From Octopus vulgaris (lineage: Eukaryota): DNA of 64,000 nt. Of the stretch, positions 1-64,000 are shown piece after piece. The stretch spans positions 101,990,001-102,054,000 of the forward strand of contig OX597814.1 in NCBI GenBank assembly GCA_951406725.2, given 5' to 3'. Both the position numbers and the translations under genes were made by a program. The first letter of the stretch is position 1. Each line of letters opens with the position of its first letter. Under the pieces are notes generated by a model, which was not told the DNA's origin, did not search any database, and saw only the letters and a program-made list of their open reading frames with translations.

Positions 1-1100
1 ACACCTACCCACATCTTTTTGTGAACGTCAAAGCACAAGATAAATATTTATACTAACAACACAATGACATACCTGACTAATAACCCCTATCTTCCAATAA
101 AAACAGAAAATACTCTGAATACCTACAAGTAAAGAAACTGACCAACTAAAACATGTCAGTTACTTGCATAAAAAATTCATATACAAAAAGAGTTGGCACA
201 CCTAATTACTAAGTTTTTAGATACTGATGTTTGTACCTTTAAACTTTACATTGTCAAAGCTAAGGATTTAATCCAATAAAATCAAAATGACTAAAACTAA
301 CTGGTACAGCCTATAACTACTGACCAAAAGGGACACACGTAAATATGCATAACTGCCTACAAGGTTCTACTTACATGAATAAATTCTAAACAGTAATATA
401 TCCCCAAATTTAATCAATAAAGATTTCTCCAAAACAGCACTCCATAACAACACATCCTAAAACGTAATTACTACTCCACTCAAACCCACACTCCCACAGA
501 AAATGTGAAACCAAGATTAATGCATTGCAGTTTGACAATGGTTTAACTGGTTGAAACTGCAAAGTCACTGTCAATAATATTCTTGTTTATGATTGGATTA
601 TCTACATTTCAAGCCAAAGAATGTGATGTACAGTATATCTTAATCTGAGAAATAACTTATATGTTGCCAACATACTTCACTGTATTTAAGTATTTATGTA
701 TCTGTCATATATAAATATATATATATATATCTCAATAATACAGTGATTGTTTCTTATCAGGAACAAAATGTTTAATAGGACTGCTATAGAAGTGCTCAAT
801 TGGATGAGACAAATATATCAAACTAAGGTTACAGAACAAACAAATGCAAGGTCATCCACATAACATTTCATATCTCGAACATTTAATCATAGAATATTCA
901 TTTATAACATCACGGAAGATGAAACATAACTCATCTGTACAAGCATATAAGAAAGTACGAGAAAAATGTGTGAATACAGTTCATCACGGTTAAAAGTTAA
1001 TACTTTAGCGATTAAGAAATATATATTTTTTAAAAAACATTACAACACCTAGAAAATAAATACGTAAAAATATAGTATAAATTAATATATAAATGTATAT

Positions 1101-1143
<43 letters not shown>

Positions 1144-1266
1144 AAGCATATAAATAAGTAATATATGATATATAATGTAAAATAAAAGTTCATCGTTTAG
1201 AAAATCTTTTAAAAATTACTTTTCAAATAAAGGAAACCTATAGTTAAAAATAGGTTTTGCAATGGT

Positions 1267-1539
1267 TTATAGGGACTTTTCAGGATTGTAATCAATGTTC
1301 TGTTGAACTTGTTGGATAAATTCAGGTGTTCTGATGACTTCAGAGCATTTAGAATGCTTTTTATACTTTGCTAGTGGTGATATGTTTCCACCTTTAGTCT
1401 CTAACTCTTTACAAACTTTGTAGATGAAAGATCTGGCAACTTTTAAAAATCGAGATGTTTCTAAATCATTATGCTCAGCCTTTATAACCGCAATAACAGC
1501 ATGCCTCTTCATTTCTTGAGTAAGCTGAGGGTCTGCCAT
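1267..1539 (-). mobile_element. Tc1/mariner-superfamily transposase N-terminal (HTH) fragment
   Basis: KRHAVIAVIKAEH..SRFLKVARSFIYKV..IRTPEFIQQVQQNIDYNPEKS resembles the paired-like HTH of maT/mariner transposases. Confidence 0.65.
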
Positions 1540-1959
1540 TATTATTTTCTGAAAGAGAAATTATACAATGAATCCACTGGTGTATTACCTATATTTAATT
1601 ATGAGTGTTGATATTGATGCTCATAAATGGTAAGTAATCACAAAAATAAATTAAAGTTCATCAATATTCAAGGGAAGCAGAAAATGGAGATATGATTGAT
1701 GAATAACAATTGATTTATGCTGTGGGACTGAACCTGGGAACCATGTGGTTAGTATCTATCTATACATATATATATAGTTGGAATTTGCAAAAAACAAAAG
1801 ATGAAGATAGGTGTGTAAACAACAATCAGGTGAGAAAGTCTTTTACATTTCAAGCCTACGCTCTTCAACAGAAAGGAACACGAGAAAATAAACAGAGATA
1901 TCAGGAAACCATGGTGGTCCTCTGGAAGACATTGGTCCTCTGGAAGACATTTAAGCCGC

Positions 1960-2500
1960 TTGACTATTGCTCCCAGCTATGGTCACCAACCAGTGTATAA
2001 TTGATTGCAGAACTTGTGGTAATCCAACGAAGCTACACGAAGACGATAGCCTCTATGCAGCATATTTAGCTACTGGGAAAGAGTCAAGAGATCGAGACTA
2101 TTTTCTAGAGCTTAAGCAGGAAAGATATGCCATAATATACATCCGGAAGATCCTAGAGTGACTTGTCCCAAACTTTGGCATCGAGAGTTATACTAATGCT
2201 AGAAAAGGACGCCATTGCATAGTGCCAAAAACTCCAACTTTGCCATCAAGATATAGGAGAAGATATTGCAACAGCCTGGGCTTTAAAGGCCCTTATCTCT
2301 TCAATATCCTCCCGGAGGACCTGAGAGATCTACATGAGGTAATGTAAGTGCCTTCAAAGTGAAACTAGACCTCTTACTGTCAAGTGTCTCAGATGAACCA
2401 ACTTCACGGCAGGAAGTGCAGGTGAGAGAAGCAGCGTCAAACTCCCTCATGCACCAAACGTCAATTTCTAAAAAGAATTAGTGAAGTAAAATTACGTGGC
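1960..2500 (+). mobile_element. CR1/L2-type LINE 3' fragment
   Basis: ERYAIIYIRKILE*LVPNFGI..GRHCIVPK..NSLGFKGPYLFNILPEDLR..FKVKLD: degenerate ORF2 C-terminus. Confidence 0.7.
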
Positions 2501-2595
2501 AACACCAAATGGCGGTGCTCCAGCATGGCCACATCTCCTGAGCTGAACCTAGATAAAATCAAATCATTATATATATGTATATATATATATGTATG

Positions 2596-3145
2596 TATAT
2601 TATATTAAATTAGAGATAAAACCACTATTAGGCAAATCAAACAATGAAAAACATAAGCCAATACATAAAATTAATTAATTTATATTATTTTAAATATATC
2701 AAAAATATTAAAAGTTTAATAAAAGATAAAGAGTAAAACACTACGATCGTTTCATGGCTGTACAATTCGTAATAATTCGAGTTATGGTTACAGTCAATCT
2801 TCAGGTTAATTGAAATATTTATCTTAGCGATAAGATAAATATTTCAATTAACCTGAAGATTGACTGTAACCATAACTCGAATTATTACGAATTGTACAGC
2901 CATGAAACGATCGTAGTGTTTTACTCTTAATCTTTTATTAAACTTTTAATATTTTTGATATATTTAAAATAATGTAAATTAATTAATTTTATGTATTGGC
3001 TTATGTTTTTCATTGTTTGATTTGCCTAATAGTGGTTTTATCTCTAATTTAATATAATATAATATAATATTTTACTATAAAATTGGATTTAATCCTAAAT
3101 CTGATTTTTCCCTGTAAGTTTGGATTTATTCTCTAATATTTTATT
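2596..3145. mobile_element. Fold-back (inverted) Penelope-type terminal repeat with hammerhead-like motif
   Basis: 2596-2826 is the reverse complement of 2831-3061 (4-nt loop gcga); the right arm plus tail recurs at ~59760-60245; CTGAAGA..GAAAC-gatc-GTA at 2853-2915. Confidence 0.75.
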
Positions 3146-3224
3146 ATATATATATGTATATATATAATTATGTATATATATATATAATTATATATATATA
3201 TCGATGTATATATATATATGTGTG

Positions 3225-3255
<31 letters not shown>

Positions 3256-3694
3256 CTGTGTATATATATATATATATATAAAAGACAGGATGTGTGTGTG
3301 TGCGCGCGCGCTGTGTACGTGAATGTAGTTTATACACATCCACAAATTAGCACACATGTCGCTCAAATTTTAGGAGGACATTCGTCACGATCCTAGCTGT
3401 ATTTTCGTCAAATTTCTTTCACCCGAGGCACCAGCGAATAGCTGTAAAAATCGATTTTCATCTATAACTTTTACCAATTTTCACGTCGGTGAAATCCGGC
3501 GTTTGCTAACATTAGTTAAGTCCCCTGCAATGGCGGCTATTATACAGAAAAAACAAAGATAAACTATTTCGTTTTTGGATTTAGTTTGCAAGATTCTTTA
3601 TGTGAGTTCGTGTTGTCTGAAAGAAATATATATATAAGCAATAATAAATCTCTGAACGAGATGTAAACAGTAAGCGCTCAACAACGTAAATTAT

Positions 3695-4107
3695 ACTAGC
3701 CATCTCAATAAGGCTAACCACTAGGGGTGGGTGTTACTGTAGCTCTTTAGCCCCAGGAGATCATCGTCTCCAGCTGGCCTTAGACACAATTTCTGTGCCC
3801 TTATGATATTTGCAAAGAGAGGTCATCCCCTCTTGTAAACCTAAATGAAAAACACTAAATAGATATTCGCAAACAGGTCTCTCCTCATCGAAAACCCGTG
3901 ATTACCGTGTGTTGACAAGAGACAATAATCTCGAAACTCCAGTCCACGCGTATCACTTAAGTTTACGAGAGGGGATGATCTCCCTTTGCAAATATCATAA
4001 GGGCACAGAAATTGTGTCTAAAGCCAGCTGGAGACGATGATCTCCTGGGGCTAAAAACCTACAGTAACACCCACCCCCAGTGGTTAGCCATATTGAGATG
4101 GCTAGTA
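3695..4107. mobile_element. Inverted-repeat element with degenerate hammerhead in the spacer
   Basis: Arms ~3695-3848 and ~3953-4107 are imperfect reverse complements; spacer has cgtgtg-TTGACAA-gaga..tctc-GAAAC-tcca-GTC-cacgcg. Confidence 0.65.
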
Positions 4108-4699
4108 ATATATATATAGTTTTAATTATACAGGAAAACAAAGATGAACCGCTCTGAAAGAAATGTATATACAGTATACATATAGTATATATTTAATTTT
4201 TCTATATATTTCATTTTAAATGAAATTTTGAATGTTAGATAATTAATGTTGGTTTATTCAATTAGAAAACAAAAACCTAATGACGATGTAATTAGCAATT
4301 AGCACATTTCGTTTCTTAATTTCTGTTTGTTTTAATATTTAAATTCTTTATTTGACTGTTATTTTCAGCCATAGCTTACTTATTTCTGTTTATGAAATTC
4401 TCTGTACGTACTTTTGCTTTCTTGGCGATCGAAGCAAATCGATGACTTCGTGCTATAGCCGTTTTTCTTCCTATGTGATTTAAAGCATTTTTTGTTATGT
4501 GGCATTTCAAAATTAGAAGCGAGTTCTGAACATGCTATTCAAGTTCGCTGAAACTTATCTCCTGCCGCTCAAAATTACAACTCAAATGGGATAAAGCGTA
4601 CACGCATCACAACCACATTTATTGTGTGTTTGTGTGTGCATGTGTGTGTAGACTTACAATATATCCTATTGTTAAGAAAATTTTACATAATCATTCAAT

Positions 4700-5066
4700 A
4701 AAACTCAAATGGGATAAAGAGTACACGCTTTATCCGCCTAAACAGTGCAACGGGACCTGCTTGGTAGTCAAGTCCCTGACGCCCCACTTTATTGAGGCCA
4801 CCATTGTTACGGGATGGGGGAAAATGTTTTCATTTCAAGGATGCACCTTTATCCCACGGGTTCAGACATACCATTTAACATCCGCAGATCGCCACGTCCA
4901 TCAACAAATCCCAAGGCTGAACACTATCGTTGGCGGTCATCCATTTGGGGGAGCCGTGCTTTCCACATGGGCAACTTTATGTGGCCTGCTCCCGTGTGAG
5001 GAGTAGAAACGCTCTTTTGTGTATGCTCAACAGGACAGAACACACAATGTTGTCTATAGCGAAGTA
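4700..5066 (+). mobile_element. Helitron Pif1-helicase C-terminal fragment
   Basis: PPKQCNGTCLVVKSL..IEATIVTG, GENVFISR, INKSQG*TL, PCFPHGQLYVACSRV, THNVVY across frameshifts. Confidence 0.85.
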
Positions 5067-6200
5067 GAAAGAACAAGCCATCACTCTGATCTCAAATATC
5101 TTGACTTCAGTAAATTGTTGGTGAGAGTCCACCTCAATAACCTCCTGTGAAAATTGTCAAATATTGGAACCCGTGGAAAACTGCCAGATTGGAATAACTA
5201 CTTCCTGGTGAACAAAATTCATGCCCAGAAAGAGTCACCAGTGGTGTCTCTCAGGGGACTGTTTTGGTCCCATTTCTGTTCATCGTCCATATAAACGACA
5301 TTTCAAACGTCATCGAACACAGCAAAGTAAACATATTTGCAGGTGAAACCAAGCTCCTGAAGATTATCAATGAATAACAAGACCGAACTGAACTCCAGAC
5401 GGATCTACATGCTGTAAGCCAACTGGCACACAAAAACAAAATGTAGTTAAATGAGGGAAGATCTGAACTGATGCATTTTGGAAAAAAGATTACGTTTAAC
5501 CAAACAGATTCTTTTCAAAAAGAGGAACCACTCACAATATCCTATAATATTTAGTGACTTTAGAGTGACTGTTGACAACAATCTCAGCTGGAGTGTCCAC
5601 ATCAATAATAAAGTTGATATAGTTCGCAGGACGAGCTACTGGATATTCAGAACTTTCTGGTCAGAGAGCAAGATGTCATCGTTCCTCTCTTCTCTTCTTT
5701 TTTAGGGCTACACCTAGAATCCTGCTACACATGTTGTCTTCCCACACAAAGCAAAACGTTGCAAGAATTGAGCCACCCTAGAAAGTTTACTAAAAAATCA
5801 AAGGCATGGCTGATTTTGATTATTGGGACCACTGTAAAACATTGGAACTTTATTTACCTCAACGCTGCTGCGAGCGCTACATTAGTTGCACAATGTAGAG
5901 AATACATCACCAGCTTACGACCTTAACATTAGATTCAGAATTTATCCAAGGCGGGGACCACGTGGTATATGCCTCCTACACTATTCAGGATCACAGCTCA
6001 TAAATTCACTGCAACACAATTTCTTTTCCTCGATAGGTCCTGCTCTATTTTAACATTATCCCAAAACAAATCAAAGAGGAAAAAGATACCATCACCTTCA
6101 AATGAATCCTGGACAGATTTCTTCAAAGAATAACAGATAAGCCACCTATACCTGGATACATCTCAGTCAACAACTCCTTACTTGAACGGGCAATGATAAC
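5067..6200 (+). mobile_element. CR1/L2-type LINE reverse transcriptase fragment
   Basis: YLDFSK, SGVSQGTVLVPFLFIVHINDI, FAGETKL (FADDTKL), DNNLSWSVHI; many stops. Confidence 0.8.
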
Positions 6201-6358
6201 ACAAAATCTAACCAACACATGACTAAACAGATCCTATTAAGTATTGCTATTAATTTAGACATGCTCTGGGCCAATCTTTGGCCGAAATATCTCTAAGTTA
6301 TCTGTCTATCTATTTATCTAGCTATCTATCAGTCTTTCTGTCTATTTGTCTGTTTGTT

Positions 6359-6391
<33 letters not shown>

Positions 6392-6454
6392 GCCTGTCTG
6401 TCTGAATGTCTGTCTGTCTGTATGTATGTATGTATGTATGTATGTATGTATGTA

Positions 6455-6499
<45 letters not shown>

Positions 6500-6889
6500 A
6501 TGTATGTATGTATATATGTATGTATGTATGCCTCATCTGTATTTAATCATTTATATTCTTCCTCTGAAGAAGGAGTTGGTTTCTTACAAACATACAAAGC
6601 TCCATCTTTGGAATGTTGATAACGAAAACGTCACATTTTAAACCTGAGAAAAGTCTTGTACAGTTTTACTGCTCCGTTTACAGATTGTATTTGCAACGTG
6701 CGAATCAGTTGGTTGATAACTTTTTCTGAAAAGCCAAGCTTATCTAGACTTACAGTTAGTTATCAGTATAAATATAAATTTGTATTCCGCATATAGAAGC
6801 TGGGGGTTTCGAAGCAGTTGTCCGTAGTTGCCTTGTTTCTCTTTGATTTTCAAAGAGATATTCACATCATCAGGACAGCTAACCTCTAT

Positions 6890-7880
6890 AACGGCACATA
6901 GTTTTTCTTGTTTGGTCCAAACAACAATACCCGGCCGGTTATACTTAGACTTGACAGGTGTTGTGATGGGTATCTTCCACTAGTATTCCTTGTGTTGATA
7001 TTTGTGTACGTATTCAATAACAGGTATTCTCTATATTTATTCCAAGACATTCTTTTTTTGCAACAATTTCATATCTCATAGAGAGGCTGTGCCTTGGTGA
7101 CATTTTTTGGACAGCCGCTAATCACATGTGTGGTGTCTTACACAAAAATATAACATTATTTACATTTAAGCTGATTCTTGGAACTCCAAAGGCCTCACTG
7201 TCTCTTTTGTTGATGAAGTATTTAGTAGTGATCTCCTGTTCTTGGATTGTAAATGAAGAGCCTTTGAAGTGGGATGTGATGTAGCATTCACGAGTCCAAG
7301 AGAGATTTCGTTTCATGTCAATGTTCCTATCTTCTTCAAGTAAACGAGAAACATACCCATACATAGTCTTTTTTCCTTGGTATGCTGAGCATTTCACCTC
7401 CAGGTCTTCTTTGAGGTATGTTAGTCCAGCTGATTTGGGGTTGCATGGGAGGTCATTAGGACTAGGAGCTCACTTCCAACACGTAGGATATTGTTTTCTT
7501 CACTTTTCAGCATGTAGTTAATGTATATATTTTTGTTGTAGTTGTTGTTTAGCAAATGCGGTCTGAGAGAGACTATACGACATTGAAAGAATCTCTGCAC
7601 TCAGCTTAAACCTCTACTTCTTTTGCGTCTTCTTAAGTAGAGCCTGTCGATATCACTATTTTTGTTTTGTGGAGGTTTCCAAATGAAATTAGAATCTTGA
7701 GGGTTAAACTGTCTATGGAGTGGATTTATACTACAGACCAGTCGAGTATCCCAAATACATTGTGAAACATTATCTTGTTGTAAAATCAGAGTTCAAACTG
7801 CATATTTTTCTTAGTCTGGTGTAATATTGCTGGGCGACTCCATCTTTATTCACAGTTCATTTATTGTTATGATATATTTT
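6890..7880 (-). mobile_element. R4/Dong-type non-LTR retrotransposon fragment
   Basis: MYGYVSRLLEEDRNIDMKRNLSW..TIQEQEITTKY, typical of the region before the CCHC/REL domain. Confidence 0.65.
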
Positions 7881-8006
7881 CATCAATACTGAGGTACATG
7901 TAGCATTTTTTGTGTGGGACAGGAGAGATAGTGAGACCATTGATGCGCAAGTGTTGCATCTGGAAAACTAATTTTCCTCGTTAACAAAATTATTACAGCG
8001 TCAACA

Positions 8007-8179
8007 ATACATACATGCATGCATACATACATACATACATACATACATACATACATACATACATGCATACATGCATACATACATACATACATACATACAT
8101 ACATACATACATGCATGCATACATACATACATACATACATACATACATACATACATACATACATACATACATACATACA

Positions 8180-8210
<31 letters not shown>
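8007..8210. repeat. (TACA)n microsatellite, representative of many (TA)n, (CA)n, (TACA)n, (TAGA)n and (TAA)n tracts
   Basis: Direct inspection; other tracts at e.g. 8797-9062, 13058-13168, 17362-17553, 25240-25530, 25836-26013, 29748-29960, 47047-47201. Confidence 0.98.
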
Positions 8211-8399
8211 GAAACGAGCTTAGTGCGAGTGAATATCTTCGTGCACTTTTGGGGTGCACAAAGCAATCACTCACTAGCCGTTGCTTTAATTATCCAGAAT
8301 TCTACTAGTCAGAAACAACAAGACGCAGACGTAAAAATATATATATACTACTTTATTCTCTTTCTTGGTAAACAATAACAATACTGGTGTTATCTGATG

Positions 8400-8790
8400 T
8401 CCTTGATTCTGGGCGCGCAAGGCTGAAAGTTAATAGATTGTAATATTTACAATCTTCAGCCCAAAAACGGAAAGGGGTCAAGATGGCGTCGAACAATGGA
8501 GACGATGTTGGTCTGCAACAATTTGGTAAGGACTGCTAGAAGCTAGTTCCAACGGAGAGAAAATATATCGCGTGACGTCGCCTTCAATCGCTGGGTCCCA
8601 AGTCGTCGATGACTGCTGCTAGTGGTCAAACGTTCTACGACCCCTTGCCTCGCTAACTGCTACGTAGGCAATAGGGTTCTTCTTCCGGTGCTTCGCGCAT
8701 GCGCGAGAGGGCCCTTCCTCTCACTTGGTGAAGGCACCAACACGCGCGAAATACAAATGGACAGTGCGCGAGCGCGCGCCGTTGTAGGAT
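8400..8790. promoter_or_regulatory. CpG-rich island with promoter-type motifs and candidate first exon
   Basis: Dense CpG in AT-rich context; AAGATGGCG (8480), TGACGTC (~8573), CTTCCGG (~8682), palindrome TCGCGCATGCGCGA (~8693); ATG 8483 to GTAAG donor at 8526. Confidence 0.45.
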
Positions 8791-8931
8791 CACTACACAT
8801 ACATACATACATATATACATGCATACATACATACATATATACATGCATACATGCATACATACATACATGCATACATACATGCATGCATACATACATACAT
8901 ACATACATACATGCATACATGCATACATACA

Positions 8932-8965
<34 letters not shown>

Positions 8966-9031
8966 CATGCATACATGCATGCATACATACATACATACAT
9001 ACATATATACATGCATACATGCATGCATACA

Positions 9032-9062
<31 letters not shown>

Positions 9063-9251
9063 GTTAAAATACATATACGTGTACATATACGAGCGTATAT
9101 ACATATATGTGGGTGCGATTTTTTTTTTTTTTTTTGCGTGGGTGTGAGTCTTTTATTCTGTATGTACGTGCAAACGGACGGACGGATAACTGAATCGATG
9201 AATGGATTGATTGATTGATTGATAGATTGAAAGAACTGTATGCGTGTAAAT

Positions 9252-9291
<40 letters not shown>

Positions 9292-9360
9292 ACACAGACA
9301 AGTCTATCCTGAATATGTGTGCACGTAGAAATAATGAATTGTGTTCATATATATATTACT

Positions 9361-9580
9361 CTCTTTTCTCTTTTACTTGTTTCAGTCATTTGACTGCGGC
9401 CATGCTGGAGCACCGCCTTTAATCGAGCAACTCGACCCCGGGACTTATTCTTTTGTGAGCCCAGTACTTATTCTATCGGTCTCTTTTGCCGAACCACTAA
9501 GTAACGGGGACATAAACACACCAGCATCGGTTGTCAAGCAATGCTAGGGGGACAAACACAGACACACAAACACACACACA

Positions 9581-9621
<41 letters not shown>

Positions 9622-9779
9622 GACGGGCTTCTTTCAGTTTCCGTCTACCAAATCCACTCACAAGGCTTTGATCGGCCCGAGGCTATAGTGGAAGACACTT
9701 GCCCAAGGTGCCACGCAGTGGGACTGTACCCGGTACCATGTGGTTGGTAAACAAGCTACTTACCATACAACCACTCCTA
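9361..9779 (-). mobile_element. tRNA-derived SINE family 1, full length
   Basis: Matches repeated consensus ggagtggctgtgtggtaag..gggttcagtccc..microsatellite..ctccagcatggccgcagtcaaatgactgaaac. Confidence 0.9.
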
Positions 9780-10109
9780 TATTTCATATATGTATATTAT
9801 TTTCATACATATATTTTCTATTTCAATGTTATTTCTAGCAATGTTTACGAAACACGATATCTACAATATAAAGTTAAATACACTTAAATACAGTTAAGTG
9901 TCCACTTCAACGAATATTTTAGATATTAAGTAATTTATGCTCCAGGGAAAGTGTTAACAGGAACAACAACTAGCAAGACAAAAATATTATGAAAAACAAA
10001 AGCCAGACAATGTCATTGTTTATTGTTTATTTTAAACCTTAGATAAGGAAAAGTGTTTCAACAACAGGAATTATGACACAAGAATGGGCAATCCTACTTT
10101 CCAATATAT

Positions 10110-10488
10110 AGGAGTGGTTGTATGGTAAGTAGCTTGATTACCAACCACATGGTTCCGGGTTCAGTCCCATAACGTGGAACCTTGGGCAAGTGTCTTCTAC
10201 TACAGCTTCGGGGCCGACCAAAACCTTGTGACTGGATTTGGTAGACGGAAACTGAAAGAAGCCTGTAGTATATATAACATATATATGTGTGTGTTTGTGT
10301 GTCTGTGTTTGTCCCCCACCATCGCTTGATAACCGATGTTGGAGTGTTTACGTCCCCATAACTTAGTGGTTCGGCAAAGCAGACCAGTAGAATAAGTACT
10401 AAGCTTACGAAGAATAAGTCCTGGGCTCGATTTGTTCGACTAAAAGGCGGTGGTCTAGCATGGCCGCAGTCAAATGACTGAAACAGAT
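10110..10488 (+). mobile_element. tRNA-derived SINE family 1
   Basis: Same consensus with A/B-box-like head. Confidence 0.9.
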
Positions 10489-10592
10489 ACAAAAATATAT
10501 ATGTATGTGTGTGTGTATGTGTGTGCGCGCGAGTGTGTATAAATATATATATATATATATACACACACACATGCATACATACGTATATGTAC

Positions 10593-10715
<123 letters not shown>

Positions 10716-10716
10716 C

Positions 10717-11640
<924 letters not shown>

Positions 11641-11844
11641 AAAAGAATATATATCTATATGTGTGTGGTGTGGTGTGTTTTGAAAAATAAAGTCAGGTTT
11701 CTTTTAATTTTGCATGAACAAACGTTAGTATGATATTTACAAATTAGTAAAAATAAGACCCACCGTTATAGAGATGAGTATCATGTTTATAATATCATGT
11801 CAGTAGCTATACAATGGTAAAAAAAATTAAATAAATAAATCTCT

Positions 11845-12255
11845 TCTACTTGTTTTAGTCATTTGCCTGTGGCCATGCTGGAGCACCGCTTTTAGTCGAG
11901 CAAATCGACCCCAGGACTTATTCTTTGTAAACCCAGTACTTATTCTATCCGTTTCTTTTGCCGAACCGCTAAGTTACGGGGTTGCCAACACACCAGCATC
12001 GGTTGTCAAGCGATGTTGGGGGGGGGAAACACAGACACACAAACATACACACACACACACACACATACACATATATATATATACATATATACGACGGGCT
12101 GCTTCCAGTTTCCGTCTAGCAAATCCACTCACAAGGCTTCGGTCGGCCTGAGGCTATAGTAGAAGACACTTGCCCAAGGTGCCACGCAGTGGGACTGAAC
12201 CCAGAACCATGTTGTTGGTAAGCAAGCTACGTACCACACAGCCACCTCTACGCCT
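11845..12255 (-). mobile_element. tRNA-derived SINE family 1
   Basis: Same consensus, reverse orientation. Confidence 0.9.
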
Positions 12256-12674
12256 ATAAATGGTAAAAAAATATTCCAAATTGAAAAGAAATCCCTCCTC
12301 CTCCTTTTCTCTACCTATTCGTCTGTCTATTTATCAATCTATCTATTTATCTATCTATTTGTCTGTCTGTTTGTCTATCTATTACCTATCTATCTACTTA
12401 TTTATCTCCATTGTCCTGGAACCTCACCTAAAAGAACAAAAAATAAAAAAAAACAATGTTCTCTTCCAAAAAACAAGAAAAAAATCACTTGATTTGTATA
12501 AATGAAGAACCTGTTTGCACATTCACTATTTTATTTGACAAGTTCGAAAACGAACGAAAGGGCTAATAATGACTAAATAAAAAATCCTTTTTCTAAAATT
12601 CTATCGTCCTCTTCTTCTCAATATTCAATATCTGTACACCAATTCTAACACACACACACACACATACTCTCTCT

Positions 12675-12737
<63 letters not shown>

Positions 12738-12772
12738 GGTATGAGTAAGTATTTCACTTATATCTCGCGTAT

Positions 12773-12833
12773 TTGCCGCTGAAGAGGGGAAACTTTCTTA
12801 CGAATTAACCCCGAAATTGGACCAATACGGTAA
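12773..12833 (+). ncRNA. Minimal type I hammerhead ribozyme motif (Penelope-type end)
   Basis: ttgccg-CTGAAGA-gggg..cccc-GAAA-ttgg-a-ccaa-TA-cggtaa: complete core, paired stems I and II, palindromic stem III. Confidence 0.75.
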
Positions 12834-13055
12834 TAACGAATTTTTTAGAGATTTCTATCGGTTTGTTTCGAAATGCATAAATTATAATGGTTTATTGACA
12901 ATTATTGTCTTTTTTTTTCGGCATATTTGGCATTAGAATTTTTATTTTGCCCCTATCTTGTAAATTATTTATAAATTTAACCTTTAAAGGTATTTTTTGA
13001 TATGCTGACCATTGATAAAAAAATTTTTCCCGAAAAATATTTTATCCTACATTAG

Positions 13056-13172
<117 letters not shown>

Positions 13173-13620
13173 TATATACATACATATATGTACGTACTTA
13201 CATATATATGTAAATATATAATTTATACACATACACTCACACACACACACATATGAATACATACATATTTATGTGTTTGAGTGTGCATGTCACATTTTCC
13301 GTTTGTTGTCTTTTTATTTAATCCTGAAAATATTATTTATGTAACGCACGCACTCATGAATTTTTTACCTATACATATCTATATATATTTCGTTTTTGTG
13401 TTAGGTTTGCAAGATTCTTTATTTGAGTTCGTGTGTTGAAGCATATTCTGTTGTGTCTGGGTAGAGCCATTTTCTTTTTGTGCCTTATAATGTAACACAC
13501 TCACCGGTAAGATTTCCACTTATTTCTTATTTTTATTTTCCTAAAATTTTCGTTGCGTCTTGCAAACTATTCAATAGTCTTGACTCAACCGTGAGTCCGC
13601 TGCTCTAACCACTGTATCTA

Positions 13621-13723
<103 letters not shown>

Positions 13724-13781
13724 CAAGAGAAAAGGAAGACGGAGGGGAAAAAACACCAACTATCCACACACATATATATGA

Positions 13782-13891
<110 letters not shown>

Positions 13892-13892
13892 T

Positions 13893-13924
<32 letters not shown>

Positions 13925-13966
13925 TAGATAGATAGATAGATAGAAAGCTATACATACATACATACA

Positions 13967-13998
<32 letters not shown>

Positions 13999-14105
13999 CG
14001 CACACGCACATATATGCATGCGTATACAATAAAAAATATACAATAGTGTAAGTGCGCGTGAGTTTTTGTACGTGCATAAGTGCGTGAGAGAGAGAGAGAG
14101 GGAGG

Positions 14106-14157
<52 letters not shown>

Positions 14158-14985
14158 AATTTTTTAAAAATCCTATTTGCACCATCAACTCCGTTGGTCG
14201 AATACGCCTGCCAACAACAAAATTTCCTGTTACATCTAAGCGAATCATTGTAAATTCTGCAACTCTATATATGTAAGCCACGCCGATTATGCTGTTAGGA
14301 AGCAACTGAAATTTTATTTTACGACGTACATATCATATTGGCGAGACAAATCGTAAACCTATGCATGGAGATCAGAAATGGTTTACTCAAATTTAACATA
14401 TTTCATTAACGTTCGATCGAAACTTGCAATATATCGACCCCAGGACTTATTTGTTCCAGGTTAATGGAAAACGGCCGTTAGTCAGACATAAATGATTCAC
14501 ATAAGCTGAAGGCAAAAATGTGATTTATTATTACTCCGCACTAGCCGAGTAAATAATAACCATCTATCTTTAATTGTGTTATCATTAGGTTTGGAAGCTT
14601 GTTTTCATTTATTTCGGTAAATATTAGAATACAAAATGAAACCGAACTATTTATGAAATCGCACAAGAATACCTGATAGCATTCGAATATTTAAAATTAT
14701 TAGACGTATTAAAATTGGATAATCCATTTGAACATTTACTGACGAGCACTTTCCGCAATTTTTGGTCTCATTCACATGGCACACTTTCCTCATAAGGAAA
14801 ATATACTAAATATACATTCGTAATATTATGTCTAATTAACTTTGATTGAATATTTTATCTCACTTATAGCAAGCAGTTACGTAAGTTGCTTTAACTTTCA
14901 GCAAAATTTTTAGTCTTTCACATATTATAACTACCAATCAGGTCGAGATCTCATTATTTTGAATAATTCTTTTGACGTTTAACCT

Positions 14986-15846
14986 GCGACTTTTGAATAT
15001 CGAAAATAATGCAATAGGAATCTCAGGGCAAGTTGCCGAAGAAGGTTTCAGCAAAGCTTTTCTAAATTTAACCAGCCTCGAAGAATTACATCTTTCAAAT
15101 AACCACATTCAATATTTATCAAACAACAGTTTGTTACAGCTGAAAAATCTCAGAATCTTAAATTTACGCAACAATTTATTGGAATCTTTTGATGTAAAGA
15201 TTAGTCATATGTTAAATTTATCATATTTAGATTTATCTAAAAACATTTTACAGGAACTGTCGGAAAACACTTTTAATGCTATTGAAAAGATATCTGAACA
15301 CCATAAATTCACTGTCAACATCCAAAGCAATAATTTGAAATGTGGTTGTGCACAAATAAGATTTCTCACTTGGCTGCACAAAGTACGGAATTCAGGTCGT
15401 TTGAAAATAATGTACTCGAAATGTACTCATCCTAACGGAACAGTGTGGAAGTTGAAAGGAAATCAGCTTGTTAGGATCACACTTGTTCAGCCTTGATAAT
15501 AATTGATAATAATTGCGATAAGTTTTGGTGTTGTAATACTGATTATATTTCTAGTTGCCTCACTCATTTACCATTTTAGATGGAAGCTACGATATTTATA
15601 TTACATCATCAGAGAAAAGTATTCCTACAAACGACTCACTCCCGATGAATATATTTATGATGCATTTGTGATTTATGCCGACGAGAATTGAGATTTTGCA
15701 TTAAATTATTTGATTCCAGAATTGGAAGAAAACGAAAACTTACGTTTGAATATTCATCATCGGGACTTCCCTGTTGGAAAATTGATAACAGAAAATATAT
15801 TATCAGCAATCCAATCTAGTCGAAAATGTATTATTTTATTAAGCAG
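14986..15846 (+). pseudogene. Toll-like receptor paralog A, 5'-deleted pseudogene
   Basis: Near-identical to TLR-C 63368-64000 but lacks the start codon and N-terminal LRRs; stops at 15494-15502 and 15689-15691; TIR half YDAFVIY...RDFPVG...IILLS ends at the same AG|GTAAGT donor; no second exon found by eye. Confidence 0.92.
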
Positions 15847-15899
15847 GTAAGTAACCCTCCTTAAAATTATAGCATCCACATACACACACACACACACGG

Positions 15900-16091
15900 T
15901 TTTAAGAATAGCATGAAAGGCCTGATTGAAGGCCCAATCTTCCGAGTTCTTCACAGGGCTTAGAAAGATTGAAGGATCGCAGCAATAAGTGTGGGAATCT
16001 GAGAGGGGAATATGTTAAATAAAATCATAATTAACTCATCCTCTTGTAATTTCTTTTACCCATAGCCAGGAACTTTTCAGCAGCCTCTCGT
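15900..16091 (+). mobile_element. mariner 3' end with right TIR
   Basis: KCGNLRGEYVK* terminus followed by ggaacttttcagcagcctctcg. Confidence 0.7.
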
Positions 16092-16136
16092 TCAAAGCAA
16101 TTATTAGCATTATTTGTATTATTGGTTACTAACGGA

Positions 16137-16360
16137 TATCTATTTCTTTACTGCCCACAAGGGGCTAAACACAGAGGGGACAAACAAGGACAGACAAAGG
16201 GATTAAGACGATTACATCGACCCCAGTGCGTAACTGGTACTTAATTTATCGACCCCGAAAGGATGAAGGGCAAAGTCGACCTCGGCGGAATTTGAACTCA
16301 GAACGTAACGGCAGACGAAATAAGGCTACGCATTTCGCCCGGCGTGCTAACGTTTCTGCA
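16137..16360 (-). mobile_element. tRNA-derived SINE family 2
   Basis: gattacatcgacccc..cgaaaggatgaa..cggcggaatttgaactcagaac; second copy at ~29585-29746. Confidence 0.85.
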
Positions 16361-16984
16361 CGGATATCGTCACATTTAACACACATGTTGAGTACTAACT
16401 ATAAAATATAGTTATTTTATATTTTGTATTTCTTTCTTTGGCATAATTTGTTTTACATAAAACAAAAGAATTTAATGCATGGTTTAACTAACTCGGTAAT
16501 AATTAGAAGCATTAACATCACTTAACATTTCCGTGGGTCCGTGTTTAAAAAAGGTTTTGGATCAAGAAGGATATGTAGAGGGATTCAAATTTGTAAAAGA
16601 GTAGCAGGTGTGTAAGGGTGAGTGTGAGTTACGAAAATGTCTGCTACGTCAAACTGTACTATCTACCCCATGTTCAATATACTCTACAACATTATCCATT
16701 CTATGCATGTATGTATATATAATATATACATATGTGTGCTTACATGTATGTAAGTATGTATTCAGTTTTATTTCAAGAATTCTTGCCAATAGAGAAAGAA
16801 CCGGTTTCTAATCTAGATCAAAGTCTCCTTCATTGGAATTTCAACAACATCAATAGGGTATTTTTGTTTGTATGTATGTATGTATGTATGTATGTATGTA
16901 TGTATGTATGTATGCATGTATATGTGCAGATTCATATGTTTTGTTTTATGTATGTATGGAAATTTTAACAAATTTTTACAGTTC

Positions 16985-17350
16985 TAGTGATGGCCTGGAT
17001 CCGTAGTCTTCGAATCAGCTTTCTACTTTCTGTGCCTAACTGGGTAGATACTTGTTGAATAATGATGGTGATATTAATATGCTGTGAGATGTTATTGAAA
17101 TAAAACTGAATAATGTTTAGAAGCCTAATTCCACAAGGCTGGTATTTAGGCAATGTGTTATATATCCCAGTGTCCCAAAAATTACACGTGTGAACCTGAA
17201 CTTGTAATCTGGGAAGAGTAACTGTAGGTTTCTCAATAGTTCAGCTTAGGTATTCTCTTTTTCTCTCATCTTTAGCTTTATGTTAACATCCGCTGGGCAG
17301 CAGATTTCGATAACTGTACACAGTTTCTCTTCTCTGTCCCAAATCATTAT
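16985..17350 (-). mobile_element. R4/Dong-type LINE 3' (REL endonuclease) fragment
   Basis: NRQDIMIWDREEKLCTVIEICCPADVNIKLKMREKENT matches PD-(D/E)xK REL; related piece at ~25100-25240. Confidence 0.7.
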
Positions 17351-17385
17351 ATCTTGTCTATTGTGTGTATGTATGTATGTATGTA

Positions 17386-17421
<36 letters not shown>

Positions 17422-17471
17422 TGTATGTATGTATGTATGTATGCATGCATATATGTATGTATGTATGTATG

Positions 17472-17505
<34 letters not shown>

Positions 17506-18865
17506 TGTATGTATGTATGCATGTATGCATGCATGCATGCATGCATGCATGTATGTTAATGTTAAGAAATTCTTTAGGCAATAAACTACGATATCCAACA
17601 ACTAACATTATGTTCACTAATTTAATTATTCTTGGTTTCAGATTAAAAAAAAAAAACTTATACAAGTATTAAACTATTAGGGACATCTAACTTGGGTAGA
17701 ATAGTTTTCTTTGACGCTTCTAGGGGAAAAGGATAATCTAGTTGATCAACATAATTTTGGCAAAAAGTTCGTTCACTCAAGTAGAATACTATTGCATTGG
17801 TGTCATTTGAAATTCCATAGGATATTCACTCTCGTATTATGCTACAATACAACATTGCACACAATCCTGTATCAAATATTGCCAAAATATCTGGACAGCT
17901 AAATATTCTTAAGCTGTAATTATGAGATAAAACTTGCATTTGAGCCTCTCAGTTGCTCATTAAAAGGTCTCCAAAATACCACCAATATCATGGGTGTATT
18001 CAGAAATTTGTTGTCTCGATGTTTCCGGAAAACTCTACCAGTCATCATAAAAGCAATACTTGACTGATAAACTGAAAGCTTGCTTGAAAGAAGGCTAATT
18101 TTGAAGACCAGAGAAGAAACTTCTATCTTTCTACTAACATGAAAATTGCAATTAAAAGACTGTTTCCTCAACAAAATTTATATTTACAAAACTGTTTCTT
18201 GAGCGGCTGTTAATGATAACCTACCAGTTTTCAATGAGATTGGAAGTGTCAAAATACAAAAATATGTCGAAATATTATTATATCTATTGAACTTTTATCC
18301 CAGACTCTTGCAGAAGTGCAGAGGCAATAAGTGACTGTGCGAACGTGACATCCTAGCCATGAAAATAACTTTTCACAGCATATTAATATCACCATTATTC
18401 AACAAGTATCTACCCAGTTCAGCACAATCAGCCAATTATCTGACAGTTTCTCAATTCTTTACAGCACATCTGCGACTCTCTTCACAATCTGCAGCTGAAA
18501 GTAGGAACACCTAACTATGTTACTACGGAACTTAAAGCACCCTAATGGCTCTTTTCTCTGCTTTTCTAAGACGACTAATATTTCTTGTGAACATATAAAG
18601 TAGGGGTCACCAAACTTTACCGACCATCGACCCATTTAACCACTTCTCTTTCCGTATCGACCCACTTCAGCCATTTTTCTTTTCACATCGACCCCCTTTA
18701 GTCATTTTTCCTTCTGCATCAACCTCCTTTAGCTACATCCCCTTCCACATCGCCCACCCTCCTCATTCAAAATATCTTAATACCCTATCCTACCGTACCT
18801 TATCTTAAATGCGTGATGGATACTGATGCTGGCAATTAAAATGTCAGCTAAAATATACATGTAAT

Positions 18866-19015
18866 AGGCGCAGGAGTGGCTATGTGGTAAGTACCCACAT
18901 GGTCATGGGTTCAGTCCCACTGCGTGGCATCTTGGGCAAGTGTCTTCTACTATAGCCTCGGGCCGACCAAAGCCTTCTCAGTGGATTTGCTAGACGGAAA
19001 CTGGAAGCAGCCCGT

Positions 19016-19073
<58 letters not shown>

Positions 19074-19305
19074 GTGTATGTGTGCGTGTGTATCATTGTG
19101 CGTCTGTGTTTGTCCCTCCAACATCGCTTGACAACCGATGCTGGTGTGTTTATGTCCCCCGTAACTTAGCGGTTCGGGAAAAAGGCCCGATAGAATAAGT
19201 ACTAGGCTTACAAAGAATAAGTCCTGGGGTCGATTTGCTCGACTAAGGGCGGTGCTCCAGCATGGCCGCAGTCAAACGACTGAAACAAGTAAAAGAATAA
19301 AAGAA
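18866..19305 (+). mobile_element. tRNA-derived SINE family 1
   Basis: Same consensus. Confidence 0.9.
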
Positions 19306-19802
19306 TGAATTAAGAAATTCTTTTGAAGATGACACTTTTTACATTTAAAACTACGTGTACATGTACACAGTATTAGAAAATGTGAAAAACGCATCATATT
19401 TTACCACGTTTCATGGCGCTGACTAAGTATGTCAAGTAGTTCATCTGGGTGTGCTAGTTTTCGCACGCCGACACCCATTCAACCCTTTGCCTATCAACGA
19501 CACACCATGTAATTCCTCGCCGGTCCCTAGGCCTCTGGCAACCCTTGATATAAAGCAATCGGTTCCCTTGTTTACCTGTCCCTGGTCGATTTATATATTG
19601 ACCACATGCAGTGGCAACAACTTATATATACGTATAAATGATAAATATATGGTGGGTGGAAGTCGATTTATATATATATATTTTTTTATATAGTGTCTAT
19701 TCCATCTCAATCACAGATTTTTTAACTCTTTTTTTTTTAATTAAACAGTTTGAAACTTCGGATACTGGTAGAATTCCTCACATAGAAGACGGTTTACTCT
19801 GA

Positions 19803-20617
19803 ACGTTTTTCACAAAATTTCGTATTTTAGAAGTTATTTCGTGTTAAAGTTATCGTATTTGGGTAATTTTAATCAATCAACGACTTGTATTCGTAAACTG
19901 CTGTTTACGATAGTAATCGAAGAGGAACAACTTCCGGTTCACCTCTACTAAATGTCACCACTCCGTTCGAAGAATCAACATCAAGAAGGAAGAAATGTTA
20001 TTTACATATATTTATTCGTTGCCCAACATCGGTATTTTATTCACACATAAAGCGCGCCGGTGTTTAAAAGCCCTATACAGCAACGAGTCCGCAGCTAGCT
20101 TTTTTGTTGTTGACATACCTGTAGTTTCAAAATGCCTTATTTTACAACTGAGATGTATTGTTATTGTTATGATTTTATCTTACTATAATCAACAACAAAC
20201 ACATTTCGTCAATATAAAAGTCTTTATTTGATAAAAAATAAAATCAATGCATGAAGGTAAAACAAAACAAATAGCGGTTTATACACTGGAAAATACGGTA
20301 ATTGTAGCGGAAGTGACAAGTTCACTCGCTGGTTGCTAGTTGATAGTGTAGAAGGGAGGGAAAGAGTAAGGAATCCACGATGCTGACTAGAACGGAAGAA
20401 TGGATAAAGGAAGCATCATCTTCGCGCGCCATACAAATAGAACAGAGTGGTGGCATTTAGTAGAGATGACCCGGAAGTTGTTCCTCATCGATTATTATCG
20501 CAAACAGCAGTAGCTTTCTTCAACCGAATACACGTCGTTGATTGGTTGAAATTACCCAAATACGACAACTTTAACACGAAATAACTTATAAAATACAAAA
20601 TTTTGTCAAAAGCGTCG
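19803..20617. mobile_element. Non-autonomous DNA transposon/MITE with long inverted repeats
   Basis: ~19803-19968 is an imperfect reverse complement of ~20441-20617 (agttatttcgtgttaaagtt / aactttaacacgaaataact; aacaacttccgg / ccggaagttgtt). Confidence 0.7.
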
Positions 20618-21710
20618 AAACGTTTAAGACTTTTTCAATTCCCGAGCGTTAAACTAATACACCACCTGTCTTCGTCTTTTGTTGTTTTTTCGTGAATTCT
20701 CCCCGTATATTACAAGCTCACGTAGTCGCACCAGTTGATCCCGTCTCCTTTCATTACCCAACGAACTTTTACACATTTTACACTGGACTATTCTACTTGA
20801 ATTCTCTACTTGGACTTTCTACTCTCCTACACTTCAGCTGCACCTTTCCTGTCCCTGGATTACGCTGGACTCCTCTCTTGATGAGAAATTACTCCAATAC
20901 ACCATGACGTTAGAATCTTTTGAGCTTTTCTTAACTTTTTTGTACTCTCTAAACTTTTTTTGTACTTTCTCCTTTTTCCTATTGTCGTTTCTTCCTATTC
21001 TGGTTGTTCTTACACTGTTTTCTCTAATCCGCACCTATTACCTTGCCTCTCTCTCCCTCCCTTTCGTCTTCTTTTCTTCCCTTCTTCCCCCTTTTCTCTC
21101 TGTTTCTTCTTTCTTTGTCCTTTCTTTCCTTGTTTTTATTTTCTTCTCCCACCTCTCATATATATATATATATGTATATATTTTTCTCCTCACACCTTTT
21201 GCTTTTTTGTCCCCATACCTTTTGAATTTTTCATCCCCACGTCTTTATTTACCTTCTCTCTCTTCCTCTTTCCCCCCTTTTTTCTCCTTTCTTACTCTTT
21301 TCTTCTCGTTTTACAATCATGCCCGATTACAAACCTTTCCTCCTCCACATATATATGAGACGTCCTCATGAGATTTAACATGCATATAGTCTACCAATTA
21401 CATTTGGGGTTATATTCAAAAGACTTCGTTTTGGCGCGACAAAATACCGGAAATAATTTTGCAGAAAATAATTCTCTGCAGTGAATTTTGCCGGTTATAG
21501 AACATGATTATTTAAATTTAAATAATAAGAGTGAAAAATTGAATATTAATTTGATTAATATCAATTTAAAACCAGTGGCCTACCATATTGAAAAATCTGA
21601 AGATTTAGAAAAATTATATTACATACATATAAGAGGGATGACCACTAAGTGGACATCCATTATGCTAGAGGTAGACCTTATATGATCTGACCACTAAGAA
21701 AAGATTGTTC

Positions 21711-21991
21711 TCAAAAATATTCAGCAAACGCAAGAATGTAAGCAAGACAAATGAAAAGATACAAAATGTAAAGATTAATCACAAACCCGGTTTCATTGTT
21801 ACCACTTACGTAAATGTCCATAGTTCTGCAAATTACATTTTGCTATGACGATCACACTGATGAACTGCGGACATTTACGTAAGTATTACGTAAGTGGTAA
21901 CAATGAAACTGGGTTTGTGGTTAATCTTTATATTTTGTATCTTTTCATTTGTCTTGCTCGCTTACGCTCTGGCATTTGCTGAATTTTCTTG
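21711..21991. mobile_element. Inverted-repeat element with hammerhead-like motif
   Basis: Arms ~21711-21826 and ~21862-21991; atcaca-CTGATGA...GAAAC-tgg-GTT-tgtggt at 21851-21921. Confidence 0.6.
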
Positions 21992-22053
21992 ACACCCCAT
22001 TCCCATATATGCATGTGTATATACATATATATGTAGGTATGTACATATATATG

Positions 22054-22117
<64 letters not shown>

Positions 22118-22189
22118 TTGCCTACTCCTACACCTTAAAACCACCATGGCATCTGATGTGGGTTTTTAAACTAGAAATGTTCTGAAAAG

Positions 22190-23510
22190 ACACCCGCATA
22201 GATTGCGTATCCGATTTGGACCATCACGAGCTGCATTTACGTTCTGATTTTTGTGGATCTCATAATGTCTTTTGAGACCTCCGTTAGATTTGCAAACCTT
22301 CTGGCATACATTGCATTCAGATGTGTGCACAGGCATTTAGGCAGAAATGTTCGTCGAGGTTCGTTATCCATGGGTTCGCTAATGAGATCTGAGCCCAGCA
22401 AAAGAAAGGCACGGTTGGTCAAAAACTGTGAACACAAAAAGATTATTGTCATTCACCTTCTCGATCTTAACATTCTTCCTTAAATCTCTTTTGAGTCTTG
22501 CATGCGTTATCCTGGCCTCTTCAAACGCTTTCACTCCACTCCACTCTTTTGTTCGCCATCCAGCTCGATTCGAAGCAAAGGTTTCTATGTCCTCTGGATC
22601 CATTACAAGTGACTTTATAATAGTCCTTATGCCGTCCTGAAACCTTTTTTTAAGTTTACACCGATGGCGTTTCCCCTCAGGCAAGCTCATCATAAAACAG
22701 CTGTTTGAGCATGTGTTCAACCGCCATTCGAACAATATGGCCACATCATCTCATTTGGTTTCTCAAAATCATTTCTTTAATTGAAGTGATGCCTGCAGAT
22801 GCAAGGACATCTGTATTAGGAGTAAAAGAACTCCATTTAATGTTTAAAATGCGCTGAAGGCATTTTTGGTTGAATTGTTCTAACAATTTAAAATGTCTTT
22901 CATAACATTCCATGTTTTACAAGAATGCAAGGATGGTAAGACAAATGATTTGTAAAGAGCTGTTATTTATATGTCGCTGGCGCCAAACACATGATTCCAA
23001 GTCACCAAATGCTTTTACTGCCTCTTGAATTCGCATATATATTTCTGTATCAAGATTTCCATAATTTTGTACAGAGCTTCCAAGGTAGATGAACGAATCA
23101 ACAACCTCAAATAACTTACCTCTAACAAAAATCTTAGGGAGCGGGTTACAAACAGCACCACACGCAGGTTGATGCATTACAAATTTTTTTTTCATGTTGA
23201 TGGTCAAGCCAAAATCATCACAGGCCGAGTCAAATGCTGATACAAGAGATTGCAGACTTGTTTCAGAATGACTGACAAGATCGCAATCGTCAGCGTATAA
23301 AAGTTCCCTAATAAATGCAATAAAAACCTTCGTTTTAAATTTCAGTTTGGTCAGATTAAAAACATACCCTGTTCTTCGATATTTTATGTAAATACTCTTC
23401 TCAGAGTTTTGGAAAGCATGTGACAACACAACAGCAAAGTATATTGCAAAGAGGGTGGGTGCATCAAGGTCAGTCACTACCACCAAAATTAACTCTAGCT
23501 TTCATATCTT
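22190..23510 (-). mobile_element. RTE/BovB-type LINE, RT and 3' end, degenerate
   Basis: APTLFAIYF, ELLYADDCDL, FGLTINMKK, FIYLGS, GKRHRCKLKKRFQD, C-terminal GLRSH. Confidence 0.9.
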
Positions 23511-23594
23511 TCAGTTTCCGTCTACAAAATCCACTCACAAGGCTTTGGTCAACCCGAGGCTATAGTTGAAGATACTTGCATAAGGTACCCCATA

Positions 23595-25090
23595 CAATGA
23601 GTCCTACATTATTAGACAAATCAACCTTCTCTCAATAAATGCATATTCGTTCAAAATCAGTTGTTTTCCCACTGAATACGCACATTCTGTTAAAATAAAT
23701 CAGATCAGCGCAGACGAAACAAACGGCGGCTATTATCGTGTAGCAGCAACATTTCTGCTGTCCCAAATTATTAGGTACGTGCCCAGTTTAAGTGTCATTA
23801 TGCTTCAGAAATGTGATCTTACCTCGAATGAGAAATCTACCATCGCGTCAGAGCTTGAGAAGGGAAAAACAAACATAGAAATAATTAAAAATACTGGAAA
23901 GAGATAGATCACTGAACACTGAAGAAATTTATGCAGCCTCCTATTTCTGTCCGGTCAAAGGTAGATAAGGGTAAGTCCACGGTTGCTTCGAATCGTACTT
24001 TGTCACGTGTGAAAAGGGAAGTTGTGCAGAATCCATGTCTGACAAGTAGAGAAGTCTTCAAATGTTGTGGAAGGGAAGACATCAAAAACTATCGGGTGTC
24101 GCCTCTTGAAGCAGGAAGCCAGGAATGTTAAACCTGTTACAGGGCCCCCTCTGAAGGTTGTTCATAAGCAGAAGCGACTGAAATGGACAAAAGAATACAT
24201 GAAGATAGATTTTTCAATAGTTCTGTTCACTGACGAATGCCGTGCTACCCTTGACGGACCAGATGGCTGGAGAAAAATTTGGGTTTCAACCAGCAGGAAC
24301 CGTCCTCATCGTCTGAGACGCCAACAGGGCTGAGTTGGTATCACGTTTTGGGCTGGCATCTTTGGTAGTATGATGGTTGGGCCATGGAAAGTCCCAGATG
24401 GCATTAATATATGTTACCTTCTTAAAGGACAATTTCCAACCGCAGTTCAAAAAGCAAGATATTTCCCTGTCACATGCAGCGAAAAATTCTAAGGAATATC
24501 TGCAGCAAATAGGCTTCTCTTGAGGTCGTTTGATAGAGTGGCCACCGATTGAGAACCTGTGAAGTGTCCTGAAGAGGCGCGTTTACAAAGATGGACGGCA
24601 GTTTTTAAGTAAAGTTGACCTCTGTGATGCTACTGTTGATGCTTCTCAAAGCATGACAAAAATGGCTATCATCACCTTGACAAATTCAATGGATCAGAGC
24701 GCAAGGAAGGCTATTGCATGTGGAGGATCATACATCAAACATTAAGAGCTGTATGGCATCATAATCCCATGATTATTTTCATTCGAACGTATCATTATAT
24801 TTACCATTAAGTCATTTATGAATAGTTTTTTTGTTAAACCTTTACTGTTGAATTAAATAAATGTCTGTTCTGACACAATTGTCATTTTTATTATACTTGC
24901 CTAATAATTTGTGATGCCCAGTCACAAAAATGGCCGCCATTCGTTGGCGTCTGCGCAGATCCAATTTATTTTAATAGAATGTGCGCAGATAGGTGTTGTC
25001 AACAGTTAGTGAGAAAACAACTGATTTTGAACGAATATGCATTTATTTATTGATAGAAGGTTGATTTGCCTAATAATGTGGGACGCAGTG
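23595..25090 (+). mobile_element. Tc1-like DNA transposon, full length, inactivated
   Basis: TA flanks; ~180-bp TIRs (caatgagtcctacattattag / cactgcgtcccacattattag); KRLKWTKEYM..VLFTDECRATLDGPDGW, IENL motif; stops and frameshifts. Confidence 0.9.
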
Positions 25091-25251
25091 TATGTATGCC
25101 TTGGATCTGTAGTCTTCGAATCAGCATTCTCCTTTCAGGTTCAGAGAAAACAAATTTCTCAAGATTGGTATTTAGGCAGTGTGTTACATATTTCAATGCG
25201 CCAATAATTACATGTATAAGACTGAACTTGTAATCTGGATGTATGTATGTA

Positions 25252-25282
<31 letters not shown>

Positions 25283-25876
25283 ATGTATGTATGTATGTAT
25301 GTATGTATGTATGTGTGTATGTATGTATGTATGTATGTACGTATGTATATATGTTTGTATGTATGTATGTATGTATGTATGTACGTATGTATATATGTTT
25401 GTATGTATGTATGTATGTATGTATGTATGTATGTATGTATGTGTGTATGTATGTATGTATGTACGTATGTATATATGTTTGTATGTATGTACGTATGTAT
25501 GTATGTATGTACGTACGTACGTACGTATATCAGAGTCACTGTATCAATCCATCGACCAAACTATTAGATGTTGTAATTCACCGCTAGCCACAATGCGTTT
25601 CCTTACATTCTTGTGTCTTTCGAACGATACCAGCATGCTAGCTAGGCGAGCAGCCCACTGGAGTGTTAACTATCTACAGCTGACTGAAATGCAGCTACGA
25701 GAAATGAAATGTTTTAATTAAGAATAGAGTATATCACCCGTCGGGGAATAGAAACCCTTATGTTACGATCGTGAGTGGAACCCCCTAACCACTAGGCCAC
25801 GCTCCTACTCATGTCTATATGTATATTCATATATATAGACAGACAGATAGATAGACAGATAGATAGATAGACAGAC

Positions 25877-25948
<72 letters not shown>

Positions 25949-26756
25949 GGATGGATGGATGGATGGATGGATGGATGGATGGATGGATGGATGGATGGAT
26001 GGATGGATGGATGGTGTGTGCAAAAGGTAATGAATTAATAGAAGCTGGAAGTATTTTGCAATTGTGTAAGTCAAATACGACAGCCATTATGGTGAAGGAA
26101 AGATGTGTACCGAAATCTTAAGAGAGATCTGGTAAATGTTCGAGCTGATAAAATGAGGTTTAAAACAGCAGAAATTCAGAATATTATAATGACGTAATTT
26201 TACGTAGAAATTCTGACAATTGAATTCTTTGTTCAAAATGAAAGGCTATAACACTTCACTCGCCGTTGATTTCAATCAAATGAGTGTTTTTTAATCATTC
26301 TTATTATTGCTACAATGAAGTAAATAGATAACTCGGTGAAAGGATACCACGCTACGATTAATTTCCCTACGTTTAATTTTTCTATCAAGCGGTATTACTA
26401 GGAAATGAGTTTAAACTGAATACATACAAATTGGTAAAATATAATGAAGTGAATAAACTACACTGAACAACTGTATGTATATATACATACCTTAACTCCT
26501 TAAAACACTTGCGTTCGTTAATTTATAATATTTTATATGACATTAAAAATTATATTTTCAATTACAGCTCGCTTAAGATTAGCAACAAATATTTTCCCGC
26601 TTTTTAGTTTTCCCTTATCATTTGTATGTAAAATATATTTCTTTCCGTCTATCATGCGTATATATAATCAGACTTTCAGCTACCATAGATTTCCACAAAA
26701 ACTTGCGAAGCTAAAACTACTTATATTTCTTTCATTATAGGCATGACGATATCTAC

Positions 26757-29002
26757 ATGACAATGAAGGGAATATTCATTTTGGCTTTTGCTTACTTCAT
26801 GAAAACTTTTATTAAAGTGACTGCGAATTGTCAAACAGACTGCCCTGATGTTTGCAACTGTACTGAGATTATATTCAGCCGCTGTACTGTAATCTGTAAA
26901 GATCAAAATCTAACTCAAATGCCTGTTTCTTTTCCAAAGAATGCTACGTCAATAGATTTAAGTCGAAATCGTATTAAAAGTATTCCAGCGGATAGTTTGA
27001 AGCACTTAAATTTATTAGAGGTGCTGAAACTTGATGATAATCTTCTTGAACGTTTTCAACCGACCGTCTTTGAAGGTTTGTGGTCCTTGAAAGAACTCTC
27101 GTTAGAGTACAACCGACTAACTATGACTTATAAATCCTTTCCTATAAACCTGTTCCAAAATTTAACAAAAGTGAAAATTCTGAAATTACGAGGTAACTCA
27201 TTACTACGTAACCGTGCAACCTATATCGATAAAACTATTTCTTATTTAACTTCACTGGAACAATTATTTATGACAGGTACTAAATACAGTTACTTTGGAG
27301 CGGGGTATACAAAACTGTCAAACTTAAAGTATGTTAGCTTTGCTACAAAGCGAAATAAATCAAATCTGCGCTCCGTCACGGGTGGCACCTTTGTCAATAT
27401 ACCATATGTTGCCTACTTGAATGTCAGTTACTCTCAATTAGCTGTAATTGATAAAATAGCATTTCGATTTTTAAATAATCTAAGAGTTCTAGATATTTCA
27501 AATAATAATATTTGTGACGGATACGGTGATTTCTTCTCAGGTTTCCAGTTAACTCATCATCTTGAATATCTTGCCCTCAATAATATCATTGCTAGGAATA
27601 ACCTTGGAATGCCCTTATATGCGAGACAAGGATCACAATTACATCATACATCACTGAAAAGATTCGAGTTTAGTTATAACAGACTGGAATATATTGAGCC
27701 CAATTTTATTTCTTCTTTGCCCAAAACATTGGAATACGCATATTTGAGAAATAATATATTAACATATGGAAAATATTTGCTTGAAATCAAGACTTTAACC
27801 AACATTAAATTAATTGACATTAGTACGACGTTATCACATAAAAACCTTCCATTATTTCGTTATAAATTACTCAATAGGGATACTACTTACAGTTTTACAA
27901 TCTCTAAATCTCTTAAAACACTCTTACTACAAGGTTGCCACTATCAATTTCCGATACCACCATTCCATATAAAAGATGCAAATGCAATAAGATTAATTAA
28001 TGCAACGAATAATTTATTTTGTCCATGGAGTGGCCCAGTCCGAGGCTTAGAACAATTACAAATTCTGGATTTAAGTCACAACCAATGCAATAATATCAGT
28101 AACGAATTCTTCACATATTTCACTGGTCTGCGACTTTTGAATATCGAAAATAACGCAATAGGAATTTCAGAGCAAGTTGCCAAAGAAGGTTTCAGCAAAG
28201 CTTTTCAAAATTTAACCAGCCTTGAGGAATTATATCTTTCAAATAACAACATTCAATATTTATCAAACAACAGTTTGTTACAGCTGAAAAATCTCAGAAT
28301 CTTAAATTTACGCAACAATTTATTGGAATCTTTTGATGTAAAGATTAGTCATATGTTAAATTTATCATATTTAGATTTATCTAAAAACGTTTTACAGGAA
28401 CTGTCGGAAAACACTTTTAATGCTATTGAAAAAATATCTGAACACCATAAATTCACTGTCAACATCCAAAGCAATAATTTGAAATGTGGTTGTGCACAAA
28501 TAAGATTTCTCACTTGGCTGCACAAAGTACGGAATTCAGGTCGTTTGAAAATAATGTACTCGAAATGTACTCATCCTAACGGAACAGTGTGGGAGTTGAC
28601 AGACAGTCGGCTTCCTTTGATTATAACCTATCTTAACCATAGTTGTTCATCATTTATCGGTATAATTATCGCTGTAACATGTCTTATTGTGCTTCTGGGT
28701 TGCTTTTCTGTTGGAGCTCTTGTTTACCATTTTAGATGGAAACTACGATATTTGTATTACATGATCCGAGAACGATACGCATATCAGAGAATACAAACTA
28801 GGGAATATCTTTATGACGCTTTTGTATCTTATGCAGAAGAAGATCGAGGTTGTGTTGTTGAATATCTAATTCCAGAACTTGAAGAAAAGGATACGTTTAA
28901 ACTGAATATCCATCATCGAGATTTTCCTGCAGGGAAGCAGATTGCTGAAAATATATTGTTTGCTATCCAATCGAGTCGAAAATGTCTTATTTTACTGAGC
29001 AG
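26757..29002 (+). CDS. Toll-like receptor paralog B, coding exon 1 (signal peptide, LRRNT, LRRs, LRRCT, TM, N-terminal half of TIR)
   Basis: 749-aa ORF with hydrophobic N-terminus, CQTDCPDVCNC LRRNT, many LxxLxLxxN repeats, NNLKCGC..CTHP..C LRRCT, TM IGIIIAVTCLIVLLGCFSVGALVY, TIR box1 YDAFVSY and box2 LNIHHRDFPAG; ends at AG|GTAAAT donor (29002/29003). Confidence 0.96.
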
Positions 29003-29584
29003 GTAAATGTTCACCGTTTATTAGTATTCTATCAAAATGTATTAATTTTATTTCTAACCTTTTCCTTTCATTTTTTTCCTTACGTTTTGATAAATTTTAG
29101 CTATTTTTTAAAAGAAATTAAATCGTCAATCCCAACACATTACTTGAAGTGTTTAAATAAATCTTGCATTTCGGGGTGGTCACTTTTTTTTTGCCAAATA
29201 AACACACACACTATATATTTTTTCTTCACTCGTTTATTACTGTTCTTATTTTATTATTTTAACTCGTGTTCACCGCCCGGAAACTTTTCGCCACACATCT
29301 GTGACCTCTTCAGTGACACTTTTCGTTTTCGTGTGTTTTCTTGCACCAAAAACTGGATTCTGTCTTGAAGAAAAAGATATGTCGAAATATAAAACTTATT
29401 ACAGCTTGGTAGCCATATGTTTTTATGAATATCTATTTGTAAGACATCTTATCTAACGCCATAGCCAGAGGGAGAGAATATAGGAGGAGAGAGAGAGGGG
29501 GAGGGAGAGAAAGGAGGAGGAGGATGAGAGAGGGAGAAAGTGTATGTAAAAGTAGGGAAGGTGGTAGCACTCTTTCTTTTTGGA

Positions 29585-29746
29585 GGGGTTAAGTCGATTA
29601 CATCGACTCCAGTACTTAATTTGTCCAGCCCGAAAGGATGAAAGGCGAATCGACTTCGGCGGAACTTGAACTCAGAACGTAGCAAAGGGTGAAATACCGC
29701 TAAGCATTTCGTCCAGCGTGCTAACGATTCTGCCAGCTCACCACCT
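29585..29746 (-). mobile_element. tRNA-derived SINE family 2
   Basis: Matches 16137-16360. Confidence 0.8.
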
Positions 29747-29760
29747 TAATAATAATAATA

Positions 29761-29851
<91 letters not shown>

Positions 29852-30544
29852 ATTATTATCATTATTAATTATTATTATTATTATTATTATTATTATTGTT
29901 ATTGTTGTTGTTGTTGTTGCTGTTGTTGTTGTTGTTGTTGCTGTTGTTGTTGTTGTTGTTATCTTACTTTTAGCATTAAGTTAAGTGTTTAATATTAGTC
30001 TATCTCTTCTGTAATACTCTCTCCCAATTTTCTCTTTCATTTATGCATGTTGTATTTTAGCTGTATCGTCTATTCCTAGATATTTGTGTGGGCGGTTGTG
30101 GTCTAATTCTCTAGTTCTTGTGTCTATGTCGATTGCAGTGTTTTCAGTGCTGAATAATTTGCCTCTTCTCAGGGTGACTCTGGCAATTTGTCCAGTCCCA
30201 TGATCATTCTGATGTCATTGCTGAAACTCTGAACAATTTCGGTAAGGTTTCTCTGTTCCATGGTGCTTTTAGCGAAAAGGTTTTGGCCAAAATTACACCA
30301 GGAGATGGTTTATTTTTTTATCCGTAGCACCTACAACCCATGGTGGTTTCGTTTAACAAATTTGTTAGCAGGATCTGAGAAAGGCAGAAAAGCAAGGGTG
30401 ACAGTGATTCTCCCTCGAAAATCCCTCTTCTTATCGATATAGGATAGGTTTTAATAACTTATGAGTCACTTTTTAACGTTATACTGGTTTTTCAGTTTGC
30501 CATTTCATGTTTAATGTATTTTAGTCCTGGTAGGGATACCTTAC

Positions 30545-30611
<67 letters not shown>

Positions 30612-30741
30612 TTAAAAGGATTGACGTAACTCTTCACAAAGGTAAACATACCAGCCGAAGAGCGCGATGCGATTGCCATAGATATTTTATTGGTTGGGCG
30701 ATATTTCGGCGGCAAGCCTGTCTTTGTCGAGTTCAAAAGGA

Positions 30742-31683
30742 AAAGTGATAAAAATTCAGAATTATAGAAATTCAAATCTAAAATATGAACGAGAGCAACC
30801 AGCGTCCAAACGTTGATAGAATGACATCATCAGTCTTCAAATTTCAATTTTACAGCTGGCAAAAACAAAAGGAAAGAAAAAGAGGGGAAAAGAAAAACAA
30901 GAATATATAATCAAAAAGTTTTGTGTAAATTTGATGAAATTCTGTCATTTTATTCATTCCACCAGGAGGTGATGTTAATAACCCGAAAACATTTCTCTCC
31001 TCGTGCATTTTTGAGTATTGAAAGTGTATCAGATTCAGAATATTTTCTGAGAGTATGCAGTTTCAGGTCTTTTTCAAAATTGCAGATGTTTGATGCAAAA
31101 TGTTCGGCAAGTTCTGTCGGACTACTATTATTGTGCCTGATGTCATAACTGTTGCCATTAAGTCTTTCATTTAATTGTTCTGTTCTACAACCAGCATAAA
31201 TCAAGTTGTGTTTCATGCATTCTGTTGCGTACACCAAACGGGAATCTCTACATGTCCCACCTCCTGTATAAATCATAACATTTCTGTTATTATTCCTCAT
31301 AACTTGACTCATGTTGTTTCACAATGAACAAGCCTCTCTTGAGGCTGTTTTTCAAGGTACAGCGTGCAGATACTCTAATGTTAGTCTTCTTGGAGTCAGG
31401 AGTAGAGGTTAATAATTTCCATCTAAAGGCTACAATATAATGTCTGGGAATTTTGCAATTTTGAAACAGACTTTTGAAACGAGGAGAAACATGTTTGCAG
31501 GTTATTAACATCATGCTTGGGAGGAATGAATAAAATGACAGGAGGGTTTCATCAAAACTGATTAAATATTCTTTTTTTTTCTTTTTTCCCTTTTTTTCGC
31601 CAGTTGTAAAATTGAACCCTGGTTGCTCTCGTTCATATTTTAGATTTGAATTTCTATAATTTTGAAATTTCATCACTTTTTCA
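30742..31683 (-). mobile_element. Penelope-like element: GIY-YIG fragment flanked by inverted terminal repeats
   Basis: TCRDSRLVYATECMKHNLIYAGCRTEQLNERLNG..ELAEHF; ~30742-31003 is the reverse complement of ~31478-31683. Confidence 0.8.
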
Positions 31684-31705
31684 CTCATCATCATCATCAT
31701 CATCA

Positions 31706-31745
<40 letters not shown>

Positions 31746-31769
31746 CATTATTATATTTTGTTTTGTATT

Positions 31770-34700
31770 TGTACAAGTTGACTCCCTGTCTCACCCAGAG
31801 ACCTCAAGAGACTACAAGTTAGAAGTTCAAGTTGGCATTACTAGAGTGCCATATTTTTGATTTTGTACAAAGTATTTTTCGAGAGAATGGCTGTCGAAAC
31901 ATGGGAAAATTATGTTCATTTTAGAAGTAATTTGATGATAAGATGATCGTGTCACCTTAAAATGACAGTAAAAGTGCTTGCTATTGTGTACACGTAAAAG
32001 TACTTTTGATGTTTACAGATTAAGATGCTTTTGTAATTACATAGACAATATTTTTCGTAGGATATGAGCAATTCCCATGAGCACCGTTTTTTAAATTTCT
32101 TCCAGTTTGGGATTTTCTTAGTATTTGAAATAGGTAACAATCAGCTCCCTTTGCATTCGTAGAGCACAGGTATTGCTTTAGTCTTGAGCTTCCACATTTT
32201 GTCAGTTTCTATTTCAAGGTGTTAATATTTGCCCAGTTTTTGGTAGTTCTTGACAGATACATTTATGTCGATTGAGACAATCATTTCGATGAGGAAGCAT
32301 GATTTTATCTGGAATCATTCAATATAATGTCTGGGCTATTTGCATCTATCTTTCTGTCAGTTGTGGACAGTAAAGTTCCAAAGGGGTGAGATGTGATCAT
32401 TTTCAAACACTGGAAATGGTTTGCGTTCCCATCAGTTTTTATCATGGGGTAGGTCCAGGTCTTTGCAATTATCCAGTGAATATACCTTGGCCGGACATTT
32501 GGGACAGACAATTGGCGGACGGAGATTTGGTTGAGCGAACATTTGACTGTGCAGACATATGGATAAACGTACATTTAGCCGAATGAAATTTTTAATTGTT
32601 TATTTTTATTTCTAATTTAAAGAAATGATAAATAGAATAAAAAGATAAAATCCTTGCATATAAATGTTTGGCAAATTTGCTGAAGGATAAAAAATATTAA
32701 TATTAATATAATTGTTTTATTCAAATTTGGTGAAAACAATGGATTAGAGAGAAGCGCACAAGGCCTTCCGCGGACAACAAATTCTCTAGAAGGATGGCAC
32801 AGAGTGTTTAATCAGAGAATGGCAATCAGTCATCCCACAGATTGCTGTCTGGTTTCAAACCTAAGAAGAGAGCAGTCTGATTGGGAGTTGACGATTGAGC
32901 AAGTGGTAGCAGGTGTGGAATTGAGGAAACCGAAGAAGTACTAGATCTTTAACGCAAGACTGAAGTCTGTCATTGAGAAATATGAAAAGTATTCGAGAAT
33001 TGATTTATTCGAAGCAATTGCCTACAATCTTTAGATAATTGTTTTACGTTTTATTCGATTTTAATAAAACAATTACATTCTAATTAAAATAAATACAATA
33101 TATCTTTTATCGTTTAGTAAATGTAAATATATATGTAAATGTTTGTATTATGAAAAGATGTTATCTTTTTCTCTTTTTCATCCATTGCTGTTTATACCAA
33201 ATTTTAATAAAGCAATTACATTAAAATTAATATTTTCCACCCTTCAGTAAATTTACCAAAAATTTATATGAAATGATTTGTCTTTTTACCATATTGATCC
33301 CTCTTTTCAAATTAGAAATAAAAATACACAATTAAACAGTTCATTCGGGCAAATGTCCGTTTATCCATATGTACACTCGGTCAAATGTCCATCGGTCATA
33401 TATCCGGGAACAGAATGTATTGTGCCACTCTGTCATACCTATTGTACTACTCTGCGGGCACAAGAAGGCTGCACATGAAGATAACATGATCGATAATTTC
33501 AGCCTTTTGTGTACATACAGGAAATGTTGGGTTACTGCCGTACTTTAAGATATTAACCTGATAGGTAGGTATTGATCCTAGTCTGCTATGATAAGCCCTT
33601 CTGTCTCTGATTTTAAACCAGAAGACGCTAACGATCGACTTCAGCATTATTAGCTCTCTTTTGGCATTTGCAACTGAGAGGTTTTTCTTGCCATCTATCA
33701 GTAAGAATATCTAAGACAGCAGTTTTAGCAAGGGTTTCCATACGCTTAGCTTTTCTGTAATTGTTTCCAGCGCGTCTAATTCTGGCACTTGCTTTATTTG
33801 GATATGCCTTAGATATTTCCTTGTCGGTTTTGTTATTGAGTATGAGATTTTCTTGTTTTTATGCTTTAAGACAAGTTTTAGCATCCAGCCATCAGAATTT
33901 ATCAGGTAAATGTTTAGGCCATTTGTGGCAATCTTCATTGTCTGTTCAAGTGGTAAGAGTCCGTGACCATCCTCTTTTCTTCGCAAGTAAAGTCGTTCTA
34001 CATCTGCTTTAGGGTGGTGAATTCTATTCAGTGTCAACCATTTTCAAGTTTTTCTATCAAGCTTACAGATTTCAGTAGTTGACCAATTAATAATATTGAA
34101 TCTGCAAGTCGCGATCGCTATGGCTAAAGTATTAGTCGCTTTGATCTTGTTTCTTGCATTTAGCCCTGTCTTGAGTACTACATTTACCCTGCGATAACAT
34201 TCTTTTCTGATCTTTTCCCTGATTATTGAATGTTTGATTCCATCATCTTCACATACCCTTAAGTATTTGTGACCCACTTCTTGTTCTAACTCCTTTATAA
34301 CATTATTTTGCTCAAGTTTAACGTTGGATGTTTCTATCATTTTCCGTCTGATAAAAGTAGATTTTGAACATTCAATAGGCTAAATTCCATCCTGATGCCA
34401 TACTAAACTGTTTTATAATTCCTAGTAAGCCCCGGAGCTGCTGGTCATTTTTCAAAGAGCTTTAAATCATCCATGTGAAAGAGATGATTTTTATTTTATT
34501 AAAAATTTTATTGCTACATTTTAGTTCATCGAGCAATTTGGAAAGAGGTATTACGATTAGACAAAAGAGGAGTGGTAATAGAGAGTCACCCAGAAAAATG
34601 CCACTCAATAATGTCAATCAATAAACAGACCTCATTGTTTTCCTCTTCCACAGCAATATCTGTTTCATTAGCTTTGAATGTCCAGTCTGTACAGCAAAGT

Positions 34701-35060
34701 CCCAAAGAATCGTTACAATTTCTCCTTCAGTTACAGCCTCAATGTGGTTCTTGAACCATTTGTCAACAGTTTTGATTTTATAATGCCGACAGATTAACCA
34801 GTGTAGATATTGAACAAATCTGTCATGTCTTGATTTATGCTCTGTACGCGCAAAAACATTACACCCAAAGATTAGGTGGTCCACTGTTTCTATCTCATCG
34901 TTGCAGTATCGGTATTTTGAGTCCACTCCATTTTTCATCACATTGGCTTGGTAGTTACGGGTCTCTGATCTTGGAGCAGCTAAGATAAAGCTTTCGTTCT
35001 CTGCATTTATATCTGAGCTCTGTAGCCACTGATGTGTGCTTCTGGTCTGCATCAGCTACT
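31770..35060 (-). mobile_element. R4/Dong-type LINE fragments (RT, CCHC, REL), rearranged and interrupted
   Basis: HLFHMDDLKL, HKYLRV, HHPKADVERLYLRRKEDGHGL, ENESFILAA, ETVDHLIFGC..RHD..LHW, ILWDF, NSPDII; adjacent to (TAA)n tracts. Confidence 0.8.
32490..33408 (+). mobile_element. MULE/Mutator non-autonomous element nested in the R4 LINE
   Basis: Inverted termini (catatggataaacg / cgtttatccatatg); internal PRTTNSLEGWHRVFNQ..HP..LRREQ transposase C-terminus at ~32760-33030. Confidence 0.75.
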
Positions 35061-37140
35061 GCACAGCACGGAATTTTTGTCAGTGAACAGGTTGCGGTTT
35101 CAAAGCGACAAATTAAATTTAAATGCTGAAGTGAATCTAACGGTTTTTGTGTGTTTTTAAATGGCTTATAAACACCTTCCACGCTGCAATTGTGTTACAG
35201 AATGTTACGAACCAAACGATAAATTTATACGCTCCACCAGCCATCTTCATTTTTCAAAAATCTCAGTGTATATCATATGTCTCAGAAGCAAGCGGAAGGG
35301 ACTTTGATAACAGTGGGTAACAAACTGTTCGGCAGATATTGGAAGGCACATGATCAGGCACATTTTGTCGATCAAGACACTTCATCTGTACCCTGTAACA
35401 TTCAAGAAGCTGGTAAAAGAATTGAACTCCTGGCATTGGATGAAATTGTAATTTAAAAGAATTCCCTTCTGATAAAATGTCAGTCGTTACTCATTCTGAT
35501 GATGGATGTGTAAAGCAGGGAGCTAGATCTTTTTCCGTCCAGGGGTTGATAATTAATGGTCACTACAGACCTCTACCGGCTCTGCTTGTAGCATCACAAG
35601 CGAGAAATAACCTAGCTAACTCGGAAATTACTAGTACTTTCGCTACTAGAAGCAACAAATAATATCCCGGTTAAAATATTATTTGAAAAAACTGATTTTG
35701 TTATCTCGGACTAAACATCACACAATGTTGAGATTGAAGAGATCGTAGCAGGAAATCTCAGCACAGAACACGTACCTGAACATCTGTTTTGCAATGTGCA
35801 CCCTTCACTTATGTTCAATCGAGTAATAACAACAGTGGAGTGACATCGAGAACGCAATTGGTCGAGACAAAATTTATTCGAATTTTCTTGTAAATGCAAC
35901 ATCGAGCTCATCCAGTGTCACTGTTTAGGCTCTTGACTGCATAACAAGATTAATCAGTCATGAAACAAAGCCGGTGAATTCGACAAGCACATTGAACCAC
36001 GGGTTAATCAATTCGTTGCCCTGAAGAATGAAAGCTTTAACCGTCTTACTACTTGTGCAATAACTTTGTACGACCTGGATGATGTGACATTGTAGCTGGC
36101 GAAATACGAGCATGTTACAAGCTAATTAGCTTGTTTCCTTCGATAGATCTATATTTCCTCAAAGTCTCGTATTGCACAGGAATGCTGATTGGACTGCACC
36201 TTGTCGAACCATTCCTTTCGCTCGCAACAAGCACAACCGACTCAAAACTGCTTTCAAAAAACTTTATGATGACCTTTCCACAGGGAATCCAAACCGATTG
36301 CTAAATGTACATAGTCCTGCATTCAGTTTCGAATCTTCTAGCAGATTCCAGGAAACCAGATATGGTGAAGATATATATTGTTCTGTTGAAGCTATTGCAA
36401 CCGAATGGAAGACAAAGGTATTAAAAGTATTGTCGAAGCTTCGTCCAAAGTTAATGGATGGTTTCCAGAACCAGAAGAGTTCTGTTTAGTTTTGGAAACA
36501 TCATCAAAGTGTTTCTCCTTGTTTCGATAAACATGGAATTAACTAAACTAGAGAGAGTTCATATTTATAACCTCGACTCAGAACGCAGTGTGGGATTTAT
36601 CAACTATGAGTTGAATCGTCGAGGTGCCAAGCAACTCAAATTAGCATCTTCTTCCCAAGTTAAATCCAAGTCGGTTGATCTAATTGAATGTCGAGAGCCC
36701 GAGGCATTCAGGCAATATACGAAACGCACTAAACGTGGGGGAGGGGCGAGTGCCTGACATCATTAAAGATTAGGATAGCCACCGACAGCAGTTGATGGTG
36801 GAGAGACTGGAGAAGAAGAAAATCTCCAACACTGCAGTGAATAGACGACGAAACCATGGTGTACCGTTTACTAGCAACACTGAGGTAGATACCTATCTCA
36901 TAGCAAATATACTAGATAAAGGAAAGGTCGATAAGCTGTATTTAGAAATCAGGTTTTCCAGAAACATTGCACTATCTGTGCCAAAAAACCAGTAACATTT
37001 TCCGTCTTAAACAAAATTATCAAAAACAGTCAATGGAACGATGAATTTACTTGGATAATGTGAGTTGCAAGACAGACTAAGTTTCGTCACATTTTTGTGG
37101 CTCGAAGACTTTTAGACAACTTAAACACCTCCCACCTACT
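35060..37140 (+). mobile_element. Degenerate DNA-transposase-like sequence, family uncertain
   Basis: Fragmented reading frames with HLFCNVHPSLMF (CxxH) and NLDSERSVGFINYE; many stops. Confidence 0.45.
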
Positions 37141-37507
37141 GCAGTGTATATTTCAATAGATCGCTTTTGAATTGTGCTCTGTAACTGTGGCACAGCACAA
37201 GGTTGGATATACCACAAAGAATATCCCGATTCCCTCCAACCATTTTACACATGGATACTACCGTATAAGGTGAGCTCCGGTGATGAAGAACCCACTCCAT
37301 ACTATTTCTTTCTTTCTTTTTCTTTCTTTGCTCCCTTCTTTATCTTTTTCTTTTTCTCCTTCTTTCTCTTTCTCCCTCTCTTTCCCTCTCACACTTTCTT
37401 TCTCCTTTCCATGTCTTCACACCCCCAGCTTTTACCAGCAAATTATGACAATAATTATTTCGTATTTTTAAGTTATAACATTAATGTATGATTTCGTTTA
37501 ATTTCAG

Positions 37508-37745
37508 GAACTTTTTGGCAAGTGAATGGTGTATGTTTGAATATAACATGGCTAAAATGGAATGTGTTCACGCTGAAAGAGATTTGGTAATTGTCATAAT
37601 GCTCGAAGAATTCTCTGTAGACATTCTACCTTTGCAATTAAAGCATCAAATCAAAATGCAGAGTTATATATGTTTTCCGACTGAGAACGCGACGACAAGT
37701 GATGTTTTCTGGAATAATCTTAAAAAATCTATACGAGAAGGTTAA
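37508..37745 (+). CDS. Toll-like receptor paralog B, coding exon 2 (C-terminal half of TIR)
   Basis: TTTCAG acceptor ends at 37507; phase-2 join AG|G gives LLSR-NFLASEWCMFEYNMA...VIVIMLE...SYICFP...FWNNLKKSIREG*, completing the TIR domain in frame. Confidence 0.93.
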
Positions 37746-38324
37746 TAACAGTATGATCGATTTAAATTATATTTCAATTTTATAACGGTATCACTGAAAG
37801 AACATTTTGTAATTTTCTTCTTATGCGTGTGCATCAAAATTATAAATTCATGTATGTGTGAGAGAGACAGAAATCTTACAGAAAATTGCTATGCTGTTCA
37901 GTAAATATTCATTACAACCTTTAACTTTAATTAACAAAAAAGCATGTTGTTTCTTTGTATGCAGTCGCAGTCATTTGTATATTTTCAAGATCAATATTTT
38001 GTTGATCATTGTATAATTTGTTTTATGTGCTAATTGCTTGCGATTGTATATTATCAATTTACTATATATATAATTGTTCGTAATTTTTTTTCTGTAATAT
38101 ATTTGCAATCGAGGAACTCGTTTTTGCAATGTTCTGCCCACTTCGAAACTGTAACAAATAAAGATTATACATTTGAAAACGCCCATGTATCACGAATTTT
38201 TAATAATCTGTTGAAATTTCAAACAAAACCTGTATATTATCCATGGTATAACATCACTCTAGATTCTCAAGCAGAATATTTTACAGACATTTTTGCGAGG
38301 CTCTTGATCGCACCTGAAATGACC

Positions 38325-38680
38325 CCTGGTAATTTGTGACAAACTCTGCTGGTCATTACAAAAGTTACACTTGCTGATAAGTTGAAGGCATGTTCCAAAG
38401 AAACTGTTATTTTGAGACAAGTAGAAAAACAACATCTTTCATCGAAAATTAGAGTGCCTCTTAATGCAAATATCTCAGCAGCCCAAATTGCAAAGATTTT
38501 ACTTCAAACAGGGGCAATGGTCAGTTTCCAGGTGTCAGCGAGAGTAAAGATTTTATAATTCAAAACACTTGTCAAGAAATTCTATTGCAATTTTACCCTA
38601 GACCTTTGCGGAATTGCAAAAGCCCAAAGCGGTTTCTGAACATGCATACCCAGATCCTCAAAATGACATTATGCAAGATA
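38325..38680 (+). mobile_element. Helitron helicase fragment
   Basis: GNL*QTLLVITKVTLADKLKACSK..RQVEKQHLSSKIRV..QIAKILLQTG, resembling GDFRQTLPV..LSTNMR..LLQIG. Confidence 0.7.
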
Positions 38681-38899
38681 TTAATACCATTACAATTCAA
38701 TAGATAATGATCGAATTCCGGTTTTAGGAACCAAACTCAATGTATTAATCGTTAACAATAAGGCCAGCAACAACAGTGTCCCTGATCATATATATAGAGT
38801 AGTAACAGAAAGGAGGAATTTCGATTATCCCCACGTGGTGAGTTGTAATGTATCTAAGAGATTAAAAAGGAAACTACGCACACTTACATATTTTTAATA

Positions 38900-39525
38900 T
38901 AATTTTTAATATATCAACTGGTTTCGCTCTCGCTATTCATGATATTATGTTTTACTTATTTGAATATGTATTTTTCTTAAGAAGAAATTTTGTTGTGTGT
39001 GATGATATTTACGAGTGAATGACTCCACAAGTAGACAAATAAGGGGAGGTATTGGTTATCGTTATTATTGTTATTGTTGTGGGTATGGAAGATAACTGTT
39101 CAGCTTTCGGTAATGAGAGGGGAATATATATGTGCAGACAAAAACAAGTTTTGAAAATCTTGTTTAATGAGGGGATTTATGTACAGTGATGTAATCGTGA
39201 GTTGAAATATGTAAAAAGATAAAAGTTGGTTATGCGTGCATACTAAGACGTGTTCTGTATTTTTCAATGAAAAAATTTCTTTATTTAAACGTCTTGTGGA
39301 GATATTGTGTCTTTGCACTGTGAAATTTGGTTTGATGTTATCTGCACATTTTTCTATATGTTCACAGAGAGGAATTTGCCTGTATTGCAGGAAGCGGATT
39401 TGATCTTTATATAGAGTGGTTCTCTTTCTCAAGGCCATACCCGTTTGTCCAATATCGTTGTGTCCGCAACCCGAGCAGGTTATTGCACAAATTAGGTTCG
39501 CGCCGTCATAACTGATCTCCCACAT
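38900..39525 (-). mobile_element. Penelope-like element 3' part (GIY-YIG)
   Basis: ANLICAITCSGCGHNDIGQTGMALRKRTTLY..IPLCEHIEKC. Confidence 0.75.
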
Positions 39526-39529
39526 CCTA

Positions 39530-42500
39530 TTCTGGGTGCGGATTTTTTGAACAATTTTAATCTATTGGTAGATGTCAGGAGACAGAGACTCGTCGACGGT
39601 TCTACGTCTTAGTCTACACCTGCAAAGGCCACTACCAATGCTGTTCTATGTCCTTCATTTTTGTTGCCACTGCTGGTGATGTATTTCATTCACTCTTAGC
39701 TTCTTTCCCAGAGTTGGTAGATCAGCTATTCCAAACGGCAAAACTATCAGTCTTTTCACGCCTGCGGCGACTTGCTCCTGACCGTGTTAAGAAGGCTAGG
39801 TCCGAGTTTGAGCATATGCTCCAGCTTGGCCTTATTCGCCCCCTCCACCAGCCCTTGGGCATCTCCCCTTCATTTGGCACGAAAATGGGATTCTGATTTT
39901 CGCCCGGTGGGGGATTATAGACGTTTGACCGCGGTCACTGTTCCTGATCGCTATCCCATAATATATCTCCAGGACGTCTCTAATTTGCATGGTTGTACTA
40001 TTTTTTTCTAAGGTTGACCTAGTTCGTGCCTATCATCAAATACCAGTCAATCCTGAAGACGTTCCAAAAACTGCCATCACTACTCCCTTTGGCAGCTTCA
40101 AGTTCCTTTTTATGAGCTTCGGTTTGCGGAACGGCACGAGCATGTTCCAAAGATTTATCGATGAAGTTGTCTGTGGACTTGATTTTGTGTTCGCTTACGT
40201 TGAGGACATACTCATTGCAAGCGACAAGCGTGAGAATCACCTCCAACACTTAAATAAACTCTTTCAATGTCTTCGCGCCAACAATGTGCGAATCAATCCC
40301 AATAAGTGTGTTTTCGGACAGTCCTCTTTGGAATTTCTGGGGCATTATATCGACTCAAATGTTATCAAACCTCTCTCTTCCAAAGTTGATACAATTCAGC
40401 GCATCGCACTCCCCACTTCACTACGCCAACTCCGCCACTTTTGGGGATTCGTCAACTTCTACAGACGATTCATTCTTGACAGTGCAGAAAGGTTACTTCC
40501 CTTGACTCAGCTATTGAAGGAAAATACAAAAAGAATTCTCCTATTACTTTATCTGCCTTGGCGTTATCTGCTTTTGAGTCAATCAAGAAAGAAATAGCTT
40601 CTGTCCCTTTGCTGCCACATCCAGTTCCCGATGCTCCTCTCTCTTTAACCGTTGTTGCATCGGATTCTTCGGTTGGTGCTGTTTTGCAGCACACCGTAGA
40701 CAATCAGACTAAACTTTTGGCGTTTTCTTCTCGTCAATTAAAGCCAGCTGACCGTCGCTACAGTACGTTTGATCGCGAGCTCTTGGCGATCTACTTGCCA
40801 GTTCGTCATTTTCAACATCAACTCGAGAGCCGATTTTGTGATTTATACTGATCACAAGCCTCTTACGTTTGCTCTGTCATCTAAATAGGACAAATATTCG
40901 CCTCGTGCTTTTCGTCACCTGGACTACATTTTCCAGTTTACGAGTGACATTCGACACATACCTGGAACAGAGAACGTACCTGCTAACACACTCTGTCGTC
41001 TCCCTATGTGCTCCCTTTCATCTCCTGCTACAATCGATTTACCTGCCATTGCGCAGGATCAGCCAGCTCTGGACACTTTGGATTTACCTTCTACCAAGCT
41101 GTCCTGTTGCAAGTTTGCCTATCTTCCACTTCCGTCTGCAGAAGGCACCATTCTTTGTGACACAGTCACTGGTTCCCCCAGACTGTTTGTACCTGAGAAC
41201 TACCAGCGCTCTGTGTTTGATGCCTTGCATTTACTGTCCCATCGTGGCGTCGCTGCCCCGGTGAAGTTTATTTCGGCTCGGTTTTTCTGGCCTAATATGC
41301 GCCAGATGATCACAGAGTGGGCACGCTCTTGTGTAGAATGCCAGCGTTCTAAAACCCACAGGCATATTCGCGCTCCTCTTGGACAGTTTTCTCCTCCGGA
41401 GGCTCGCTTTCGTCATGTCCACATTGATCTGGTTGGACCATGGCCTATCAGTCGCGGTTTCTCTTATATATTGACATGCGTGTATCGTTTCTCTTGTTGG
41501 CCAGAGGCCATTCCAATTGTGGATATTTCTGCTGAGTCAGTTGCTCGAGCTTCCGTTTCTAACTGGATTGCTCGCTTTGGTGTCCCAGCTAAAATAATCA
41601 TTGATCGTGGACGCCAGTTCGAGGCTTCACCATTTCGTGAATTATCACGAATTCTAGGCATTCATCACATTCGTACGACCAGCTACCACCCAGCCTCCAA
41701 CGGGATGGTCGAACATTTTCACAGACAACTGAAGGCCGCTCAACGCGCCAATCCTGATCCGCAGTCTAGGACAGAATTCCTGCCAATCGTTCTTCTTGAT
41801 TGTCGTACTGCTGTTAAAGCAGACTTAGGTTTCTCCTCTGCTGAACTCCTTTACGGTACTACTCTGGCACTCCCTGGTACAATGTTAGCGCCAGACAACT
41901 CATCGCCTCCTGATCCAACGTCGTATGTCACCAGACTTCGCTCGTATTTCGCAAGTCTTCCACCTTTGCATCCGCGTGACCAGTCTATTTCCTCTCACGT
42001 CCCACCGGATATTAACAAATGGACTCATGTTTATGTTCGGGGTGATTCTGTCAGAGGGTCTCTCGTTTCTCCTTATAAGGGACCATTTCGTGTGCTATCG
42101 TGCACACCCAAAACTACTCGACATCAATGGTCGGGTAAAGACCGTGTCGGTCGACAGGCTTAAAAGGGCACATTTTGAGGTGTCCACACTCTTCAATGTC
42201 ACCCCAAATACGCCCACCTTTTATCCTTTACAACCACCTACACATCCACATGCACATGCACCTTTGACCACACCATCACCTATACCTTCACCTTCGTCAC
42301 CACTACCTAACACGAACAAACCCTATGTCACCAGGACTGGCTGCACTGTGCATTGGCCCCAAAAACTTACTAAAACTATTTATATCTGACAATCTCTTTC
42401 GTTTTACCTGTAACAGACAATTGCTTTCTTGTGTTACTGGACAGTTCCAATACTCTGCTACTGAACATTTTGTCAAATTTTGTGCATGCCAATTTATATT

Positions 42501-43051
42501 TCTTGCAATTATTTTTCCATTTGACTTGTCACAGTTTTGTCCCATATCTTGTTGGTTGCGATCAGTTACCATCTTTGTTCTTTATTGTGCCTGCTCCAAT
42601 TATTCTGTTTTCGCACTGCCGTACTCAGTGGGGAGCCCCTGTAGCGGCACAAGCAGTCAGCACCATATTGGATGAGATCTTGCGGCAGCCATTGCCATCT
42701 CCGAAACTGGAGCGAGACCTCACCTGCATCCATTTGCCATGCGCAAGTTCACAACGAGGCTAGATATAGCAAACTGGATATAAGCGCCCAACAAAAACAG
42801 ATTCATTCTCTTTTCATCACAAGCGCTTGCTGAGCACACTTCACTGGCTGGGCCTGTTTGCATGTTGTACCTCCAGAGGCAATGTGCCCGCACTAATGGA
42901 GATACGATACCACGCACACAGCTCGAGACGGTTGCTGAGAGCAGCACACTTCACCTGTTCTGTGAAACTTGTCAATAAACCGGTTGTAAATTGCATTTAT
43001 ACTTAAAGACTTCTTTCCTCGCCTGCTGGAGCCTGAACTATACGAAGAACA
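39530..43051 (+). mobile_element. Ty3/Gypsy LTR retrotransposon, 5'-truncated (RT-RNaseH-integrase, PPT, 3' LTR)
   Basis: [59 protein letters not shown] zinc finger, HIDLVGP, DRGRQF, YHPASNGMVE, PYKGPF; frameshifts. Confidence 0.95.
42640..43051 (+). repeat. Gypsy 3' LTR
   Basis: Follows purine tract agtggggagcccc, starts TGTAG, has AATAAA at ~42974, ends ..GAACA. Confidence 0.7.
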
Positions 43052-44054
43052 ATATTTAATGGGAGAAGGCGATATTCACCTGATTTCGTAAAATTTGCCT
43101 CCCATTATATATTTATGTATGAATATGGCATCGAACCCCCACCTCTGAAATGTGTTCATCGGTTGAGCCAACATATCCACTCACTTCTTTCTGTTAGAAT
43201 TAAGAACAATAATTTCATACTGTTGTTTTTAAAGAAACACACATGTGCGGTTCCTGCGTTAAATGGAGAAGCGGTGACTAGTGTCAAATCTGTAAATGAT
43301 AATAATTATCACATGCTTGAAGCTTATATGTCATTACCGTCATATAAGTTATCGACTGAAAAAATGTGGGTGTTAGTATGCATGGGAATCGAACCCACAC
43401 ATCTTGTATTCGCGGTAAGTGGGCCAACCGATTACGCCAACTTACCCACATACTTTTTCCCTGCCTTCTAACACTAACTAACTTCCTTCGAGGGCTTCTA
43501 TGCTCCAATATTAGACTATTTTCTTTTACCAATACAGTGATTGGCTTTTAAGCTTTAAGCTTATAATAATAATTATTATTATTTACAGAATTGCCACTCG
43601 CCATCGCTTCTACATTTAACACAAAATATGTGTGTGCGTGCGCGTGTGCGTGCGCGCGTGCGTGTGCGTGCGCGCGTGCGTGTGCGTGCGCGCGTGCGTG
43701 TGCGTGCGCGCGTGCGTGCGTGTGCGTGCGCGCGTGCGTGTGCGTGCGCGCGTGCGTGTGTGTGTAAGTATATCAGTTGAATAAAGATAAAGCATGGTCT
43801 AATTTTCACGTTTTTTATTATGGTATTTTAACATCAAAAAATATTTTGTAATACTCATAAAGTTAACTTAGCGCTTTCATAAATAGAGTAACCATTAGAT
43901 TTCAAATGTGTTTAACTTTATGAGCATTACAAAGTTTTTCTTTTAATGCTAAAATACTATAATAAAAACCGTGAAAACCAGACCATCTTTTAACTTTATT
44001 CAACTGATATATTATTCTATACACATTCACACAAATTCGAAACAAAATATATAA

Positions 44055-44141
<87 letters not shown>

Positions 44142-44149
44142 CCTAATTG

Positions 44150-44420
44150 AGGGATCAGAGTTCTCTTTCAATTAGGGTCAACATTTTACAGTGAAAAGCA
44201 ACTTCACATGTGCTTCGGAGGACCTGATATATGTATTAGCCTGTTCTAGGCGTCGAGGGCAATACATAGGCCAAACCAAAAACAGTCTACGACAAAGGAT
44301 GGCTCTACATAGAACCCAGATCAAAATTTGGAAATACAGAAAAATAGCATTCAGCGAATACATCGACACTTGCACCAAAAACAAATAACCTAGCTTCAGA
44401 ATTTTCCCCTCTACCAATTC
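44150..44420 (+). mobile_element. Penelope-like GIY-YIG fragment
   Basis: FTCASEDLIYVLACSRRRGQYIGQTKNSLRQRMALH..FSEYIDTC. Confidence 0.8.
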
Positions 44421-46133
44421 AGGGATAATGCATTCTAATGTAGAAACTAGTGTTAAAATTTTGAAATGATGCCAAATTGTTTTTTCAAACTGTTTTTTCC
44501 AAAATTTTAATTTCCCCATAAACCTTTTATCTTCTGAGAATAGGTGACCAAATCTGATTTTCTACCTTGCAGCTCTAAGTTAAGTAGATTCACTGTTTTA
44601 AAAATATCACTCAAGTAGAATATTTTTTATTTAAACTCAGAAAGTCTTTCCAAAATTTTCTTAACTGTATCAGCTTGCTTCTTGGAGTTGTAATGAGTCA
44701 TTTGACTCTTGAACATGAGAAAGTTGATTAATGGTTGCCACAAATTCACTAGTCTTTCAAGGATCAGACCATTTGACAACCATCTTACTTCTGCATGAAG
44801 CAATAGGGCTTTAAAATCTTCATCTTCACAGAATTGCCTAAAATATCTATTATTCACTGAGTTTGATTTGACAAAGTTAATTGCATATATGGTAGTATTG
44901 AGTGCTTCTTCCATGTGTCCTCCAATATTCTTAGCAACCAAATGCTGTCTGTGGATAAAAGATGTAAGGAGCAAAACAAAGCCTTTCACTTTTCCAGTCA
45001 TGGCTGCAGCTCTATCTGATGCAATGTTGATCAAGTTAGTCAATGGAATATTTTTATTATTAAAATACTGCATTACTTCATTGAATATATCTTCTCCATT
45101 AGTAGTTTCCGACAAACTTTTAATGAATAACTTTTCTTCCCTTATGTCATCTTCATGGACGAATCTGACATAGACCAGAAGGATAGCTTGGTTATGAATT
45201 GTGCTATCATCAAACTGGATAGAAAAATTTGTCTTTTGGAGAATTTCCACAATCTTCTTATCAATAAAATTAGACATTTCATCCTGTCTTCTTGTAATTG
45301 TGTTATTTGAAAGTGGAATTGTACTCAGAGTAGATGCAGCATCTTTTCCCAGAACCTCATTTGCACAAGCTATCAAAGCAGGCTTGACAAGTTTCTTACC
45401 ATAAATTTGAGGTGCTGCAACCTTGGCAATAATTTCAGAGATCAAATAACTTGGTTTGAGTGTCTTTGCTTTTTCAGTATCTATCTTCTTTACAAAGTTG
45501 GATAGTTTGATTGGCTGTATTTTCTTTTTATTCTCAAAATATTCCCTACCTTTGCCAACAAATGATGGATGCCTTAATTTCTGGTGCTGTTCCAGCTTAA
45601 CTTTCTTTATGGAATGATTTGTCATGATGGCATCACATTCAAGACACATAGGTTTTGAGTCTACAGATACAAAACCAAATATGATAAAATCTTCTTTGTA
45701 GTTCCTCAGTTTTGCAATTTTAGTAGTTGGTTCAGACATTATTACAACTGATCTTAAAATTAAAATAATAAATACTCTATTTCAATAAAATAATAAATAC
45801 TTTCTATAAATTAAAAGTATCAAATTTATTATTAAACAATATTGTATATTAAAAATATCAAATTTATTATGAAACTGTTATGATTGTAAAATTTAAATTC
45901 TTGATTGTAATATAATATTGATTTTGTTATTATACATTATTGATTCTTATGGAATAATTATTGAGTTTTGTTTATTATTATTATTATTATTCTGTTTTCA
46001 TATCAATTATTAACTAACTGTGTTTTTATTATCGAACAATATTGTGTAGATCTGAAATGGCTTCAATGATTTTTATGGTTACGAATTCTCTGGGGACTAC
46101 CGGTGGCCCTAGGAACCACGTTGCGAATCACTG
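44420..46133 (-). mobile_element. hAT (Buster/Charlie-type) transposon, 3'-truncated; transposase ORF 44627-45739
   Basis: KPMCLEC..LEQH BED finger, IPLSNNTITRR, FSIQFDDST, IASDRAAAMTG, FIHRQHL, EVRWLSNG; terminus CAGTGATTCGCAAC on minus strand ending at 46133. Confidence 0.9.
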
Positions 46134-46675
46134 CCTTAGAATAATACCCACACAAATATTAAAAACGATATATTCAGAACAGTCACTTCCCATGAATTTA
46201 TTCAAAACAATTCCAATCACTACCATCACAACCACAACGGGTCAGTTTTAAGTCATTTGACCATTTAAGAGGATTCCACCAACATTCTGCTACTATCATA
46301 CCACTCTCGCATTCTTCTTCTTCTTCTTCTTCTTTTTCTTTCTCTTCTTTGCCACCGCCGCCGCCTCTTTTCTCAATTACTACTCCTGCTAAATCAAAAA
46401 CAAGAATTCCTATTAAACTACTACTACCTGCTGCCCACTACATAGAACTCACATAAGTAAAAAAGAGAGACAGAGAAAGACAGAAAAAAGGAAAATGTCC
46501 CTTGCATTTGAAAACTATGGACATATATTTAAAAACATTTCATTAAATTTTTCCACAATTTAATAGTTTTTCCTGCTTTACTCTGAGTTGAAAAAGTCAC
46601 AAAGCCAGAAACTGGTACTAAAATGTTCTTCATGGTAAAATTATTTTAGCATTTTCTACCTTGTTTTATTTTCCT

Positions 46676-46710
<35 letters not shown>

Positions 46711-46711
46711 T

Positions 46712-46910
46712 ATAGGAGTGGCTATGTGGTAAGTAGCTTGCTTATGAACCACATGGTTCTGGGTTCAGTCCCACTGTGTGGAACCTTGGGCAAGTGTCTG
46801 TTACTATAGCCTCGAGCCAACCAAAGCCTTGTGAGTGGATTTGGTAGACGGAAACTGAAAGAAGCTCGTCGTATATATGTATATATGTGTGTGTATACGT
46901 TTGTGTGTTA
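46712..46910 (+). mobile_element. SINE family 1, 5' half
   Basis: Same consensus head. Confidence 0.85.
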
Positions 46911-47074
46911 GACAATTTAGCTCTTATTTCTATTAGATCATTAGCTCTTATTTCTATCAATCTAGTTATTTTTTAACACCCTAATCACATTTAGTGACAA
47001 TTATAAATTCTCCTTTTTTGTGAAACATTGCAACCTGCTCTTCATATACATACATACATACATACATACATACA

Positions 47075-47105
<31 letters not shown>

Positions 47106-47121
47106 CTACATATATACATAT

Positions 47122-47204
<83 letters not shown>

Positions 47205-47374
47205 GCCACTAAACAAATATTTTTCTCTCCTTGTTTTTTCTGTGTCCCTTTCTGTAGAAGAGCGTAGGCTCGAAATGTAAAAGACTTTTTCTATTCCTGA
47301 GCGTTATACTAATACATCTGTTTGTTTTGTACACCACCTATCTTCGTCTTTTGTTTCTTCGTAAACTCTCCCTA

Positions 47375-47499
<125 letters not shown>

Positions 47500-47624
47500 A
47501 TGTATATGTACATATAATATTTGTAAACAAACCCGGAGGCTTGATAATTTGCAGAGAAAGATCAACAATGAAATTTTTTATACAGTAATACTATAAAATA
47601 ATATATAATAATAATAATTTTACA

Positions 47625-48920
47625 TGGAAAAATGTAAGCAAAAAAAATTATATTCTGAAGATTATAAACCTGGAAAAGTACAGGACAAGTGTTATTACAC
47701 TTGGAAAAGTTCAAGACAACTTATTACATCTGTTAAAGTACAAAACAAGAACATTTTTACGTAAAATATTACAATTAAGGCTAAAATTTCAAATAAAATA
47801 TTTAGATTTAGAACATATTAGCTTTTATTCAGACTAAAAATTTTATAACAAGTTATTACTTCTGTTTGTTATTGCTTGTTACTTCTATAAAAATTAAAAA
47901 TAACTCAATTAAAATAATTTTTTTACTTTAAAAAATGCATTTTTTTAAAATTATTAATTTACTAATTAGAAATTTGAAAATAGGTTATAAAAAATAATAG
48001 TAGTGCATAATTGGTTAGTACAATGAATAGAAGAATACAAAAATTAGTTATATATTACAGTAAAATCTACCTATAACAACAATTTCTCAGTAAAATTTGC
48101 TTGAGTTATTGCCTAAGATATTGCCAATTCTCCACATTTTTAGTCTTGGCCCTATGCCTATATTTTACATAATGAATTTGCCTACCATGTATACTCTTTA
48201 CTTACTTGTTTTCAGTCATTTGACTGCGGCCATGCTGGAGCACCGCCTTTAGTCGAGCAACTCGACCCCGGGACTTATTCTTTTTGTAAGCCCAGTACTT
48301 ATTCTATCGGTCTCTTTTTGCCGAACCGCTAAGTGACGGGGACGTAAACACACCAGCATCGGTTGTCAAGCAATGCTAGGGGAACAAACACAGACACACA
48401 AACACACACACATATATATATATACATACATATATATGACAGGCTTCTTTCAGTTTCCGTCTACCAAATCCACTCACAAGGCATTGGTCGGCCCGGGGCT
48501 ATAGCAGAAGACACATGCCCAAGATGCCACGCAGTGGGACTGAACCCGGAAACATGTGATTGGTTAGCAAGCTACTTACCACACAGCCACTCCTGCGCCT
48601 ATACTGTTCTATTTTCCATAAAACTTTAGCTATATTGGTACTTCTTGCTCTCATTTTTTAAGTATTCTAGTGTGTCAATATTTTAACAAAATGATGGTAT
48701 TTTTATAATTATAATGTTACTTTGTAAATTAAAATGAAATAATTTCCAGCATTCAAATTTTATCCTTAACTGCAATATTTTAAGTAAAAATTTTCTTGTT
48801 CTGTACTTTACCAGATGTAATAAGTTGTCCTGAACTTTTCCAAGTGTAATAAATTGTCCTGTACTTTTCCAGATTTATAATCTTAAGAAAATTATTTCTC
48901 TTGCTCTCATCTTTTCCAGG
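47625..48920. mobile_element. AT-rich foldback/MITE with ~170-bp inverted arms, with a SINE inserted
   Basis: ggaaaagtacaggacaa..acttattacatctg / cagatgtaataagt..ttgtcctgtacttttcc; ~30-bp internal subrepeats. Confidence 0.65.
48193..48600 (-). mobile_element. tRNA-derived SINE family 1
   Basis: Same consensus. Confidence 0.9.
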
Positions 48921-50212
48921 CTATGCTATTTTGCTAATTAATAATGTGTCATTTACTAATTTAAGATTTTGCCTTATTGAAAATTGAATAAGTTTAATAA
49001 ATTTCTAAATAATATTTTCATTTTTTTTTTTTCATTTTTGTGATTGATTTATTATTATTGAATTGAAATATATAGGTTTAATCTAAAATATGAAAATAAG
49101 ATTAGTAATTCTTCGATTTGACCTTATCATTTAAACTTAGTTAAACTTTTTAAAATAAAAGGGTTAATTAATTATACTTGAATCCAATTTTTTGCCTTAC
49201 TGAGAAATTCCTGCCAATGTAAACTATTATGATTCTGTTTCTCATCTCAGATATCACGGGACTGTGTTTACATGATATAATTGCATTAATTAATACAGAT
49301 GTCGTTATTAAACAAATTGCAAATTAGCGGTGTCATTGATAATATTTTCCTTACCTCAATGATGCCGATGACATATATTAAAAGTTCCTTTATGGAACTA
49401 TATTCATAAAAAAGTATAGAACTATATTATCACCCTCAAATTTGAGAAGCAAACACTCATAATGTGTTTCTTTTAAAAATTCATTGCATGAAATTGATGC
49501 CATAAAATTCCTCGAATGGCGCTCTATCATTTAAGCCTAATTAAAATATAGTTTGTTTTTTTAAAATAAAAGAAGTTAATCATACTTAAATCCAATTTTT
49601 TGCCTTATATTTTTTTCATATTTTACCTCACAACTGTTTTGATACAAATTTTTGTCGCATGGGACCAAAACTATGAAATTCCTCATGCTTTATTCTATCA
49701 TTGAAGCTTAGATAAATATATTCTGCTTTTAAAATAAAAAGAAAACGTTATTTAGATCTAAACATGATTGGAGACGTTACTCCTATAACGTTTCTACAAA
49801 TTTTGATGTAAACTTTCTGCTACTGAACCAAATCTCAATTTTTTATGCCAAAATGTAGCTAGGGACAAGTCCTCTTCAAAACTGTTAACAGTTTTCAATT
49901 TGGTTAAGAACTGATTTAACGACAAAGCTCTGGAGATGCTGTGTGTGAGTAAACTGCGGCCTTAAGAATACGATTCAATTAGTAACATAGCTGAATGACA
50001 TATACTCCGATTAATGCGACATTATCTAAACAATTAACCAAAAAATGATGAGTTTACCCAGGTTAGAATCAAACCCACGTATCAACTCTAACATGGCGTC
50101 ACGTGCTTCTGATTGAGCCATAAATTTCAGTCAAGTTTTATATATAGATACTTAACTATCTAGTACTAGATTATTATTATGATATCTTATTATATAGTTA
50201 TTATTGTATATA

Positions 50213-51476
50213 CGAGGGGTGTATGAAAAGTTTTGAGCCTAACCTAGAAACGACGCTGCTAGGTAGCTGAAACAATTTTTTCTGGTAAGTACAGTCTTTT
50301 TGAAGTATTCTTGCTCATTTTCATGATTCTGATATTTTAAATTTTGTTGTTGAATAAACAAGTGTCAAGGTTACAAGGAAAATGGAGAAAACTGAGTATC
50401 GTGCTGTCATAAAGTACCTTCATTTGAAAGGCATGACTTCATCGGAAATCCATGAAGATATGGTGAGAACCTTAACAAACAGTGCTCCTTCATAAGCAAC
50501 AGTCAAACGCTGGGTAAATGAATTCCAGCGTGGCAGGGAGAGTGTGGAAGATGATCCCACACCGAGGACAACATTGACCTTGCCCTTGGTATGATAATGC
50601 AAGATCATTGAATATCATATTGCCAGATAGCTGAGAGACTGGGCATCTCAAATGAAAGAGTAGACAACATTGTGACAAAAGAACTTAGGTTCTCAAAGGT
50701 TTCTGCAAGGTGGGTCCCTCACCTTTTGACTCCTGAACAGAAACACACCAGATGCACTTTGTCCACGAGCAAACTGGAACTGTTTGAAGCCGATGAAGAG
50801 AATTTTCTTGCTCATTTTAATACTATGGACGAAAGTTGGGTTCATCACTACCAGCCTGAAACCAAAGAACAATCAAAGCAATGGAAGCACACATCTTCTC
50901 CTACCCCAAAGAAGGCTAGGTAATTCCTTCAGCTGGCAAGGTCATGGCATCAGTTTTTGGGGATTCTCAGGGTGTCTTGCTGATCAATTAGCTTGAAAAG
51001 GATCACACTGTGACAGGTCTGTATTATTCTCAGCTACTGTAATGCCTCCAGGAAGCAATAAAAAAAAGACCAGGAATGCTTACCAGAGGTGTCCTTTTTC
51101 ATCACGACAATGCTCCAGCCCACACCTCAGTGGTTGCCATGGCAACAATTCGTGATTGTGGATACGAACTTGTTCCCCATCTGCCTTATTCGCCAGACTT
51201 AGCCCCCCTCTGACTTTCATCTATTCCCAAAAAGGAAAAAAGCCCTGGCTGGTTGCCATTTTGCCACTGACAATGACGTCATAGACGCTGTAAGAAGTTT
51301 CTTAGAGTCTCAAACAAAAGAGTTCCTCTACGCTGGGATAATGGCACTTCAGCACCGCTGGAGACAGTGTTCAGCCATCAAAGGGGACTATGTTGAAAAA
51401 TAAATCACCAGAAGTCTTGTACTATGTTTTTTTGTTTGTTTTTTTTTGAGGCTCAAGACTTTTCAGATACCACTCG
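50213..51476 (+). mobile_element. mariner (DD34D) transposon, full length, inactivated; transposase 50382-51403
   Basis: TA-flanked TIRs cgaggggtgtatgaaaagttttgagcct / aggctcaagacttttcagataccactcg; WVPHLL, TMDESW, HHDNAPAH, YSPDLAP; several stops. Confidence 0.95.
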
Positions 51477-51847
51477 TATCTATATATATGTGCATGTTTA
51501 TGTATCAGGCGTGTATGTCCGTATTCATATATGTGTCCGCTTAAGTGTATGCGGACACGTCTGAGGTTATAAACTCAAGTTGATTTACATTCTGATGAGG
51601 GTTACTTAGCAGTAACTTCAAAGTCACTGTCTACTTTTTAAAAATCAATATGATGCTCTACTGAAAGATATCCAGTGATTCATCAGCATTTCGCTTTAAA
51701 CTTTCATTGCATTTATATATTGATAAATGTAAAAACAAACATTCGTGTATGGGTCTTTATGATAGCGTATGTGTGCGTTTACTGCCGTGAGTGTATTTTT
51801 GTTGGTGTGTCGTATGTATGTGTGTGTGTGTATTTGTGTGAGTACTT

Positions 51848-51894
<47 letters not shown>

Positions 51895-51990
51895 TGTGTG
51901 TATGCATGTGTTTGTGTTTGCTTTTAAATGAGTGTGTATACGAAGGTTATTGTTTGCGTGTTTGTATGCGTTTCTGTGAGTATATTTATA

Positions 51991-52057
<67 letters not shown>

Positions 52058-53759
52058 GTGTATGTATGTATGTATGTATGTATGTATGTATGTATGTATG
52101 TATGTATGTATGTATATGTGTGTCTATATTTTCTGTATGGGTAAATTTATACACTACACAATAGCAGAGGATTTACTACTTAGAATTTCTTCAAGTTGAA
52201 TAATGAAATTATTCTAATATCAATACAGAATCTTTGCCCGTCTGTAATTTCTCTGATTCGTAATAAAAAAGCACGTTAACACTTTTTAACTCTCGTTCAT
52301 TGATTATTCTGTCTTTTCATGGTTTTAACCTCACAGTTAATGTTAGGTAACTGCATGACGTTAATGTAATAGTTATATCCCTTGTGTGGAGTAACTGCTT
52401 GGAATGTTCATAGATGCAGTCTAACGGAAATCTATAAAATTGTCAATCCTTGTTTAAACACACACACGTATGTATGTATATGTGTACGAAATGTAATTAT
52501 GTATGAATGATTAGATGTATACAAGGGCCTAGGAACAGGGAGTGCAGCGGGTGCACCTGCACCCCTTGGAATTTTCAGGTGGCGCAAGATCAAAATTTGC
52601 ACCCCCTACATAATTTTACCAGTTTCAGAAAATTAGTGTCTAAAAAATTATCTGTATAAGATGCTTGAAGCTAGATTTCGTTTCAAAGCAAAAACATAGA
52701 ACAAAAATAAATAAATAAAAGTGATAAAGCTGGGCTTAAAATTCCCAAGGGAATTTATGACTAACCAACTTCTGAAGCAAAGTAGCGTCAAAATAAAAAG
52801 TACGTGACGACAACGGCAGTAGCAGCAAACAACAAGAACAACAATATGACCAGCATCTACGGCTACTCTTCAATACATAGCATTACTTGGATTCTTGAAG
52901 ACAGCTCTATTCTGACAAAAATAACTCCAAAATCTTGCAATGCTGAAAATGTGTGAAGGTTCTTGTCCTCTCTCAGTCTGTCACCTCTCTCAAGCTCTTT
53001 GAAGTTGATGTTGCTAAAGACTGACGACATGGTTGAATGGATTCGGCTGTTTGACCTCAACCTAAAAATAAAAGCCCTTTAAAAATTCTTTCAGTCATAT
53101 CGGTTTTCTCATTTAGGTTGATAGGTCTAAAGTTTGACAAGGGAACAAAATGATTTATTTTTATCTTTGATATTTAATGCTCATTGTTAAATGCTTTGAT
53201 ACTTATTGCTCATTCGAAATACTAGTCCAGTTTAATAATAAAAAAAAAAGATTTTGGAAGGAAACATTTAACTATAAATGATTGCAGACCAACCCCGAAA
53301 TTACCTAATTTGCAAAGAAATGTATTCGACAATTTCAGACTAATTTATATAAAAAGGAAATGACATTAAAAGCATTACCCACCATCATCCTGACGCGGTT
53401 AACCACGAAGATTACTTCAGAGGTGCTTTTTTTTTACTCACAAGTCTAACCCTAGCTGAGGCCAGCACACAGGCTAATATGCTTTTAACAGAGGTCTTTA
53501 ATTTTACTAATCTTAGCTGATCCGAGGAGTATATCCAGCCTGGAACCAAGCAACTGATATAACAAAAGACTTTCCCATACAACAAATTATTACCTGTTCA
53601 ATTAGGGGAAAATAGCATACTCGACTTTGTTTTTATTCACAATGTTCATGTCATTCCCACAGCTATTTCCAACCAAAGCATTATACAATTATCTGTATAA
53701 TAATAATGTTCGTCCTTCGGGTTCGAAGATAACCACTGACATCATCTGGTGGAACTGTA

Positions 53760-64000: not shown

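Follow-up and report, generated by a model that had tools for sequence, protein, structure and literature searches.

Patchwork similarity of tandem Toll-like receptor genes in Octopus vulgaris: a probable case of recurrent gene conversion in the membrane-proximal ectodomain

The stretch of 64,000 nucleotides of Octopus vulgaris DNA analyzed here (contig OX597814.1 of assembly GCA_951406725.2, positions 101,990,001 to 102,054,000; hereafter the window) raises the question of how two Toll-like receptor (TLR) genes can be almost identical over a part of their ectodomain and differ strongly on both sides of it. A preliminary description of the locus, made from the sequence alone, had attributed this patchwork to recent gene conversion or unequal crossover that holds the membrane-proximal scaffold constant while putative ligand-binding LRRs diversify, so that ectodomains could be shuffled onto different TM/TIR tails.

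The TLR genes of the window

Self-BLAST and tblastn searches of the window yielded three TLR copies, which are located on the forward strand in the order A-B-C and are listed with their segments in Table 1. The deduced TLR-B protein is 100% identical over 747 amino acids to the gene model P0001, which its source designates as toll-like receptor 4 of Octopus vulgaris, an automatic label that does not denote orthology. Pfam matches in TLR-B comprise LRR_8 and TIR. The AlphaFold2 model of the protein (mean pLDDT 92) contains a strand at every LRR start and a TM helix at residues 632-656, and its closest matches among solved structures are ectodomains of vertebrate TLRs, with TLR3, TLR8 and TLR4 as the best PDB entries. 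According to the Pfam matches, the cysteine positions, the LRR register (from which the LRR numbering used here, our own, was derived) and the structural model, TLR-B has the architecture of a single-cysteine-cluster TLR with a signal peptide, an LRRNT, an uninterrupted LRR solenoid and one LRRCT. The TM helix is followed by the TIR domain in TLR-B, and TLR-C can be followed up to the TM within the window. This architecture resembles the LRRNT-LRR-LRRCT-TM-TIR order given for molluscan single-cysteine-cluster TLRs in the available text of PMC10279657, and the identity to gastropod and bivalve TLRs is about 30%. TLR-C shares 81-86% of residues 200-667 with the C-type proteins of O. bimaculoides.

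Contigs of two public sequencing runs (X1 and X9) pass from the first into the second exon of TLR-B, with loose ends at 29003 and 29000, and cross the intron as a spliced transcript would. Another contig of X9 (depth 170) joins the end of the TIR exon of TLR-A (15818-15846) to the splice acceptor of TLR-B at 26741, and the gene model P0001 contains the identical join; TLR-B may be transcribed as a read-through from the pseudogene, which is devoid of its own last exon.

TLR-A differs from TLR-C at 139 of 814 aligned nucleotides in the upstream region, and self-BLAST paired positions 13829-14985 with 60728-61916. About 1.45 kb are deleted in TLR-A, so that the C-like upstream DNA jumps straight into the block shared with TLR-B and TLR-C; the deletion, the junction of which is also present as a loose end in run X9, likely removed the splice acceptor, the ATG, the signal peptide and LRR1-15. 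Retained are the LRR16-LRRCT part of the block, a C-type stalk/TM and the first TIR exon, with a 16-nt deletion and a 4-nt insertion in the stalk/TM and a TGA at 15689-15691 in the first TIR exon; the copy has frameshifts and a stop. A second TIR exon of TLR-A was not found ahead of TLR-B, tblastn matching only the second exon of the latter.

Table 1. Coordinates of TLR genes and their segments in the window
Feature	Position	Strand	Remarks
TLR-A upstream non-coding region	14161..14983	+	homologous to TLR-C upstream 61056-61918; marks A as C-type
TLR-A, C-type pseudogene	14984..15846	+	three-way alignment with B and C
TLR-B main coding exon	26741..29002	+	ATG 26757/26763; signal peptide, LRRNT, 19 LRRs, LRRCT, TM, first part of TIR
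TLR-B LRR4-9, central and hypervariable, two deep versions	27171..27653	+	orthologue and run-contig differences
TLR-B shoulder, LRR11-12, partly homogenised	27711..27926	+	dS 0.40 to C; Argonauta quartet sites
TLR-B block, putatively converted	27927..28592	+	second half of LRR13, LRR14-19, LRRCT to just past third cysteine; aa 389-610
TLR-B stalk, TM, first part of TIR, outside tract	28593..29002	+	dS 0.82 to C; TM+TIR tree by paralog
TLR-B second coding exon, rest of TIR	37508..37745	+	tblastn; behind 8.5-kb intron
TLR-C coding sequence	61998..64000	+	open from ATG to window end; TIR outside window
TLR-C block, putatively converted	63165..63830	+	colinear with TLR-B block

Synonymous identity and borders of the shared block

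The alignment of TLR-B 27927-28599 with TLR-C 63165-63837 is colinear and free of gaps and contains 16 differences in 673 nucleotides, which agrees with the 15-20 differences, including synonymous ones, that had been estimated by eye. The block codons (27927-28590) carry 6.5 synonymous differences on 133.5 sites, corresponding to a dS of 0.050 and a dN of 0.016, whereas the dS outside the block amounts to 0.86 in the N-terminal LRRs (26763-27360), 1.73 in the central LRRs (27360-27711), 0.40 in a shoulder adjacent to the block (27711-27927) and 0.82 in the stalk/TM (28590-28765, 57 codons). The synonymous counts of block and flanks differ with p 2e-23 in a Fisher test. Moreover, conserved degenerate residues are specified by the same codon in TLR-B and TLR-C in 203 of 209 cases within the block and in 154 of 242 cases outside, and the longest run of identical codons (63) was equalled in none of 20000 permutations. 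The GC3 of the block (0.30/0.29, compared with 0.22-0.38) is not raised and hence provides no signal of biased conversion.

The coding sequences display a three-zone pattern, the borders of which are sharp at the 3' end only (28592/28593). The 5' edge is graded: the block is separated from the LRRs that can barely be aligned by the shoulder of 216 nt (LRR11-12, 67% amino acid identity), which is partly homogenised, likely by older conversion. With regard to the divergent tails, the claim is directly borne out for stalk and TM by the dS given above; the TIR domain of TLR-C is located beyond the window, and TIR divergence is documented only through TLR-A (167 of 242 nucleotides identical to TLR-B) and the C-type protein of Argonauta (62% amino acid identity to the B-type).

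The pseudogene provides a third version of the block. In 465 nt of this segment it differs from TLR-B at 11 and from TLR-C at 9 positions, and in 154 nt of the stalk/TM at 49 and 5 positions, respectively. At residues 474 and 543, TLR-B and TLR-C share K474 and V543, while TLR-A, the closer relative of TLR-C, has E474 and I543, as does O. bimaculoides. This distribution of residues argues for a direct transfer, and TLR-B and TLR-C likely exchanged DNA after the separation of A and C.

Recurrence in other octopods and its explanation

The comparison across species was based on proteins and included eight octopod sequences from four species. Besides TLR-B and TLR-C of O. vulgaris, the set comprised the B-type proteins P0002 of O. 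sinensis, P0003 of O. bimaculoides and P0004 of Argonauta hians, and the C-type proteins P0005 and P0006 of O. bimaculoides and P0007 of A. hians. Two of these models are partial, P0006 being devoid of the tail and P0007 of LRR1-8, and P0005 looks mis-modelled behind the stalk, at the TM. The protein search yielded one B-type match per species. The nearest outgroup found, the 759-aa TLR P0125, shows 39% identity and is equidistant from B and C. P0005 and P0006 show 27 differences among the 160 residues of LRR4-9 and 7 among the 136 preceding ones; they may represent intact orthologues of A and C, or alleles.

In the quartet of O. vulgaris and Argonauta B and C proteins, 44 sites group the sequences by species, 43 of them in aa 323-610, and 13 sites group them by paralog, 12 of which are located outside this interval; the third pattern does not occur. 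The shoulder contributes seven species-grouping sites and one paralog-grouping site. Likewise, in the quartet of O. vulgaris and O. bimaculoides nine of ten species-grouping sites, but none of 90 paralog-grouping sites, fall into the block. Separate trees for the segments, as envisaged in the preliminary description and calculated here from proteins, gave the same picture. In the block, the Argonauta B and C proteins and the B, C1 and C2 proteins of O. bimaculoides each separate from those of O. vulgaris and O. sinensis, and a B clade is rejected (p-AU 9e-31 and 7e-54), whereas in the LRR9-10 and TM+TIR trees the proteins assort by paralog, an Argonauta clade being rejected (p-AU 0.00065 and 4e-44, respectively). 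Some branches are only moderately supported, namely the Argonauta pair (89/79 and 94/98) and the B clade of stalk and TM (71/75).

The block of Octopus and Argonauta is 66-72% identical, i.e. about 30% of its residues differ, and the paralogs share those changes. The extent of the tract shifts between lineages: Argonauta B and C are 74-100% identical in LRR11-18, with values of 70% for LRR19 and 66% for the LRRCT unit, so that the Argonauta tract extends into LRR11-12 and fades in LRR19/LRRCT; in every lineage the tract is confined between LRR10 and the stalk. Block trees by species together with flank trees by paralog indicate, at the level of sequence comparison, that the duplication of B and C is older than the Argonauta-Octopus split and that homogenisation of the block took place anew in three lineages or more, namely in Argonauta, in O. 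bimaculoides and in O. vulgaris/O. sinensis. According to the available text of PMC10700109, O. bimaculoides separated from O. vulgaris/O. sinensis about 34 million years ago and O. vulgaris from O. sinensis 2.5 million years ago; a date for the Argonauta-Octopus split was not found in the available text of PMC9635652. An older history of conversion may exist for the N-terminal LRRs as well, as aa 1-230 of Argonauta B share 12 residues with C only and 18 with B only.

These data are best explained by recurrent conversion of the block with selection at its borders and diversification of LRR4-9, a reading as a whole to which we assign a probability of roughly 0.8. TLR-B and TLR-C would be old tandem paralogs, 35 kb apart on one strand, between which non-crossover gene conversion most likely keeps recopying the LRR13-LRRCT block, and tracts extending into LRR4-10, predicted to set ligand specificity, or into the stalk/TM/TIR, predicted to set signalling specificity, are likely purged by selection. 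The outcome would be a pair of receptors that share a membrane-proximal scaffold and differ in the predicted ligand surface (LRR4-10) and in the signalling tail, with TLR-B further diversifying LRR4-9, likely as deep balanced alleles. Of the earlier proposal, conversion that holds the membrane-proximal ectodomain constant is retained, as a recurrent process and not as one recent event. By analogy with the vertebrate TLRs treated in the available text of PMC2077338 and PMC3125219, the block may also stay alike since C-terminal LRRs form dimer contacts; a prediction of a B-C complex (aa 165-628 with 164-629) gave a score of 0.01 and was uninformative either way.

Selection at the borders would be dispensable if conversion simply persisted where similarity never dropped and the flanks escaped early by chance. 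This neutral course of events is unlikely, but has to be taken most seriously among the alternatives: the borders wander between lineages, the 5' shoulder is graded (dS 0.40), and the dead copy A is homogenised to an equal degree. Identity in the block may hence need no selection in its favour; selection against conversion of the flanks would suffice. It is opposed by the finding that both borders are located inside one exon without an intron or a large indel at either of them, by the confinement of the tract between LRR10 and stalk in all lineages, and by the position of the tract next to a segment in which 11 of 11 nucleotide differences between window-like TLR-B contigs are non-synonymous, the 10 of 10 affected codons alone giving p 0.08.

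The modular shuffling proposed at the outset, by which unequal crossover in the block would swap ectodomains onto other TM/TIR tails and build up a repertoire, is highly improbable. With 97.6% identity over about 670 nt, the same orientation and a distance of 35 kb, the two copies of the block are a suitable substrate, and rare chimeras would be possible, because identical runs exceed the contig word size and short-read contigs do not phase across the block. Nevertheless, all seven proteins with both ends (four B-type, three C-type; the eighth is without a tail) and the pseudogene pair like front with like tail. As TLR-A combines a C-type upstream region with a C-type tail, the A-B-C order is not a product of crossover, and tblastn detected only three copies in the window.

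An assembly collapse or polishing artefact as the source of the identity has to be considered, since the analysis drew on the window and on short-read contigs and 7 of the 16 differences between TLR-B and TLR-C cluster in 28171-28248, where other runs have C-like letters. Contigs of 4 of 24 listed runs (X1, X9, X16 and X20) were compared over 26300-29300 (X20 was covered to about 76%, and 40 of 235 letter differences were inspected); their organism labels are coded and cannot serve as verified species. None of the listed runs is recorded as RNA, which says nothing about expression. In X1, X16 and X20, the contigs of B-type and those of C-type all end at position 27951, and a single contig spans 27922-28588 in X16 and in X20, i.e. 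the graph has two inputs and one block. Since the merging of B and C at 27922-27951 in independent runs needs real shared 31-mers, and the same pattern is present in separately assembled species, an artefact is hardly conceivable. In the cluster at 28171-28248 the C-like states are carried by the block contigs of X16 and X20 and by the B protein of O. sinensis; the divergence of TLR-B and TLR-C in the block may accordingly be close to the level of allelic variation, which is a hint, as contigs lose rare variants. X16 and X20 additionally have intron indels in common (8 and 16 nt; 29022-29134) and several coding variants relative to the window, despite different organism labels.

Purifying selection alone, which would accord with the stronger conservation of the block within the ectodomain (45% identity to P0125, compared with 28-33% in aa 165-322), is refuted by the homogenised synonymous sites, the dS of block and flanks not being equal (0.05 against 0.40-1.73) as such selection would have it, and by the grouping of the block by species, orthologues differing at about 30% of block residues through changes common to the paralogs.

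The following comparisons refer to the available texts of the cited papers. In mammals, the tandem paralogs TLR1 and TLR6 evolve in concert by independent conversion in several lineages (PMC2077338). As in the octopods, these paralogs are less than 55 kb apart, conversion is recurrent, and the tract, which begins immediately after the central LRRs, takes in the last LRRs and the C-terminal cap (PMC2077338). Accordingly, the octopod locus shares with TLR1/TLR6 a bounded segment in which paralogs are closer than orthologues, including synonymous sites, and an independent recurrence, the latter seen in proteins only. In contrast, the mammalian tract comprises LRR16-19, cap, TM and three-fourths of the TIR with nearly fixed borders (PMC2077338), while that of the octopods, the genes of which are not orthologues of TLR1/6, ends inside the LRRCT, does not include the TM and most of the TIR and has borders that shift between lineages. 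In the avian TLR1A/B and TLR2A/B genes, the central ligand-binding LRRs likewise stay free and C-terminal LRRs are converted (PMC3125219); TLR2A/B has in addition an N-terminal tract, of which the mixed N-terminal sites of Argonauta are reminiscent, but the C-terminal tracts of birds begin at LRR14 or LRR15 and extend to the TIR domain (PMC3125219), whereas TM and TIR are paralog-specific in octopods. The paired receptors CEACAM1/CEACAM3, Siglec-5/14 and Siglec-11/16 resemble the octopod pair in that conversion equalises the extracellular parts and the cytoplasmic tails differ; however, it is the ligand-binding domain that is equalised there (PMC2832619), while the predicted ligand surface differs here.

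Cephalopod TLR repertoires have been described as small and least variable, and the word conversion does not occur in the main text of that study (PMC10279657); TLR transcripts have been reported from haemocytes (PMC4199593). A literature search, judged by titles and abstract openings and covering few subscription journals, listed no paper that treats cephalopod TLRs with regard to gene conversion or deep alleles. The octopod pair would add a mollusc to the mammals and birds in which concerted evolution of TLRs is described. Its tract leaves out TM and TIR and thereby separates two reasons proposed for the vertebrate tracts, namely to preserve the ectodomain scaffold or to keep the TIR matched with adaptors.

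Variation in the central LRRs of TLR-B

The central LRRs had been considered diversifying because they are barely alignable between TLR-B and TLR-C. With a dN of 0.79 below the dS of 1.73, this difference is, judged from substitutions, old divergence and alone no evidence of hypervariability; diversification is instead supported for TLR-B by allele and orthologue data. Between the B proteins of O. vulgaris and O. sinensis, species labels of which are known to be mixed up (available text of PMC10700109), 64 of the 160 residues of LRR4-9 differ, compared with 11 of the 450 residues that follow; from the B protein of O. bimaculoides they differ at 65 and 62 of the 160 residues, respectively. The C-type proteins show fewer differences in LRR4-9 (27-39 of 160).

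Two versions of LRR4-9 coexist in two of the four runs, X16 and X9, which belong to different studies, on contigs that span 27169/27226-27703. One version is window-like, with 5 (X16) or 2 (X9) differences in 478 nt in these runs labelled organism C. The other is 3 nt shorter and has 21 + 46 differences and a stretch of 114 nt too diverged to align; the indel and the diverged stretch coincide with the places where P0002 differs. If this contig represented the P0002 type, amino acid changes would require 35 or more of the 46 differences in 27470-27703, and dN would be near or above dS. The depths of the two versions in X16 (50.3 and 48.5, merging into a shoulder contig of 92.1, with 82 for the shoulder of TLR-C) fit a heterozygote, depth being no measure of copy number; those in X9 are 183.6 and 19.8. 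X1 contains one unbroken version of LRR4-9 and X20 one window-like version. All 11 nucleotide differences between X20 and the window change amino acids and affect 10 codons, which gives only p 0.08 against neutrality, and p 0.02 against the four non-synonymous and four synonymous codons of the block. Shorter fragments of the central LRRs had no match among 528 candidates.

By LRR register, the positions of LRR4-9 at which the B versions differ number 5 out of 30 on the concave face, 6 out of 30 in the core and 53 out of 100 on the lateral or convex side, and the expectation of variation on the concave face was thus not upheld. Lateral and convex positions are generally less constrained, so that these counts locate the variation without thereby proving selection. 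The two versions are likely deep alleles; the alternatives are a second B paralog or a copy-number variant, and the single TLR-B in the window and the single B-type match per species favour alleles.

More tentatively, and with somewhat less than an even chance of being correct in full, the locus may represent a three-zone octopod TLR pair kept for more than 34 million years, in which a scaffold welded by conversion is combined with paralog-specific TM/TIR tails and, in TLR-B, with an MHC-like allelic cassette of LRR4-9. Versions of this cassette would differ at about 40% of residues, a distance similar to that between O. vulgaris and O. bimaculoides, and balancing selection would act on them as they segregate within animals. 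If so, a single innate receptor locus would make individuals differ in the pathogens that they recognise. The two deep versions of LRR4-9 in TLR-B are a more surprising result than the block itself and a lead worth following. LRR4-9 is the segment in which the ligand surface should be sought and, in a farmed species whose TLR repertoire is described as small and little variable, also resistance alleles.

Further features of the window concern the TIR domain and repetitive DNA. The BB loop (28914-28934 in TLR-B, 15759-15779 in TLR-A) reads RDFP(A/V)G in six of six aligned octopod B/C-type TIR domains and RDF-x-PG in four outgroups, and the canonical proline position is occupied by Ala or Val in the former. 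TLR3 has Ala at this position and uses another adaptor. Judged by eye, broken frames between TLR-B and TLR-C (39962-42163, forward strand) resemble reverse transcriptase and integrase of LTR retrotransposons, and fragments at 44627-45781 (reverse), 53930-54631 (forward), 55574-56341 (reverse) and 22917-23501 (reverse) resemble DNA transposase and LINE reverse transcriptases. A dispersed repeat of 200-400 nt, which is likely a SINE, occurs in many copies of both orientations that are 73-89% alike, at 9346-12258, 18864-19306, 46679-48603 and 60250-60733.
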